From: a virus
Lineage: Duplodnaviria; Heunggongvirae; Uroviricota; Caudoviricetes
IMG/VR virus record: IMGVR_UViG_3300044796_000394
DNA length: 64,000 nucleotides
Direction: 5' to 3' (one strand)
Part shown: piece after piece, positions 1 through 64,000 of the stretch
Layout: each line of letters begins with the position of its first letter
Position numbering within the stretch: the first letter of the stretch is position 1
Position numbers and translations under genes: made by a program
Notes under the pieces: generated by a model
The model's input: only the letters and a program-made list of their open reading frames with translations
Database searches by the model: none
What the model was told of the DNA's origin: nothing

Positions 1-463
1 CTTTGGGTTTCAATACCAATTTTCTAAGATAGTTAATTCTAGCTTCCATGCTCCCCGTCAAAGGAGTTGTGGAAATATCGCCTCTTTTGCCAGCAAATTC
101 TTCAATATTAATCAGAGCGTCTTTGAGAGAATTGTGGTGATCGGCAACAACATTCATAGTAACGTTAGTCAATCGTTTCGGCTTAGCAACGTCGGTAAAT
201 TCAGGCAACAATTCGAGACCAACAAACCCCGTAGAGGATTTACCGGTATAAGTAAACGAAATGGCTCGTAAGGTAACATCAAAGTTGCACTGTTCGGTCA
301 ACGTGATGATACCAGTAGGCGGAAACTTAGCTAATGCAGCAGTATCGTCAACTGTCAAACTAACATCGCCGGGATTGTAATCTTCGGCAAGTTTGACACG
401 CAAACTATCGTGTACTAGATGAAGCTCAGCATCGGTGTCTAATGAAGTAGGATAATTACTCAT
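1..463 (-). CDS. Tail/virion protein, paralogue of the adjacent PKD protein (partial, runs off the window)
   Basis: Not in the ORF track. ATG at 463 overlaps the TGA of the upstream gene. Reads MSNYPTSLDTDAELHLVHDSLRV...HHNSLKDALINIEEFAG...ARINYLRKLVLKPK with no stop, sharing the HN.(V/L)KDALINIE motif with 460..1437. Confidence 0.8.
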   Translation of the reverse strand, partial: MSNYPTSLDTDAELHLVHDSLRVKLAEDYNPGDVSLTVDDTAALAKFPPTGIITLTEQCNFDVTLRAISFTYTGKSSTGFVGLELLPEFTDVAKPKRLTNVTMNVVADHHNSLKDALINIEEFAGKRGDISTTPLTGSMEARINYLRKLVLKPK

Positions 464-1437
464 GATACGACCAGCGGGTCTACCGTCCTTACAATTTTCT
501 TTGTACCATCGGCAAAAAGTACTAGGACGCTAGGGTTATACGTTCCTTTGGTTGTGTATGTATGGGTTGCAGTATGAATGTCAGGATCTAATACGGAAGT
601 TGCATTGCCATCATCCCATTGCCAATAACGACTTGTAATTTGACCGTCTGTTTGATCGGTAAAAGTAAATACCGTTGATACAGTACCCGCCGAAGGTTCA
701 TAGTAAAAGAAAGCGGGCTTATAATAATCACTCACCGTAATATAGTCTGTTTTAGTTGCATACCCTTGAGCACCCAACTTAGTAATCACATTAAGCTGTA
801 CCGTATAAACACCATTACTTTGATAAGTATGTGTTGGAGCAGCTTCTATTGAAGTACCGCCGTCACCAAAGTCCCAAAAATATCGCAATATATCGCCACT
901 GGAAAAATTCTGGAACTTAACTTCTAAAGGTGCTGATCCATAACGTGGCCCAGCTTGAAAAACCGGTCTTGGAGCAAGGAATCTGGTTTCAAGAGCTTTC
1001 AATAATCCATTCAAAGAAGCAGGAGCAGGATCAACATCAACACCAAGATTTGTTTCAATATTAATCAAAGCATCTTTAACGGCATTGTGAGGTTCCGCTG
1101 AAACAACCGCTGCTACCGGTGTTCCAATGGGCCATTGATCTTGTCTACTACCAGCAAAGCCTCTTTTAAGCCGACGAAATGAATTATCTGTTTTCTGATC
1201 ATAATAAACAGATTCGGTACCAACACAAATAATACCTTGTGCCGGAAATCCTTCAGTAGACTCTACAAGGAAATAAGGACTTCCGTAACTCGCACTTTGA
1301 GAAGTGGTTGTAATAGCATTGTTAGCAACAACGAACAATTGTTGGCTATCATCCTTTGCCACGGGATAAATACTTAAATCACCCGTTTTATAACCGAGGT
1401 CTGTGGAAGCAATTCTATCTACAAAAACGTTAGCCAT
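460..1437 (-). CDS. PKD-domain virion/tail protein
   Basis: Two PKD repeats (FWDFGDGGTS...PTHTYQSNGVYTVQL; WQWDDG...THTYTTKGTY); lies in the tail operon. Confidence 0.85.
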   Translation of the reverse strand: MANVFVDRIASTDLGYKTGDLSIYPVAKDDSQQLFVVANNAITTTSQSASYGSPYFLVESTEGFPAQGIICVGTESVYYDQKTDNSFRRLKRGFAGSRQDQWPIGTPVAAVVSAEPHNAVKDALINIETNLGVDVDPAPASLNGLLKALETRFLAPRPVFQAGPRYGSAPLEVKFQNFSSGDILRYFWDFGDGGTSIEAAPTHTYQSNGVYTVQLNVITKLGAQGYATKTDYITVSDYYKPAFFYYEPSAGTVSTVFTFTDQTDGQITSRYWQWDDGNATSVLDPDIHTATHTYTTKGTYNPSVLVLFADGTKKIVRTVDPLVVS

Positions 1438-1443
1438 TATGCT

Positions 1444-2034
1444 TTATCTATCTTCCTTGGCGGAAATTGCTTGTTGAGAAGATGCCATAAGTTCTTTTCG
1501 GAGAGGGGCATTTTCAGGCAAAGCATTAATAGCCTTAACTGTCTCGATATCAATGGACAAACCAGATAAATCCCGAATAGCAATTTCATGACGGAACTTG
1601 GCATCCCAATATTCCAACTGAACATCGTATGATCCCCAAGGCTTTAGTGGTACATACGCAGCGATTGCCTTGTAAATCTGATGAAGATATTCTAACTCTT
1701 TTTCCCACCCACTTCTTTTAGCTTCGAGCTTTTCCGCTTGATCTACATGATTTTGAATTTTGCGATTCAACATACGCTTTTTGATAACCGACTCTTTGGT
1801 ATCCGATGGCAATTTTGCCAATTCAAGAGTTAACAATTCCACGGTGTCGGTAATTTCTGCCAATTCCGTATTCAAAGCTTTGATTGATCTTACACGACCA
1901 GACATTTCAGTAATGCACTTATGTAATTTTGCCTGATCGGTTGGCTCTTGACCTATAAGAAAATAGGTGATTTGAAACAGCGAGGTTTCGTTTCGCTCAG
2001 CCATTGAGGCCAATTTTTCAATTTCTGGATTCAT
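1444..2034 (-). CDS. Hypothetical coiled-coil protein
   Basis: 196-aa ORF tightly packed in the operon; heptad-rich middle section. Confidence 0.7.
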   Translation of the reverse strand: MNPEIEKLASMAERNETSLFQITYFLIGQEPTDQAKLHKCITEMSGRVRSIKALNTELAEITDTVELLTLELAKLPSDTKESVIKKRMLNRKIQNHVDQAEKLEAKRSGWEKELEYLHQIYKAIAAYVPLKPWGSYDVQLEYWDAKFRHEIAIRDLSGLSIDIETVKAINALPENAPLRKELMASSQQAISAKEDR

Positions 2035-2038
2035 AAAG

Positions 2039-2563
2039 TTAAATTAGTCTTGCGCCTACGATTGCTTTGAATTGATAGCCCATTTCAATCGCCTTATTTG
2101 CCCACAAAAGTTTGGCAATCTTAATATCAGCGATAGAATCACCCATTGGATCAATATCTTTTACCACTTGTGTCGGCAACAACAATCCGTTAAGTGTTGC
2201 TTCGTCAAACGTCCACTTTCTGTCAACTACCGGAAACAAAATATCCGTCTCGGAAGTACAGAAATATTCGTGTTTCTTTAAAGTATTCAATCGCAAAAAA
2301 GTGCCACTCGTTACGAACAAACACCATTTTTGCTGAATAGACCGCACACCCACATCCAAGAGCGAAGTGATCGTTTTACCCCCTATAACAATGGGGCAGT
2401 GTTTCTTGATTTCCGGCAATTCGGCATTTTTACTGCCGACAACACACTTAAGGTTTGCTTGTGGGAAAAAATCCTTAGCCGTTCTCACCGTAATTTTCAC
2501 GGAAGACGGATCGCTCTCAGGATTCAGGATAACGATCCCAAGAGAGTCTGTAATTTTTATCAT
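2039..2563 (-). CDS. Hypothetical protein, possibly a degenerate GT-A glycosyltransferase fold
   Basis: Translationally coupled; beta-alpha pattern (LGIVIL...LLDVGV...WCLFV) resembles GT2 but the DxD motif is absent. Confidence 0.45.
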   Translation of the reverse strand: MIKITDSLGIVILNPESDPSSVKITVRTAKDFFPQANLKCVVGSKNAELPEIKKHCPIVIGGKTITSLLDVGVRSIQQKWCLFVTSGTFLRLNTLKKHEYFCTSETDILFPVVDRKWTFDEATLNGLLLPTQVVKDIDPMGDSIADIKIAKLLWANKAIEMGYQFKAIVGARLI

Positions 2564-3357
2564 TAGGAATAAAGAACGTCAAAATCTATGACTAAAACAT
2601 CGGAAAGTGTAATAGCGTCCGAAAGAACGAATGTACCATCAGTAACAATTCCATCATCATCAACACCCTCTGTGAAAGAGTATGTCGTCGGCACATAATC
2701 AGTACCGTTATAAATTGGAACATCTACAGAAGCATTTTGGCTGAGTCGGATGCCATTAAGATAAACCCTCAACGATCCAGTCTGGTAAGGCGTGGAAATG
2801 CTGGTGGTCTTATAATTCTTATAGTCAGGTGACATTAAATTTACTGGAACAGGATTAATTCCATAATAATGTGTATGTCTAACCGATGCCGGAAAAGCAT
2901 TATCAGCATACATATAACCGCCCTGATACCGCCAAGTAACCGTATCAGAACCCTTAATATTTAAGTTGCCGTAATCAAAACCCAGAATACCACTGATTGT
3001 TGTAAAACTTAAACCAAAATTTGTCGCACCACTATCAATCAAACTTAACTTAGATCGTTCACCGGTGGTCATTCTAACGAAGCCATCACTGTCCAAGTGT
3101 TCTGAAATCTTATGAAGAGCGTTATCAATCGCCACACTCTTAATACTGCCGTCGTCTTCCAAAGATTTATTCAATCGATTTGACAGCGTACCAGCACTTC
3201 CGATTGAGTCACGCAAAATTTGAGAATCATTTTCAACCTGCCCATTAACCATATTGATCCGAGTCACCAAAGCGTCAATCGGTATCTGATCGGCCAAATG
3301 GTGGTATGGCGTCATCGGCTGAAAAATAGGAACTGGAATTAATTCTAAATTTGGCAT
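2563..3357 (-). CDS. Putative virion structural protein
   Basis: Coupled ORF; SLRVYLNGIRL and DVLVIDF beta motifs typical of phage tail/fibre accessory proteins. Confidence 0.6.
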   Translation of the reverse strand: MPNLELIPVPIFQPMTPYHHLADQIPIDALVTRINMVNGQVENDSQILRDSIGSAGTLSNRLNKSLEDDGSIKSVAIDNALHKISEHLDSDGFVRMTTGERSKLSLIDSGATNFGLSFTTISGILGFDYGNLNIKGSDTVTWRYQGGYMYADNAFPASVRHTHYYGINPVPVNLMSPDYKNYKTTSISTPYQTGSLRVYLNGIRLSQNASVDVPIYNGTDYVPTTYSFTEGVDDDGIVTDGTFVLSDAITLSDVLVIDFDVLYS

Positions 3358-4217
3358 TATCCTTTATTTACCGTCTCATCGGCTTTTTCGATAAGTTCAA
3401 TTTTTCCAAAAAACCTATTACCTTCTCGCATAAGTTTTTTCCCGTAACGCATAATATGAGCAGGCCCAAAAAGCGAATCACCAATAGGTTGAACAACATT
3501 CAAAGGAATATAAGGTGCCCAAATATAACTAGAATCCGTATATCTCTCACCCTTATAGCCAAACAAGATCGCATTCCATCTAATGGACTCAGTAACGTGA
3601 ACCTTATATCTGAACCTATAAGTTTGAAAAATATTGGTAAATCGATTGTAGATGATTGGATGTACTACGATCCAATTTGGAAACCGCCAATTATTTTCAT
3701 TTGAAATTTTATATGAAACTTCGTAATTGATTTGACCCATGTCCCGCCAAAGTTGCTCGGCAGTTAGATCCGATTGGTTGGTTTTGATTGTGGCACAATT
3801 ATTAACTAGATCGGTCAATATTTCACGATCAATATCATTTCTTATATCTTCTGCCAACAAATCAATATTACTTGGATCTCTCAAACCCTTGAATTTTCGT
3901 GTTACCGCAACACATGCTTCTTCTTGATCAAACGAAAATAAATTTGAATTTGGACCAAGTTTCGGCTGAACAGAAACCAATTTGAAAGCCAATAAGTTCG
4001 GATAAGACTTGGCAATCACATCTATGAATGATGAATTTCCCTGATGTGGCAATTGAGAATTCAATAAACTCTGATTGACCATCATCAAGGCAGTACATGT
4101 TTCAATGTGCTGGTCAGCATTATCTTTCAAATGACCAGATGCTTTCCATTTGTCAATTTGGGCTTCTGCCACCCAAGTGTTTTGTAACTTCTGCCAAGGT
4201 TCTAATTCTTTTGCCAT
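3357..4217 (-). CDS. Shortened T4 gp23-like major capsid protein paralogue (about 286 aa)
   Basis: gp23-like motifs LVSVQP..GP, LAEDIRNDIDREIL, NWIVVHP, LFGYKG....DSSYIWAPYIPL, RYGKKL. Start refined to MAKELEPW at 4217. Confidence 0.75.
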   Translation of the reverse strand: MAKELEPWQKLQNTWVAEAQIDKWKASGHLKDNADQHIETCTALMMVNQSLLNSQLPHQGNSSFIDVIAKSYPNLLAFKLVSVQPKLGPNSNLFSFDQEEACVAVTRKFKGLRDPSNIDLLAEDIRNDIDREILTDLVNNCATIKTNQSDLTAEQLWRDMGQINYEVSYKISNENNWRFPNWIVVHPIIYNRFTNIFQTYRFRYKVHVTESIRWNAILFGYKGERYTDSSYIWAPYIPLNVVQPIGDSLFGPAHIMRYGKKLMREGNRFFGKIELIEKADETVNKG

Positions 4218-4240
4218 ATCATATAATAATAGCTCACGAA

Positions 4241-4247
4241 CTAAATA
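4241..4247 (+). promoter_or_regulatory. T4-late-like promoter motif CTAAATA, 4 nt before ATG
   Basis: CTAAATA-tcgc-ATG(4252); the same motif and spacing occur at 52788-52794 (-) and 62056-62062 (+). Confidence 0.55.
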
Positions 4248-4251
4248 TCGC

Positions 4252-5511
4252 ATGAATTTCAAAGTATGGCTTGTGAAAAACGACGATATGTTGGAAATGG
4301 CCGACATTCGCAACACTTCAACGGATGACGTTAAGCTAGAACCATTAAGTGATGATGATTTTGATGAAAATGAAGCCGAAGCGAATTGTGATCACGAACT
4401 TCGTTTTAATGATTATAGAAATGCCGAGGTTTATGATGTGCCAGAGGATGATCCTTCATTTACAACAGAATCACCTAGCGAATGGCGACATGACAACCCA
4501 CCACCAGACAAACACGATTACGAAAATTGGGAAAAAGACGAAGATTACATAAAAGATTTAGAGTCGTGGAAGCAAGAAAAAGCCGAAGTTGAACAACAGT
4601 ATAAAGTTGCTTCGGACGCATGGGAAAAGGAAATGAAGCCCAAGCGATACAAAGCAGAAGATGAAGAATCCAACGCACGTTACGAAGCTATTCAAAATTG
4701 CGTAGAAGAAAAAAGAGCAGAGTGGGAAAAAGAAAATGGCGGATTTAAATCAAAGTTCAATCATCAAGGTGATGATTTTGAAGTCAGCTTGGCAAGAAAA
4801 GAAATCAAATACGCAAACGAACCAATTCCCCACTGCTATGAGATAGAGTTTTCAGGTGCTAATGATTTTGCAACAACAGGCAAGGCGGGAATGACAGCCT
4901 CTAGCGTCTATACTAAGCTTTTATTGGTCATCAAAAAACTGATGGACACGCACGAAGTTAATGGATTGATATTCCGACCGTCTGAACCGGGAATGGCTAC
5001 AATTTACAACAGATTCTTTGATAAATTTCTTAAACGGGATTTCGTTAAAGTGTCAGACAAAGAGTGTGTTAAGAAAGCCTATATCCGGTCACTGCAATTT
5101 GATCCGAGACAAAAACAAGCGACGTATTTCCAAAGGTGGCAAGCAGGCCGCACCGTCCAAAGTAAATTGAAAACGATCAAAGCCAATAGAGAGTTAGTAC
5201 GACATGTCAGAAAACTTTCCCAAGTGTCTCTGGGAAATGTAGTTCAAACAACTGACGGGTTCAATATTTACGTGGCACAAATTAGCGACTCAGGGCAACC
5301 GATTGTACAAGGAATTTCAGACCGTGGCGGCGTTATCAAGGGTATCAAGTTACCCGTTCAATACGTCACAACGAATTTATCCACACCCGAAAATACAAAA
5401 ACAATACTGAGTCGTATCGTCAATGATCCCGACTGGTCAGAAACCATCGAGGAAGTTAACCCCAAAACATTCAGACCGCTCTTGCAAAAATACGGCTTAC
5501 ACCCAAGTTAA
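4252..5511 (+). CDS. Hypothetical acidic protein, probable head-packaged protein
   Basis: Start refined to MNFKVWLVKNDDMLE; lone + strand gene within the - strand virion operon; very acidic N-terminal half. Confidence 0.7.
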   Translation: MNFKVWLVKNDDMLEMADIRNTSTDDVKLEPLSDDDFDENEAEANCDHELRFNDYRNAEVYDVPEDDPSFTTESPSEWRHDNPPPDKHDYENWEKDEDYIKDLESWKQEKAEVEQQYKVASDAWEKEMKPKRYKAEDEESNARYEAIQNCVEEKRAEWEKENGGFKSKFNHQGDDFEVSLARKEIKYANEPIPHCYEIEFSGANDFATTGKAGMTASSVYTKLLLVIKKLMDTHEVNGLIFRPSEPGMATIYNRFFDKFLKRDFVKVSDKECVKKAYIRSLQFDPRQKQATYFQRWQAGRTVQSKLKTIKANRELVRHVRKLSQVSLGNVVQTTDGFNIYVAQISDSGQPIVQGISDRGGVIKGIKLPVQYVTTNLSTPENTKTILSRIVNDPDWSETIEEVNPKTFRPLLQKYGLHPS

Positions 5512-5988
5512 CTTCCAATTATAAACAAGCTGCATACTTGAAGTCTTGGAAGTATCACCAAAAGTTGCCATACTGAACAAGTCGCCATTGGCCAATTCAA
5601 GAGCCATTTCATTGATCGTATCGCCCACAAGTTCTGAGAACGTTACGGTTGTCGTGAAAGTAACCTGTTGTGGGAAATCGTCGTCAATAGACGCAATCAC
5701 GGGCTTAGTCAAAGTCGTAGGGCCAAACAATCCAGTGCGGTTATCGTCTACCAATCTTGGGCTTCCGCCTAACGTACCGCTGTTGCCGAACAAAACACGG
5801 GCAACGTAAAACTGAAATGGGCCTGTATAATCGTTGGCAAGCGTTCTAGCCAAGGCGTTTCTGCCCGACAAAAGAACCTTATTCTTAACGACAGTTTTGG
5901 CAATGGTACCGTCTAGGTTTTGAACGGTCAAAAATATTTTGCCGTATGAACCAATCTCTGTATCTTCTTTGATGATCTCTTGAGTCAT
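5497..5988 (-). CDS. Baseplate/tail-fibre attachment-like protein
   Basis: VKNKVLLSGRNALA...INEMAL...LFS...K......YNWKL pattern typical of small baseplate/tail-fibre N-terminal proteins; follows the baseplate genes. Confidence 0.6.
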   Translation of the reverse strand: MTQEIIKEDTEIGSYGKIFLTVQNLDGTIAKTVVKNKVLLSGRNALARTLANDYTGPFQFYVARVLFGNSGTLGGSPRLVDDNRTGLFGPTTLTKPVIASIDDDFPQQVTFTTTVTFSELVGDTINEMALELANGDLFSMATFGDTSKTSSMQLVYNWKLTWV

Positions 5989-5991
5989 ATT

Positions 5992-6693
5992 CTATGCCAC
6001 TCCTGTATTATCTCTATTTATAAACAATCGTTCTATTCTTTGATATTGCCCGCCACTACCCAAAATGTCGGTTTTTGTTGGTATGTTTAACACACTGACA
6101 AAATCTGGCGGGGCAACATATTCTGAAACATAAACATCATGCTTGCCAGACCAACCACGCACTACATCCCAAAATTCTTCAGTATCAAATTTTTGTCCGT
6201 GTATCTGCGTGTGATTAAGATAGGGGGGATCGCAATAAATCAGCGAACCATCAGGCAAATCCTGTATGTCTCTATAATCAGAATAAATAAAATTAACATC
6301 CTGAAGTTGAGCTGCCTTTTTCTTTAACGCAGACGCAGCATTCCCGCAAAAATTCCTATCGCCATCTCTAGCGTAACCACCAAACCATTTTCCCGCATAA
6401 CTACAACCAAACCCAACAAACGCCCTCAAAGCACTCGGTTGCGAATGCTTCAATTCAGAATATTGTTGTTCTGTAACCACTGCCGGATAATCAAATGTCC
6501 CTGCCTGAACTTCTTTGAGCAACATAATCAAATCGGGATGAAAATCTAAAGCTAAACGCTCTCCGTCCATAAGACAGAGAACATTGGCGCTACCCACAAA
6601 TGGCTCAACATAAACCTGACGATCTTTTCTAACACCGTTGAGGAAGTTGGCTATCTTTTTAGCGATACGTGCTTTGCCCCCAAAGTATCTCAT
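5992..6693 (-). CDS. DNA adenine methyltransferase (Dam/D12 class)
   Basis: MRYFGGK, YVEPFVGS (SAM-binding) and YCDPPY (catalytic) motifs. Confidence 0.9.
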   Translation of the reverse strand: MRYFGGKARIAKKIANFLNGVRKDRQVYVEPFVGSANVLCLMDGERLALDFHPDLIMLLKEVQAGTFDYPAVVTEQQYSELKHSQPSALRAFVGFGCSYAGKWFGGYARDGDRNFCGNAASALKKKAAQLQDVNFIYSDYRDIQDLPDGSLIYCDPPYLNHTQIHGQKFDTEEFWDVVRGWSGKHDVYVSEYVAPPDFVSVLNIPTKTDILGSGGQYQRIERLFINRDNTGVA

Positions 6694-9623
6694 CGTCTCT
6701 CCACAGTACACCAAATCACTTCTTTGGCATGAACAACCTCATCCACGGCTTCACCATTATTCAAACGATTTAACATCTGCATACGGAAAGAGACAGGAAT
6801 AGGATCATGAGCCTGATTTACTTCAATCACACCATCTGTGCGACGATCAATCAATTGGAAATCAGTACCATCTTGCGTTGTTACTGGAATTTTCGTGAAA
6901 TTGATAAGAGAATAACTAATACCAGTAGTTCCCGCCAAACCCCAATCGATCACTGGCCCAAACAAATAAATATCATTACCATCAATGTTGGACATTTGAT
7001 AGTAAACAGAGTCAATAACTACCAAATAATTTTCCTTGAAGTCGCTGCTTTCAACAACATTCATTGGCGGATTGGCACCATTCTGAATTCCCAAAGTCGA
7101 TTCGTAATTGATCGTCGTAGTCAACTTCATTCCATTGAATGCTAATGTTCCGTAACCAGTATTGACCACTCTCTTGAGTGCTTGATAGTTAACGCTACCA
7201 ACAACATTACCACCGCTCCAGCCATCCAAGTATAAATTATCAGTCGCCCCACCCGAAACAGCGGAAATAATGCTGTACTGGTTAGAGCCAATCTTGATGT
7301 AATCATCTTGCTTGACATTCCATTCATTAACAATCGGACTCGTAACTAATCGTCCAACAAATCTAACATCCACTTGGCCAGCAGTTCCACTTTCAGCTAC
7401 CATACTACCCGGCGTCAAAAGATCATAATTCAAACCTGTTACAAATCCAGCCGTCCACCCACTAATCATAAGGCTATTGTTTGACTGTACGATGCTGATA
7501 GGATAAGTTCCGGCATATATGCCAGCGTTAACCCGAATAGACCACGTGCCGCCATCCACTATCGGATAATCCAACAATATTTCAGTAGCAGTAAACGTTG
7601 ATTGGTTTTCCTGATAGATGCTCGCCCCGGATTCGGTGAATAGCTGATTCGAAAATCGGAAACCAAATCCAGAACTACTCAATGGAAAATCTGTCAAACC
7701 AATAACTTCACCGCCAGCAGCTAAGGAATATTCACCAAGATGTGGCCCTGCTTGGATTTCTAAAAGGTTCGTCGTTCCAATACCCAAATCATCAAAATCA
7801 TAACCGGGTGCACTCAACATCACTCTTAGGTTAAAACCGTTCCCGTCAGAACCAGTAGCTACCGTTGAAGTGTTAGCTAACATATTCCGTTTTAGTTCAT
7901 CAGCATCCGACAATCCATCTTCAATAATTCTGTTGAAATCAAATTGTGAAACAATCACATTATCGTAAAGATCACAATGAATCAAACATTCAATTAATTC
8001 TTCTGGTGGTGGAATAAGTTCGTCTACCAATCCAACATAGTTAATCGTATGGAGAGGACTATGGAATGGCAAAAAGTCCTTAATGACTTCTTCGGCTTCC
8101 TGAATTCGATCATTTGACATTTTCTCAATCAAAACATCCAACGACACTTGACTACTACGGCATCCTGAACAAATATCATAAAAAGACGCATCGATATGGC
8201 AAGGTTCTTCCGAGTCACTGGTTGAACCGTTATACTCATCCATATTGTAAATGTTTTCCGAGTACGGAAACTCAGTTCGTCGCTTACCCCAAATAACAGG
8301 GTATTGAAAGGCGTGTTTAGCCGGACAAACCACATCAATCAAAGCATCATCTTCGGCAATCAATCTAACATTCCAGTTTTTCACCGGATAAGTTACCGTC
8401 ATCTCATCTCTATTATCCGACAACGGAAGCGACTGAATATAAGTCTCAATATTTTGGTCTTCGGGTTCGGCAACCTTATACAGTACTTTAACAATATCGC
8501 CAACTTCCAACAGATCGCAAATATCCGAATCTAATACCAATGTCGTGTAATACTCATTGCTTGTAGGACAATCATCAGTAGCCGTCGAGTGGTCAACGAA
8601 TACATAATTGGCCGATGAAACCTCAACGTAATTAGCAGAACTCTGTCGTCTATATGAAACGACAAAATTATAGCTATCTTCCGGCAACTTCGCACGCTTA
8701 GCTAATTGTAACGTACAGTCGCCCGTATAAACAATACCTTCTTGCCATGTCGCTTTACTCGCCACTTGCCAATAATGAGTCAGTTTTTTGAATTGAATAC
8801 CACATTGATCTAATGCTTCACGAAGTCCGCCAATCGTACCTTTTTTCTTGTAAAGTGGAATTGCACGCCGACACTGCCGACGCCACAAAATACTATCATT
8901 GGATCTTAACTTCCATCTAAAGAAATTGGCTATATAAGGCAGTAAGGTATCTTTAACAACATTAGCATCTTGTAAATCAATCAGTTGATTGGCCAAATCC
9001 TCTAAATCCGTAAATCCTTTAGCTACAGCCGAACTAAATCTAGCCAAGACATCAGGCGTCAAATCTCCTTGCCCCAACTGAAGTTTGAACATCTCTGGCA
9101 GATAGCGATCCAAAAGGACTTCGTACTTGCCGGGTTTAGTTAAGTGTCTAGGTGGTGCAGCAGGATGACTATCGGCAGTCAAGAAAAAGTAGAAAGATTT
9201 ACTGAGGGTGTTGCCAGCAGGTACAGGTGTCCAAGCATAACAAAGGAAATAATCACCTTCACGGGCAAGTTCTGGCGTCCATTGAAGTTGAAAGTGCCCT
9301 ACTTCCGGCATTCCATCAACGTCGTAAGGAATTCTTTCTATAACGGCATTAGGAGTATCAGAAGATAGCCAAGCGGGATAATCATCGCTGCCATAAACCT
9401 TGAAGGGAATGGCATCGCTATAAGTGAACTGCGTATTGCTACCAGCTACGAATTGAGTGATTTGATAGTACTGATCTGTGACGTAATTGCGTTCAACAAA
9501 GAAAATAGTGACCCGATCAACCTTATACGGATCAGATTGATTGCCTGATTCGTCGGTTGTATAGAGATCGAACAAAATCGTATCTCTTACTGTCGGGTTT
9601 TGGTTATAAGCTATTAGTCCCAT
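6690..9623 (-). CDS. Large baseplate wedge/tail protein (gp7 / P2 gpI-like N-terminal domain)
   Basis: LLPYIANFFRW...RRAIPLYKKKGTIGGL motif of gpI/gp7-like proteins; directly downstream of the gp6/J-like gene. Confidence 0.75.
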   Translation of the reverse strand: MGLIAYNQNPTVRDTILFDLYTTDESGNQSDPYKVDRVTIFFVERNYVTDQYYQITQFVAGSNTQFTYSDAIPFKVYGSDDYPAWLSSDTPNAVIERIPYDVDGMPEVGHFQLQWTPELAREGDYFLCYAWTPVPAGNTLSKSFYFFLTADSHPAAPPRHLTKPGKYEVLLDRYLPEMFKLQLGQGDLTPDVLARFSSAVAKGFTDLEDLANQLIDLQDANVVKDTLLPYIANFFRWKLRSNDSILWRRQCRRAIPLYKKKGTIGGLREALDQCGIQFKKLTHYWQVASKATWQEGIVYTGDCTLQLAKRAKLPEDSYNFVVSYRRQSSANYVEVSSANYVFVDHSTATDDCPTSNEYYTTLVLDSDICDLLEVGDIVKVLYKVAEPEDQNIETYIQSLPLSDNRDEMTVTYPVKNWNVRLIAEDDALIDVVCPAKHAFQYPVIWGKRRTEFPYSENIYNMDEYNGSTSDSEEPCHIDASFYDICSGCRSSQVSLDVLIEKMSNDRIQEAEEVIKDFLPFHSPLHTINYVGLVDELIPPPEELIECLIHCDLYDNVIVSQFDFNRIIEDGLSDADELKRNMLANTSTVATGSDGNGFNLRVMLSAPGYDFDDLGIGTTNLLEIQAGPHLGEYSLAAGGEVIGLTDFPLSSSGFGFRFSNQLFTESGASIYQENQSTFTATEILLDYPIVDGGTWSIRVNAGIYAGTYPISIVQSNNSLMISGWTAGFVTGLNYDLLTPGSMVAESGTAGQVDVRFVGRLVTSPIVNEWNVKQDDYIKIGSNQYSIISAVSGGATDNLYLDGWSGGNVVGSVNYQALKRVVNTGYGTLAFNGMKLTTTINYESTLGIQNGANPPMNVVESSDFKENYLVVIDSVYYQMSNIDGNDIYLFGPVIDWGLAGTTGISYSLINFTKIPVTTQDGTDFQLIDRRTDGVIEVNQAHDPIPVSFRMQMLNRLNNGEAVDEVVHAKEVIWCTVERR

Positions 9624-9626
9624 ATT

Positions 9627-11177
9627 TTACTCAAATGTCAAAACGATATTAGTCGAATCGGGTCGTATAATTTCATAGTAAGCAGCCGAAACCGTATCGC
9701 CCACTTGATCTATATCGGAAGTCGTAAACGTCAAATTGATGCTGCTAATTTCCTTGATGTCAGCTAACGATTGACTGATTTCAACACCCCTCAACGGCTT
9801 GCCATATTCCCAATTGTTCAAAGAGAAAAACAAATTAATCCTCTGAATGACTTTCTGACGAATTTCTTCGGAAAATTTTCTGTAAAACTTATTAACATTT
9901 AAGTCAATCACAGTATCCACGTACTTCACAACACCATCTTTGATACAAAGATAATCGGAAATCATCTTCTTTTCTTCAAAGTAATTGCCCAATTCTACTT
10001 TCATCAAATCGTTTGAAATCATCAAACCATCGGTTCCATCTAAAGACAAGACGTAAAGGTCAATAACGTTACCAGCACAACCACTATTCCTCAATACCGC
10101 TGTGGCTTTTCCGATTTGTCCATTGGTTGCTGTCACAAACAATTCCGCTAAAATTTTATAATCCTCACCAGTTACCGCACGATCCTGTACTTTGTTGTAA
10201 GCAGGCAATTTCCGTCTAATTTCCTCAATACCATCCCCGTCATAACCGAATTCCCCACGGGTGTAATTCGTAATGGTAATAGGTACCGTTACACCGAAAC
10301 CCGGAACAATAAAACCAGATTGAACTACAATCGCACCACTGACGATATTACCACGACTTCCGCCTCCAACTCTGTAGGTAATACCAATTTGCGATCCTTG
10401 ACTTGGAATCGCACCCCCTACACCATCTCCAAATTGAATCGTCACATTATAAGACGAATCAAAAGAAACACGATATTCCTGTCTAGGTTGGCCATCGGTG
10501 AAAAAGTCAACCTGCGTCCAACGAGTACCGTCAACATCAACACGCACAGAATCAAAAAGAACAGGCGATTGTAAAGTCACATAAGCCTGATTGGTTTCAC
10601 CTGTACTGTTAAACTGATCACTGAGAGTTTGACCTTCTAGGCCAATAATAGCAGTATTGGTTAACGAACCTGCAGGAATGATAATATCTTGATCGTATAA
10701 AGGATTGTTCAATGGATCAGCAGGAAACAATTCATAATTAATCGTACCATTAGCACTGCCCGTAGACACACTAAACCCCGCAGGAATTACCATGTCGGTA
10801 GAAAGCAAAGAATTGATCGTGAAGGAAAATAAAGCCCTAGCTGCCAATGGAGGTGTAGGTTGAAATCCAACTTGATTAGCTATACGAAACGCATTTTCAA
10901 TTTCTGATACAGTATCAATAAACAGCTCATTAGCAATTTGATCCATTTTGAATGATAGCATATCAGCACAAAACGCCCAACTCTCCAATAACATTACGCC
11001 AAGATCAGCTTCAAAAAAGTCCGTAAAATCATTGGGGAACCGTTGCTCAACATACAATGCCAATCTGGTTTTGAGCGAATCAAAATCTTGATTAGTATAA
11101 TTAACGCTTGGCAGTACAGTTGGTGCCGAAGTGTTCGATTGCGTTAGCGGATTCAGAGAAATACAATTGTCACTCAT
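9627..11177 (-). CDS. Baseplate wedge subunit (T4 gp6 / gpJ-like)
   Basis: NYTNQDFDSLK, DF.E.D.G..LLE, FGDGVGG.IP, YRVGGG..GN and QDRAVT.EDY motifs. Confidence 0.9.
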   Translation of the reverse strand: MSDNCISLNPLTQSNTSAPTVLPSVNYTNQDFDSLKTRLALYVEQRFPNDFTDFFEADLGVMLLESWAFCADMLSFKMDQIANELFIDTVSEIENAFRIANQVGFQPTPPLAARALFSFTINSLLSTDMVIPAGFSVSTGSANGTINYELFPADPLNNPLYDQDIIIPAGSLTNTAIIGLEGQTLSDQFNSTGETNQAYVTLQSPVLFDSVRVDVDGTRWTQVDFFTDGQPRQEYRVSFDSSYNVTIQFGDGVGGAIPSQGSQIGITYRVGGGSRGNIVSGAIVVQSGFIVPGFGVTVPITITNYTRGEFGYDGDGIEEIRRKLPAYNKVQDRAVTGEDYKILAELFVTATNGQIGKATAVLRNSGCAGNVIDLYVLSLDGTDGLMISNDLMKVELGNYFEEKKMISDYLCIKDGVVKYVDTVIDLNVNKFYRKFSEEIRQKVIQRINLFFSLNNWEYGKPLRGVEISQSLADIKEISSINLTFTTSDIDQVGDTVSAAYYEIIRPDSTNIVLTFE

Positions 11178-11180
11178 AAG

Positions 11181-11609
11181 TTAACTTCCAGATGGCAGAG
11201 GAACTTCTAATACTAAATCCTGAAACTCTGCGATATTATCTTCACTTCTAAACTGGATACGAATTGTTAAAATAGCGTCGCTTTGCGCCAAATCATCGTA
11301 AGGAGAAAGAATAGCTCTATCCCCACCCACAGTAACCTCAATCTGATCTACAGTTACTCTGGGTTCCCATTGATCAATCGAAGATGCGATCATGTCCTTT
11401 GCTCTATCCACTATCAATGCATCATTAGGATCAAAAATCAAATCTTTGAGCGGGGTACCAAAATCTGGCAACATAATCCTCTCGCCCGGACTAGTTAATA
11501 ACAAAATCAACAAATCTGCTTTGATTTGATCTACACCACTACTTCTTGAAAAGTATCCACCGGCTGATTTCTGTATTGGATAAGAAAATCCACGAAATGT
11601 ATTAGTCAT
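11181..11609 (-). CDS. Baseplate wedge/sheath-initiator protein (gp25/GPW family)
   Basis: LLLTSPGERIMLPDFGT and WEPRV motifs. Confidence 0.92.
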   Translation of the reverse strand: MTNTFRGFSYPIQKSAGGYFSRSSGVDQIKADLLILLLTSPGERIMLPDFGTPLKDLIFDPNDALIVDRAKDMIASSIDQWEPRVTVDQIEVTVGGDRAILSPYDDLAQSDAILTIRIQFRSEDNIAEFQDLVLEVPLPSGS

Positions 11610-12027
11610 GTTTTCTTTCTAAGTACGCAATTGCACTTTTGAGAATTTTTACATCATCTTTACAACAAGACAATAAACGATTACATTTATTATGCAAAAT
11701 ACCTCTGATCTTGCCACTAGCATGACAATGATCGACATCTATTTGTGAAATTTCTTGATCTAATTTAACATTACAAATCGGACATAAGTAATTTTGATTT
11801 TTTAATATCACTTCATAATCTGCTAAACTAATTTTGTAAACATGTTTCAACCTCTTATGTTTTGTTCGCTTTCGCAAAACTTCTGGTTGTCGTGTCCGAA
11901 GTCGATGAACATAATTTTTTTCATACACAACGAATTTTTCTTTATTTTTAAGATACCATTTTCGCTGATAAGCACGACGCTCTTCAATTTCTTCTTGTGT
12001 TAAGTCAGAATATTTTTTCCAATTCAT
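11602..12027 (-). CDS. Endonuclease VII-type (HNH-like) free-standing homing endonuclease
   Basis: Basic N-terminal helix followed by CPIC, VDHCH..GKIRGIL..KCN; AT-rich and inserted in the baseplate operon. Confidence 0.85.
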   Translation of the reverse strand: MNWKKYSDLTQEEIEERRAYQRKWYLKNKEKFVVYEKNYVHRLRTRQPEVLRKRTKHKRLKHVYKISLADYEVILKNQNYLCPICNVKLDQEISQIDVDHCHASGKIRGILHNKCNRLLSCCKDDVKILKSAIAYLERKHD

Positions 12028-14114
12028 TGATGATTGTCCTCCGAAGCCGATGCAAATACACGATCACTTAAGCTGTTATATAATAGTTTTTTGTGCGTCG
12101 GATCATTTGGATCAGCCATGACACCAAAGTGAACGAACTGCGTATAAGGACAAACAAATGGATCTTTGCCAACCACTACAGGGTGAACACAAGGAACCTT
12201 ATTCAAAGGCAATTGATTAGGAACACCTCTCGCAGCCGACTCAGCAGCTATCTGTACATTCTCTAACGAACCAGATAATATATTGCTTCCCGTCGTATCA
12301 TCCGGCGGTGGACAATCACGCCCTGCCAACAAATAGATATAACTTTCGCTATGGAACATCGTCAACTTATTATGATTGAAATAGTAATCGCCACTGTTAA
12401 CAATATGCTTGCCAGTAATCTGAACTGATTTATTGCTTGGCGATTCCTTATCTTCCGTACCAACCGCCTCTTCATAATCATCATAAGAGTTAACTACCAA
12501 GTTACCACCAGCACGCAAGAATACCAATCCCGGCCCTTCAGCAGCTTCTTGAAAAATCAAGGTGTGATGTCCACGCTCTTTATTGTCGTATTGTGGAGCC
12601 AACAATTCAATTCGCTGTGTTTGTGTTTCTTCTTGACTACTGGAATCCATCATCATCAATTGTAAACCGTAACCAGACCGCAAAAGTACATATGCTTGAT
12701 CCGCTTTCGCTTGTGGTTCACCACCTTCTTGTCTCGGCAATCCAACTTGTTTATTTCCCTGATCGTGGAATTCCAAGCGATGCTTTGACGTACTTTCCAT
12801 CACAATACCACGCAAATCACCAGCCATTTCAGGATCACTTGTTTTTCCAATCGTGTGATCATAAAACTGCAACCGGTTACCCAAAGCAGTTTCAATTCTA
12901 ATGCCGTTCTTTTCACCACGAATCAAAGTATCCGATTCTTCATCATTCATCTCAAAAACGTGACCAGTTTGCGAACGAAGAAACATCTTCGCTTTGGTCA
13001 TATCAGTACAGCCGAAATCGTAATCCCTGTTCCAAGTTGGTTCGCCTTGCGGTTGATCTACGCTATCATCAATAACAAATTGCCCACCACCAACCGACTG
13101 AATTTGAATACCACTCTGAGGAAGTTCACATTTCGGGTTCTGATATTGGGCCAACGCTTCGGATGCCTGATAAAATCTCATTTCCTCTTGACGCTTATAA
13201 AACTTGTTGGCGAACGGCTCTTCGGTATCATTGGCCTTAACTGTATCACAATCAGTATCTTCGCCATCGCCGTTACAAGGGCTATCAGAACCTGCAGCCG
13301 TAAATCCCCATTGGCCAGCAGGATGTAAATGGTCATCCTTCATCATAAAAATGTTTGTCCGACCACTTGCGATTTCTACACGGCTCCATCGGTGGTTACA
13401 ATTGGCATCACCGTCAACCTGCTTGTAATAGTGCTTACCCGGTGTCTTAAAACCGTACTGGTGAGGATATGTTGCCAACTCTTTCGCATTAGTATCACTG
13501 TCAAAGTCTGTTTTGGTATCCCAATCCTTCATTTGATGATTATCGGTATTCCAAGGCATCTTAACTTGATCGCCTTCATTGGAACCCAACAAATAGCCAT
13601 TACGAGTACCTTCATAGAGTTTATCATATTCCGGCACCACGTAAGACCAAAGATCATGACGACTTTCATCTTCGTTTGTTGGAAGTTGATTATCGTCTGA
13701 GTTGTTGGCAGAAGCCTTGCCACGGGTACGAGTATAAAAAGTTCCAATGTAATATGCTTGGTTTTTATCACCATTTTCACAGAGTAAAGCCAACTTGCTA
13801 CCCGCAGGCGGCACCCACGTTACGCCGCAATCATCAAAGCCGCCAAACGGTGAAACTGGATAAGCCCAAGGTAAACCGCCAATCGGCGTTCCCGGTGCCG
13901 TGAAGAAAGGCGTGAAGTATTGTACTCGGCCTTCAGCTTGTGGATCAAGCGTACTCACACACAAAGCGCTGAACAAACTCGGTGTTGCCGAAGCAGCATA
14001 TTCCATTCGGTGGTTTTGAACCAATTCCGAACGTACAACTTTACGTGTATCAAATGTCGAATCCTGTAAATAGGCTTCGAGCTGTGCTATTCTTTTTTCT
14101 AGTTCTTTTATCAT
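12024..14114 (-). CDS. Baseplate central spike (gp5/VgrG-like OB-fold protein)
   Basis: DP...GRV...LPWA...G..WVPPAGSKL...GD....YYIG OB-fold motif; repeated 'T.G/H..E..D' beta segments; upstream of the gp25-like gene. Confidence 0.8.
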   Translation of the reverse strand: MIKELEKRIAQLEAYLQDSTFDTRKVVRSELVQNHRMEYAASATPSLFSALCVSTLDPQAEGRVQYFTPFFTAPGTPIGGLPWAYPVSPFGGFDDCGVTWVPPAGSKLALLCENGDKNQAYYIGTFYTRTRGKASANNSDDNQLPTNEDESRHDLWSYVVPEYDKLYEGTRNGYLLGSNEGDQVKMPWNTDNHQMKDWDTKTDFDSDTNAKELATYPHQYGFKTPGKHYYKQVDGDANCNHRWSRVEIASGRTNIFMMKDDHLHPAGQWGFTAAGSDSPCNGDGEDTDCDTVKANDTEEPFANKFYKRQEEMRFYQASEALAQYQNPKCELPQSGIQIQSVGGGQFVIDDSVDQPQGEPTWNRDYDFGCTDMTKAKMFLRSQTGHVFEMNDEESDTLIRGEKNGIRIETALGNRLQFYDHTIGKTSDPEMAGDLRGIVMESTSKHRLEFHDQGNKQVGLPRQEGGEPQAKADQAYVLLRSGYGLQLMMMDSSSQEETQTQRIELLAPQYDNKERGHHTLIFQEAAEGPGLVFLRAGGNLVVNSYDDYEEAVGTEDKESPSNKSVQITGKHIVNSGDYYFNHNKLTMFHSESYIYLLAGRDCPPPDDTTGSNILSGSLENVQIAAESAARGVPNQLPLNKVPCVHPVVVGKDPFVCPYTQFVHFGVMADPNDPTHKKLLYNSLSDRVFASASEDNHQ

Positions 14115-15683
14115 TTATTTTGATCCACCATCTGGTGCTTTAACTGAAAGATCTTGTCCCGGTGTTAACATTCTTAATTTGAAGGTTGTAGTGAAAGAGC
14201 CGGGCTGAATACTATGAGAGACACCTTCAATCATCCAACTCTCATTAGAAAGAACAGAATTGCACGTTTCTATACCAGTACTCCAACGGCAATTATCTTT
14301 AATTGTGAATGGATTGATAACAATCACATTGACGAAACGATTCAACAAGAATAAAGGCATACTCATATTCGGGTTGCCTTGAATCGTCAATTCCGCCGTA
14401 ATACCGCCACCAAATACGATATTGGCGAGATTGTTCATATAAGTACAATTATAAGAATAACGCATCGCAGCGTTGATTCTTGTAGCCACTTCACCTTCCT
14501 GCATAACAATAGAAAGGATATTACCCAACGACATATTGTCAGTACCCTTACCATACAACTGAGGTTGAGACTGCTTATCATTAATTCCATCGGCTGGCCC
14601 TTTAGCCACCATGATCTTAGCTTGTGCACCACCTGCCGTTCCACCAACGCTATAAGCAGTTTGTCCACCTGCCCACTGAATACTCGGCTGAAAGCGAATT
14701 ACAGGGCTACAGTTGCCGCCACCAACCACATAAGTACCAATACTGTATTTGGCATACGACGTTACAGCTTGTAAGTGATCAGGAATATCACACATACATA
14801 TCAGGCGTGCTGGTTTGGTTGGTTCGTAGAAAAGCTTAATACCTTTTCCCGATTTCCCATCATCACACAATACAGTACGACACCACTCCATAATACATTC
14901 CAAAACCCTACGATTTTTACCTTCCCATTTGCGAATCGGCCCTTTAGTCTTAACATCCGGATTAGGATCATTTTTAGAATCAAATGTAAAAGGAACTGAA
15001 GTTGTCGGGCTGGTGAATTTCTTGAATTCTACCTTCAAATCACGGTCTTGAAATAACTGTGAAATCGCATCAGTCAAATGCATCGGCTTTTCATCAGTAC
15101 CAAAAACACCCTTCACTGCCGATTGTTGTAAATCCTGTAACATATCGATACAGTTAATAGTGTATTTGACCAAGCCACCCGAATAACTGAGGGTTACTTT
15201 TTCAATCAAAAACAAGAGTTCCGGACTACTCAAACCGGCTTCTTGTGATAATGGGTTAACTTCTTTAGGTGCTGGCCCCGGCCCTACTATACTTCCATCA
15301 CAATCGTTTGCAATCCAACCGAATCTTACAGATAAAAATGTACCTGCTGATGTACCACCACGGTTCAACTTTTCAAAAATAGTGGCAAACGATCCCGCTT
15401 CCTCATCCACAATTTCAATATCACAGCCAGCACCATTCGCTGAACCATAATGAAACGATTTGACTACCGCCGGTCTGGACTTATTGCCTACGCTAATAGT
15501 TGTTTGAATGCCCAAAACCGTGTCTACGTACTCACGAAGGATTGCTACGGCTGTTGGGCCAGAGTTTCCATCGGTTACCTTAACTATAACGAAAGGTGCC
15601 AGTACGGGCTGCTTGAGGGCAGTGTGGACAACGCCATTCTGCTTCTTTTGCCCACACAAACCCGTCAAAAAGCAATCGCTCAT
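14115..15683 (-). CDS. Baseplate hub protein (gp27/gpD-like)
   Basis: VRFGW, AELTIQGNP and C-terminal W.IEGVSHSI.PGSFTTTFKL motifs; positioned between gp53-like and gp5-like genes. Confidence 0.7.
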   Translation of the reverse strand: MSDCFLTGLCGQKKQNGVVHTALKQPVLAPFVIVKVTDGNSGPTAVAILREYVDTVLGIQTTISVGNKSRPAVVKSFHYGSANGAGCDIEIVDEEAGSFATIFEKLNRGGTSAGTFLSVRFGWIANDCDGSIVGPGPAPKEVNPLSQEAGLSSPELLFLIEKVTLSYSGGLVKYTINCIDMLQDLQQSAVKGVFGTDEKPMHLTDAISQLFQDRDLKVEFKKFTSPTTSVPFTFDSKNDPNPDVKTKGPIRKWEGKNRRVLECIMEWCRTVLCDDGKSGKGIKLFYEPTKPARLICMCDIPDHLQAVTSYAKYSIGTYVVGGGNCSPVIRFQPSIQWAGGQTAYSVGGTAGGAQAKIMVAKGPADGINDKQSQPQLYGKGTDNMSLGNILSIVMQEGEVATRINAAMRYSYNCTYMNNLANIVFGGGITAELTIQGNPNMSMPLFLLNRFVNVIVINPFTIKDNCRWSTGIETCNSVLSNESWMIEGVSHSIQPGSFTTTFKLRMLTPGQDLSVKAPDGGSK

Positions 15684-16006
15684 ACTATAGAAGGTACCCT
15701 CAAAACTGTACCGATTTTGAGATCGAATACATCGGTGATGTTATTGGCTTCCATGATTTTCCACCAATAACCAATTAATTGTTTGCCGTAAGCTTTCTGG
15801 GCAATCCTATCAGGACGATATTGTAATCCTGCATTGATAATCAAAAACTTATCATTTGAAGTTTTCGTTACTGGACTTCTCTTGTAAGTCTTGAATGTCA
15901 AAATTCGCTTATCGCTCCAATAAACCACTTCGGAATTCAGGTAACGACTTGAATTCGATACGAATTGACTTGCTTTTTGCTCCGCTGGTTCTATTGAGTT
16001 TGCCAT
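15680..16006 (-). CDS. Baseplate wedge protein, gp53/LysM-like
   Basis: YRPDRIAQKAYG...WWKIMEANNI.D..DLK.G.VLRVP motif. Confidence 0.85.
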   Translation of the reverse strand: MANSIEPAEQKASQFVSNSSRYLNSEVVYWSDKRILTFKTYKRSPVTKTSNDKFLIINAGLQYRPDRIAQKAYGKQLIGYWWKIMEANNITDVFDLKIGTVLRVPSIV

Positions 16007-16009
16007 ATG

Positions 16010-16546
16010 TTAACTTATGATTTTATCTCTGCCGGGGAGATTGGTACTTGCGAAAACGGCTTCCCATTCCATCTCAACTGAAAACTTATAAGGGAGATAA
16101 GTTTCTTCGTCCCATCCCACTTCGGTAGGATAAGACACAGCATAACGTCTTAGTACGGCGCAAATCGCCTCATCTTTACCAGTAGCAAAAAGTCTCTTAC
16201 AGGACAATTTACAAATCGCAGGCGGGGCATATGGCGTTGAACCATTGGCCGATTGGTCGTATGGATAAACACAACTTTGAATAGCCTTCAATCCATTGAC
16301 TGCCTCTGTACGAGTTTGAGCATTAATAATTAAGAAATGCCAACGTACTGAAAAAACACGATTATCAGCATGAGAGAAAGTTTTAATTGGAAAAGAACGA
16401 CCTATAACCACTTCATCAGTATAAGATGCGGATTTAGAGTCGCTGATCTCCGGTAAGATTCTTGGAATTAATGTACCAGCCCCCGGAATGGATATAGTGC
16501 ATCCTTCGATCTGTGTCAATAGACCATTTGCATCTGTTGCTTTCAT
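16010..16546 (-). CDS. Tail tube initiator / tube-like baseplate protein
   Basis: EISDSKSASY....IGRS.P...F, VYP.Y....Y.PP.IC.L pattern; precedes the LysM and hub genes as in contractile tails. Confidence 0.65.
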   Translation of the reverse strand: MKATDANGLLTQIEGCTISIPGAGTLIPRILPEISDSKSASYTDEVVIGRSFPIKTFSHADNRVFSVRWHFLIINAQTRTEAVNGLKAIQSCVYPYDQSANGSTPYAPPAICKLSCKRLFATGKDEAICAVLRRYAVSYPTEVGWDEETYLPYKFSVEMEWEAVFASTNLPGRDKIIS

Positions 16547-16572
16547 ATACTTCCGTTAGTAATAGGCTACAA

Positions 16573-17418
16573 TTATTGAGAAAGACCTATCAAATTACCC
16601 TGCCATGTCTGGGAATTGACAGGCGACGAGGGTGAACAAACCAATCTAATAGTTTGATTTGCGGGCAATGTGATCGATTGCCCCAATATAACGATGTCTT
16701 TGCCAAGGCCCATACTCGTTAATTGTGATGTATATAGTTTGGTACCTGCAGGACTCTCTAAAGAAACTTTGCCAAAAACCATGCTATAAGAAGTCATCTC
16801 TGACCAAACGTAACTACTCCAGCCAGATAAGACAAAAGATTTGGATGGCGTATAGCTTACAATGACCTGATCCGCATCAGAGCTACTGGTAATTAATTCA
16901 TTAGTTTGACAATTTGGTGATAAAGGAGTAGAACACGTAACGATAGCTCCACCGTCGGAAACTTTTATGGGTGCATAGGCACCATCATCAGTAATACCAA
17001 AATTGACCGCCCTTGTCGCTTCTGAAACGGTTTTGGCCGAAACACCGGAGGCAATAGACGTTCTACCACCATCTATAACTGATGTAGAGTACGTCGTTTG
17101 AAGCCTGAAATACTCTTGATCTTCGACTCCGTTAATGTATTGAATTCTAAAATATCTACCCCGTGGCCCTGATGAAGTATAATTACCATCACTCAAATCC
17201 AAAGTAGGAACTGGAAACGATCTATCAATGTCAATACCGTCAGTAGAAAATTGATAATTAAGCAAACCGCCTACATTGGTTCGCCATAGAGTATACAAAA
17301 TGGCAGACTGAGAAACATCTTCCCATTTGCCCACAAAAATTTCATTGGCCAACAATGGTTGAAACGTAGTATTATCAATAGAAAACGTGACATTGGAAGA
17401 TATGTTGGTAAATGGCAT
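16573..17418 (-). CDS. Putative virion decoration/fibre-associated protein
   Basis: Start refined to MPFTNISSN (coupled to the upstream stop); RYFRIQYING..DQ.YFRLQT beta-sandwich motif. Confidence 0.55.
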   Translation of the reverse strand: MPFTNISSNVTFSIDNTTFQPLLANEIFVGKWEDVSQSAILYTLWRTNVGGLLNYQFSTDGIDIDRSFPVPTLDLSDGNYTSSGPRGRYFRIQYINGVEDQEYFRLQTTYSTSVIDGGRTSIASGVSAKTVSEATRAVNFGITDDGAYAPIKVSDGGAIVTCSTPLSPNCQTNELITSSSDADQVIVSYTPSKSFVLSGWSSYVWSEMTSYSMVFGKVSLESPAGTKLYTSQLTSMGLGKDIVILGQSITLPANQTIRLVCSPSSPVNSQTWQGNLIGLSQ

Positions 17419-17744
17419 TAAATGAGCTCCGTTATCTGAGCGTTTCCTTGAGCGTCTTCCCAAATTCCATAAATATCACCAACAAAAACAGTCGTCGGCA
17501 TCTCATAGGTTGAACTAGGCAAAAGCAAAGCAGTAAACGATTCATTCGTTACGCCATTGCCAAACTTAATGTTTAATTTAAACAATGACTGATTATAAAT
17601 AATCACGCCCTTACGTGACGCATTGGCAGGCACCAAAAGCGTTTCCGAAGAATTAGCCGCTACGGAATTCACATTACACATCAAAGATGTCGTACCGGAA
17701 ATCTGAACAACAACATTGCCGGGACTATAATACTGGCCACCCAT
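17418..17744 (-). CDS. Small putative virion protein
   Basis: LVPANASRKGVIIYNQS...G.IYGIW motif common in small phage decoration proteins. Confidence 0.6.
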   Translation of the reverse strand: MGGQYYSPGNVVVQISGTTSLMCNVNSVAANSSETLLVPANASRKGVIIYNQSLFKLNIKFGNGVTNESFTALLLPSSTYEMPTTVFVGDIYGIWEDAQGNAQITELI

Positions 17745-18383
17745 TTATGCCTCCGTCCATAAAAATTGAACACCCATTCTCAAACCACTCAATAGTGGCG
17801 TCGCAATTTCAAGCCGCAATTCCCATCCTTCGGCAACACCGGCTCGACAAACAGGGCCGGAAACATCAATGGGAAAATCAAAAATAACACTTGATGTTGT
17901 GTTGCCAATAAATGTACTGGTACAAATATCTGTAGCTGCTCTCGTTGGGGCATTGGCACTAATTCTAACAGTAGCACCAGAAGCAGGCGAAGCGGAATTT
18001 AAAGCCAAAGGCACCAGCGTAGAGCCACCCGGCGTATTATTTTCGGCAGTAATTCTTGTTAATCTCACAGCCATTCTGGTACTGCCGCCGCCAGAATCCG
18101 TGTTAACAACAACCTTTTGTAGATTATAAGTTTTATTCAACGAAGAAGGATGCCACAAATAAGCCAAACTCATTGTGGAATTGACCGATAGTGACAGATT
18201 GGCATAAACGGTAGCTGCGGCATAAGTACTAGTGTCGCCAAAAATAACTACGCCATTATTAACATCTCTAACAACAAGTCCAGCTTCATTTCCCGTAGGA
18301 TCAGAAGTCATAACATCGGCAAAAATAGTACCATCTGTAATCAATACCGGTTCGGCAGATTGTAGTTTCGTAACATCAGACAT
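17745..18383 (-). CDS. Putative virion beta-rich protein
   Basis: Ser/Thr/Ala-rich 212-aa ORF in the structural cluster. Confidence 0.55.
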   Translation of the reverse strand: MSDVTKLQSAEPVLITDGTIFADVMTSDPTGNEAGLVVRDVNNGVVIFGDTSTYAAATVYANLSLSVNSTMSLAYLWHPSSLNKTYNLQKVVVNTDSGGGSTRMAVRLTRITAENNTPGGSTLVPLALNSASPASGATVRISANAPTRAATDICTSTFIGNTTSSVIFDFPIDVSGPVCRAGVAEGWELRLEIATPLLSGLRMGVQFLWTEA

Positions 18384-18395
18384 ATCTTATAAATG

Positions 18396-18421
18396 AAAAA
18401 GGACGGCATTTTGCCGTCCTT
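18396..18421 (-). terminator. Rho-independent terminator
   Basis: AAGGACGGCA-AAA-TGCCGTCCTT followed by a T-run on the - strand, downstream of 18442..19215. Confidence 0.85.
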
Positions 18422-18441
18422 GATCTAATTGTTAATATAAA

Positions 18442-19215
18442 TTAAATTTCGTGTCCGAAAATCGTCGCATAAACGTCTTGCGCAACACCAGCATTATTGG
18501 TAATTCTTACGTTTACCGGAACAGTAAGTGGAATCGGTTGAGCAAAAGTTATATCAAAATTAGGATCAGCAGCACTAAAAAATCCAACCGCAATAACCGT
18601 TTTGCTATCACCATAATCAATCACCACTTTACATGGGGCACCAGAAGCAGCGGCATGAATTTGTTTAAGGTAAAGAGTTTTGGCGGGCGTATATGTAATA
18701 ACGCCTGCAGCACCATTGACCACTGCCGATGCCGAACCAGAGCTAACAATAACACCAGAAGCCACTTCGCCAGTAGTAACCGCAACAGTACCAGATACGG
18801 CAACCGTACCAGATACTACTTGGGTTGATGGGAAGTTTGAAATCGCTACCGTGCTACTTGATGGGAAGTTGGAAATAGCAACAGTTGTAGGGAAGTTAGA
18901 AACTGCTACAGTCCCACTAACCGCTTGCGTAGTAGGAAAGCTTGGAAAGTTAGAAACAGCAATCGTACCACTAACTGCTTGTGTAGTAGGGAAGCTTGGA
19001 AAGTTAGAAACTACTACGGTACCACTTACTGGTTGAGTAGCAGGGAAGTTAGAAATGGCTACTGTGCTGCTTGATGGAAAGTTTGATACCGCAATGGTAC
19101 CACTTACCGGCTGAGTAACCGCTGAGCCGTCAACCTTTAAGGCGGTTCCTACGATAGCTACTGTATTAGTGTTATCGGTTATCTTAATCGGTAACTGTGA
19201 TTGAATATCTGCCAT
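18442..19215 (-). CDS. Repeat-containing fibre-like virion protein (VSGT.AVSNFP repeats)
   Basis: Start MADIQ after a GGAGG Shine-Dalgarno; seven SNFP-containing peptide repeats; has its own terminator. Confidence 0.75.
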   Translation of the reverse strand: MADIQSQLPIKITDNTNTVAIVGTALKVDGSAVTQPVSGTIAVSNFPSSSTVAISNFPATQPVSGTVVVSNFPSFPTTQAVSGTIAVSNFPSFPTTQAVSGTVAVSNFPTTVAISNFPSSSTVAISNFPSTQVVSGTVAVSGTVAVTTGEVASGVIVSSGSASAVVNGAAGVITYTPAKTLYLKQIHAAASGAPCKVVIDYGDSKTVIAVGFFSAADPNFDITFAQPIPLTVPVNVRITNNAGVAQDVYATIFGHEI

Positions 19216-19308
19216 AATACCTCCTTGGAATATCAAATATATATCCTAATTTTGTTCACTTCTATTAATCGGCCTACCATAAGAGTGACCAATCAACGTA
19301 TATAAGCT

Positions 19309-19731
19309 ATGGAACCCTCACAAGACAATAATTCGCTCCCACAAGTTGCTATGAACATCAATGTTCCAGCCGCCGATCCAAAAAGCGAACTCATCAAAGC
19401 TGAACAAATCGTCGGTATGTGTCAGCAAATTGCAGCAGACATCGAAGCCGAAAAAAGTGAAGTTACGGAAACTCTCAACAACTTCGCAGAAATGGTATTT
19501 AACGCTGGTGATGCCACATCTGCCAGCAAAGAAGCTCTAGTTAACCTTTTCAAGTTACGTTCTGATTTGATTGATAAAAAAGCCAGATTAGGTGAAATGA
19601 TGATGAAGGTATTCATGAAAGACGGTATTAAGAGCGTTACTGCTCACCAACACAATGACATCCACATCACAGACAAAGGAAAACTCATCCGAGAACTAAA
19701 TAACTTGGATAAGGAGAATAAAGTACAATGA
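19309..19731 (+). CDS. Hypothetical helical protein
   Basis: First gene of the + strand block; TATATA-agct-ATG upstream. Confidence 0.7.
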   Translation: MEPSQDNNSLPQVAMNINVPAADPKSELIKAEQIVGMCQQIAADIEAEKSEVTETLNNFAEMVFNAGDATSASKEALVNLFKLRSDLIDKKARLGEMMMKVFMKDGIKSVTAHQHNDIHITDKGKLIRELNNLDKENKVQ

Positions 19732-20516
19732 ATAGAAAAATGAACCGTATGAATCGCCACAAAGCGGTTCCGGCCAACAGTACGACAAATCCTATCCAGA
19801 TTTTGACGAACTTTCCACCAATGGTGGAAACGAGTGTTATCAATCAAACACAAACGAATTACGAACTTTCGAGCAGTGGAATCATCTCCCACAAAAGGCG
19901 AGCGGCAGATACGTCGGTAAGGCCAGCCTTTGGCGTCATAGCTAGTATTATCATTTACGCCCCCGGAAAACCCGGCCCAATTACTGCGTACGACTTCGCT
20001 GGTGCATCCGCTGATGGCTCTCCCGCAGCAAGACGTACATATACCAAACTATTTCAAGTAAAATTCGGCAAAGGATTTCATTTAGCGGCGTTCTTCTTAA
20101 ATAGTATTCCGCCAATTGATGGTACACAAACACTGGTATTCAAGCACCCGCCATGCAAAAGAAGAGCAATATTGGCTGATCAGATAGTTAACGTAACCGG
20201 CGTAGACCAACAAGCATTCAAAAGCAGCAATAAAATGAATGCTCAAATCAATAGCGGGCCGACAAATGAAACGGCAGTTGATTCAGAATTAGTTTATGGC
20301 GTAATAGCATTCGGCGGAAACTTCAAGGATTATATCGCTCCGGCAGATTATATTCCAATCAATACCGCTTCAAGTAACGTAGACGAATTTGATGTTTCGT
20401 TGCGAACTTATTATAAATTAACATCCACGACGGGAAGTTTTAGGATTGGAGCCACATCTACTGGCGATTTTCAAGCGGCAGCAGCTGTGCAAACATTCAA
20501 GGCATTGACTCTATGA
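19728..20516 (+). CDS. Hypothetical (probable virion) protein
   Basis: ATGA-coupled 262-aa ORF, beta-rich. Confidence 0.65.
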   Translation: MNRKMNRMNRHKAVPANSTTNPIQILTNFPPMVETSVINQTQTNYELSSSGIISHKRRAADTSVRPAFGVIASIIIYAPGKPGPITAYDFAGASADGSPAARRTYTKLFQVKFGKGFHLAAFFLNSIPPIDGTQTLVFKHPPCKRRAILADQIVNVTGVDQQAFKSSNKMNAQINSGPTNETAVDSELVYGVIAFGGNFKDYIAPADYIPINTASSNVDEFDVSLRTYYKLTSTTGSFRIGATSTGDFQAAAAVQTFKALTL

Positions 20517-21796
20517 ACAAGAACAATTGGCATTTTTGGTACGAAGCAGAAATTCCCACGGGACAAGCGGGGCAAGCCCCTGCATCCGATCCCAACGCAC
20601 CGGGACAAGGCGGTAGCGTTACGCAACAACAACCCGCAAATCCGCCACAAGACGGTAGCGATCCCTCCGCACCTGCGCAACCAGAAGATGATGTAACGCA
20701 AGATCCACAAACCATTGAAACACCAAAATCAAATGACAAGGATTTTGAACAATGGCGTCACGACTTCATGGAAATGGCAGAAAAGTGTGATAATACCGAA
20801 ATGATGAATTCCATCAATTCAGTACGTGATATGCCCGGTCTGGAATCACCACAACGAAAATTTGTAGAAGATAACTTCCAAATCTTCTCGTTCCGCAGAG
20901 ACTCCAATATCCTCAAAGCGTCTACTGAAATCCGAAATAACATCAAAAAGGATTTGGATAGAATTAACCCCGGCACTACAGTGATGCAGCACTTGTGTCA
21001 AGCATTAGACGAACAACCACTGCTTTATCAGAACATCATCAAAATGGCTGGTACATTCGGATGGAAGAGTGATCTCCACCGTAAATGGTTGGCTGCTTTG
21101 ATGGGGGCTGTTCAAATCGGCGGCGGCGGTGTTATGAAAGACTTGGTCTACAGTGCCAAAGACTTCAACATTAACTTCAGCACCCGATTCGCAACCCAAT
21201 TCGGCGAAATCAACCTCAGCCGTTGGTCGCTGGTACAAGGCGATCCAAAACAATATTTGAAACCAGATGAACAAGAAAGCCTTCAAGAAGGTAGTCCAGA
21301 AGAAAAACAAGTACTCCGTCGTAAGATCATTATCAAATCCATTGGCGAAATGTTCCGCAAAAGAGCATTCTTGATCAATGTGGTTAACACCGATGGTACC
21401 GTGTACTCAATCGGATGGGATTTGGGCAATAGCCTCTTGGAATCCTACAAGAGTGGCAAGATCGTCGTTCGTGGCCAAGAAAGCGAAGACAAGGAAGTAC
21501 TGATCGGCGATGACGGCAATATCATTCCAGTGATCGACTACAACATCATGTTTGTTAAAGAGACCGGTGAAGTGGACGATGACGGAAGGCCAGAAACAAA
21601 CGAAGTGCCATTTATTCAAAGACGGGACAGTATTCTGTATCTCGTGGCCGATTTGGATACCATTCGTACTGCTACGGCGGGCATGAGCGGTATTTTCTTC
21701 AAGGAAACGCCTTACGGTGGAAATCCTGCTGAAATCCTGCAGCTACAACGTTCTGTACCGGGATTATTTGAAATCATCTTCCGACAAGTGGTGTAA
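20513..21796 (+). CDS. Hypothetical protein with Pro/Gln-rich N-terminus, possible head protein
   Basis: 427-aa coupled ORF; N-terminus MNKNNWHFWYEAE followed by a low-complexity linker. Confidence 0.7.
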   Translation: MNKNNWHFWYEAEIPTGQAGQAPASDPNAPGQGGSVTQQQPANPPQDGSDPSAPAQPEDDVTQDPQTIETPKSNDKDFEQWRHDFMEMAEKCDNTEMMNSINSVRDMPGLESPQRKFVEDNFQIFSFRRDSNILKASTEIRNNIKKDLDRINPGTTVMQHLCQALDEQPLLYQNIIKMAGTFGWKSDLHRKWLAALMGAVQIGGGGVMKDLVYSAKDFNINFSTRFATQFGEINLSRWSLVQGDPKQYLKPDEQESLQEGSPEEKQVLRRKIIIKSIGEMFRKRAFLINVVNTDGTVYSIGWDLGNSLLESYKSGKIVVRGQESEDKEVLIGDDGNIIPVIDYNIMFVKETGEVDDDGRPETNEVPFIQRRDSILYLVADLDTIRTATAGMSGIFFKETPYGGNPAEILQLQRSVPGLFEIIFRQVV

Positions 21797-22269
21797 TGAA
21801 GAAGTTTATCTTATCATTAATTTGCTGTTTGAGTCTTGCTACCTATGCGGTTTCAGTTGATACGAAACCGCATATGGAACACAGTACGTCTTTCGTAGCA
21901 TTTCCACAAGATTGTAACGCCAATCCGCCAATGGTTTTCGGAGGGAAACTATTATCCGAAATGGATAGATGTGCAGGCATTACGACAAGAAGGTTTCTTT
22001 TTGCTTCACCCGTTGGTGCCAAAGATGCTGTAACGATTGCAATCAATAATGTCAAGTTTCACAAAAGTGCCGAAGTCAAGGATTTATTAATCGTAACGGG
22101 AAAAGTAATCAAGGTTGGTGAAAAGTCCATAACAATCAAAGTAACGATAGAAAAAGAAATGGCTGACGGACTAGAACTGGTGATTGAAGGGGAATTTGTG
22201 TTTTGTGCTTACGACCTAACACAAAAGAAAGCCATACCTCATGGAATAATACTCGAAGAAGGTAAATAA
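21796..22269 (+). CDS. Acyl-CoA thioesterase (hotdog fold, YciA-like)
   Basis: FPQDCNAN..VFGGKLLSEMD..A, AVT......F, VGEKSI motifs; hydrophobic N-terminus. Confidence 0.85.
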   Translation: MKKFILSLICCLSLATYAVSVDTKPHMEHSTSFVAFPQDCNANPPMVFGGKLLSEMDRCAGITTRRFLFASPVGAKDAVTIAINNVKFHKSAEVKDLLIVTGKVIKVGEKSITIKVTIEKEMADGLELVIEGEFVFCAYDLTQKKAIPHGIILEEGK

Positions 22270-22272
22270 GAC

Positions 22273-22788
22273 ATGAGAAGATTTTCAGGCTTTATGGAAC
22301 GCAAAGATCGGGAAAACAAGAACAACCTCAGAGTACTGAGTAAAGTTCTTGAACGTGCCGGTTTTACTGTTCATGACCACCTCGATCACCATCAAGATCC
22401 ATACATTTACATTGAAAAACCCATTGGCTTTGATCCCTTGATTGAAAGTTTGACTTTCGGCGGCATCAGAGTTTACACACGTGGTACTGATATTGTCAGT
22501 TTTCGTCCGCAGAACAAAGAAGCCGCTGAGCCTTTTGGATTAGCGTATCTGTTGGACGTAACTGGCATGTATAAAGATTTGATCCGTGAACAAAATACGG
22601 ATAAAATCGGCCTCGATCTTATTCGCTATTTAGTTGAAGAAGTTTCTAACTTTTTCGTTATTTCCGCCAAGAAGCAATCTGATGATGAAGGTGATAAAGT
22701 TATTGACTCAATGGGTACGGTTATTAATGGCAGTACGGGCGGTGCAGGAAGTAAGGATTACGGCAATTCAATAAGTAACCGTGGATAA
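22273..22788 (+). CDS. Hypothetical protein
   Basis: 171-aa ORF; TAAATA-agac-ATG upstream; N-terminus MRRFSGFMER. Confidence 0.7.
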   Translation: MRRFSGFMERKDRENKNNLRVLSKVLERAGFTVHDHLDHHQDPYIYIEKPIGFDPLIESLTFGGIRVYTRGTDIVSFRPQNKEAAEPFGLAYLLDVTGMYKDLIREQNTDKIGLDLIRYLVEEVSNFFVISAKKQSDDEGDKVIDSMGTVINGSTGGAGSKDYGNSISNRG

Positions 22789-22797
22789 TGGAGTTAA

Positions 22798-23493
22798 ATG
22801 CCACCATCACAACCGCCGCAAGGCCCAATTGGAACTTCGCCCGGTCTTACTGCTCAAGACCTGCTCAATAATCAACAAAATGCTCGACAGGCCAATCAAC
22901 AATCTGGCGAGCAACAACAGCAAAAGCTCCAAAATAACGCCGACAAATTCAAAAAGTCGATATTCAAAAAAATACAAAACAAAACGATCCAACCCGGAGC
23001 GTTAATTGTATTTCGATACAATTTTTATAAACACGATCCTTCCCCCCTATGTTTAGTAGGACGGATGGGAATGAACGGAATGTTATCTGGTCTCAATCTA
23101 CATTATTTGACATTTAGGTATGTTAAACAGCTAGTACAGATGTATTGCGGCAAAAACTTTAATTACCAGTTAATCAAAGGCAACAAATACATAGTTAACG
23201 CTTATCGTAGCTATAAGAGGGAAGGCAGAAAAGACGTTCAGGTTCTTGATTGTGATTTTCTACTAGGAGTATTAGGAACAGTTAGGTCGTTCAAACCGAG
23301 CGAACTGGAAGCTATAAGGCAATCGGTGCAAAAGCAATTACAGGAAAAGATGCACCCAACTGCCGAAGATGTATCAAAACAATACCAAAATTACGTACGA
23401 CCGCAAGATCATACGGCATTTGGAACGAATAAAGAAATGCCGGATGCTCGCATGAACCCTAATAACATGCAGCAACCAGAATTACCTCAGTAA
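22798..23493 (+). CDS. T4 gp2-like DNA end protector protein
   Basis: PG..IVFRY....HDPSPL......G.LSGLNLHYL...AYRSYK motif set of the gp2 family. Confidence 0.65.
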   Translation: MPPSQPPQGPIGTSPGLTAQDLLNNQQNARQANQQSGEQQQQKLQNNADKFKKSIFKKIQNKTIQPGALIVFRYNFYKHDPSPLCLVGRMGMNGMLSGLNLHYLTFRYVKQLVQMYCGKNFNYQLIKGNKYIVNAYRSYKREGRKDVQVLDCDFLLGVLGTVRSFKPSELEAIRQSVQKQLQEKMHPTAEDVSKQYQNYVRPQDHTAFGTNKEMPDARMNPNNMQQPELPQ

Positions 23494-23496
23494 AGT

Positions 23497-26400
23497 ATGG
23501 CGAATTTTTCTATATCTGATGAAAACGGTCGGTCGAGCAATTTTGATGTGCCGGATGGAATGTCACCGGCTGACCTTGCCAAAGCATTAGCCGACTCACT
23601 CAAAGGGCCGGTAGGCAAAGCCACACCATACAACAAAGGCAAATCCCCAGAGCAACAAAGGGCAATTGAACAACTCAAGCAAATTGAAAAGTTTAACGAT
23701 GGATTGAGTGAAGCTAATGAATCCCTAAAAAATATCCTATCTGTTCTGGCAACTAAGGGCAGTGGCGGAAGTAGAGGTTCAACGGTTCGTGGATTCAGTA
23801 ACGGTCGTGGTTATGGTGGTGGCAGTTCTGGAGAAGTTGGCATTGGCGAAGCAGGTTCTGCAAGAGTTGAACGCACCATGACCAATATCTCCCATTCGGC
23901 GCATGACATCACAAATGAAATGCGATTGATGAAGGGTCATGCTGGTACTTACGGTACCAAACTCAAATTGCTCAAAGGCGACTTCGCAAAAATATTAGGC
24001 GATCTTGAAACGAAAATTCACTTTGACAAAGAAGATGCTGCACTTATGGAACGTGGTTTAGCCAACTTCCATAAAATGAATGCCGAACAAAGAGACTTCC
24101 TCCAAAAGCGTGCTCACGATCTACAAAAGATTCGTGTTGAATTGGATGCGATGGCCGATGGACAATCCAAAGATTACGCAGCAGCCAAGTACGAAGACCG
24201 ATTACGGGACTTTGTAAGAAACATGTCTTACGCTGCCAATGCTTCCATGACGACAATGATGGACAGACTCCGCAGCTTTGGTTCGGCAATGAGCAGTGTC
24301 GCCAAAACATTAACTGTCAAAGACCTAGTACAAGTAGATTTTCACCTAGACCCCGGACAAATGGCCGATGAGTCCGTTAAGTGGTTGCGTGACATCAATC
24401 AAGCCATGTTTGACGCTACCGGCAATGCGGAAGACATGCGAAAGTCCCAAAAGGGCTTCTACACCGACATTTATAAGTTGGGCTTAGATATTGAAAACAT
24501 CTACGCTGAAACTGGACAAACCGCAGCGGGATGGCGTAAAGAGCTAATGATTATGACCCGCCAAGGTATGCGGGGCGGAAAACAATTAGAGAACACAGTT
24601 AAAGCCGGTTTGTCATTGGCACATCTGATCGGTACTGATGCTACAGCTACCACGCAGGAAATTGGCGGATGGGTACAAGGCTTCGATCTATCCAATGCCG
24701 CTGCGATGAACCTGACTGCTAATATTCGTCAAGTTGGACGAATGACAGGCATTACAGGTGAAAGTCTCTTACAGGCAACTCAGAATGCTAGAGCCTTAGC
24801 TAAGCAAATGTTCAACTTCGGCATGTATAGCGAAGCAGGAACAAAGTCGTTGATCGGCCTGTCGGCGCAAGCCAAGAGGATGGGTACTGAAAATAAGTCT
24901 AATGAAATCATGATGGGGTTGATGGGACAACAAAACCTTTACGAAAGAACCTCACCGGGCATGAGAGCATTCATGGTACGTGCTGCTTCGCAAGGCGGCG
25001 TCATGAATCAACTTCAGAATGGCGAAGTACTTAACGATGCTGGTTCCAAGAGAAGCTTTGCTGGCGGCATGAGAGGATCACTGAATAACTTCTTGGGTAT
25101 GATGGGTGTATCAAACGTTTCACAACTCAAGGGACAAAACCTCATCAGCGCCAACAATTTCGCCAAGGGTAATGGATTTGATGGTATTATTGAACTCGAA
25201 CGCACAATTAAGAGCTTTGAGAATTCAGCACTTTCAATCGAAGATAAGATTGCCAGCATCACAAAGGATATAGCCACCAACGTTTACAGTACGAAAGAAC
25301 TTGAAGACCTCAATAAAGAGGTTGAATTGTTACGTGCTGGTAAGACCAAAGAAGAATTTACGGATGCGATCACCAAGCTAATTGACGAGTCAAGATCAGG
25401 TGTTAATGTTGAAGATAAGCTAAGAAATGCTGTTGATATGCTCAACAGAAACACTAAAAAGAAGATTACAGAAAAGCAAATCGGTGAAGCGTTAGCTAAA
25501 GGGCCAACTGGCTTTAAGGATTTATTAGAAGATGTCAGTAAGGCTTTACAAGATTCTGATCTTGAGGATAAGCAAAAGGGATTAGATCCAGCGACAGCCG
25601 CAACTAGAACTTTGGCCGACCAGATGTTGGCAATGCAAAAACAAGTAGAAGCACTAAGACTCGTAACGTTAACACAAACCGAGTTGGTAGTTCGTGCCAA
25701 TACTGAAGCAATTGTTGACTTGATGAACAAACTAATGGGCTTCAAGGATGAAATGGTTGCCTTGAAACATGCCGTTGTTGCATTGAGCGGCGTTAATGCT
25801 GCTAAGATGTTGGCTCCGGGTGGAATGGGTGGTGGAGCAGGCGCATTGGGTGTGGGTCTAATCGGTGCCGGATTAGTAGCAACAGTTGATCAACGAGTCA
25901 AAGCCGATAAAGCCGACACGGCGCAATACGAAAAGCAAGTACTTGACCATTTTGGCAATCAAAATGGTGTGGCTCAAGCGGCCTTAGACGAACAACTGAA
26001 AAAGACACAAAATGCTTTTGAACAAAAAATCATTCTGAAGCAGAAGGAATTGACCGATAGAACGAATCAAGTATTGGCAGATTCCGCAAGTTGGGACAAA
26101 CGGTCAAATGACAAAGATGTCCAAATTCAGCGTGGATTAGGAGGTTGGTTCAAGAATCAACTTGGTTATGAAGGTCGTAAAGAACAAAAGGCCCAAGATG
26201 CCGAAATGGCGAAGAAGTTAACCGACGAAGCATTGTCGATTAAGGGTGAACAAGAAGGATTGAATGCCCTTAGAGGGAAACAAAACGATGTTGCTAATGC
26301 ACGTGAAGCTTTCCGTCTCAAGATGGGAAGCAAGGCCGGTGATGAAGCATGGAATAAGTACTTCACCGAAGCTGCAAGCAAGAAGATGGGCCAAAACTTC

Positions 26401-27030
26401 GCAAACTACCATTATGCTGTAATGGGCGTGTCGCCGGAAGCTGGTAAAGCCATCTTTAATGAATCTAATGGAATGGGACCGGCAGGTGGTGTTGAATCGT
26501 TGGATGATTTGGGAATTAAGACCAAATCATTCAATGATGCTATGCTAAACATGAACGATCTAGCCGCTGCTGGATTGAAGCCGGGATCAATTTATGTTCA
26601 CGATACTCACTTGGAAGACCTATTAAAGAATGTTCCGGGTTACATGCAAACGCTAACTACTGCGCCTATGGAAATGGCACTAGCTAGGCCGGAAGAGGTT
26701 GCGGTTGCGGTTGCCGAACAATTGAACCAATCGGTACTTCACAGACGGATTGAAACGGAATTCGCAGGTATTGATGTCGATGCTACGATGCATTTAGCCA
26801 ATGATTTGTTGGCTCAAATTGCCTATAGCAATAAAGAACAAGTGGATTTGATGAGACAACAAATTGGTGCCTTGATGGCAGTTGTCAGATCATTGGGTGG
26901 TGCTGCTGGCCCGGCTGGTAGTACCACAAATCCCGTTGTACCTTTGTCAACGCCTTCATATTACCAATGGAATATGAGACAGATGAATATGGCGAATTTC
27001 GGTGGCGTTGAAAACTATGTTCGAGGATAA
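23497..27030 (+). CDS. Tail tape measure protein
   Basis: 1177 aa, helical, Ala/Gly/Met/Gln-rich, with a Gly-rich hydrophobic segment and a C-terminal GSIYVHDTH motif; sits near the tail and baseplate genes. Confidence 0.75.
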   Translation: MANFSISDENGRSSNFDVPDGMSPADLAKALADSLKGPVGKATPYNKGKSPEQQRAIEQLKQIEKFNDGLSEANESLKNILSVLATKGSGGSRGSTVRGFSNGRGYGGGSSGEVGIGEAGSARVERTMTNISHSAHDITNEMRLMKGHAGTYGTKLKLLKGDFAKILGDLETKIHFDKEDAALMERGLANFHKMNAEQRDFLQKRAHDLQKIRVELDAMADGQSKDYAAAKYEDRLRDFVRNMSYAANASMTTMMDRLRSFGSAMSSVAKTLTVKDLVQVDFHLDPGQMADESVKWLRDINQAMFDATGNAEDMRKSQKGFYTDIYKLGLDIENIYAETGQTAAGWRKELMIMTRQGMRGGKQLENTVKAGLSLAHLIGTDATATTQEIGGWVQGFDLSNAAAMNLTANIRQVGRMTGITGESLLQATQNARALAKQMFNFGMYSEAGTKSLIGLSAQAKRMGTENKSNEIMMGLMGQQNLYERTSPGMRAFMVRAASQGGVMNQLQNGEVLNDAGSKRSFAGGMRGSLNNFLGMMGVSNVSQLKGQNLISANNFAKGNGFDGIIELERTIKSFENSALSIEDKIASITKDIATNVYSTKELEDLNKEVELLRAGKTKEEFTDAITKLIDESRSGVNVEDKLRNAVDMLNRNTKKKITEKQIGEALAKGPTGFKDLLEDVSKALQDSDLEDKQKGLDPATAATRTLADQMLAMQKQVEALRLVTLTQTELVVRANTEAIVDLMNKLMGFKDEMVALKHAVVALSGVNAAKMLAPGGMGGGAGALGVGLIGAGLVATVDQRVKADKADTAQYEKQVLDHFGNQNGVAQAALDEQLKKTQNAFEQKIILKQKELTDRTNQVLADSASWDKRSNDKDVQIQRGLGGWFKNQLGYEGRKEQKAQDAEMAKKLTDEALSIKGEQEGLNALRGKQNDVANAREAFRLKMGSKAGDEAWNKYFTEAASKKMGQNFANYHYAVMGVSPEAGKAIFNESNGMGPAGGVESLDDLGIKTKSFNDAMLNMNDLAAAGLKPGSIYVHDTHLEDLLKNVPGYMQTLTTAPMEMALARPEEVAVAVAEQLNQSVLHRRIETEFAGIDVDATMHLANDLLAQIAYSNKEQVDLMRQQIGALMAVVRSLGGAAGPAGSTTNPVVPLSTPSYYQWNMRQMNMANFGGVENYVRG

Positions 27031-27039
27031 AAAAATAAA

Positions 27040-28353
27040 ATGCAAAAGTTGACAATACATAATGATATGACTTCTATTCTTGAATTAATGGGCTGCAATT
27101 TTACCAACTTTGTTAATTACAAAGAAGGCAAAGATACAGCAGCTATCGAACCCCACGTTATCAAAGCTGATCCACCGATGAAAATTCCGGCTGGATTGAA
27201 GAGATTGGCTGAAGCCTTCAAAAAGGCCAAGGAAGTTTCTATCGGCAAGGAAATCGATACGAAAGCCGGTGGCGAAAAAGACGTTACGCTTAAAGCCAAA
27301 CGCCTCTTTATCGTAGGCGGTGCCGTACGTGATCACATGCTGAACCACACGCCAAAGAACTTTGACTTGGCTACTGATGCCCACCCAGAAGAAGTCACTA
27401 AGATTTTACAAGCTGCAAAGCCTTCTATTCAAATTGTCAAGCAAGACCCCAAAAAGGGCTGTACGACAGTTAAAGTTGACGGTGAAAGCTACGAAATCCA
27501 AACTCTCAAAAAGAAGAGCGATAATAAAGAAGAAGGCGATGTTTTCACGGCAGAACCGGGCGAAGATAGCCAAAGTCGTGATTACACAGTTAACGCCCTT
27601 TATTACGATATTTGTGCCAATCAAATCATTGACCACGTTGGAGGATTGCGTCACCTTCAAGACGGTACTGTAAAAGCCATTGGTGGTGCGGATAAACTCA
27701 AAGCTGATGGGATGACGAAATTCAAAGGCATGAGATTATTGAATACCATGCCAAACGGTAAGTTTGATGATGAAACCAAAGCGGCAATGGATAAACATAG
27801 CGGTGATGATGAAGACCTCAATCCAGAAAAAGTGAGAGAAGAATTCTTGCGAGGATTGGAACACGCCCACAGTGATGTTAAGAAGTACATCCAATCTTAT
27901 GCACAACAAGGATTGCTGGCAAAGGTGTTCCCAAAACTCCAAATTTCTAAGGATGTTCCAGATTCAATTTCCAAGAGTCGCCCCCTCGTTTTGGCTTTCT
28001 TGTTAAAAGACAACAAACCTTCCAAGTTGGTACCAGCATTGAAAGCTTTGAAGTACAGCGATAGAGAAATCAAAGATGCTGTTTACCTTATCAATCTGCT
28101 TTGGTTCGCCCCAGACTTTGTGTACGAATTCAAGAAAGAACTTTTGAATACGAGTCTCACCCGTCGCCAAATTCTGGATTGGGCTAAATTAGTTAAGCTC
28201 GATAAAGGCATGATTGAAAAATTGGTAGATTATCAACTCAGAATTAACGGTGATAATGTTCCCAAGTCGCCCGGTGAAGACGCTACTGCTTCCCGTGAGA
28301 AGATTAAGAAGATGGAAGCCGACGAATTCAAAAAAACCTTATCGGAGAAGTAA
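27040..28353 (+). CDS. CCA-adding/poly(A) polymerase-family nucleotidyltransferase homologue with degenerate active site
   Basis: FIVGGAVRD, PKNFDLAT (DxD to NxD), EDSQSRDYTVNA (RRD to SRD), ADGMTK in place of EDxxR. True start may be 27067 or 27088. Confidence 0.85.
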   Translation: MQKLTIHNDMTSILELMGCNFTNFVNYKEGKDTAAIEPHVIKADPPMKIPAGLKRLAEAFKKAKEVSIGKEIDTKAGGEKDVTLKAKRLFIVGGAVRDHMLNHTPKNFDLATDAHPEEVTKILQAAKPSIQIVKQDPKKGCTTVKVDGESYEIQTLKKKSDNKEEGDVFTAEPGEDSQSRDYTVNALYYDICANQIIDHVGGLRHLQDGTVKAIGGADKLKADGMTKFKGMRLLNTMPNGKFDDETKAAMDKHSGDDEDLNPEKVREEFLRGLEHAHSDVKKYIQSYAQQGLLAKVFPKLQISKDVPDSISKSRPLVLAFLLKDNKPSKLVPALKALKYSDREIKDAVYLINLLWFAPDFVYEFKKELLNTSLTRRQILDWAKLVKLDKGMIEKLVDYQLRINGDNVPKSPGEDATASREKIKKMEADEFKKTLSEK

Positions 28354-29249
28354 TGGATAGTTTTGAAGAATATCGTAAACTTCACGAAGAAGAACAGCCG
28401 GGGATCGACCAAACCGGCTCAATTGAGCAAGTCCCACAACCTGCCCCACCCGATCACACCTTAGCTAACGTACTGAGTAGTGCTGGCTTGGGTTTAGTGA
28501 TGGGTGTTTTAGGTGCCTATGGCCTCAAACAAGTTCAAAAAGCATTATATCGCAGCGGTTATGGTTCAGGCCCACAAGCCTTTGTCAGATACGCCAAAAA
28601 TCTCGTTGGCATTAAACCTTATCAACCCCATAAATTTACGCCAGAAGAACAAAAGGCTATTAGTCGTAAGTTCTCTGAAATGATGAGTCAAGAGCGTGCA
28701 GCGATGCGTGGCAAAGACGAAGCCAAGCCAACGGAAGACAATAATCCCTTATTGGCTGACCGCATCAAGGATTTTATCGGACGCATTTTCAATCCAGCAA
28801 AATCACCGAGACGAGCTACGGCGGCACTTGCTAGAGCGGTTATCGCATTCAGCAGAAACGCCCAACCAGAACAAACAGATGTCCAAACAGTTCTCGGTGC
28901 CTTGTCTAGCGGAAGTGCTTCGGACGAATTCAAGACTTGGTACAGTGCCAACGCAACCAAAGCTAAAGACATCAATAAGACGATTGGTGCTGGTAAAAAC
29001 AAACGACCACTTCAATACACCAAGTACGATCTTGGCAAGTTGCCAATGAAACAAATTGATTTCGGTTTGATAGTTAAGTTCTTCCGATCAATTTACGGCC
29101 ATCAAATGAGCGGCAAGACACCAGAAGACGCCAAGCCCCAAGCAAAAGTTATCGGACTTCAAAGTGATGCTGAAAAGCAAGCTAGGGATCATAGACTTGA
29201 CGTAACGGCGAATGCCCTACAAAGCAATCGTGGCGAACCTGCTGTATAA
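28353..29249 (+). CDS. Hypothetical protein with one hydrophobic helix, possible head-packaged protein
   Basis: Coupled 298-aa ORF; N-terminus MDSFEEYRKLHEEE. Confidence 0.7.
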   Translation: MDSFEEYRKLHEEEQPGIDQTGSIEQVPQPAPPDHTLANVLSSAGLGLVMGVLGAYGLKQVQKALYRSGYGSGPQAFVRYAKNLVGIKPYQPHKFTPEEQKAISRKFSEMMSQERAAMRGKDEAKPTEDNNPLLADRIKDFIGRIFNPAKSPRRATAALARAVIAFSRNAQPEQTDVQTVLGALSSGSASDEFKTWYSANATKAKDINKTIGAGKNKRPLQYTKYDLGKLPMKQIDFGLIVKFFRSIYGHQMSGKTPEDAKPQAKVIGLQSDAEKQARDHRLDVTANALQSNRGEPAV

Positions 29250-29250
29250 C

Positions 29251-29279
29251 AAAAAAGCCCCGCATTGCGGGGCTTTTTT
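29251..29279. terminator. Bidirectional rho-independent terminator
   Basis: AAAAAAGCCCCGC-ATT-GCGGGGCTTTTTT between convergent gene blocks. Confidence 0.92.
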
Positions 29280-29455
29280 CATTTATTGATTTTTTCACTC
29301 ACTGTGGAATCGCCTTCTTGAGCTATCCAAAGTAATTCACCAGTGTTGGAATTCCAGAAGGCAATACCATAACGGTTCTCACACACTTCATTCCAACCTA
29401 TATTTGCTCTGATTTTGTATGCTTCTTCATTCGTAATGGGGCGAGACTTGTACAT
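29279..29455 (-). CDS. Small hypothetical protein (58 aa)
   Basis: MYKSRPITNEEAYKIR...SEKINK; AAGGA Shine-Dalgarno and a sigma70-like promoter upstream; below the ORF-track cut-off. Confidence 0.6.
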   Translation of the reverse strand: MYKSRPITNEEAYKIRANIGWNEVCENRYGIAFWNSNTGELLWIAQEGDSTVSEKINK

Positions 29456-29481
29456 GATGAATCATCCTTTTGGAAAAGAAC

Positions 29482-29511
29482 ACTATATCACAAATTAATG
29501 CCAATTGTCAA
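29482..29511 (-). promoter_or_regulatory. Sigma70-type (early) promoter
   Basis: TTGACA-18 nt-TATAGT with TG immediately upstream of the -10 box (extended -10). Confidence 0.65.
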
Positions 29512-29978
29512 GTCTTTTTATCAATCACCCACGCTAAAGGATAATTGCCATGAACCTGTAAATATTCTTTTTCGAAAACCTTTTTCTCAAACCATTGTTT
29601 GGCAACCATACCCGATCCTAAGTCATCGTGGGCATTCACAACTTGGAACGAAAAAAGACTTTGCTTAACTACTAACATCAAGTGAATTTGTGGTTTCCCA
29701 TCGTAATACCACTTGGAAGAAATTGCGACTATCGATCCCTTTTCCAAAGCTTTCTCAATGTCGGCAAGCTCCATTTGGCCGAACATATCAAATTTGGCAT
29801 CAAGGGTTTTCAACGTCCGAACAAACTCTTTAGGCGAAATGCCGTCTTTATCGCATTTCATTTGCTCGACAAATAATTTATATTGCTTTTCATACGTCCA
29901 AGGTAATCCCAACCATTTCCCAATATTAATAATTGCTATGGGGGCGCAAGAAAAAGAATTGCGTTGTTTAACGTACAT
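29508..29978 (-). CDS. Papain-like cysteine peptidase (C39-like)
   Basis: KQRNSFSCAPIAI (Q...C), HLMLV and VVNA catalytic pattern. Confidence 0.7.
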   Translation of the reverse strand: MYVKQRNSFSCAPIAIINIGKWLGLPWTYEKQYKLFVEQMKCDKDGISPKEFVRTLKTLDAKFDMFGQMELADIEKALEKGSIVAISSKWYYDGKPQIHLMLVVKQSLFSFQVVNAHDDLGSGMVAKQWFEKKVFEKEYLQVHGNYPLAWVIDKKT

Positions 29979-29993
29979 CTTAAATCTTCCATG

Positions 29994-30353
29994 TTACTTT
30001 GGAAACTTCTTTTCTGAATATTTGCGAACCACTTCAATCATTTGGTCATTTTGTTTTCGAGTTGACAAATTCTTCCATTCATCGCCTATTAACTTTATAT
30101 GAGCAGCAACAGCACTATGTATACCGTCCATCACCCCTCCAATAGCTTTCCCCGATTCCACAGTTGTAATTAATTCTGCTTCGCCGCCATCATTGGAACA
30201 AACTTGTTTTAAGGCTTGTTCTTCAGTCATACCACGCTCTTTGAGCTGTAAGTATCTTGGGAATGAAGTAGACCACAACTCACCACGAAAATGTCCACGA
30301 CTTTCCGTAAAAGGTTTAGTAGTTTTGGTCTGAAGAATGATGTAATAAGGCAT
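29994..30353 (-). CDS. Hypothetical protein
   Basis: 119-aa ORF in the tightly packed - strand block. Confidence 0.6.
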   Translation of the reverse strand: MPYYIILQTKTTKPFTESRGHFRGELWSTSFPRYLQLKERGMTEEQALKQVCSNDGGEAELITTVESGKAIGGVMDGIHSAVAAHIKLIGDEWKNLSTRKQNDQMIEVVRKYSEKKFPK

Positions 30354-30355
30354 GA

Positions 30356-30697
30356 TTAATGAGTCCTCCTGAAACCCATCATTTTGTCAAGTAATTCAGT
30401 CAGATTGGCACCCGTCATGAAAGTTGCTTTGCCAATCTTCCAATAAGTCCACAACTTTCTACCCTTATAAAATCTCATGTTTTCATTGAAGGTTAATCTT
30501 AAACGCATTATTTTGGTTTCATGTTTGGTCAATGTACCATAACAAATCATGGCACCTTCCAAATTGCCACCGGCACCCATTTCACACGATTTACTACATT
30601 GGTGAATGGGCATTCCAGCAAGAGTTTCATAATGATGAGGCACCATGAACAAATCTATAGGATGCCCATTACAACAAGTTTCTGGCCATGTATCCAT
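30356..30697 (-). CDS. Hypothetical protein
   Basis: 113-aa ORF with an AAGGA Shine-Dalgarno. Confidence 0.6.
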   Translation of the reverse strand: MDTWPETCCNGHPIDLFMVPHHYETLAGMPIHQCSKSCEMGAGGNLEGAMICYGTLTKHETKIMRLRLTFNENMRFYKGRKLWTYWKIGKATFMTGANLTELLDKMMGFRRTH

Positions 30698-30709
30698 TGA
30701 AAGTATCCT

Positions 30710-31270
30710 TTAAGTCTGGGCACAAAACAATAACTTGCCGTCTTTAATAACGGTTACGGATGCATTGCCAATGATCTTATCCGTCTTTGTTGACATCTTT
30801 GCCACAAGATCCAGAATGGGCGATAGGTGAGTAACAACGATTGAATATTTGGGCAATTCTTTGATGAAGCTACCCATGTCTTCGTAGTACTGCTTCATCG
30901 TTCTCGCATCTTGCGAAACGCCACTCTTGGGGAATGATCGCCAATCGTAATCGGGAAACTCTTTGTGCCTTGAAATCACATCCGTTAACTTCAATCTCTT
31001 GTACGCCGCATCAGGCGTTTCCGCAATCCGATGATCTACCGTGAAGTTAATGCCGATCTTATGAAGGGGCATAGCAGTGTGCAGTGTACGCAAGAATGGA
31101 CTGACAAACCCCCGAAAGGGTAAATCTTGCCATTGGTCACCCAAAAGGGATTTTAAACTTAACGTAATGCCTGCAAGCTGCTCTTGTCCTTTTTTGGAAA
31201 TATCACAATCGTGAAAATCCGTCTCATGTGCATTTAACAAAGAATGAACATGTCTAATAAGAACCAGCAT
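30710..31270 (-). CDS. Histidine phosphatase (phosphoglycerate mutase family)
   Basis: Start refined to MLVLIRH after a GGAGG Shine-Dalgarno; LIRH, SPFLRT..TA, RIAE and VVTH motifs. Confidence 0.85.
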   Translation of the reverse strand: MLVLIRHVHSLLNAHETDFHDCDISKKGQEQLAGITLSLKSLLGDQWQDLPFRGFVSPFLRTLHTAMPLHKIGINFTVDHRIAETPDAAYKRLKLTDVISRHKEFPDYDWRSFPKSGVSQDARTMKQYYEDMGSFIKELPKYSIVVTHLSPILDLVAKMSTKTDKIIGNASVTVIKDGKLLFCAQT

Positions 31271-31454
31271 CACTTTCCTCCTTGAGGATTTCACAGGTAA
31301 TTTTGGATTTTGACCGTCGCAACGTTGGGGGAAGTATATCACGAAAAACAAAATCTAGTTCTTCGGTAGTAAGCTGTCTGCTACCATCTATTCCCCTAGC
31401 CGTTGCACGGTCAGGTCTTCCGTTTGTCATCGCAAATTGAATTTTGATTGACAT
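31254..31454 (-). CDS. Small hypothetical protein
   Basis: 66-aa ORF filling the gap after aspS. Confidence 0.5.
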   Translation of the reverse strand: MSIKIQFAMTNGRPDRATARGIDGSRQLTTEELDFVFRDILPPTLRRSKSKITCEILKEESDAGSY

Positions 31455-31456
31455 AA

Positions 31457-32938
31457 TTAAATCTCCGACGGCGCATCCATCACGGAAGTTTTACCGCTGC
31501 CCGTCATCGGGAACGGAATGACTTCTTTCATAGAAGTTTCGCCGCATACCAACATCGCCAACCTGTCTATTCCCAAAGCGATACCACCGTGCGGAGGCGT
31601 TCCCAAATCGAACGCTTCCAACATATGCCCAACACTCGCATTGATTTGAGCGTCGGAATATCCCATCACACGATAAGTAGCAGTTAACAATTCCCTACTG
31701 TGAGAACGAATGCTACCGCTACCGATTTCCATACCGTTACAAACCAAGTCGTACTGGTATGCTTGGATTTCGGCAATGTTTTCGCCTTTTTTGTGCCATT
31801 CGACATGTTCATCGATTGGCCGACTGAACGGGTTGTGCATGAACGTCCAGCCAGACTTACTATCTAGCTTGTCAATTTCTTCTTTGGCTTGCTTGAACAT
31901 CGGGAAGTTAACAATCCAACAGAAAGCCAAATCCCCGTTCGCCTTTTCCTTCTCGGTACGAATATCGGGTTTATCCGTGCCGTACTTGTCCATCGCCTCT
32001 TTATAGGTGATGATGGGGAAAAGTTGCGATTTGAAATTGGCCTGTTCCCGTGGCTTGCCGAACCTTTCGCCGAAGTCCCTTTCCATACTCATCGTGTACG
32101 GCCATTTTCGTCCACCCAAGGCTTCACGGGGCAACAAACACCGTTCTTCACGACACCCTGCCATACTGTTGAACAAAGCACCTTCAACGACATCAAAAAT
32201 CTCTTCCTGTTTAACGAAAGACATTTCCAAGTCTAATTGAGTGAACTCAAACCCACGGTCAGCACGTAACGCCTCATCACGGAAACATCGGGCAATTTGG
32301 TAATAGCCCTTGAACCCCGCTGTCATCAACAATTGTTTGTACTGTTGTGGACTTTGCGGCAGAGCGTAAAACTTGCCCGGTTGTAGGCGTGAAGGTACAA
32401 CAAAGTCACGAGCGCCTTCTTTGGTGGACTGCGTGAGGATTGGAGTCTCAATTTCCGTTAAGTCGCAAGACTCCAACGAAGCCCGCAAATCACGAATGAT
32501 CTTGGCACGTGTTTTAATGTTGGCTTGCATCCGTGGGCGGCGCAAGTCCAAGTACCTATAACGCAAACGAACATCTTCCGCAATGTCACGACCATCGCCA
32601 TCAATAGGCAACGGCAAATCCTTACACTTGTTAAGAATTGTCAATTTCTCAACGAACAACTCAACGGTACCAGTGGGAAGATTGGGGTTAACCATCTTCT
32701 CTGGACGTTTGACGACCTTGCCGACAAGCGATACAACGTCTTCACGGTTCAATTCCTCAAAGCCTTTACCGAGAAAGGCTTGAAGAATGTTTCCTTCATT
32801 GTCACGAATGTCAATGAAAGTAAACTTGCCGTGACTACGTTTGGCATTTACCCACCCCTTAACTTCCCATAAGTTCCCACATTCCCACAAAGCGGGATAG
32901 GGGTTCGTGAGTTTAGAGATGGCTAGTGGAAGTATCAT
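31457..32938 (-). CDS. aspS: Aspartyl-tRNA synthetase (bacterial type, GAD domain missing)
   Basis: OB fold (GWV...RSHGK..FIDIRD), RLRYRYLDLRR, ETPIL, ALPQSPQ, motif 2 ARCFRDE, YDLVCNG.EIGSGSIR, motif 3 PPHGGIALGIDR. Confidence 0.95.
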   Translation of the reverse strand: MILPLAISKLTNPYPALWECGNLWEVKGWVNAKRSHGKFTFIDIRDNEGNILQAFLGKGFEELNREDVVSLVGKVVKRPEKMVNPNLPTGTVELFVEKLTILNKCKDLPLPIDGDGRDIAEDVRLRYRYLDLRRPRMQANIKTRAKIIRDLRASLESCDLTEIETPILTQSTKEGARDFVVPSRLQPGKFYALPQSPQQYKQLLMTAGFKGYYQIARCFRDEALRADRGFEFTQLDLEMSFVKQEEIFDVVEGALFNSMAGCREERCLLPREALGGRKWPYTMSMERDFGERFGKPREQANFKSQLFPIITYKEAMDKYGTDKPDIRTEKEKANGDLAFCWIVNFPMFKQAKEEIDKLDSKSGWTFMHNPFSRPIDEHVEWHKKGENIAEIQAYQYDLVCNGMEIGSGSIRSHSRELLTATYRVMGYSDAQINASVGHMLEAFDLGTPPHGGIALGIDRLAMLVCGETSMKEVIPFPMTGSGKTSVMDAPSEI

Positions 32939-32939
32939 A

Positions 32940-33182
32940 TTAATCTGCGTTGAGGGCATCTAAACATTCCATGTGACTGTTAAATTTTTTCTTGTCGTGC
33001 TTTTTTGCCTTAGCAAGCAAAGCGGTTGCTTCAGTATCTGCTGAACCCCACGGAGTTTGTGCGGTAAATACGTTATTCATATCAATCATACCCAAAACTT
33101 GGGCATTTTTACCAGCATGAACCTGCATATAAGCAGTTGCATCATAACCTTGCCATCGACCGAAAGTGAAATCGTTAGCCAT
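32940..33182 (-). CDS. Hypothetical protein
   Basis: Start refined to MANDFTFG, coupled to the upstream gene. Confidence 0.5.
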   Translation of the reverse strand: MANDFTFGRWQGYDATAYMQVHAGKNAQVLGMIDMNNVFTAQTPWGSADTEATALLAKAKKHDKKKFNSHMECLDALNAD

Positions 33183-33402
33183 GTGATTTACGTGCCTCCT
33201 CTTCGCTAGGGAACAAGCGACATTTCCAATCACTTAATTCCACGGGATCAAAAGTGTTACATGGGAAGTCGTTGTAATACCGCATTACAGCATCCCGAAA
33301 ATCCATTCCAAAGGCTTCGCCGACGAGTTGCGCTTTAACAGTGTCGCCACCATACTGAAAGCCTTCCATCCAGATTTGGTAATTCTTGACTGTGTTTGCC
33401 AT
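33175..33402 (-). CDS. Hypothetical protein
   Basis: YQIW.EG......A.L.G...G..F.DA...W.CRLF..E.EARKS.G resembles a recurrent small phage protein. Confidence 0.65.
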   Translation of the reverse strand: MANTVKNYQIWMEGFQYGGDTVKAQLVGEAFGMDFRDAVMRYYNDFPCNTFDPVELSDWKCRLFPSEEEARKSHG

Positions 33403-33445
33403 ATCTCACCAAATCAGTAAATAAACGTGAGAGAGCATCATACTC

Positions 33446-34021
33446 TTATTTGATGTTAGTGTCTAGCTTAACCGTAGACTGCATAAGCGATTTGACATTA
33501 TCTTTACAGAACCCGAAACCCTGACGTTCAATGAATTCGTAAATGACACCAGTTAACAAACTCGGCTTAGTAAAGATTTGAGTCAAACCCTCACACGTAA
33601 AAGCCTTGTCACTGGTGAACTCGGCAAAACCTTTTTCCAGCCATTCCTTTTTCTTATCTTCAACATTCGGCACTTCATAAGCCAAATGGTGAATGCCGCC
33701 GATATTACCACGGGCCTTGACCCAATTACCAACAATACTACCTTCCGTACCTTCACTCACGAAGATTTCAGGTGCCATATGGTAAGTCAAACCTGTTGGG
33801 CCATTCGCATCCCAAACCATACTAAACGGGGGATCGTAATCCTTGTACTTGATTTCGTTTTTCTCTGGTGGTTCCAAGGCGATACACCTAGCTACATCTG
33901 TTTTTTCATCATTGAAAAAGATGTCAAATTCAGACTGAAAGGTGTATCCGAACGCATCCATGAAAAACTTAACCGTCTTATCCCTATTGGCGGTACGATA
34001 TGCAATGTGGTCTAGTCTCAT
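33446..34021 (-). CDS. VOC/glyoxalase-family metalloenzyme (HPPD C-domain-like)
   Basis: RLDHIAYR, GIHHLAYEV, LTQIFTKP, EFIER...GF...NV..L metal-binding pattern. Confidence 0.8.
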   Translation of the reverse strand: MRLDHIAYRTANRDKTVKFFMDAFGYTFQSEFDIFFNDEKTDVARCIALEPPEKNEIKYKDYDPPFSMVWDANGPTGLTYHMAPEIFVSEGTEGSIVGNWVKARGNIGGIHHLAYEVPNVEDKKKEWLEKGFAEFTSDKAFTCEGLTQIFTKPSLLTGVIYEFIERQGFGFCKDNVKSLMQSTVKLDTNIK

Positions 34022-34022
34022 G

Positions 34023-34172
34023 TTATATTTTTCCTACTACACTAATAATCAAGCTGACAAACGAATAGCCCAAAGTAAACGAGGCTATCGTTGTCGTCAA
34101 AACATCTTTACTTTTCATCAAAATGGCAATTGATCCACAAAACAAAAATGCCCAAAAAGCTAAAAGGAACAT
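34023..34172 (-). CDS. Small membrane protein (49 aa, two hydrophobic helices)
   Basis: MFLLAFWAFLFCGSIAILMKSKDVLTTTIASFTLGYSFVSLIISVVGKI; start overlaps the upstream stop. Confidence 0.6.
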   Translation of the reverse strand: MFLLAFWAFLFCGSIAILMKSKDVLTTTIASFTLGYSFVSLIISVVGKI

Positions 34173-34492
34173 TAACGTCTCCAATTTTGTGATACAGCGG
34201 GTTCCCCAACATAAGAATTAAACCATTCAATATCGTTAGGTTTGAAATATGTTCCATCCGTAGCATAAATCCTTAATTCACTGAACATTTGGGTGACGAT
34301 TTTTTCACCCTGATTCACCGGCTCATTAGATTGGGAATCTGCCTGAACGATAACAGGCGGTGGCATTTCTTGAATAACTATATTAGGCGGTTGATGGACA
34401 ACCGCAACACTTATATTTCCTCTGACGGCATGGCAAAGACCGATACCGCCAATGAGGCCGACCAACAAAATCAACACATATCTCATAGGCAA
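34172..34492 (-). CDS. Hypothetical membrane-anchored protein
   Basis: N-terminal hydrophobic helix. Confidence 0.6.
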   Translation of the reverse strand: MPMRYVLILLVGLIGGIGLCHAVRGNISVAVVHQPPNIVIQEMPPPVIVQADSQSNEPVNQGEKIVTQMFSELRIYATDGTYFKPNDIEWFNSYVGEPAVSQNWRR

Positions 34493-34499
34493 ACCCTGA

Positions 34500-35777
34500 T
34501 TATGTCAACTTGAATCCAGGCGCAAAGCATCGCAAAATTTGAATAATTGAATCGGCAGATGCAGTGTCCAAAGTAACACCTTTATTCTTGTTGTAGAATT
34601 CCATTAATCCACTCACAACCTTGTTCAACTTGAAGTTCGTTACGTTATGATCGATCTCTTTTTCCAGTTCTGGGATATTAACAGGCGGCGGTAATTTCAA
34701 ATCACTTTCCGCTTTACCCAACCAAACTTTCATGCGATTCAAAAATCGTTTCAATCCAACGATCTTGTCATCAGACCAATCCCCGCCATCAAAATAGTGT
34801 CCCAAAAACATTAAGTACATCCGGAGTTCATCCGAGTCGTAATTTTCAGGATTGACGGCATTACCTTTGGACTTGCCCATCTTGGCACCGTTACAAGTAA
34901 TCATCCCCTGATGGATTACCTTGCGGAACGGTTCCTCTTCCGGTACAATGCCCAAATCGTATAAAAACATATGAATGAAGCGAGCATAGATCAAATGCAT
35001 ACAAGCATGTTCAGCCCCGCCAACATACAAATCCACTGGACGATACGAACCCTTCGGCAAGAATTCATCCTTGCTATCAGTCAAGTACCGCAAGAAGTAA
35101 AAAGAACTATCAACGAAAGTATCTAACGTATCAGTTTCACCCTCTATCGGAATAGGACAACCCCACTTCCTTTGGCGAGATACGCACCAATCCCTCAAAT
35201 TAGCTAACCAAGCACGCTGCTGCTTAATAGTACCCTCTGGATAATCAATCTTATCCAAATTGGCAATCAAACGATCCTTATAATCAGTAATCTTGAAGTA
35301 CCATTGGTTCATGGTATTTTCAGAAACCTTGCTATCACAGCGGTCGCACTTTTCATCCTTAACTTGTTCGTTGGCCAATACGGTTTCACAAGAGGGGCAC
35401 CAATTGACAACACCGTTAGCCTTATATGCCAAACCCTTCTCGTACAACTTCATGAACAGCCACTTAGTCCACTTCTCATAATTTGCGTTACAAGTGATGA
35501 ACTTTTCTTCGTACTGAGTATTCATTCGCTCCATCTGATGACGGAAGCGTTCAATATTCAAGAAAGTTACGTCGGCAGGATCACCGCCGATTTGCCGTGC
35601 GTAGTTTTCAGCAGGCAAACCGTAGGCGTCATAACCGAAAGGTTGGTTAACTTCAATACCTTTGTACCTTAACCAACGACAATAACTATCTACGAGAGCG
35701 TAGTTGTAGTAATGCCCTAAGTGCAAACCGGCACCACTAGGATAGGGGAACATAACAACAACATTTTGATTATTCAT
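34500..35777 (-). CDS. leuS: Minimal leucyl-tRNA synthetase (425 aa)
   Basis: MFPYPSG.GLHLGH (HIGH), GYDAYGLPAEN, WCPSCETVLANEQV, LRDWCVSRQRKWG, DTLDTFVDSS, YVGGAEHA.MHL.YARF, KMGKSKGN. Confidence 0.95.
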   Translation of the reverse strand: MNNQNVVVMFPYPSGAGLHLGHYYNYALVDSYCRWLRYKGIEVNQPFGYDAYGLPAENYARQIGGDPADVTFLNIERFRHQMERMNTQYEEKFITCNANYEKWTKWLFMKLYEKGLAYKANGVVNWCPSCETVLANEQVKDEKCDRCDSKVSENTMNQWYFKITDYKDRLIANLDKIDYPEGTIKQQRAWLANLRDWCVSRQRKWGCPIPIEGETDTLDTFVDSSFYFLRYLTDSKDEFLPKGSYRPVDLYVGGAEHACMHLIYARFIHMFLYDLGIVPEEEPFRKVIHQGMITCNGAKMGKSKGNAVNPENYDSDELRMYLMFLGHYFDGGDWSDDKIVGLKRFLNRMKVWLGKAESDLKLPPPVNIPELEKEIDHNVTNFKLNKVVSGLMEFYNKNKGVTLDTASADSIIQILRCFAPGFKLT

Positions 35778-35791
35778 TTTACTTTCAAAGG

Positions 35792-36532
35792 TTAAAGATC
35801 ATTTGGAATTTGGGAAACTCTTGTCGTTCCTAAACGGGTACTCAATGGTACGCCTTCACGCCGACCCAAAAGAACATCCATTGGAAGACTATAGTGAGGC
35901 GAGCCTGTTTCGGCAGCAGGTTGCTCACCACTGATAACGGCACCACCGGACATATAGCTTGTACCACGTACACTGGTTGGTCTATTATTTCTATGCAGTT
36001 GTCTACTTACACTCAAAGCTGGTGGAAGTCCATCGCCTCTTGAACTATTAGGATCGTGCGATGGAGCAGGAATTGTTGGAATAGAAACCGAGTTCTGCCG
36101 TTGGCCACTCAAGTACCCAGAATGATTAGCAGCAGGTGAGTCATCTTCTTCTACATCACAATGAACTTCATCAGCCTCTAATGCTCGCAACTCACGCAGG
36201 AATTCACCATCTAATTCCTGTTGTAATTCGTGCCGCAATGGTACATTCCGCCTACTTAATGTTTTATTTGCTCGTCCGGGGCGAGCACTTTTCTTTGCTG
36301 AAGACTCAGGAGTATCTAACAACTCCATAATATCTTGAACGTACTGGTCAGCACTTTCAGATGTTTCCTCTTGTGCTATCTTGATACTCATCCCACCGGC
36401 ATATACTACCACATCCCAAGTCTCATTGCTATCCTTTTTGACGACATATTTAGAAACGCCCACGATCAGCGACGGGTTAAGATAAATAACATCGTGGTTA
36501 TTCGGATTGATTTGAAGAAAGGCTGACATCAT
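35792..36532 (-). CDS. Hypothetical protein with disordered C-terminus
   Basis: Start refined to MMSAFLQINP; Ser/Pro/Arg-rich tail. Confidence 0.6.
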   Translation of the reverse strand: MMSAFLQINPNNHDVIYLNPSLIVGVSKYVVKKDSNETWDVVVYAGGMSIKIAQEETSESADQYVQDIMELLDTPESSAKKSARPGRANKTLSRRNVPLRHELQQELDGEFLRELRALEADEVHCDVEEDDSPAANHSGYLSGQRQNSVSIPTIPAPSHDPNSSRGDGLPPALSVSRQLHRNNRPTSVRGTSYMSGGAVISGEQPAAETGSPHYSLPMDVLLGRREGVPLSTRLGTTRVSQIPNDL

Positions 36533-37331
36533 TTTCTCTTGGCTTAAAGTAACATAACCATTCGGCATTCGGTTTGGATCTATTTCCAGAAATTCCACCT
36601 TTGAGTCTACCAGCCGACAATTCATAGCACTCAGTACCAGCTAAACACTTACCCTCGGAAACATAACATGGAACACGCAACGAATTGGCGAATTTTAACA
36701 AATTAAGTTTGTGACCGTAAAAAGTCGTGTTTTGATAAGGCGGATCAATGTAAATCGTACCTTCGCTCGGTGAAATGTCCCATACGTCACCATGATACCC
36801 CGTAATATCCCTCATCTTGTCACAAACAAGGGCTACCCGCTCGTACAACGTGCTAGGCATCGGCATCATTGGATTAACAGGCGATCTGCGATTAGAAGTG
36901 GCAGTTGGTTCCCAATAATTGCGGAAACTACAATTCTTCCATTTGTTATCTTCAATCCAAATCGCTTTACTACCGAAACTGGACGCCTGTAGTATAAGGA
37001 AAATATAAATAGTATCAATATCAGCCGGTAGTTTAGATAATTCTTTGACGTGCGCTTGAATTTGACTCTTTTCAGGTATCGCTGAACAATACGACTTGAA
37101 CTTATCCAAATCGAATTCGTTCATTCCAACCTTTTCCCAGAACAAACCCCACGGCCCCTGATCTACCATTAATATATCACGTGGATTGTAACCACGATTG
37201 ACAAGCTCAATAGACATAGCACCACTACCACAACATAAGTCGTAAAAAGACCCTGCTGGTTTGATGATGTCTAGGATTTTAGAAGCGAGACGTTGTTTAC
37301 CGCCCTGATAGGACGTTACGGGTGTTAACAT
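36498..37331 (-). CDS. DNA adenine methyltransferase (D12 class)
   Basis: SYQGGKQRLA, FYDLCCGSG and IYIDPPY motifs. Confidence 0.9.
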   Translation of the reverse strand: MLTPVTSYQGGKQRLASKILDIIKPAGSFYDLCCGSGAMSIELVNRGYNPRDILMVDQGPWGLFWEKVGMNEFDLDKFKSYCSAIPEKSQIQAHVKELSKLPADIDTIYIFLILQASSFGSKAIWIEDNKWKNCSFRNYWEPTATSNRRSPVNPMMPMPSTLYERVALVCDKMRDITGYHGDVWDISPSEGTIYIDPPYQNTTFYGHKLNLLKFANSLRVPCYVSEGKCLAGTECYELSAGRLKGGISGNRSKPNAEWLCYFKPRENDVSLSSNQSE

Positions 37332-37682
37332 TCAATATATACAAACACCATTATTTTCCGGAAGTTCTCGTTCTGCTTTACACCAAAATTCTAAATCTAA
37401 TCCGCTTGGACAACCCGCATCCGTCCATAGTTTGGAAGCTAATTTTCGAATCAGCCGATGCCTTGGGCCGGGCAAACGAGTATCTTGTTCAGGATTATAC
37501 CTAGCACATACAACATCATCTTGATCTATAACCCTCATATCCCAAATACAACGAGCCATATTAACATTACGATTGAATGATTTCATCGCCTGTTCTAATT
37601 CATCAAACTCTTGGTGACCAGCACGATCCGAAGAAATGGTTTTCCACTCTTGACCATGATTACTTTGAACTAGATACTTCAT
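37332..37682 (-). CDS. Protein with C-terminal DUF2934-like domain
   Basis: IRKLA.KLW...GCP.G.DLEFW.KAEREL motif. Confidence 0.7.
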   Translation of the reverse strand: MKYLVQSNHGQEWKTISSDRAGHQEFDELEQAMKSFNRNVNMARCIWDMRVIDQDDVVCARYNPEQDTRLPGPRHRLIRKLASKLWTDAGCPSGLDLEFWCKAERELPENNGVCIY

Positions 37683-37686
37683 ACGT

Positions 37687-37876
37687 TTACTTCTTTAAAG
37701 TTGCCCACCAACACATTAGATTAGCAATCATCAAACCAAAGATGGCACCAAGAATATACAAACCAACATCATCTAGTTTCAGAATGCAAGCACCTACTGC
37801 TACTACACAACTACACAACTACACAACTGATTAACGCAATTGCCGAACCAACCCACATTGATAATGGAGGCGTCAT
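37687..37876 (-). pseudogene. Small two-helix membrane protein gene frameshifted by an 8-bp tandem triplication
   Basis: With one copy of the repeat the ORF reads MTPPLSMWVGSAIALISCVVAVGACILKLDDVGLYILGAIFGLMIANLMCWWATLKK (57 aa); three copies give TAG after codon 21. Confidence 0.65.
37802..37828. repeat. Tandem repeat (ACTACACA)x3 plus ACT
   Basis: Perfect 8-bp units at 37802, 37810 and 37818. Confidence 0.9.
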
Positions 37877-38163
37877 ACATTTTTCCTTTTAGGTTTTTTG
37901 CGTACAAGATCGTGAGTAATACCAACCCACTTACAATCACTACATTGAACCCTATTCTCATCCTTGAACGATTCAGCTTCAAGGACGTTAATTATGTAAC
38001 CCATGTAGGTGCTTGAATGTCTGTCGCAACCACACTCAGGACAATAAATGTGCTCCGTGTCATAATAAGCCTTACGATACTTCGCAGCCTTTTTTTGCTG
38101 ACTCATATACGCTTCTGGATCGATGCCAGAATCACTCAACATCTTCAAAAAGTTTTCGTCCAT
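37873..38163 (-). CDS. Small zinc-ribbon protein
   Basis: CPECG...C.DC.W.G pattern. Confidence 0.65.
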   Translation of the reverse strand: MDENFLKMLSDSGIDPEAYMSQQKKAAKYRKAYYDTEHIYCPECGCDRHSSTYMGYIINVLEAESFKDENRVQCSDCKWVGITHDLVRKKPKRKNV

Positions 38164-38371
38164 TTCTTTCCTGCCTTCTGTACGGCTTCACTACCTGCCA
38201 TCGTTTTTTTGTTTCTTTTTCGGTGATATGACCAATATGCCAAGCACAGCATCTTTCGCAAAAATATGAATGGAGATTATCATCACCTAACGAACGCTTC
38301 ATAAAAGCCAATGAACTCTTGACACGATTTTTAGAATAGTTAACTTTTTCGCACATCTTGACCTTTGTCAA
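38132..38371 (-). CDS. Small zinc-finger-like hypothetical protein
   Basis: C.KV.Y...SY.C..C.AWHIGH motif; true start probably at MCEKV. Confidence 0.55.
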   Translation of the reverse strand: MTKVKMCEKVNYSKNRVKSSLAFMKRSLGDDNLHSYFCERCCAWHIGHITEKETKKRWQVVKPYRRQERNGRKLFEDVE

Positions 38372-38852
38372 ACTTGTCTAAAATTGCGTCCATATTCGCA
38401 TTAACAAAATCCTTCACCAGCTTACAATGTTCTTCAAGAGGACTCCATACTTGATAATAAGTTCTATTGAAAATCACAAAACGAGTTGTCAGATATGTAA
38501 ACCCGTCAATCGAATCAAAGTCTAATTTCCTACAATTCGGGCCACGACATACAACATCTAACACTAAACGACGATCATAAAAATTAGCAAAAAGTATATC
38601 ATCAAGAGTTAATGGTTTGAATTCAATGTAAGGATCTAACTCATACACTCTCTGTATCAGTCGCTCCCTCAGCATCATCTCGTCTGTTATCTTCTGAATT
38701 CCGGGTAGACTCGTTCGTTTGGATGTCAGATACTCTAATCTCTTCTTCGATTCCTCGTACTGTTCCTTTGTTATCCGTATCTTTTCGTTTTTTATTGTCA
38801 CATCCGTTATAGACAGTTGAACTATCTTGTTTAAATTCATACTCTGCCTCAT
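38340..38852 (-). CDS. Hypothetical protein (start uncertain)
   Basis: Fills the gap before 38132..38371; the 5' part overlaps 38641..38967. Confidence 0.5.
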   Translation of the reverse strand: MRQSMNLNKIVQLSITDVTIKNEKIRITKEQYEESKKRLEYLTSKRTSLPGIQKITDEMMLRERLIQRVYELDPYIEFKPLTLDDILFANFYDRRLVLDVVCRGPNCRKLDFDSIDGFTYLTTRFVIFNRTYYQVWSPLEEHCKLVKDFVNANMDAILDKFDKGQDVRKS

Positions 38853-38967
38853 GTGCCTGTTCGGGATTAGCGTCTAATTCTCTTTGTAAATGACGCCGAC
38901 GATGACGGTTGCCAGTCTTTTTGACAACTCGCTTCAATTCACGTAATTTCTTTTTATCTCTTTGCAT
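38641..38967 (-). CDS. Small basic hypothetical protein
   Basis: Start MQRDKKKLRELKRVVKK after an AAGGA Shine-Dalgarno. Confidence 0.6.
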   Translation of the reverse strand: MQRDKKKLRELKRVVKKTGNRHRRRHLQRELDANPEQAHEAEYEFKQDSSTVYNGCDNKKRKDTDNKGTVRGIEEEIRVSDIQTNESTRNSEDNRRDDAEGATDTESV

Positions 38968-39084
38968 GTTAATCCTTAACATTTAATATCAAATCTATAA
39001 ATTCTGCCATGAAATCAGCCCTTTTATCAAGAGGCATCAATCCAGACTATTAATCCGAAAAAGAACCACCAAATACTTATCATT

Positions 39085-39429
39085 TTAGTCCTCAGATACT
39101 TTGCGACTTGAATCTTGCGTTTGTCCTGAAGAGCTAGAATGGAAGGAAGGAAGCGAGCCAGTGAAGCTTCCAAAACTTCGCTCTTCGGTAATACTTGGAG
39201 CATCCATCAATCCACAATCTTCAGCCAATCGGGCACAAAGAGCAGCGACTTGGGACAATTCTTTGAGCAACTCCTGCTTATCGGGAACCTTCTTAAAGAT
39301 TTCCAACTTTACTTCCCAAAACTCTTCTTCTAACAAACCAAGGGCTTCATGCGTACTGCGAATCCGACCGTGGATGTCCCTGGCATTAGTTGCCTCAATA
39401 TAAGCCATCTTAAAAAAATTATCAATCAT
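39085..39429 (-). CDS. MazG-like all-alpha NTP pyrophosphohydrolase
   Basis: HEALGLLEEEFWEV...ELSQVAA acidic helical motif. Confidence 0.6.
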   Translation of the reverse strand: MIDNFFKMAYIEATNARDIHGRIRSTHEALGLLEEEFWEVKLEIFKKVPDKQELLKELSQVAALCARLAEDCGLMDAPSITEERSFGSFTGSLPSFHSSSSGQTQDSSRKVSED

Positions 39430-39439
39430 AGTTTATCCG

Positions 39440-39739
39440 TTAAGTGTTCCTGCGAATTCGCCCATACGTTCTACTTGTGTAGGAAGTGTAGGAAGTGGTA
39501 TAGGGAGTGTTGGTGAAATAGCTAGTTCCCCAATTGAAGTGTGTGGGGCTTGGTTTCCGCTTCCAAGTGACTTCGATAATCTCACTACAGTCGGGGGATA
39601 TTTTTTGTGCGTACTTTTCTCTGCTGGCTTGTTCCCAAAACTCTTGGTCTTTACCGTGAGGTTTTCCAGCATCAAGCCATTTGTAATAAGCCCTATTGCT
39701 TATCTCTTTGATTTCTTCTTCTGTCCAGTCGTAAGACAT
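39440..39739 (-). CDS. DUF2934-like protein
   Basis: Start refined to MSYDW; ISNRAYYKW..AGKPHGKDQEFWEQA motif. Confidence 0.75.
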   Translation of the reverse strand: MSYDWTEEEIKEISNRAYYKWLDAGKPHGKDQEFWEQASREKYAQKISPDCSEIIEVTWKRKPSPTHFNWGTSYFTNTPYTTSYTSYTSRTYGRIRRNT

Positions 39740-40284
39740 GTTCCAAATTCTTTCACAATATCGCAAATGCCAAACTTTTTGGCTTCGTTAGCAGTCAAAA
39801 ATACATCCGATGGCGGCATCAAGTGTTTTTTGACATTTGCCTCTGTTAACCTAGTATGCTTGACGAAATGATGGATCATCTGTTTCGTTACTATCTCATC
39901 CTGTTTCTGTTGCGCAATCAACTCATGTTCTTTGCCCCAACGTCCACCCGTCCATTGATGTGACATAATAAGCGTATTCGGCGTCAAAACCCTATGACCC
40001 CTGTCACCAGCAATGAAAATATTCAATGCCATACTCGCTATTACACCCAATCCAACGGTGTGAACAGGAATTCCACTGCCTTCCATTACATCAATAAGAG
40101 CAAATCCAGAAGTGACAAAACCGCCACCTGAATTGATAATTAACGTCAAATGGTCATGAACACCATTCAAATTAGCTTCTAAAATAAATCGGATCGCATC
40201 TGAACAATTCCCATCATCAATTTCATCAGATAATTGGTAAATCCCGAAATCTTCCAAATTGCGACTAAGTTTTTCTTCTTGCAT
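39700..40284 (-). CDS. clpP: ClpP-type serine protease subunit
   Basis: INSGGG, G..ASM (catalytic Ser), IMSHQ (His), DVFLTANEA..FGICD. Confidence 0.9.
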   Translation of the reverse strand: MQEEKLSRNLEDFGIYQLSDEIDDGNCSDAIRFILEANLNGVHDHLTLIINSGGGFVTSGFALIDVMEGSGIPVHTVGLGVIASMALNIFIAGDRGHRVLTPNTLIMSHQWTGGRWGKEHELIAQQKQDEIVTKQMIHHFVKHTRLTEANVKKHLMPPSDVFLTANEAKKFGICDIVKEFGTCLTTGQKKKSKR

Positions 40285-40314
40285 ACGTACCCCCTCACCT
40301 ATATAAAGGAGGGT

Positions 40315-40464
40315 TTACTTTTTCTCTAAACGATCCATCAAGGCTTTGATCTGTTCTTCCAATTTGGCAACCTTTTCTTTAAGAAACTTGACTTCGTTCT
40401 CCAAAATAATATTTGAAGTGACAAATCTATTATTTCCCCAACCCTGATCCGGTGTCATTGGCAT
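40315..40464 (-). CDS. Small coiled-coil protein (49 aa)
   Basis: MPMTPDQGWG...LENEVKFLKEKVAKLEEQIKALMDRLEKK, a clear heptad repeat. Confidence 0.55.
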   Translation of the reverse strand: MPMTPDQGWGNNRFVTSNIILENEVKFLKEKVAKLEEQIKALMDRLEKK

Positions 40465-40473
40465 AAATTATTC

Positions 40474-41436
40474 TCACATATATTCAAGATTCGTATATGA
40501 AACCTTATCACAGAGAATTGAATAAATCAACGCCTTTCTGACAGTCACACCATTCTTTGGTTGTTCTTTCAAATATCTAACACGTTTATCACCGTCCAAC
40601 GATGTAGGAATTTCTTCATTTCTCGGCATTGGATGCATGATCAAAGATTTCTCTGGCAAAATCTTCAAATCACTTTCTGTCAAACAAAAATCCTTCCACC
40701 GATCAGCGTGAATGGAATAATCCACCATCCGCTCTTTCTGCAACCGAGTCATGTAAACCACATCCGGTGAAGATTGAAAGGAATCCTTGATAGACTCGTA
40801 TTTGTTAACTTGAACCCTTCTACTCACCAACCAATCTGCCAATTCATCAGGTAAAGACAAACGGTTCGGACTGGTAAGCGATAAAGTTAACTTCGGATAG
40901 TTTGACAGCAAGCGTACGAGGCTGTGTACGGTTCTTCCGTGAAGAAGGTCGCCACATATCATTACGTTGAGATGATCCAATTTGCGGTGCTTTTTGATCG
41001 TGTACAGGTCAAGCAAAGCCTGTGTGGGATGCTCGCCCGTACCATCCCCCGCATTGATTACAGGAACCTTTGCAACCTTGGCTGCACGTTCTACGGCATT
41101 TAACACCGGAGTTCGTAAAACGATAATATCGGCATAGTTGGAAACGGTAGCAACCATATCTTCTATGGATTCACCTTTGGCAGCAGATGAGGTTCCGGAA
41201 TCGGATACGGTAATGACATTGCCACCCATACAGTACATGGCAGCTTCAAATGAAAGTCGTGTTCTAGTAGAAGGTTCCAAAAAAAGTGTAGCAAGGGTTT
41301 TTCCCTTAGCTAACGAATTAGTGTAAAATAATTTGTCATCTTTAACAACGGCGGCATCAGAAACGGCATTGGCAACGTGAAATAACTCATCCAAACTCTC
41401 ACGAGTTTCAAATTGTTTGGCAGAAATGAGGTGCAT
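40474..41436 (-). CDS. pyrB: Aspartate carbamoyltransferase catalytic subunit
   Basis: FLEPSTRTRLSFE, KGES, INAGDG.GEHPTQALLD, GDL.HGRTVHS, TRLQKER, HPMPR. Confidence 0.95.
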   Translation of the reverse strand: MHLISAKQFETRESLDELFHVANAVSDAAVVKDDKLFYTNSLAKGKTLATLFLEPSTRTRLSFEAAMYCMGGNVITVSDSGTSSAAKGESIEDMVATVSNYADIIVLRTPVLNAVERAAKVAKVPVINAGDGTGEHPTQALLDLYTIKKHRKLDHLNVMICGDLLHGRTVHSLVRLLSNYPKLTLSLTSPNRLSLPDELADWLVSRRVQVNKYESIKDSFQSSPDVVYMTRLQKERMVDYSIHADRWKDFCLTESDLKILPEKSLIMHPMPRNEEIPTSLDGDKRVRYLKEQPKNGVTVRKALIYSILCDKVSYTNLEYM

Positions 41437-41459
41437 AGAATGTCTCCATATTTCAACAA

Positions 41460-41488
41460 ATCATATCACGTTAATCATTGCTTGTCAA
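41460..41488 (-). promoter_or_regulatory. Strong sigma70-type promoter driving the pyrB-clpP-leuS-aspS block
   Basis: TTGACA-17 nt-TATGAT with a TG extended -10, about 25 nt upstream of the pyrB start (GGAGA Shine-Dalgarno). Confidence 0.8.
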
Positions 41489-41588
41489 TAGAATGTTTGG
41501 CATATTCGAAAAGACCCCCTGGGACCAAAGATTAAAGTACTATAGGTGAGTACCTTTTAACTGGCTTTAGGAACTTTGATTCATCTAT

Positions 41589-41822
41589 TTAGAACTACGC
41601 CAAACTCAGATCCTAGTCCCGTGGGTAGATCAATGAGAACTCGTAATTCAGCGAACTCGGAATGGGGTCAGGTTTCCGGGGAGGCCCGCAAAGTGAAGCG
41701 GTCGCCGGTTTTTCATTCTTGTATTGGCGGATGATGGCTTAGCACAAAAATGGACTTTAGGAAGTCAGCCAGTTCGAAAAAGTTCGTTGAGTTACTAGTT
41801 AATAGTCTGGTGGAAGTTCTAA
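41589..41822 (+). ncRNA. Candidate structured non-coding RNA, family unassigned (may begin near 41520)
   Basis: Largest ORF-free gap in the window. Nested helices 41589-41606/41804-41822, 41643-41657/41781-41795, 41659-41667/41711-41719, 41676-79/41705-08, 41686-89/41698-701, 41753-57/41762-66. G-U wobbles favour the + strand. Confidence 0.6.
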
Positions 41823-41888
41823 TTTGTTATCCTCGTAAAAATATTTGAGGATGAACTATATAAAATAATAGATCGCTGAGGAAAATCA

Positions 41889-42380
41889 ATGTCAACACTT
41901 TCGGTAATTCAGTATACGGTTGGAGCAGACGTAGCCATCAACATGTCAGGTTTAGCTGACGGTTCGAAGGCTGTTTCGGATGCGATTGATAATAGCACGA
42001 CTCGTTATCAACAAGCTGACATCGGCTTCAAGTTCAAAACGAACCAACACCGCATTGACAAGACCAATGGAACCGTAATTATCGGTATCTTGCGTTCTGT
42101 TGATGGTGGCACGACTTATGACACCCACCTTCGTCCGGGTAACATCCTCGCCGTGGTTAATGACTTGGATGCTGATACCGAATACGTATTGAGCGTTTCA
42201 ACGAATGGTATGGGTTTCCTGCCTTCCCACTTCAAGATTTCAGTTCGTAATAGCACTGGCGCCCCATTCTTCCATAAAGACGAGAAGTTTGGCGTTTGGT
42301 ACACTGGCAAGAAGGTTTTGGGAGTGTCGAGTGATGCTTCAATGGCTATGTCAATGACCGGCGACTGGTTGCGTGGTTAA
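41889..42380 (+). CDS. Hypothetical protein, probable virion beta-sandwich protein
   Basis: GAGGA Shine-Dalgarno, CTATATA upstream, own terminator; beta-rich sequence. Confidence 0.7.
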   Translation: MSTLSVIQYTVGADVAINMSGLADGSKAVSDAIDNSTTRYQQADIGFKFKTNQHRIDKTNGTVIIGILRSVDGGTTYDTHLRPGNILAVVNDLDADTEYVLSVSTNGMGFLPSHFKISVRNSTGAPFFHKDEKFGVWYTGKKVLGVSSDASMAMSMTGDWLRG

Positions 42381-42404
42381 GTTCCAATAAAAATTCAGTA
42401 AATG

Positions 42405-42433
42405 AAAAGACCAATTTGATGTTGGTCTTTTTT
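42405..42433 (+). terminator. Rho-independent terminator
   Basis: AAAAGACCAA-loop-TTGGTCTTTTTT. Confidence 0.75.
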
Positions 42434-42479
42434 TATTCGATTATCGTGTTATTGTGAGTCAATTCCTCATGGACACATT

Positions 42480-42995
42480 ATGAATCATTACAGTACTACT
42501 GATCTTTGTATGCTTGGATTCGCATTAACAATTATCGGCCTCACAATAGGTTTTTGTCTTGGTTATTTGGCTTGTATGCGTGAAATCACTCGGCAATTAC
42601 ATCGAAGTGTTAATAAAGTTTGTTTGGGCGAAAAAGGTGTTCCTTTACCACTTTTGGATGCCCCCGTTGATATGAAACCACCACCTCGGATGTATACTGT
42701 AGGCGGTATTATCAAAAGCGTGTATATGTCTGCTTCTCCGGGGCCACACGTACTTAACGGTGAACCCACTGTTATTTCTCTTGATCAACTTATGTTGGAT
42801 TTGGATACCGGTTCAAGTTATACCATTCCACCCGACATCAAGATTACTTTCCGCTATCAAAACTTAACCACAAACGAATTCTTCGACTTGTGGGCAACAA
42901 AACTATTCAACCAAGAAATACGAGCGAATCTGAGTATTGCCGATGATAAGGTAATCCATGTATTCCTCCATCAAGCAGGAACCGCCAATGATTGA
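42480..42995 (+). CDS. Hypothetical membrane-anchored protein
   Basis: N-terminal transmembrane helix. Confidence 0.6.
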   Translation: MNHYSTTDLCMLGFALTIIGLTIGFCLGYLACMREITRQLHRSVNKVCLGEKGVPLPLLDAPVDMKPPPRMYTVGGIIKSVYMSASPGPHVLNGEPTVISLDQLMLDLDTGSSYTIPPDIKITFRYQNLTTNEFFDLWATKLFNQEIRANLSIADDKVIHVFLHQAGTAND

Positions 42996-43419
42996 AACCA
43001 TTCTGTTTATTTTAGCTCTCCACTGGATCGGGGACTTTATCTGTCAATCCCGATGGATGGCCGATAACAAAAGCAAAAATCCCATCGCTCTATCCGTACA
43101 CGTACTGACCTACGGATTCATACTAACAACGTTCCTTGCGTTCGGTTATCCGGTTCTCAGAATGATTGCCGGTTGTATAGATGGAAAATGGGAATACCCA
43201 CCCGATATGCCTATGTTGACATTCCTCGGTTTGGTATCCTACGTTGGCGTTAATATGGGTCTTCACTGGTTTACAGACCTGATAACAAGCCAATTTACCA
43301 AGTACTTCTGGAACAAGAAAAATGTTAGTGCGTTTTTCAGCACCATAGGCTTTGACCAGCTAATCCATTCGTTCTGTCTTGTATTAACAATCAAGCCATT
43401 TTTGTTTTCATATAATTAA
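42988..43419 (+). CDS. DUF3307-like membrane protein
   Basis: HWIGDFICQSRWMA..K...L.VHV..Y...H..TD...IGFDQ.IH motif. Confidence 0.85.
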   Translation: MIETILFILALHWIGDFICQSRWMADNKSKNPIALSVHVLTYGFILTTFLAFGYPVLRMIAGCIDGKWEYPPDMPMLTFLGLVSYVGVNMGLHWFTDLITSQFTKYFWNKKNVSAFFSTIGFDQLIHSFCLVLTIKPFLFSYN

Positions 43420-44324
43420 CGAGCTAGTATAAAATCACAGAAGTGGAAACTCATAACTCGTCCTAAATCGCCCTTACCTTCCTTGTACTCTTCCATAGGC
43501 GAGTTTTTGAAGTGTTTTTGAATAACTGACTTGAATACATCATTATCCATAAAAAACTTCTCTACAGGCTCTTGAATCTTATCTTCCTTAACAACCGACA
43601 ATCCCGCTTTTTGAATCCAATTCTTGTAAGTCCACATAGGATGGATCACCTTGCGAGTTGGAACAATGTCATAACCGGCTCTCTTTAACTTTTCTTCATC
43701 ATAAATCAAGTGCGCAAAAGCCTTGTTGAGTTGGGTGTACAAGTGACTTCCGTGTCTTCCAATCCAAGGATGGAACCGCACGCTGATAAATCCATCTTTC
43801 GCCAGTAATTTAGACAATTCCGACAATACATCTTTCGGGTCTTTGTCCATCACATGATCTAAAACGTCATAAATCAGAATGTAATCGTAAGGTGCATTCT
43901 CAATTACCTGTTTCCAGTCAGTCGTATAGATCGCAATACCATCTTGTGTGAAGGTTGGCCACTTGGAACCAGCCTTAATATCGTACGCTACTACCTTGCG
44001 TGCGCCCCTACTCAGCACTTCTGACGATACGTGTCCTTCGCCACAACCAAAATCCAGAAAGTTAAGTCCGAATACATCCTGTTCAACGTTCATTTCTACG
44101 ATGCTTTTGGCCCGCAGTTGTAGTTCGTCTTCATCATCGGGGTTAACTATGAGTGCTGGATTGACGGCATAAGGCCAATCAATGTCATCTTTTAGATCGA
44201 CTAACATATCGGACAAGAAAACATCGGGATCTTTGACACCAATGGTAATTTCCTTGATGTCGTCCCTGTTTTTGTCAAGAAGTCTTTTAATTGTAGCTGG
44301 ATTACTTACTCTAAAATCGTGCAT
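43416..44324 (-). CDS. Class I SAM-dependent methyltransferase
   Basis: FLDFGCGEG, VAYDI and YDYILIYDVLDH motifs. Confidence 0.88.
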   Translation of the reverse strand: MHDFRVSNPATIKRLLDKNRDDIKEITIGVKDPDVFLSDMLVDLKDDIDWPYAVNPALIVNPDDEDELQLRAKSIVEMNVEQDVFGLNFLDFGCGEGHVSSEVLSRGARKVVAYDIKAGSKWPTFTQDGIAIYTTDWKQVIENAPYDYILIYDVLDHVMDKDPKDVLSELSKLLAKDGFISVRFHPWIGRHGSHLYTQLNKAFAHLIYDEEKLKRAGYDIVPTRKVIHPMWTYKNWIQKAGLSVVKEDKIQEPVEKFFMDNDVFKSVIQKHFKNSPMEEYKEGKGDLGRVMSFHFCDFILAR

Positions 44325-44343
44325 GTCTTTATAATAGGGTAAG

Positions 44344-44994
44344 ATGTTAAAACCATATCGAACATTTTACTGTACCAATTCAGAGAAAGCCCTACATTTG
44401 GGCGATCTAATTAACATCTATCAGCAATGCGCCCAAAGTCGTTCTACGCTTTTTTCGGATCACGTGTGCAAGTGCTGTCAAAACTCCTCAGCCGATGTTT
44501 TGAACTTTCTCACAGAATTGAATCCTGCTGTTAAGTTTGGCAAGTTGGTAGGAAAGCCGCAGGAAATGTTGCCGTGGTGGTTCAAGGAATGGTCGGGTGA
44601 GATATGTCAGTACGTTAAGGCGTTACAGTTGCCGCCCAAAGACTCACATATCGCCGTACAGATTGATTCCCGTAGTAAAGGCAAAAAGATCCCACATTGG
44701 GCCAGTAAGTCCATTCAGTTCCTAAAACGAGCGATAAACGTTGGAGACAGACCGTTAAGGTGCAGAAATAAGATCAAAGTGGATTTACGAACCAAGTTTG
44801 ACATTATTGCTTCAGCTAGGTATTATGTGGGGATTGATAGCGGATTGACTCATTTGGCTTTGATGACGGATACGCCGATAGTTCTTATTCATCCCGAAGA
44901 TTGGGATGTTAAGAGGTTCTATCCCGACACCGATCAGATTACCAGTGTTACCAAGTATCGTGATTTCATTAAGGTTGTTGAAAGCTATGCCTAA
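44344..44994 (+). CDS. Glycosyltransferase family 9-like protein
   Basis: HLGD near the N-terminus; YVGIDSGLTHLA..T.TP.V.I motif. Confidence 0.75.
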   Translation: MLKPYRTFYCTNSEKALHLGDLINIYQQCAQSRSTLFSDHVCKCCQNSSADVLNFLTELNPAVKFGKLVGKPQEMLPWWFKEWSGEICQYVKALQLPPKDSHIAVQIDSRSKGKKIPHWASKSIQFLKRAINVGDRPLRCRNKIKVDLRTKFDIIASARYYVGIDSGLTHLALMTDTPIVLIHPEDWDVKRFYPDTDQITSVTKYRDFIKVVESYA

Positions 44995-47545
44995 ACTCTA
45001 CGAAATTTGGCGAATTGATCTTAGTGATCGAGCGTCTTATGCGTGGGGCAAGTACACTAATAAGGAATTTCCGCTGATAGAGGTTATTGGTGTCATTCAT
45101 TTGATGAGAGAAGAAATCCGTTCAATGGATTTGGAAAAACTCACAGCGAAGTGCAAGTATTTGAATGAATGCGGTTGTGAAGATGAACGTTACGAAATTC
45201 GTGAAGTGCCTTACGATCTATGACACAAGGAGTGTTTATCGTGAATATTAACGAAAAGATACTTGCCGCAAGACAAAGGCTTGAAAACGCCAAGTCGGAA
45301 GTATTATCTGCCAAAGTAGCATTAGCCAAGTGTTACAAGGATCGCTATTCGGACGGAAAATTCTGTCTTATTAGAGGTACGCAGACGGTTACTGTAGGCG
45401 AATGGCCCAATCAGAAATATAGCACCCAAGACGTTTATTACGTTTTGGTGGAAGATTCGCCAACGCATAAATTCATTTGTTATAAAATGGATAATAAGGG
45501 TATTACTCGTCTAACTCGATATCCGTGGACTTCGAGACACAGCAGAAAACTCACCGCTTATGATTCTTACGAGAAGTTGATAATTGGTGCTGATCGCCTT
45601 AAGATGCCAGTTGAACTTATCAACGAATTCATTGACGAATACAAAAAACCGGGGAGTCGTCGTGGATAACGAAACTTTGAAAGAAGCCAAACGCATCAAT
45701 AAGAATTACGATGCGAAGTTGCGGCGAATGACAATTAAGACTCGCAATGGTGAAAAAGATGCAGCCCTCAATTTCATCAAATTGCTTACTGAACAAGCTC
45801 TTGCTTTGAAGGCGATTGGTTATTGGGTGAACGATGACGGCAAATTGGAAAAAATAACAGAAAAAAGCAGGTTAACCAAGCTGACTGAAATCAGAGAAAA
45901 GCACGGCGACCCAACGGATGCCGTAAAGTTCCTCAAGAGTTTAATGTCATGAAAATTTGGCCATTTATTCGAGCAATTGCATTCGTCGCCGTTTCAGCAT
46001 ACATTGGAATGGTTTGGCTTGCTGGAATTGGTTACGGATGGCACGGAGCGGTATGCGGTGGCATATTTAGCATTTTAATGCTAATCTGGGCGTACAACAT
46101 CACAAAGCGATCTAAAGGAACATAAGATGTTTTGCCTTCAACGTTTTTCACAATTGTCCGTTACAGAAGGCGACTTGTATTTAACGAACTACAACCTTGA
46201 CAAGTTGAAGGCAATGAATTTGTCACCTTGTCGATGGGCCGAAAGTACTGACATTGTTTTGATGCCGGGTTTTGGTAGCGGTACACTTCGTCTTGGTGAG
46301 CATGAGTTCAAAATTACTTATGCTTGGTTAGGTGGTACTGCCGAAGATTCAAAAGATAAATTCAAGGCCAGATCATATACCGTTCGTGTTTCCGGTACAA
46401 ACGTTAAGGAATCCTTCAATCAATTGATGAAACAGATTATTGCGGATGAGAACGACGGCAAGTTGTATTGGGATATGCCTATCAAGCAATACATGAAAGA
46501 AAAATTGTGTTGTAAAAATATGCGACAATATCGCAAAGACGCATACGAGAGTCGGGAAAGGTTAATCAAGCTGTTGGAAGCCAAAGACAGTACATTGTCT
46601 CCTAAATTCCGTTCCGTTATGAAAAGATTAGTTCATACAGACGAACAGCTTGAGCAGGACATTCTTGAGTTTCAACAGGAACTCAAAGCAGGTGGTACTC
46701 GCAAAATTTATTACAAGATGAACAACCTCGATAGAATAGGGAGTTGATCTATGCGTGGGCCAAACTTTAACGCTGACCACAATGCCGTAGAAACACAGGC
46801 AAACGGTGAAACACGTACAGTACGCAGTTTGCCCAAAGGAACGCCGTCCAACTGGCTTAAGCCCTCAAGGTTTAAGGCCGGTGATCGTGTTTCTTATACT
46901 TGGCATCCAGATTTGGCGTTAGCGTGGATCACTGGCACCATTTATCAGGTCATTTATTCGCACATATCAGGTTATCAGTATTTGATTCAACGAGAAGGAA
47001 CAAACCGCAATGCTTTGTACGGAAGGGATACCGTTAACGATAGCAATCCTACGTTAAAGTTGGCAAACTCATGAACTTTCCTTTGCAAATTGACTCACCA
47101 GAAGATGAATTGGCCAAAGCGATTGCCAATGATTTAGTCATTGACGGTATCAATGGTATGTTAGCTTTGCCTTTAGCTATCAAGTTAATGGCAATCATTG
47201 ATGAAGCCCATACTGATCCATTGATTGGTGTTAAGAAAATCAAAGAACAACGAAAACAATCCGACCAATGGTGGGTTGACAACTGGCCAAAAACTAAAAA
47301 CGCACGACAAGCAAAAAAGAGACTCAATGCAAAACTATGAACTTGAAAGCAGTGAACTATTTCTCGATAATGAGAAGGTTGTTAATGATGGAACATTAAC
47401 GTCTTTGGAATTGGCAACCCTTTATTCTCTTTTTGATAAATGGGTTAACTTGCCAACAAGATTTAAAAGACGAGCTCATATGCAATTGGCCGCAATGGAC
47501 ATTAGCAAAAAACTATGGGAGGAAGTCCGTGAACTTGGAGTATAA
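44987..47545 (+). other. Run of small coupled hypothetical genes (44987-45223, 45220-45669, 45662-45952, 45949-46125, 46127-46747, 46751-47074, 47071-47340, 47327-47545)
   Basis: Abutting or overlapping start-stop junctions; no family recognised. 45949-46125 is a 58-aa two-helix membrane peptide. Confidence 0.6.
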
Positions 47546-47912
47546 CAATAGTTTCATTGTCATGCCGACGGATTGTAACTACCACCTTACAATGATCTTC
47601 GGCGGCGCATTCATGGCACAACTTGATTTGTGTGCTGCTGCTTGCGTTACAAGGTTTCTCCACGACTCCGAATGCGACTCGGCAGTTACGTACAGAATAA
47701 ATAATCTCGTTTTTCATGGTGCTGCCATGATTGGCGATATTGTTTTTATGTACGCAAAGATTACACAGGTCAGAACCCACGCAATTGTCGTTAACATTGA
47801 AGCATTCCGTGAAAAGCGGGACGGCCCAAAGCGTGATAAGGTTGCCGATGCAGAATTCGTGTTTGTTTCCCGTAAGGGCGACAAAGTACACCCACACGGA
47901 ATGAAACTGTGA
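47529..47912 (+). CDS. Acyl-CoA thioesterase (hotdog fold), second copy
   Basis: VMPTDCNY...IFGGAFMAQLD..A, AVT, GDIV motifs; probable GTG start at 47529. Confidence 0.85.
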   Translation: MNLEYNNSFIVMPTDCNYHLTMIFGGAFMAQLDLCAAACVTRFLHDSECDSAVTYRINNLVFHGAAMIGDIVFMYAKITQVRTHAIVVNIEAFREKRDGPKRDKVADAEFVFVSRKGDKVHPHGMKL

Positions 47913-48817
47913 AAACTACAATCGCAGATTGTTTTTGTGGGTTTGCAATTAGCTTTGCTGGAGCAATGACTGGCGCTTCCGTTTCTTCTGTATTTAATAT
48001 TCCCGATTTGTGCGGATTCATGATCGGTGGCATCATTGGATTTTTCATCTGGTGTCTCATCGAAATCTATAAGAGGGTATTCCCATGACAGGTTATGATG
48101 GTTTAAGGATCATGGTAACGTCATTTGGCGGTGCTGTTATAGGCTGCGCAATATGTGACTCCCTAATCGCTGGTGTGATTGGATGTTTTTTCGGAACCTA
48201 CATTGGTTACATGAGTTGGCATCACAGAACACAAGAAAAGGTTAATAATGGAAATCAAAAGTAATATGGGCAATTTCGGTGCCCACGTACATAATGGCGG
48301 TATCTACGGTAAAATCACCGCAGAGAAACCACATGATAGCGAACACTTTAATTATGAATTTGAAATTGGTGTGAGTAATTTTGCGTGTCTCACAAATACA
48401 ACATTCAATCTACAAGATCGTGAGCTTGTAGAAGAGATGATTGCTGCGTTAACAAATACTCTTAACCACATGAAATCTCACAATATTGCTGAGTACATTT
48501 AGGAGTTTGATATGGATGGTTGTTATAGAAACGGCGAATTGATTACCGCCGGAAGAATGGAAGATGAACCTTGGTATTCAAACTATCAGGGTGTTATGGA
48601 AGTCATGAGTTGCGGCCCAACTAAAGATCATGAGAATTTTTACGAAGAATTACCCGATGGTCTCGAAAGAGCATTGGTTGATTGTAAGGCGTACCTCTAC
48701 GAAGCACCAAATATGCCTTCTGATGAAGTATTAACTAAGTGGATTGAGAGCAGTTGGTTAAATCAAGAGGCTCTTCAGCAACTCAAAGCGATACTCAATC
48801 ACCCTTTTCCAGCCTAA
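47909..48817 (+). other. Small hypothetical genes (47909-48088 and 48085-48264 membrane peptides; 48248-48502; 48512-48817)
   Basis: Coupled ORFs; the first two are 59-aa Gly-rich hydrophobic peptides. Confidence 0.55.
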
Positions 48818-50056
48818 CTATGGATTTTTGCAATCTAAAAGCGAAGGATAATCTTTATGACTATCTTCAATAAAAGATTGTGTAGACACCTCAGTTAAAA
48901 TACTGTTTTTTCTGGCATAGATTTGATGAACGACCTTGCGATCAACTTCAAGTTTGCCGCCCTCTTCAAGTACCATATATTCTTGTGTATCATCGATGTC
49001 GGTTAGTATAACTTCAAACTCGCCAACCAAACAATGCCAAGCTTCTTTTTTGATGGTGTGATAGTGATTACTGAAATATTGATCTTTAAAAAATATCAAA
49101 TATTTTAAACAATAATCACTATGGTTTGCTATATGAACTTCCAATCCCCATGTTTTTTTAACAAGAGTAGAAGATGACAAAGTAACGGCAAATAAGGTTC
49201 GCCAAAAATGTCTATCTTTGCTATTGGTAAAAGAATGACAACGACGACAAAGTGGTACTAAATTTTTATCACAACAATTATTTTTATCGTAATCGATATG
49301 GTGAACACTCATGTTTTCACCATTGTCATCTTTTGTTTTTCCACAAATAAAACAAAGATTGTTAAATTTTTCACGACAATCTTGTGCCGCTTTCTTGAAT
49401 TCTTTGGGATAAAGAATGGGTGCTGTTTGTCCTTCATTTGAACTTTGATTGCCACGCCAACATTCAAGTGAACAAAATTTTCTAATAGACCCCGGACTCA
49501 TTCCGTTGCGTGAATAAGAAAACATTTTTTGGCAACCTAAGCAAACACAAGACTCTCTCGGCGTCCAATTGGGATTATTTTCACCAATCCTAATTTTACT
49601 CATGTAAATGCTGTTACATTCGTTCGAGCAAAATTTTTGAGAGCCATAATGTGAAAAATTTTTATGACATTCTTGGCATTCTGATAATTGTTTTATAGAT
49701 TCTGGTCTGACTATGGATTTAGATTGACAAGATCGTGAACAATATAGTTGCCCTCTTTGACCATAAGGCACTTCGAAATTTTCACTACAACAATTGCAAC
49801 TAATAGTCAATTTGTTCAATTCATCTTTATTACGACGTGCTGCTGAAGCAGTTTTGATTGCTTCGGTATGAGATTTTTTGAAATTTTCGTTAACTAAATA
49901 TTTTTTTTTGTGAATACACAAATTGCATAAGACTTGATTGTGGCATAATTGTGAAGTTTTTGCTGTATCTGTTCTTCTTAAAAATGAGCAGCCGCATTGT
50001 TCACATAAATATTCACTTTTTTTCCGAACTCTAATTGATGCTTCAGTTGTATTCAT
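48818..50056 (-). CDS. Zinc-finger/HNH endonuclease fused to a C-terminal cupin domain
   Basis: Repeated CxxC...(Y/F)CSxxC fingers, GENNPNW, CFICG...VHHIDYDKNN...NLVPLCRRCH (HNH), then KKTWG.E...N...YC.K.L...FSNHYH..K.E.W...G...H (cupin). Confidence 0.8.
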   Translation of the reverse strand: MNTTEASIRVRKKSEYLCEQCGCSFLRRTDTAKTSQLCHNQVLCNLCIHKKKYLVNENFKKSHTEAIKTASAARRNKDELNKLTISCNCCSENFEVPYGQRGQLYCSRSCQSKSIVRPESIKQLSECQECHKNFSHYGSQKFCSNECNSIYMSKIRIGENNPNWTPRESCVCLGCQKMFSYSRNGMSPGSIRKFCSLECWRGNQSSNEGQTAPILYPKEFKKAAQDCREKFNNLCFICGKTKDDNGENMSVHHIDYDKNNCCDKNLVPLCRRCHSFTNSKDRHFWRTLFAVTLSSSTLVKKTWGLEVHIANHSDYCLKYLIFFKDQYFSNHYHTIKKEAWHCLVGEFEVILTDIDDTQEYMVLEEGGKLEVDRKVVHQIYARKNSILTEVSTQSFIEDSHKDYPSLLDCKNP

Positions 50057-50074
50057 ATATTGATAGAGTATAAT
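50047..50074 (+). promoter_or_regulatory. Possible sigma70-type promoter
   Basis: TTGTAT-16 nt-TATAAT ahead of the GAGGT Shine-Dalgarno of 50101. Confidence 0.45.
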
Positions 50075-50100
50075 GTAGGAAATTAACCTCAGAGGTAGTT

Positions 50101-51769
50101 ATGTCAAACCAGTTAAAAATGGACGAACTTATCAGCAACCTCACCAACGATCCAAATGCTCGTAAAGAGTGGTTGGAAGTGGCGAAACGACTGGAAGCTA
50201 AGTATCCACAAGACAAGGCTGTTAAAGAAACCAAGTCGCCCGGCAAAGCCTTAAAAGTAGCTGCCCGCACATCGGATGCTGATTGTTGTCGTTTGCTTTA
50301 TGACGATGGATACTCTCTCTGCTTCACTTCGGAAGGGAATATGTTCATCGAGAATGCCACAGACCAAGCTTCGAAGAGTGCAAAGACAATTCAGGAAAAC
50401 TATCCATCAGTATTTCAGACATTCATGGAAAACCACCTTCTCGATCTTGAAGATATGATGTTCGTTGTAAATCATACGGGCTACATGTTCAGTCGTGAGG
50501 CAGTTAAGGGTTTTGACAGACATAAGGCAGTTGTTGCTAAATCGGTACAAAAAACCCAATACATTAACAAAGATAACAAACGGGCTTTCATGGCCGGTCT
50601 TGTTTGTGGGAGACTCGGATAATGAGCGGCCCCGGCGAATATGCATTGGACAAAAAAAAGAAAGTTAAGTATTTTGCTGTAGGGCATAGCCTTGTAGTAA
50701 AGAAAACAGCACTTGTTGCCAAACTTGTTGAAGTGAGTGAGGAAAAAGATTCTTATAAGCTTCAATATCCAGATGGACAATACAAGTGGCACAAGAGAAC
50801 CGAATGTGTATCTGACTCATTGGTGAGATGTACAGTTTGTAGAGGTATGATAAAAAGCCTCTATAAACGAAATCCAAAAGGGTGGCTTCAAACTTTCGTT
50901 GGCTTGCATGGCAACCCTACCTGTGTAGGAAGTTTTGCTCCAAGTGAAGGATGCCGATTGTTATGAAAGAAAGATCGATTCGTGAAATATTTGGAGTTGA
51001 CTACTTGTTAAATTCCAATAACTCTACTGGATTCGTTAACTCTTGTGGGCATTGTGGAAATTGGCACCCTAATGCTGCTTGCCCACGTATCAGAGCCATC
51101 GAATATTATCCAGATGGTACTGTCAAAAAAGTAGTGTATCATACAGACAAGAAGAAGCCCGTTAAATCCAAAACCAAAAACCCATTTGAATTCTAATGCT
51201 GATACTTGCTATTATTTTATATATTGCCGGTGCCTTAGTAACGATATTGTGTGATTATTGGGAAGATGTGCCAGATCGTGGCGCTCATCCCATTTGCTAT
51301 TTGGGCGTTTTGATGATGTTTATTGCCATTGCTTTAATGATCGTAGACATTCAATAATCCATTTGAGTTAATTATGAAATATCCCCACGCCCCATATAGA
51401 CCAGTACCACCCGTAAAGACGAAAACAGTTAATCACGGCTCTGAAGTGATTTATACTGGCGATCTTTTTGCTCTTGATCAAATACCAAGCAGTGCTACCC
51501 ATATGAAATTTGACAGGGGCGATGACAGTTACGATGGTTGTCAAGAAGTTCGTTTTATTGAACAAGTTAATTTGAGCGAAGAAGAGATAGCCAAAGATAC
51601 CGCTGCTTACGAAAAGAAATTAAAGAAGTACGAAAAAGATTTAGCTAAATTCAATTCGGATTTGAAATCTTATAACGAAAACGCCAAAAACAGAAAACTG
51701 GAACAACAAAGAAAACAATATCTCAGACTCAAGAAGAAGTTTGAGAATATTGACGAAATAAAAAGTTAG
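50101..51769 (+). other. Small hypothetical genes (50101-50622, 50622-50966, 50951-51196, 51196-51357 membrane peptide, 51374-51769)
   Basis: Coupled ORFs; no family recognised. Confidence 0.6.
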
Positions 51770-52782
51770 ATAACGCCGACTTTTTTCCAAGCCTTGTTGA
51801 ATGCATTGGTTTCCGGACCGGGGCCGAACAATTTGCGACTGACCTTTAACGTCAGATCGGCAAAATCTTGGAAAGTTGTATTAGGATCTGAAAGCCTGCG
51901 AGTTAAGGTGTTATACCAGACTCTACCCGCTTTCTCCCAAGCATTGCCCCCAATATCCACGGCAGCAAGATAAAATGCGTGCGAAGGAATACCACAATTC
52001 ATGTGAATTCCACCGTTATCATCAGTTGTATTGACGTAGTCCTTCATATCAGCAACACACGGATCTTTGCCCAATACTTTATCATCGTAAGCTGTACCGG
52101 GTGCTTTGAGACTTCGGATACCAACACCATTGACTTTTTTAGTGAATAAGCCTGCTCCAATAATCCATTCGGCTTGATCTGCTGTTTGTTTGTGCTTATA
52201 CTGTAATGACAAGCTTCCGAATACGTCAGAAATGGCTTCATTCATAGCGCCGGGTTGATCGTGGTAACCTAACTGAAGAATCGAACCAGTAACGCCGTGA
52301 GTCATTTCATGGCCGATAACTTCAAGACACTTGGTAAATCTTAAAAAGATTTTTCCATCACCGTCACCAAAAACCATGCGTTCGCCATTCCAGAAAGCAT
52401 TGTTAAAGTTTTTGCCGAAGTGAACGGTGCTAAATAACTTCATCCCGTTTCCATCGAGTGAATTGCGGTTGTAAGCACCAAGATAAAAGTCGTAAACGTC
52501 GCCTGTGTGTTCGTATGCTTCATCTACTGATTTGTCGCCATCTGGTGCTTGGCCTTCTTTGCGACTAACTTGACCAATGAGGTTTTGTGTGTGATCAGCA
52601 CTTTGAATAACTCGGAATTTGCCACTGTCTCTTTTACCGAGATTGTAACGACCGAGAATTTCCCGGTGTCCACGAATTCTTTCACTGGAAGTCAAAGTGG
52701 CTAATGCCCAATGTTTTTGATCGTTTTCACCGTGGTTAACGATGTGTTTCAAGATATGAGGCGGCAAGATATAATTAAGCAT
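51766..52782 (-). CDS. M4 (thermolysin/protealysin-like) metalloprotease
   Basis: Short propeptide with ILPPHIL, NNAFWNG..MVFGDGD, HEMTH (HExxH), GAMNEA.SD, DNGGIH.N.GIP. Confidence 0.93.
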   Translation of the reverse strand: MLNYILPPHILKHIVNHGENDQKHWALATLTSSERIRGHREILGRYNLGKRDSGKFRVIQSADHTQNLIGQVSRKEGQAPDGDKSVDEAYEHTGDVYDFYLGAYNRNSLDGNGMKLFSTVHFGKNFNNAFWNGERMVFGDGDGKIFLRFTKCLEVIGHEMTHGVTGSILQLGYHDQPGAMNEAISDVFGSLSLQYKHKQTADQAEWIIGAGLFTKKVNGVGIRSLKAPGTAYDDKVLGKDPCVADMKDYVNTTDDNGGIHMNCGIPSHAFYLAAVDIGGNAWEKAGRVWYNTLTRRLSDPNTTFQDFADLTLKVSRKLFGPGPETNAFNKAWKKVGVI

Positions 52783-52787
52783 AACGA

Positions 52788-52794
52788 TATTTAG
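52788..52794 (-). promoter_or_regulatory. T4-late-like promoter motif CTAAATA, 5 nt before ATG
   Basis: CTAAATA-tcgtt-ATG; its first 10 nt are identical to the site at 4241. Confidence 0.55.
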
Positions 52795-52823
52795 AAGAAC
52801 ATTTTCATTTTAAGGAATTTGAG

Positions 52824-53537
52824 ATGGCAAAAATTAAAGTCATTCAAGGTAATCAGCCATTCATGCTCATCGCTCCACACGGCGCTGGGCCTACCGACTT
52901 GTGGTCTGCCGAACAAACAGAACACATGGCCAAAGTTCTCGATTGCTCTGCCGTCATTAACGTCGGCTGGAAACGACCTTGGACTGGAAACATTGAAGGT
53001 ACGAATGATCGTTGGCCTCATGAAAAACTTGACATTGCCAACGGTATCGCCAATCTTAACGATACCACTCATTGTCGCATGAAACCTCTCAACGATGAGT
53101 TCCTACGGCCCATCAATCGTCTCAAGAGCGATATTGTTCTGGATTACGGTAAATGTGCCATTTACATTATTCATGGCATGGATGACATTGTACGCAATTA
53201 TAAGGGTGTCGATCTAGTAGTCGGGGATGGTCTTGGCGAACCCGACAGATCATCCTGTACACGAACATTTAGTGATAAGTTCATCAGTTCCTTGAATGGA
53301 CACTTTACGCCCGCTAGAGGAAAACCGGGTGGTCGTTTCAGTGGTTGGAAGCAAACCAACCTTAATCAACTTTTCCAGAACGACGCCCAAATCATGAGCG
53401 TTCAAATTGAAATGGGGTTAAGTATCCGTGAAAATCTTAAAGATGCTTTGAAGATGGGTGAACGTCTGGCCGATGGTATTCTTACCAATCACTTCGGCAA
53501 AAATGTTAAGATCATGGGTTCTATCCCTGAAAGATAA
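52824..53537 (+). CDS. N-formylglutamate amidohydrolase / Zn-exopeptidase-fold-like protein
   Basis: MLIAPHG...D, YIIHG and SVQIEMG motifs. Confidence 0.55.
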   Translation: MAKIKVIQGNQPFMLIAPHGAGPTDLWSAEQTEHMAKVLDCSAVINVGWKRPWTGNIEGTNDRWPHEKLDIANGIANLNDTTHCRMKPLNDEFLRPINRLKSDIVLDYGKCAIYIIHGMDDIVRNYKGVDLVVGDGLGEPDRSSCTRTFSDKFISSLNGHFTPARGKPGGRFSGWKQTNLNQLFQNDAQIMSVQIEMGLSIRENLKDALKMGERLADGILTNHFGKNVKIMGSIPER

Positions 53538-54129
53538 GTTCTGAATACGCACGCCAATTGGTCGTGTATCCAAACCTGTCCATGATTTCATGATTAGATT
53601 CAATGACTTTTTTGAGAAGCGGTTTAGTGTACCAGCGATCCAACGCAACACCTTCGTTTTTGCGTTGGGTACTACGAGCGAACTTAGGATCAAAAGTTTC
53701 ACCGGAAGTTGTTAATGCAGCAATCAAGTCTGTTGACAAGTTTTCTGTACGTCCGATGAAGTCGCATCCGTCGCAATAGGTTTCATAGATTTTAGTTAAG
53801 TTTGTGCGGTCTAATACATTGGCAACCCAAAATTGAAAATCATTGAGTTCTGTATCGTCGGCTAATTCAAATCCCGGTTGGTTTTTGAGTTTTACAGGAT
53901 GATTGTCTCTGGCAAACTTACCAGACCAGCGACTTTGATACCACGTCACAGGATTACGAACAAAAGTAAAATATTTCCTATTGCCGATGAAATGCTTGAA
54001 TTTTTTGGGTGGATAGTGGATTGCGGCGATGTTTTGTACTAGGTTCATTCTCCGAAGCACGGCAGATACCCACGTTCCGCCGGTCTTTGGAATGTGAACG
54101 AATACTGATTTTGGCAAGATGATAGGCAC
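53521..54129 (-). CDS. Sulfotransferase family protein
   Basis: FVHIPKTGGT (5'-PSB), FVRNP..WY.S (3'-PB), FIGR.ENL..D. Confidence 0.88.
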   Translation of the reverse strand: MPIILPKSVFVHIPKTGGTWVSAVLRRMNLVQNIAAIHYPPKKFKHFIGNRKYFTFVRNPVTWYQSRWSGKFARDNHPVKLKNQPGFELADDTELNDFQFWVANVLDRTNLTKIYETYCDGCDFIGRTENLSTDLIAALTTSGETFDPKFARSTQRKNEGVALDRWYTKPLLKKVIESNHEIMDRFGYTTNWRAYSELIFQG

Positions 54130-54147
54130 TCAATATAGAGAGTTATC

Positions 54148-54903
54148 GTGAAATTTAACGAATTGAAGGTTGGTTCAAAAATTCGCATTGTAAGTTTGCC
54201 GGGAATTGGCATTCTTAATTATTGCATGCATTGGGAAACGGTAGAAGCATACGAAAAATTAATAGCCCGCAAAAGAGCAGTTAGAATTTCCGAAATTACA
54301 GTAGATGGATTGCCGTGGTTTGAATTCAAATTGAAACATGCGGGTAAAATGGAACATCATCGCATGTGTGTAGCCCCCGATGATATGAATTGGGTTCCTG
54401 TTAAATCAAGAAAGTAATCATGCCATTTCTAGGACTTGCTTGTACGAAACCCGGACATACTGACAAAGAAATTACAAAATTGTTAGTGACAAAGCATCAA
54501 CATGATGTTATACTACTTCCTCTCAAAGTTGGCTATTTTCACGTAGAAAATGTCCCCGATGATTTACTGGAACCTTTGAAAGAAATTGCCAGAGTGTATC
54601 GTGGCGAATTAGTGAAACCGGGCAGCCCAGAGATGGAAAGACTTAAAGAAGTACATTATCCCCACTTAAACGGATATTAACATGTCTCTCGTTTTTATTA
54701 CACCGAAAACCGGACATACAATGCAAAAGGTGTTTAATTACCTACTTTCCAAAGATATTGACATCACTACGGTGAATGTCATCACAATGAAGGCCAAAGT
54801 ACCCAAAAAGTACTTTGAACAGTTAGAGAAAATGGCTACGGTTATCACACAGGAACATTATGAACAAACTCTACCCAACGCTCAGCAAGTACATTCTGGC
54901 TGA
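54148..54903 (+). other. Three small hypothetical genes (54148-54417, 54420-54680, 54682-54903)
   Basis: Abutting ORFs; the last two share an N-terminal (K/T)(P/T)GHT motif. Confidence 0.55.
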
Positions 54904-56077
54904 CAAAAATGCCATCACCGTAGACCTTGACAGAAGTCATGGATCATGGTTAGTGGATGATGAGGGACGAGAACGGCTCGATCTCTTCTCTCAATATGCA
55001 AGTCAACCCTTGGGTTGGAACGATCCAGATGTACTGGCTCAAAAAGACCGGCTCATCCGTATCGTTCAACACAACGTTGCTAACCCTGATTTTTACACTC
55101 CTGAATATGCTCAATTCGTAGAGACATTCGCATCATTCGGCAGTGATTTCAAACACTTCTTCTTCATTGCCGGTGGTACATTGGGTGTAGAGAATGCCTT
55201 GAAAGCAGCATTTGATTACAAGGCAAAAAAGAATGGTTGGTCGGGTGAAAAAGTTAACAGTTTGGATGTAATTCATTTCCGCAATGCATTCCACGGACGA
55301 AGCGGTTATACATTATCACTAACCAATACCACTCCGGACAAGACCGACAATTTCCCCAAGTTCGATTGGACTCGGATGGATATTCCGAATGATGAAATTG
55401 GAGAAGAAAGCGTACTGGACGAGATTTGTGGCAGACTTAACCACAACAAGGAAGTGGCAGCAATTCTGATTGAACCTATTCAGGGTGAAGGTGGTGATAA
55501 TCACTTTACGCCGTCGTTTATGTTTGAATTGAAGAAATTGGCAGACGAATATGATGTCATGTTGATTTTGGATGAAGTTCAGACGGGAATGGGATTAACT
55601 GGTAAGACTTGGGCGTACGAGCATTATGGCATCGTACCTGACTTGATTTCCTTTGGCAAAAAGGTTCAAGTGTGTGGTTGTGCGTCCACTGGCAAGATTG
55701 ATGCTGTACCAGACAACGTATTCAAGGTCAAGTCCCGCATTAACAGTACGTGGGGCGGGAATTTGGTGGATATGGTACGATCAACGATTAGCATGGAAGT
55801 GATTCGTGAAAGAAAGTTGATAGAAAATGCAGCCAAGGTAGGCAAATACTTCCAAATCAAACTTGCAAAGTTGGGATTGGAAAACCTACGTGGTAAAGGG
55901 TTGATGATTGCTTTTGATCTTCCCAACAGCGATAGCAGGAACAAATTCCTAGATCGTTTGCATGAAAAAGCGATTGCGATCAAATGTGGCAAAAAGAGTG
56001 TCAGATTACGACCGCACTTAACTTTTGGAACAGAGGAGGCCGATTTGGCCGTCGATATGATCCGTGAATCTTTATAA
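54860..56077 (+). CDS. lat: L-lysine 6-transaminase (class III PLP aminotransferase)
   Basis: LDLFSQYAS.PLG.N, GG.LGVENALKAAFD, AFHGRSGYTLSLTNT, EPIQGEGGDNHF, DEVQTG, FGKK.QVCG, SRINSTWGGNL.DM.R. Confidence 0.9.
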   Translation: MNKLYPTLSKYILADKNAITVDLDRSHGSWLVDDEGRERLDLFSQYASQPLGWNDPDVLAQKDRLIRIVQHNVANPDFYTPEYAQFVETFASFGSDFKHFFFIAGGTLGVENALKAAFDYKAKKNGWSGEKVNSLDVIHFRNAFHGRSGYTLSLTNTTPDKTDNFPKFDWTRMDIPNDEIGEESVLDEICGRLNHNKEVAAILIEPIQGEGGDNHFTPSFMFELKKLADEYDVMLILDEVQTGMGLTGKTWAYEHYGIVPDLISFGKKVQVCGCASTGKIDAVPDNVFKVKSRINSTWGGNLVDMVRSTISMEVIRERKLIENAAKVGKYFQIKLAKLGLENLRGKGLMIAFDLPNSDSRNKFLDRLHEKAIAIKCGKKSVRLRPHLTFGTEEADLAVDMIRESL

Positions 56078-56079
56078 CT

Positions 56080-58265
56080 ATGAGAACCATGAAAAACAAA
56101 AAAATAATTGAACTAGCTCCAACGGCACTCAACTACGGCTTCTACGGCTACAAAATACGAAAAGAAGATTTTGGTATTGGGTATCTTTCCGTACCGGGTG
56201 AATTCGCCAACACAAACAGTAATTGGGGTGAAATATCATCAAAAACCCTTTTCCAGTGGCACAGTTGTCGTGAAACTTTTCATCGGGTGTGTACCAGACA
56301 AAAGGTAAAGAAATTTCTCTTTAGAACACCTGTACCTAATAAGGTCATTGCCTTTATGGAAGGGATTCAAGACAAACTCAAACTCGAAGGTTCTGATAGA
56401 CTAAAAATTCTGAGAACAAATTTTAAGAATATCGTTTGTGTTTTTATGAGTCGTTGGTGGCGTGTCCAAATCCGTCGCAGCTTATTAACCGTCTTATTAA
56501 GAGCAAGCCGTTCTTCAAGAGTCAATTCTTGGGAAGCTATTGGTCCAAAGAACAAGTACCTTGGCAATCAAATTGCTTTTAGAAGATTCATGAATGGTCA
56601 CACTAAGTATAATGGTCAATTGCTCGGCGGTTGGCGAAGTGCACTTGGTTATCGTACTGAAAAAGAAATCAAGAAAAAGCTCCTCAAAGGCTAAGAATGC
56701 TGTGTGTAATCAACCCTGAAAAAATTGAGAATTTAACTTTTACGGCTTCCGAAAAGGAGTGGCGGGTTTTCCTATCAAAATCTTGTGTGGCAAGTTCCGC
56801 CTCTGCTTTTCTGGAAGTGCTTTGTATCGGTGTCAGTCACGAATATACTGTTTACAAAGTGAAGCAAAGAGGTTATATTCATGAGTATATTCCCAACTTT
56901 TACTTGGGACAGGTTAAATTTACTCAGCTTGAGCGTAGTGATGTAATATCAACAATCAATTTCAGACAACAGTAAGAGGATCGACAATGTGCGATCAAAC
57001 TTGGTGGAATGAAGTCAAAAGGTTAATGGTCGAGAACTTCTATCGTAGTCCCGAAGACGCCGATAAGATCATAGAAAAACGAAAACTAACTGCAATTGTG
57101 GACTTTAACGATTCCGCATTGTATGAAGCGGAATCTCTTTCTTGGAATATTAATGACAAACCTAGCATTCGGCGCTGAAACTGTAACCCTTGTCGTCAAT
57201 CGTGATGAGGTTTTATACAAAGGCACTAAAAATGCGTGGCTTTATGTTTTCGCCCACTGTCCAATTATAGATGGATGGAAAAAGGGTGAAAGAATTTGTC
57301 ATGAATTGTATTTTTCCAGTAAGGAAAAATTTGAAGAACTTTGGGGGCGTCCCATTGACGACAGAGAAGCTTTGATTAAAGTTTGGGTGCCCGAAGATTT
57401 TGATGATTGGGATTACATTCCAAACGATTATTAACGGAGCAAAAGCATGCAAGTCAACTTCCCAGAGTTTGTTGAAATCATGCGGGTGGCTGAAAAGGAA
57501 AATGAAATCTCACGTGAAGAATCTTTACTGATTCGTAATCAAGTGAGTACGCTAATGCGGCCAAAGTGTCCACCTAAGCTGGCACTTGCATTAGCCCTCG
57601 GTGTTAACGCAAAACTCAAACGTTCGGTTGTTCAAATTAAGTGAGTTAACTATGAGAAGTATGGATGCTTGTGAGTTGGAGCGACTTATCAAAGAGACCT
57701 ACAACGCAAACGAGGAACAATGTGATATTGTCTCTGGCATAATGATGGATCAAAAAATCATTGAGGCCGATGCATATTCACAAGACCCAGACAAGGATGC
57801 TGATTCAAAGGAAGTAATTAAGAAGTTTATAGCAGGCGAGTTGGAGCTAAGCGAGCATTATCCTGACAACGCCCAAACGATGGGGCCGCAGGTGCTTGAA
57901 TACATCATCAACGACCTTTGCTTCAAGAAAAAAATCAAAAAGGGTGAATTCCTCATTCGTTTTGATGATTAACAAAAAGAATTACCATGAATCCAGAAAA
58001 GCAAGCCATTTTTGATCTAGTGACTTTGGGATACAATGTAGACTGTATCAATCTCAATGTAGGCTTCTTAACTATCAGACCGCTTGTCAATGGGCAGTAT
58101 CTTGTATCTCATGATTTGGGTGCCCCACTCGACTTTGATGACCCTATGATGAGTTACGAATCTCTAGATGATACACCGCTTGATTTGAATACGAATTGGA
58201 ACAAGACCTTTAATGATTTGAGTGAAGCGGTAGATTTGTTTGTAAGTTTGAGAGATTTCGGGTAA
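56080..58265 (+). other. Run of small hypothetical genes (56080-56694, 56697-56975, 56987-57178, about 57153-57434, 57447-57644, about 57652-57972, 57987-58265)
   Basis: Tightly packed co-oriented ORFs; no family recognised. Confidence 0.6.
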
Positions 58266-58271
58266 GATTGA

Positions 58272-58345
58272 GGCCAAGTGGTGGAACGGTTATACACGTT
58301 AGTTTTAGGAACTAATTTTTGAGGGTTCGAATCCCTCCTTGGTCA
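58272..58345 (+). tRNA. tRNA-Leu(UAG) with a short 5-nt variable loop and no encoded CCA
   Basis: Acceptor GGCCAAG/CTTGGTC plus A73; D arm GTG-GAACGGTTATA-CAC; anticodon arm TTAGT-TTTAGGA-ACTAA; variable region TTTTT; T arm GAGGG-TTCGAAT-CCCTC. Confidence 0.9.
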
Positions 58346-58362
58346 CTAAACAGGAGAATTTC

Positions 58363-58893
58363 ATGTCAAGAACTGTGAATACTGGTAATGGCAAACCCGT
58401 TGGACTTTATTTTTTGATCTGCTGTGCAGTCGCAGCATTTGTAATTTTTGGGCTTGTGTATGTCATGACTCCAAAGGCCGTACCTACACCAACCACATTA
58501 ACCAAGTCGGCAGTAGGATCAAGTTTTGCTGTCATGGAACAAGACGACAGAATTCAATTTGTTAACTGGGATAAGGTACTGGTTCTTGCAAAAGGCAATG
58601 GACACGTAACAATGGCTGTTCGTGATATTGAAGAAGCACCGCCCGGCGAATGTGCAGTGGTTTATTTGGTAGATGGCAATAAAGAGTATGTCGTAGGGCC
58701 AGCGTGCTTCTACCCCGTTGGCATCAAGAAATCCAGTTTTGGATTTCAGATCGATCACGTTCTCGCCAACATTAATTCGTTATCATCGGATACCTTTATC
58801 CGTGTCAGAGACACCAAAGGTAATCTATTAAACTTTGGTGTAGTAGAAGTCAAAGTGACGAGCAAACAACCTGTGATGGGTGAACGCCAATGA
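58363..58893 (+). CDS. Hypothetical membrane-anchored protein
   Basis: Start refined to MSRTV after an AGGAG Shine-Dalgarno; N-terminal transmembrane helix. Confidence 0.7.
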   Translation: MSRTVNTGNGKPVGLYFLICCAVAAFVIFGLVYVMTPKAVPTPTTLTKSAVGSSFAVMEQDDRIQFVNWDKVLVLAKGNGHVTMAVRDIEEAPPGECAVVYLVDGNKEYVVGPACFYPVGIKKSSFGFQIDHVLANINSLSSDTFIRVRDTKGNLLNFGVVEVKVTSKQPVMGERQ

Positions 58894-59171
58894 AACGACC
58901 AACAAAATTTTTGTACCAATCCATCAACGTATTGCCAAGGCGATTTTGGTTAAGTGAAAAAAGGCACAAGTATCAATTTGATTGTCCTTTATTGGACGAA
59001 AATCAAAAGACTTGGCCTGAACATGAGGATTATAGTCCCTTCTATACGGTTTCCGTTTGGGGGGTCGATAGTCGCTTCCACGAAATCGGAGCAGTACCTG
59101 TAGATGCCGTTGATTTTGATGTGGATAAATTCTTGGTTGATGCCAGCATCCTTGACATTATTGGTGAATAA
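58890..59171 (+). CDS. Hypothetical protein
   Basis: ATGA-coupled 93-aa ORF. Confidence 0.55.
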   Translation: MKRPTKFLYQSINVLPRRFWLSEKRHKYQFDCPLLDENQKTWPEHEDYSPFYTVSVWGVDSRFHEIGAVPVDAVDFDVDKFLVDASILDIIGE

Positions 59172-59401
59172 TGACCCAGAATAAATTCGGATGGATTTTA
59201 TTTTTCTTGTTTTTGTTGTGGGTATTAGTTTGTAGCGTCATATAAGATTGATTCTACATTTTTATTTGGTAAAATAAGACCATCACAAGGAAGCAGTGAA
59301 TGTTAAAGAAGAAATCAAAATTGACAGCGGCGATTAAACCGAGACGCTCCAGACACCTTAGTAAAATTATCAAAAAAGTAAAATCTCTTAGGGGACACAA
59401 G

Positions 59402-60133
59402 ATGACTTCGGAAACGGTACCGACTACGGAAACGGAAGTACTGAAGATGCAGGATGACGGTTACACCGGCACCGCTCCAAGTGACGAGGTTAAACCTTCA
59501 ACCGAAGTTGTCAAACCTGTTACGCCTGCTGTCAAAGCATGGGCGGCAGCACCGAGAACATATTACTCGCCGTGGCAACGTCAAAACGGTTTCCTTCAAC
59601 CCGACCATATGACAAGGCCGGATCGGTTTCCCAAAATCTTCGAAACCGCCCAAAAGTTTAACCCGAACGCCAAACGAGTTTTGTCATTCGGGTGCTCCAC
59701 CGGTGAAGAATGTCAATCGCTCCGCAAATATTTCCCCAACGCTGAAATCGTTGGTGTGGATTTGGACTATACGAGCATTCAAAAAGCTCGCAAAAACAAC
59801 AAAGACCCAAACATCCATTTCCATACGGATCTTGGTGCAACCGGCAAGTACGATGTTGTACTCTGCTTGATGGTGTTTTTCTGCATGGATTGTCCTGTCA
59901 CTTACGGCGGTTTTTCCACAGTTCTGAAAAACGTCCACAAGTACATTAACGAAGATGGACACTTGCTCATTTACACCAGCGATCACAATCCGAGTTGGGT
60001 TGAGGAAATCGCCACTGAGTACGAACCGTTAAATGTTTGGACTCGGACACATGATAAAAACAAGAAAGACTATTATAACGGTTACTATCGGCGACTCCGC
60101 AGTGACGAGTTGCCGCCAAAAACCGGTGAGTGA
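59402..60133 (+). CDS. Class I SAM-dependent methyltransferase (CheR-like motif I)
   Basis: T..DR.P.IF...RVLSFGCSTGEE..SL..YFPNAEIVGVDL; start refined to MTSETVP. Confidence 0.85.
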   Translation: MTSETVPTTETEVLKMQDDGYTGTAPSDEVKPSTEVVKPVTPAVKAWAAAPRTYYSPWQRQNGFLQPDHMTRPDRFPKIFETAQKFNPNAKRVLSFGCSTGEECQSLRKYFPNAEIVGVDLDYTSIQKARKNNKDPNIHFHTDLGATGKYDVVLCLMVFFCMDCPVTYGGFSTVLKNVHKYINEDGHLLIYTSDHNPSWVEEIATEYEPLNVWTRTHDKNKKDYYNGYYRRLRSDELPPKTGE

Positions 60134-60160
60134 TTCCGCCTTGCACGCTCACCGGTTTTT
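60118..60160 (+). terminator. Hairpin/terminator spanning the methyltransferase stop codon
   Basis: AAAAACCGGTGAGTG...CGCTCACCGGTTTTT, a 15-bp stem with one G-U pair. Confidence 0.7.
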
Positions 60161-60275
60161 CAAACAAAGAGTTAGACATGGATGATAAAAAAGCACCGCC
60201 CGGTTGGGTGATTTTGATTCTTGTTGTTCTTTTTGGCTTTGCCATTCACGGTTGTTTACAGGGAACGTGCTTCAA

Positions 60276-61244
60276 ATGAGCAAGCCCACAAACTGGTCTT
60301 TTGATCCCACCGTTTTGGGCTTCTATTTTTCCAAAAAATTCAAGTCTGGCATTCTCGATAAAAACTTCAACAAAGATGAATTCACTTGGTATGCCGAATT
60401 CGTTAAAGTTGTTGAAGGTGAAGAATATGACATGTCGGTGTTGTCTCATATCCGAAAAGTTGGTAAAAGTAAGTACCGCATAATGCGGGAACGATGGAAA
60501 CACATGGTGAGTAATTTCTACGAAGATCGTTACTCTCAAAAACAATGGGAATGTGTTATTGAAAGTCAAAAAGACTTTGAAGAAGTTGTTAAAGAACTAG
60601 GTCTCATTAGGCCGTGGAAAAAATGAAAAGACTGTTCGTATTGCCAAGTCCAAATCTGGATCGTAAAAGCAAGCTCAAATGGTTTTTTTATATTACCTGT
60701 TGGGGTTATTTGTTCACCCCCTTCAGTCGTAAAGGTACCGCTCACGCAATTGTTAGAGATTGGGTGTTATCATTAAGTGCCGAACAAGTGTCGTTATTAA
60801 CCAAGGAAAAGAATGAAAACTACTGAACTTCCAAAAGCCCTCAAAACTCGTATCGCTGATGCCATTTCTGGTCTGTCTAAAAAAGTAGATAAGCGAGCAG
60901 AAAAATATGAAGAATTATTCTCTGTAGCCAAAGAATTTGAAGGCATCAAAACTGCTGCTGGCCATCCAATCAAGGTTGGCGTCAGATCACAATCCCTCAA
61001 CGTTAACGGTGTGGTTGGTTTCCATCGCATTATTACACTTGAAAAAGAAGAACCGCTGACTGTCGGTTTCACTAGCCCCAACGTCTTTGTCCCACTTTCA
61101 GCACCGTTCGCTTATTGCTATTGGGCACCGCACGACGGCAATTATTACATCGGTAGCTGGACGACCGCACCACTCGGCGCACAACCCTTTGGTTGTATTG
61201 AAGAAGTCGTTGTCGGTTTGACTGAAAGAATTATTGCCAATTAA
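60276..61244 (+). other. Small hypothetical genes (60276-60626, about 60623-60826, 60813-61244)
   Basis: Coupled ORFs; no family recognised. Confidence 0.55.
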
Positions 61245-62053
61245 ATTGTTAACATCTTAGAAATAAGTCGCATACGATCAAGTATGCGACTTATTGTCGT
61301 ACTATTAGGCAAATCAGGATTATTCAAATCCTTCCAAGACTCCACCTTCGACTTCGTTCTCAACAAATGAGCAACAATCATTTTCTCAGAACCCGGAATG
61401 TCTCCATATAAATCAGGACAGTTACACCACACCGGCAATTCATGACAAGGCAATCCTAATGCTGCCAATGACAGACACAGAGCAAATTGCGGTCTGTGAT
61501 AATGACTCTTCATCGTTATATCAGAAGCTATCAAATATTCTGCCATCGCCTCATTCAATTGTACAACATACTTCGAAGGCATTGCCACAAAGCCCAAATT
61601 GAAGTAATAGGGTGATTTCTTATCGTCGTAATTAGTTGTACAAGAGAGTTTAGGTAAAGGCACACCACAACCATCAAAGAGCCTTTCCCATCCTGTACGA
61701 TTAGCAAAGGGGGACTGGTAGGCCATTACGCCGCATACCTTATCCTTCGCTGGCTTCGTAATTGGCGATAAATCACACAAGACCAGCATATCGGTATCCG
61801 TGTAGATCGTAACGTCGCCTTTGGTGGGACAGGCTGTTAGTCCACCATACCACATAGGATTAAAATGCTTATTGTGAGTTATGATTTCGGATTTTTTTCT
61901 GAGATATGAACTTTCAAGAGTATCGCCGGGATTTTGACATATAGTTAAACAAAAAGGTGTGTTGCCATAAAGTTCAAGAGAACGAATGAAAACCTCAGCT
62001 TGGAATTCATATTTCTTCCCGCCGCTCAAGGTCATGTAAAAGTGAGTCAACAT
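61241..62053 (-). CDS. GT-A glycosyltransferase (GT8-like)
   Basis: YTDTDML (DxD), YFNLGFV, Q.AL...L....N....H motifs; start refined to MLTHF. Confidence 0.75.
   Translation of the reverse strand: MLTHFYMTLSGGKKYEFQAEVFIRSLELYGNTPFCLTICQNPGDTLESSYLRKKSEIITHNKHFNPMWYGGLTACPTKGDVTIYTDTDMLVLCDLSPITKPAKDKVCGVMAYQSPFANRTGWERLFDGCGVPLPKLSCTTNYDDKKSPYYFNLGFVAMPSKYVVQLNEAMAEYLIASDITMKSHYHRPQFALCLSLAALGLPCHELPVWCNCPDLYGDIPGSEKMIVAHLLRTKSKVESWKDLNNPDLPNSTTISRILDRMRLISKMLTI
61262..61295. repeat. Perfect 14-bp inverted repeat inside the glycosyltransferase 3' end
   Basis: AATAAGTCGCATAC-GATCAA-GTATGCGACTTATT. Confidence 0.85.
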
Positions 62054-62066
62054 ATCTAAATATAAT

Positions 62067-62720
62067 ATGACTGAAATATTTAAAGGCGGTGGCAATACGC
62101 AATGGTTCCATAAAAGGTTCCATTTCTCTCTTAATATCATCCCTGAAAATTATTCATATAGGATTGTTGACATATCGGACGATGGTTTAGCAAAGCGTGT
62201 GCTTGTATTTTTGATCAATGTTTCGGCAGGTTTTGATGAGGGTGACACTGCCTATTGGCAGGATTTCGTATTAGAAGCCGGTGGCATGGCTTATTTCAAT
62301 TTCTTCGGCGATAATGTGATTCGAGCGAGTATCAATTCTTTTTCATTGCCTGATACCGTAGCAGTTAATCATACAATTTATGGAAGTAATGGAACTTCAA
62401 CCGATTTTGTTATTGAAGACGGCAGTGTCAATCCTAGTGAATTCAAAATTCACAATAACGATACCACTTACGATATGAATGTATCAATTATGCGTAATGG
62501 CCGTATTATTGAAACAAGTGTTATTGGCCCTGATGCAATCAAGACGGTTCAATATCGGCCAACATTTTGGATTGCGGCAACATCTGATTTAGAAGCGACT
62601 ATTACTTTGGATGATGTCAATACAGAAATATCAATTTTAGGTGTCAATACCGCCGATATTAATGTTGACGCAAGCGATGACGTTTACACCTTCACTTTGG
62701 CTAATATCACCTTTGCTTGA
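62067..62720 (+). CDS. Hypothetical beta-rich acidic protein
   Basis: CTAAATA-taat-ATG upstream; 217-aa ORF. Confidence 0.65.
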   Translation: MTEIFKGGGNTQWFHKRFHFSLNIIPENYSYRIVDISDDGLAKRVLVFLINVSAGFDEGDTAYWQDFVLEAGGMAYFNFFGDNVIRASINSFSLPDTVAVNHTIYGSNGTSTDFVIEDGSVNPSEFKIHNNDTTYDMNVSIMRNGRIIETSVIGPDAIKTVQYRPTFWIAATSDLEATITLDDVNTEISILGVNTADINVDASDDVYTFTLANITFA

Positions 62721-62840
62721 TTTGTAGGGACAATGACGACAATTCGAATGACAACACTTCTTGCGTTTCAGCAAGAAGTGTTCGGTGAATACGTATTTGC
62801 CGTTTTCAATGTAATAATCAATTCCTTCGACTAATTCCAT
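62637..62840 (-). CDS. DUF5522-like cysteine-rich small protein
   Basis: EGIDYYIENG.YVFTE.FLLKR..CC.SNCRHCPY motif. Confidence 0.8.
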   Translation of the reverse strand: MELVEGIDYYIENGKYVFTEHFLLKRKKCCHSNCRHCPYKSSKGDISQSEGVNVIACVNINIGGIDT

Positions 62841-64000
62841 TTACTTCTTTCTTGGGAACAATGGTTCCAACTTTTCGCTAGTGACCTCAATCTTTCCTTC
62901 GGTATCGTATTCACGGTGAATGATTTTGTACATCTGATCCCACGTTAACTTTTCCCATTCGTCTTTCCAATTGAAAGCCTTGTATACTTTTTCAGCAGTA
63001 TCCGGCAAGTAGGGTTTGAGATAAATGGAAACGATTCGCAAGCTCATGCAACACCAACGTAGGAACGATGGTGTTGACTCAATGGTTTTGTCCCACGGTT
63101 TGTTTTCTTCGATTTGAGTATTGATGTACGTCAAAAGATTCCAAACCAATTGAAGGGCATCACGGTAGTGGTAAAAACACGTTTTTTCAATCCATGTAGA
63201 ATTTCTTGGCAGCGGCGGTGCCCATTTTTCGTTATGTGAATTTTCCGCTGTTCCAAACTTGCGAACCAGAGTGTGAACCCGGCTAAGCAGATTTCCAAGA
63301 TTGTTAGCAAGATCGGAGTTGTAAACTTCCTTAAAGTGCTGAGGATCATAATCGCCATCTGAGCCGAATGAGCATTTCGCCAAAAAGTAGTAGCGGTAAG
63401 CATCACGACCGTATTCGCTAACGATTTCTGTTGGATCGATAAACGTACCACTCTTGGAAATCTTCTCACCCTTCGTTTGGATGAATCCATGTCCAAACAC
63501 CTTGGAAGGCAGAGCGATATGTGGTTGCGCAATTGGCTGTTCGGCACCAATGTTGTACGCTGCAATCATAGCTGGCCAAAAGATACAGTGGAAGCGAGTG
63601 ATGTCTTTCCCGATGATGTGAGCGTCCGCAGGCCACCATTTGAGGAACATCTCTTCATTGTTCCCAAACCCTGCCCCGGTCAAATAATTAATGAGGGCGT
63701 CAAACCAAACATAAATTACTTGGCTTTCATCCCACGGAATCGGAATGCCCCATCCTTGATTGCGACGACTAATCGAGATGTCTTCAATCTCTTCCAAAAA
63801 GGCTTCCACTTCATTTGCTCTCACTTGCGGTCGAACATTAACCAAAAAGTTTTTGGCGACTTCTTTGAACCTCGGATCGGACAACCGGAAGAAGTAGTTT
63901 TCCTCTTCAACCTGAACTATGTCGAGGGTTTGGTGATTCGGACACTTGCCATCAACGAGGCTTTTACCTGTCTTGAATTCTTCACAACCGGCACAGTAAG
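62841..64000 (-). CDS. metG: Methionyl-tRNA synthetase (5' end beyond the window)
   Basis: Frame stays open to the window edge (YCAGCEEF...CPNH...EENYFFRLS), then DISISR...WGIPIP, YVWFDALINY, IGKDI.RFH..FWPAM, KISKS, NSDLANNLGNL.SR. Confidence 0.95.
   Translation of the reverse strand, partial: YCAGCEEFKTGKSLVDGKCPNHQTLDIVQVEEENYFFRLSDPRFKEVAKNFLVNVRPQVRANEVEAFLEEIEDISISRRNQGWGIPIPWDESQVIYVWFDALINYLTGAGFGNNEEMFLKWWPADAHIIGKDITRFHCIFWPAMIAAYNIGAEQPIAQPHIALPSKVFGHGFIQTKGEKISKSGTFIDPTEIVSEYGRDAYRYYFLAKCSFGSDGDYDPQHFKEVYNSDLANNLGNLLSRVHTLVRKFGTAENSHNEKWAPPLPRNSTWIEKTCFYHYRDALQLVWNLLTYINTQIEENKPWDKTIESTPSFLRWCCMSLRIVSIYLKPYLPDTAEKVYKAFNWKDEWEKLTWDQMYKIIHREYDTEGKIEVTSEKLEPLFPRKK

Follow-up and report, generated by a model that had tools for sequence, protein, structure and literature searches.

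The minus strand of positions 34500-35777 of the window (the whole 64,000-nucleotide stretch of viral DNA analysed here) encodes a leucyl-tRNA synthetase (LeuRS) of only 425 aa, an intact representative of a large LeuRS family that is found in phages and is under purifying selection. This mini-LeuRS has kept its entire catalytic core, but neither an N-terminal extension nor a CP1 editing domain is present, and the ZN2/CP2 module and C-terminal tRNA-binding domain are gone as well; it probably still activates leucine and charges tRNA-Leu, though without proofreading. LeuRS is among the largest and most modular of the synthetases, and to our knowledge the smallest natural LeuRS studied so far has 637 aa. 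The features on which the following account relies are:

34500-35777, minus strand: mini-LeuRS coding sequence, 425 aa plus stop codon, ATG start, uninterrupted ORF
35712-35723, minus strand: HLGH, class I ATP-binding motif, residues 19-22
35337-35399, minus strand: ZN1 module with C127, C130, C144 and C147, aligned to the ZN1 region of Thermus thermophilus LeuRS (Tth)
35196-35201, minus strand: CP1 junction N193-L194, zero linker where the editing domain would be
35136-35147, minus strand: ZN2/CP2 junction I211-E214, 'EG' in place of about 50 residues
34887-34898, minus strand: TCNG tetrapeptide, residues 294-297, occupying the site of the leucine-specific domain (LSD)
34869-34883, minus strand: KMGKS catalytic loop, residues 299-303, a signature match
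34512-34526, minus strand: C-terminal FAPGF, residues 418-422, truncation point within the anticodon-binding domain
58272-58346, plus strand: tRNA-Leu(UAG), 75 nt, short variable loop (type I), A73 (ARAGORN; Rfam RF00005, 61.3 bits)

Judged from its sequence, the product is a bacterial-type LeuRS (class Ia), LeuRS being by far its best family match. It matches Pfam PF00133 (E 4.4e-42) and PF09334 (E 4e-33), retrieves Tth from the PDB with phmmer (E 3.1e-84), and scores 383.3 bits against TIGR00396 (E 2e-114), with ValRS far weaker at 3.5e-42. The TIGR00396 score does not reach the equivalog cut-off of 548.4 bits, and the model positions matched are about 24-221, 411-428, 484-568 and 604-715 of 843. 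An AlphaFold model (pLDDT 89.7, pTM 0.90) lets the LeuRS fold be predicted confidently for the catalytic body: Foldseek ranks 1-49 are LeuRS entries throughout (TMq 0.81-0.91), headed by M. mobile LeuRS (MmLeuRS; PDB 3ziu, TMq 0.91), which is also the best collinear sequence match, and followed by the Tth, E. coli and N. gonorrhoeae enzymes (TMq 0.81-0.89). An earlier note on this DNA had described a half-size LeuRS of 425 aa with intact core motifs, and that description holds, as HLGH, ZN1, KMGKS and the pocket motifs are all present. H19, G21 and H22 are invariant both among 44 family members and in a nine-sequence alignment with full-length LeuRS, and K299, M300 and K302 are likewise invariant in the family and in the alignment with full-length enzymes. 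FPYPSG, GYDA, DTFVDSS, GGxEHAxxHLxYxRF and RDW.VSRQR.WG.P.P vary little or not at all across the 44 members and are common to full-length LeuRS. Among the ZN1 cysteines, C127, C130 and C144 are invariant across the family and C147 is conserved in at least 90%.

What is missing can be read from the alignment with Tth. Residues 3-193 form a block collinear with Tth 34-226, and residues 193-211 resume at Tth 418-436, so that CP1 (Tth 227-417) is absent; residues 207-294 correspond to Tth 487-578, which omits the ZN2/CP2 module (Tth 437-486), and residues 297-349 to Tth 635-691, which omits the LSD (Tth 579-634). Relative to full-length relatives there are about 200 gapped columns at CP1 and 52 at ZN2/CP2, and the N-terminal extension of about 31 residues is absent as well. 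The junctions read ...AWLAN/LRDW..., ...PIPIEG/ETDTLDT... and ...GMITCNG/AKMGKS..., and the protein ends in FAPGFKLT with its stop five residues past FAP, just as had been claimed. This FAP aligns to the LAPxAPH of full-length LeuRS, and the C-termini of the other family members coincide with it. The proposed C-terminal deletion therefore stands in so far as about 95 residues after LAPxAPH are gone, and with them the linker, the C-terminal domain and the tail of the anticodon-binding domain, but the anticodon-binding domain itself is cut short and partly kept: residues about 336-425 are predicted to form four helices in the AlphaFold model. The Pfam family PF08264 has no match in the protein.

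Nor do the missing pieces turn up elsewhere. The next downstream ORF (34172-34492) matches no family and shows no LeuRS continuation, and leuS_bact model positions 716-843 have no match anywhere in the 174.7-kb record that bears the window, a record that is 35% complete and to which the searches of this phage's own genome are confined; the earlier statement that nothing continues downstream agrees with this. The CP1 editing domain (PF13603) has no match in the mini-LeuRS, in that record or in five complete relatives, so that an editing domain encoded as a separate gene is absent from five of five complete genomes.

The count of five clean losses given in the earlier note has to be adjusted. 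CP1 and ZN2/CP2 are indeed gone, but the lack of the LSD is inherited: the spacing from HQG to KMSKS is 10 residues in the mini-LeuRS and in all 40 full-length sequences sampled from its 112 nearest full-length bacterial relatives, and because these 40 also lack the domain its loss is ancestral. On the alignments, the losses are four phage-specific ones (N-terminal extension, CP1, ZN2/CP2 and the C-terminal part) added to an inherited lack of the LSD. The net charge of the retained core is -3.5, where full-length enzymes have +0.8 over the corresponding columns, whereas segment 350-425 is more positive (+1.4 versus -3.1). A compensating gain of positive charge was considered and rejected for the protein overall, the gain being confined to residues 350-425.

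A truncated gene invites the suspicion of a pseudogene or of a collapsed assembly, a reading that is in practice refuted. A frameshift in 2 of 21 related viral loci would be consistent with decay, but the other 19 are intact, as is the ORF in the window, and the same half-size architecture recurs in at least 120 independently assembled clusters (the best 120 listed have 62-78% identity, are mostly 409-460 aa long and lie on contigs of up to 614 kb). Median pS is 0.85 versus a pN of 0.26 over 190 gene pairs, and pairs with unsaturated dS give a dN/dS of 0.08-0.13. Together with the invariant motifs, the confident predicted fold and a monophyletic family in which a long stem is followed by conservation, these observations bear out the earlier view of a selected natural enzyme. 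Five complete relatives are phages of 452-608 kb that encode one mini-LeuRS each, and none of the five holds a second LeuRS. In one relative (P0122) an intein is inserted exactly in the KMSKS loop (KMSK/C...HN/SKGN).

The 420-aa form arose once. In the tree the mini forms all lie on one side of a branch with SH-aLRT support of 99-100, and their nearest full-length relatives carry annotations of Ignavibacteriales, Patescibacteria, KSB1 and Bacillota and are about 47-50% identical in the columns shared. The uncultured phage LR756501 (735 kb) carries an example of a second reduced phage family, of 508-547 aa. The two reduced families, each grouped with its own full-length kin, are divided by a branch with support of 100, so the second must have been reduced independently, from a different bacterial LeuRS lineage. 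The two resemble each other in residing on phage or large contigs, in lacking CP1, the C-terminal domain and the LSD, in ending at the same ..APGF/..APH point and in sharing a cysteine after the RDW/TDW motif. Unlike the window family, the second family still has ZN2, and most of its members also have the N-terminal extension; its ZN1 cysteines are gone. The family is also practically devoid of leucine, with none in 37 of 42 clusters, whereas leucine content in the window family is normal (median 31; 36 in the window protein).

Among enzymes already described, the closest parallel is MmLeuRS (637 aa), which lacks CP1, is active and has been called 'minimal', and in which GKDG replaces the LSD (PMC3643597, in excerpt). 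Both enzymes are bacterial-type, devoid of CP1 and equipped with a tetrapeptide at the LSD site (TCNG versus GKDG; xDG in the consensus of the phage family). MmLeuRS is nevertheless a cellular enzyme 212 aa longer than its viral counterpart: it has a nonapeptide linker at CP1 where the mini-LeuRS has none, has in the ZN2/CP2 region about 40 residues (Mm 273-312) without counterpart in the mini-LeuRS, and keeps the N-terminal extension and, with about 90 further residues at its C-terminus, both the anticodon-binding and the C-terminal domain in full. Full-length bacterial LeuRS of about 800-820 aa that lack the LSD, B. subtilis LeuRS being one so named (PMC3643597, in excerpt), have the same ZN1 cysteines as the mini-LeuRS, but differ from it in possessing CP1 (PF13603), ZN2, the N-terminal extension, PF08264 and the C-terminal domain. 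The LeuRS-I of Sulfolobaceae and the haloarchaeal LeuRS2 are likewise derived from LeuRS, with disrupted or divergent editing or C-terminal regions and uncertain canonical activity; they are archaeal-type, full-size cellular paralogues found beside a canonical LeuRS (PMC9437257, in excerpt). The mini-LeuRS, by contrast, is bacterial-type, half-size and viral, and to judge from the complete relatives is the sole LeuRS of its phage genome. The term 'urzyme-like' used in the earlier note is an overstatement. The LeuRS urzyme is an engineered construct of about 120-130 aa, taken artificially from the Rossmann fold and catalytic in vitro (PMC9026127, in excerpt), while the mini-LeuRS is natural, three times larger and possesses the whole Rossmann core and complete catalytic domain, the CP core and ZN1, besides four modelled helices of the anticodon-binding domain. 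In a literature search no publication dealt with a phage LeuRS that is half-size or leucine-free; the supplementary tables of PMC7162821, which lay outside the search, may list such genes.

What would such an enzyme do? The motif RDW..SRQR.WG.P.P is tied to the transfer step and to binding of the acceptor end. In the proposed mechanism the mini-LeuRS would form Leu-AMP in its unchanged pocket, and leucine would then be transferred to A76 of tRNA-Leu through acceptor-end contacts of the core (RDW..SRQR.WG.P.P, ZN1 and the KMSKS loop) and through what is left of the anticodon-binding domain. The enzyme is predicted to be error-prone because CP1 has been lost; mischarging may be tolerated, a lytic phage needing short-term speed and not fidelity. 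It would supplement or replace the host LeuRS late in infection, as is generally proposed for the synthetases of huge phages.

The absence of the C-terminal domain and of the end of the anticodon-binding domain counts against charging, and it raises an alternative, which we consider unlikely, that the mini-LeuRS activates leucine or binds tRNA-Leu without aminoacylating it and serves a non-translational or regulatory role. Deletion of the C-terminal domain abolished aminoacylation by both T. thermophilus and E. coli LeuRS (PMC3561953, in excerpt), and Sulfolobaceae LeuRS-I offers a precedent in that it binds tRNA-Leu and makes the adenylate yet cannot aminoacylate (PMC9437257, in excerpt). The unraised overall positive charge and the score under the equivalog cut-off point in the same direction. 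Yet RDW..SRQR.WG.P.P and KMSKS are still invariant, many relatives have tRNA-Leu genes beside the LeuRS gene, the adaptation of the gene's leucine codons or leucine content described below fits the restoration of Leu-tRNA, and MmLeuRS is active despite lacking CP1 and the LSD (PMC3643597, in excerpt).

The lost contacts could also be supplied in trans, the mini-LeuRS acting as a catalytic subunit while a separate phage or host protein holds the tRNA elbow. The elbow domain is absent from the mini-LeuRS, and the LeuRS of A. aeolicus naturally consists of two subunits (PMC3643597, in excerpt), but we regard this arrangement as improbable. Neither ORF flanking the gene in the window matches any family, leuS_bact positions about 750-843 are unmatched in the five complete relatives, and across 20 related loci no protein-coding neighbour is conserved within 10 kb, LeuRS alone recurring. 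A conserved partner gene within that distance was accordingly rejected; a distant or unrelated one could still take part. The window also encodes AspRS, MetRS and a CCA-adding-type enzyme, and AspRS lies within 10 kb of the mini-LeuRS in one of the 20 loci. The ORF upstream stops 14 nt before the ATG. An upstream leucine attenuator was rejected as well, no minus-strand terminator-like site being present upstream of the start codon; the sole such site on that strand (35703-35690) falls within the coding sequence, and neither promoters nor terminators are more numerous than in shuffles.

The type I tRNA-Leu(UAG), a possible substrate, is the sole tRNA of the 174.7-kb record, and the earlier note had suggested that the enzyme might be specific to phage tRNA. 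A mini-LeuRS dedicated to the phage's own short-arm tRNA-Leu would accord with reports that sensing of the variable arm falls to the LSD and the C-terminal domain (PMC3643597; PMC3561953; both in excerpt) and that most bacterial LeuRS charge type II tRNA-Leu only (PMC6614811, in excerpt). Around the mini-LeuRS genes of related loci, tRNA-Leu makes up 42 of the 164 tRNAs within 10 kb, an enrichment that is reckoned against an assumed baseline of 12% in mutually related loci, and it is the nearest tRNA in 6 of the 15 loci having any; 14 of these 42 genes, in 7 of the 20 distinct related loci, are short forms. Normal long-arm tRNA-Leu nevertheless adjoins the gene in relatives too, and in the window the tRNA lies 22.5 kb away, with no tRNA within 10 kb of the mini-LeuRS. 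A pattern combining a tRNA-Leu-like D-arm and a short variable region gave 129 matches in 126 stretches of IMG/VR (102 tRNA-Leu of 74-78 nt, 15 other tRNAs and 12 without a tRNA call). The 99 Leu-bearing loci reduce to 96 distinct ones once 3 second loci on included contigs are dropped; among the 50 tested viral records (46 being left out; five of the 50 at least 90% complete), none encodes a LeuRS of any kind. An exclusive pairing of the mini-LeuRS with short-arm tRNA-Leu was dropped on this count, the suggested specificity finds no support from co-occurrence, and such a private pair now appears very unlikely.

Returning to an enzyme that charges tRNA-Leu in general, the gene itself carries an unusual signature. 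It uses UUR for 32 of its 36 leucines, the highest share among 77 ORFs (p 2e-5), and in 15 of 18 distinct relatives a single leucine codon dominates compared with neighbouring genes (p<0.001). The effect is confined to leucine (codon-concentration excess of 0.55 versus at most 0.15 for 17 other amino acids), and in the window family it concentrates leucine codons in one G-ending codon. A 'rare codon' reading was rejected, as TTG is the commonest leucine codon of the window genome (36%). The mini-LeuRS gene may be written for translation when charged tRNA-Leu is scarce. Tentatively, phage LeuRS genes could be built to restart leucine decoding from near nothing, each of the two independently reduced lineages having freed its own synthesis from the Leu-tRNA pool, one by settling almost wholly on a single G-ending codon and the other by purging leucine. 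The half-size enzyme would then act against a breakdown of leucine charging in the infected cell, be it through host defence, phage shut-off of host LeuRS or sheer demand, and would form a self-starting module that in many relatives comes with adjacent tRNA-Leu genes.

Many huge phages share a conserved natural LeuRS of about 420 aa, and comparable shrinkage occurred once more in a separate lineage. This form provides a test of the least protein with which tRNA-Leu can be recognised and charged and of the contacts that replace the lost domains, while its lack of a proofreading domain bears on the level of mistranslation tolerable to a phage. Work on orthogonal translation may also take an interest in so compact a scaffold. 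More broadly, the leucine-specific codon concentration together with the leucine-free sister family suggests a general rule, namely that viral synthetase genes may be shaped for synthesis when their own product is missing.

The window is phage DNA that encodes baseplate proteins (gp25, P2_I-like and a V/OB injector), endonuclease VII, D12 methyltransferases and ClpP. The half-size leucyl-tRNA synthetase (mini-LeuRS) is accompanied there by several other translation genes.

Translation-related features of the window
27040-28353, plus strand: CCA-adding/poly(A) polymerase (PcnB)-type nucleotidyltransferase
31457-32959, minus strand: AspRS, 500 aa, reaching the NCBIfam cut-off
34500-35777, minus strand: mini-LeuRS, uninterrupted open reading frame of 425 aa with an ATG start
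58272-58346, plus strand: tRNA-Leu(UAG), 75 nt, four-base variable loop, A73, Rfam tRNA score 61.3 bits
62841-63884, minus strand: MetRS, leaving the window's end, a 523-aa open frame in the full record

MetRS and the CCA-adding/PcnB-type enzyme add to the translation kit of the phage. AspRS is the second trimmed synthetase of the window, at 500 aa compared with about 590 in bacteria; some 126 residues belonging to the insertion domain of bacterial AspRS (4rmf_A residues 288-413) are absent, and about 50 additional residues are present at 262-314.

In the mini-LeuRS, Pfam matches are confined to the class I catalytic families (PF00133, E = 4.4e-42; PF09334, E = 4e-33), with no match across its 425 aa to the editing family PF13603 or the anticodon-binding family PF08264. 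NCBIfam ranks bacterial LeuRS first (E = 2.3e-114), well above ValRS, IleRS and MetRS (3.5e-42), but since the model is matched in parts only, the score of 383 bits stays below the 548 bits set as curated cut-off. Among solved structures, phmmer matches Thermus thermophilus LeuRS (Tth; E = 3.1e-84) in four collinear blocks. This alignment begins only at Tth residue 34 and leaves the CP1 editing domain (Tth 227-417), the ZN2/CP2 module (Tth 437-486) and the leucine-specific domain (LSD; Tth 579-634) without a counterpart. The protein ends in FAPGF, which aligns to LAPxAPH of full-length relatives, and none of the ~95 residues that full-length enzymes carry beyond this point is matched. The domain junctions quoted in an earlier note, made from the sequence alone, are all present exactly as given. 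Two family-specific cysteines, C198 and C207 (nt 35155-35186, minus strand), flank both deletion junctions (RDWC...WGC), where the full-length LeuRS in the alignment carry L or G at the first position and T or A at the second.

This reduced protein is neither a pseudogene nor an artefact. The best 120 clusters listed by a protein search share 62-78% identity with it, are nearly all 409-460 aa long and derive from numerous separate assemblies, in some cases from contigs that measure 200-608 kb. Across 21 related viral loci (20 distinct, L019 and L020 being identical in sequence) the frame is intact in 19; the other two copies, L022:10001-11241 and L026:10001-11261, have a single frameshift each, for which sequencing error, decay or recoding are possible. 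The median synonymous difference over 190 gene pairs is 0.85 compared with 0.26 for non-synonymous sites, and dN/dS is 0.08-0.13 for pairs with unsaturated dS. Invariant or nearly so in 44 aligned members are M9-F-P-Y-P-S, H19-x-G-H22, G48-x-D50, D196-W-x-x-S-R-Q-R-x-W-G-x-P-x-P210, T220-F-V-D-S-S-F-Y, G253-G-x-E-H-A-x-x-H-L and K299-M-x-K302. An AlphaFold2 model built from the same alignment reaches pLDDT 89.7 and pTM 0.90, and its Foldseek ranks 1-49 are LeuRS entries throughout, led by Mycoplasma mobile LeuRS (3ziu, TMq 0.91; others 0.81-0.89). Clusters, intact frames, constraint, motifs and fold together bear out the earlier view of a selected enzyme as opposed to a pseudogene or an assembly collapse. 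Two family members carry additions: an intein of ~385 aa with homing-endonuclease domains lies exactly inside KMSK|SKGN in P0122, and P0121 is fused at its C-terminus to a methyltransferase of ~360 aa.

The nearest full-length LeuRS are ~800-820 aa long and, where named, are assigned to Ignavibacteriales, Patescibacteria, KSB1 and Bacillota. The gap from HQG to KMSKS is the same ten residues in all 40 sampled of 112 such relatives, so the LeuRS from which the phage lineage began already lacked the LSD, as is reported for the B. subtilis and M. mobile enzymes (PMC3643597). The deletions originally proposed thus hold for CP1, ZN2/CP2 and the C-terminal end; the absence of the LSD was inherited. 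The phage lineage itself then lost four parts: the N-terminal extension, ZN2/CP2, the C-terminal end and CP1, of which not even a linker is left. Four helices remain after KMSKS in the AlphaFold2 model, so the anticodon-binding domain is truncated, not deleted, and the description "urzyme-like" was too strong. A tree built from 23 mini and 45 full-length sequences has a branch (SH-aLRT 99) that sets the mini forms apart on one side, with a long stem of 1.39, which points to a single origin and a burst of change followed by conservation.

Could the lost domains be encoded separately, as the earlier note had considered? PF13603 was not found in the window's own 174.7-kb fragment, the completeness of which is estimated at 35%, nor in any of five relatives of 97-100% completeness (452-608 kb), while control genomes all score. 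Each of these five encodes one mini-LeuRS with the same four model segments matched and no second LeuRS, the weaker matches being other class I synthetases. An identical mini-LeuRS is also found on a 614-kb contig. Since its complete relatives are phages of 452-608 kb, this entire contig may be one huge phage genome, despite the IMG/VR classification of the window's record (G000) as a provirus excised from a larger contig.

While the anatomy of the mini-LeuRS, the selection on it and its fold are established, its mode of action is inferred. Leucine and ATP would be bound in an unchanged pocket and the core would bind the acceptor end of tRNA-Leu, presumably without hydrolytic proofreading of isoleucine, methionine or norvaline mischarging, and the enzyme would add leucylation capacity in infection. 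The closest studied enzyme, M. mobile LeuRS (637 aa), is reported to be active without CP1 and LSD (PMC3643597). Compared with that enzyme, the mini-LeuRS is also without the CP1 linker, the N-terminal extension, ~40 residues in the ZN2/CP2 region and ~90 C-terminal residues. The last of these poses the main difficulty for charging, as removal of the C-terminal domain is described as abolishing charging by E. coli and T. thermophilus LeuRS (PMC3561953). The same finding raises two other possible roles, namely that the protein only makes the adenylate or that it needs a partner in trans. Against a partner, no protein-coding neighbor is common to the 20 related loci; the ORFs flanking the gene on both sides in the window match no family. 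The mini-LeuRS shows no overall gain of positive charge relative to full-length LeuRS, residues 350-425 alone being more positive than the same columns of full-length enzymes. Given the effect of C-terminal loss, the failure to find a partner near the gene and the lack of an overall charge gain, both roles are kept as rivals to leucylation by the mini-LeuRS itself.

The variable arm of tRNA-Leu is reported to be sensed by the leucine-specific and C-terminal domains (PMC3643597; PMC3561953), and bacterial tRNA-Leu are described as nearly all long-armed (PMC6614811). A private pairing with the short-armed tRNA-Leu(UAG), the sole tRNA of the 174.7-kb fragment, was therefore tested. tRNA-Leu genes lie within 10 kb of the mini-LeuRS in 11 of 21 loci (10 of 20 distinct), lie closer to the gene than any other tRNA in 6 of the 15 loci with nearby tRNAs, and account for 42 of 164 nearby tRNAs, a count set against an assumed baseline of 12% in loci that are related to one another. 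Among the 42, fourteen have the short form seen in the window (74-78 nt). A pattern scan of IMG/VR recovered short-arm tRNA-Leu in at least 126 stretches (~240 estimated in the whole collection), 102 of 129 pattern matches being tRNA-Leu of 74-78 nt. These type I tRNAs (loci L036-L161) have canonical tRNA-Leu D-arms and mostly UAG and UAA anticodons. None of 50 such records tested, five of them at least 90% complete, encodes any LeuRS. Short-arm tRNA-Leu thus occurs more widely among phages and is not tied to the mini-LeuRS; a private pair is unlikely, and co-occurrence lends no support to the suggested specificity for phage tRNA. Separately, ARAGORN reports many unusually long (82-91 nt) tRNAs other than Leu, Ser or Tyr near the mini-LeuRS (Ile, Asn, Met, Arg, His, Cys, Thr, Asp, Gln and Glu; L007, L010, L011, L016-L019, L025, L027), along with several calls that have odd 2- or 4-base anticodons.

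A second family of reduced phage LeuRS, of 508-547 aa, is exemplified by a 508-aa protein (L162:2983-4509) of the 735-kb phage LR756501, in which ~10 residues replace CP1, ZN2 is kept and the terminus reads ..IAPGFRM. Its 45 further clusters (P0241-P0285; 61-86% identity to the 508-aa protein; contigs up to 549 kb) include 42 of 500-550 aa, and the family lacks the ZN1 cysteines and the C-terminal domain. The first junction cysteine (TDWC) is also present in this independently reduced family. In a second tree, for which the tool flagged the unusual amino-acid composition of the second family, a branch with support 100 separates the window's family, grouped with one set of full-length LeuRS, from the second family, grouped with another set in which some are named Campylobacterota or Nautilia. 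LeuRS reduction therefore arose at least twice. The leucine-free P0277, P0280 and P0282 (645-647 aa), with a shrunken CP1 (PF13603 match) and no C-terminal domain, nest within the CP1-less 540-aa clade, which would need repeated CP1 loss or recombination. Literature searches turned up no account of LeuRS of half size or free of leucine in phages.

Both families treat leucine unusually in their own synthesis. The second contains no leucine in 37 of 42 clusters and one in the other five, compared with 57-78 in its nearest full-length relatives, and has raised isoleucine and methionine instead; the ORF directly upstream of the 508-aa gene shows ordinary leucine codon use. Leucine content is normal in the window's family (median 31; window 36), where the codons are concentrated. 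The window's gene uses TTG 24, TTA 8, CTC 2, CTG 2, CTT 0 and CTA 0 times, and its UUR share (32/36) is the highest of 77 ORFs having at least 20 leucine codons (binomial p = 2e-5). The gene has no leucine attenuator here. TTG as a rare codon is ruled out here, as it is the most frequent leucine codon of the genome (36%). Of 18 distinct relatives, 15 have one leucine codon that dominates relative to neighboring genes (p < 0.001); twelve of these prefer TTG and three CTG, with shares of up to 19/19 in mini-LeuRS genes of 31-33% G+C whose neighbors favor TTA. The excess in top-codon share is 0.55 for leucine and at most 0.15 for 17 other amino acids, and the mini-LeuRS gene ranks first in its own locus for leucine in 14 of 19 loci; the concentration is leucine-specific. 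Both designs would reduce the reliance of LeuRS synthesis on charged tRNA-Leu, which would be sensible if the protein serves to supply Leu-tRNA at times of shortage.
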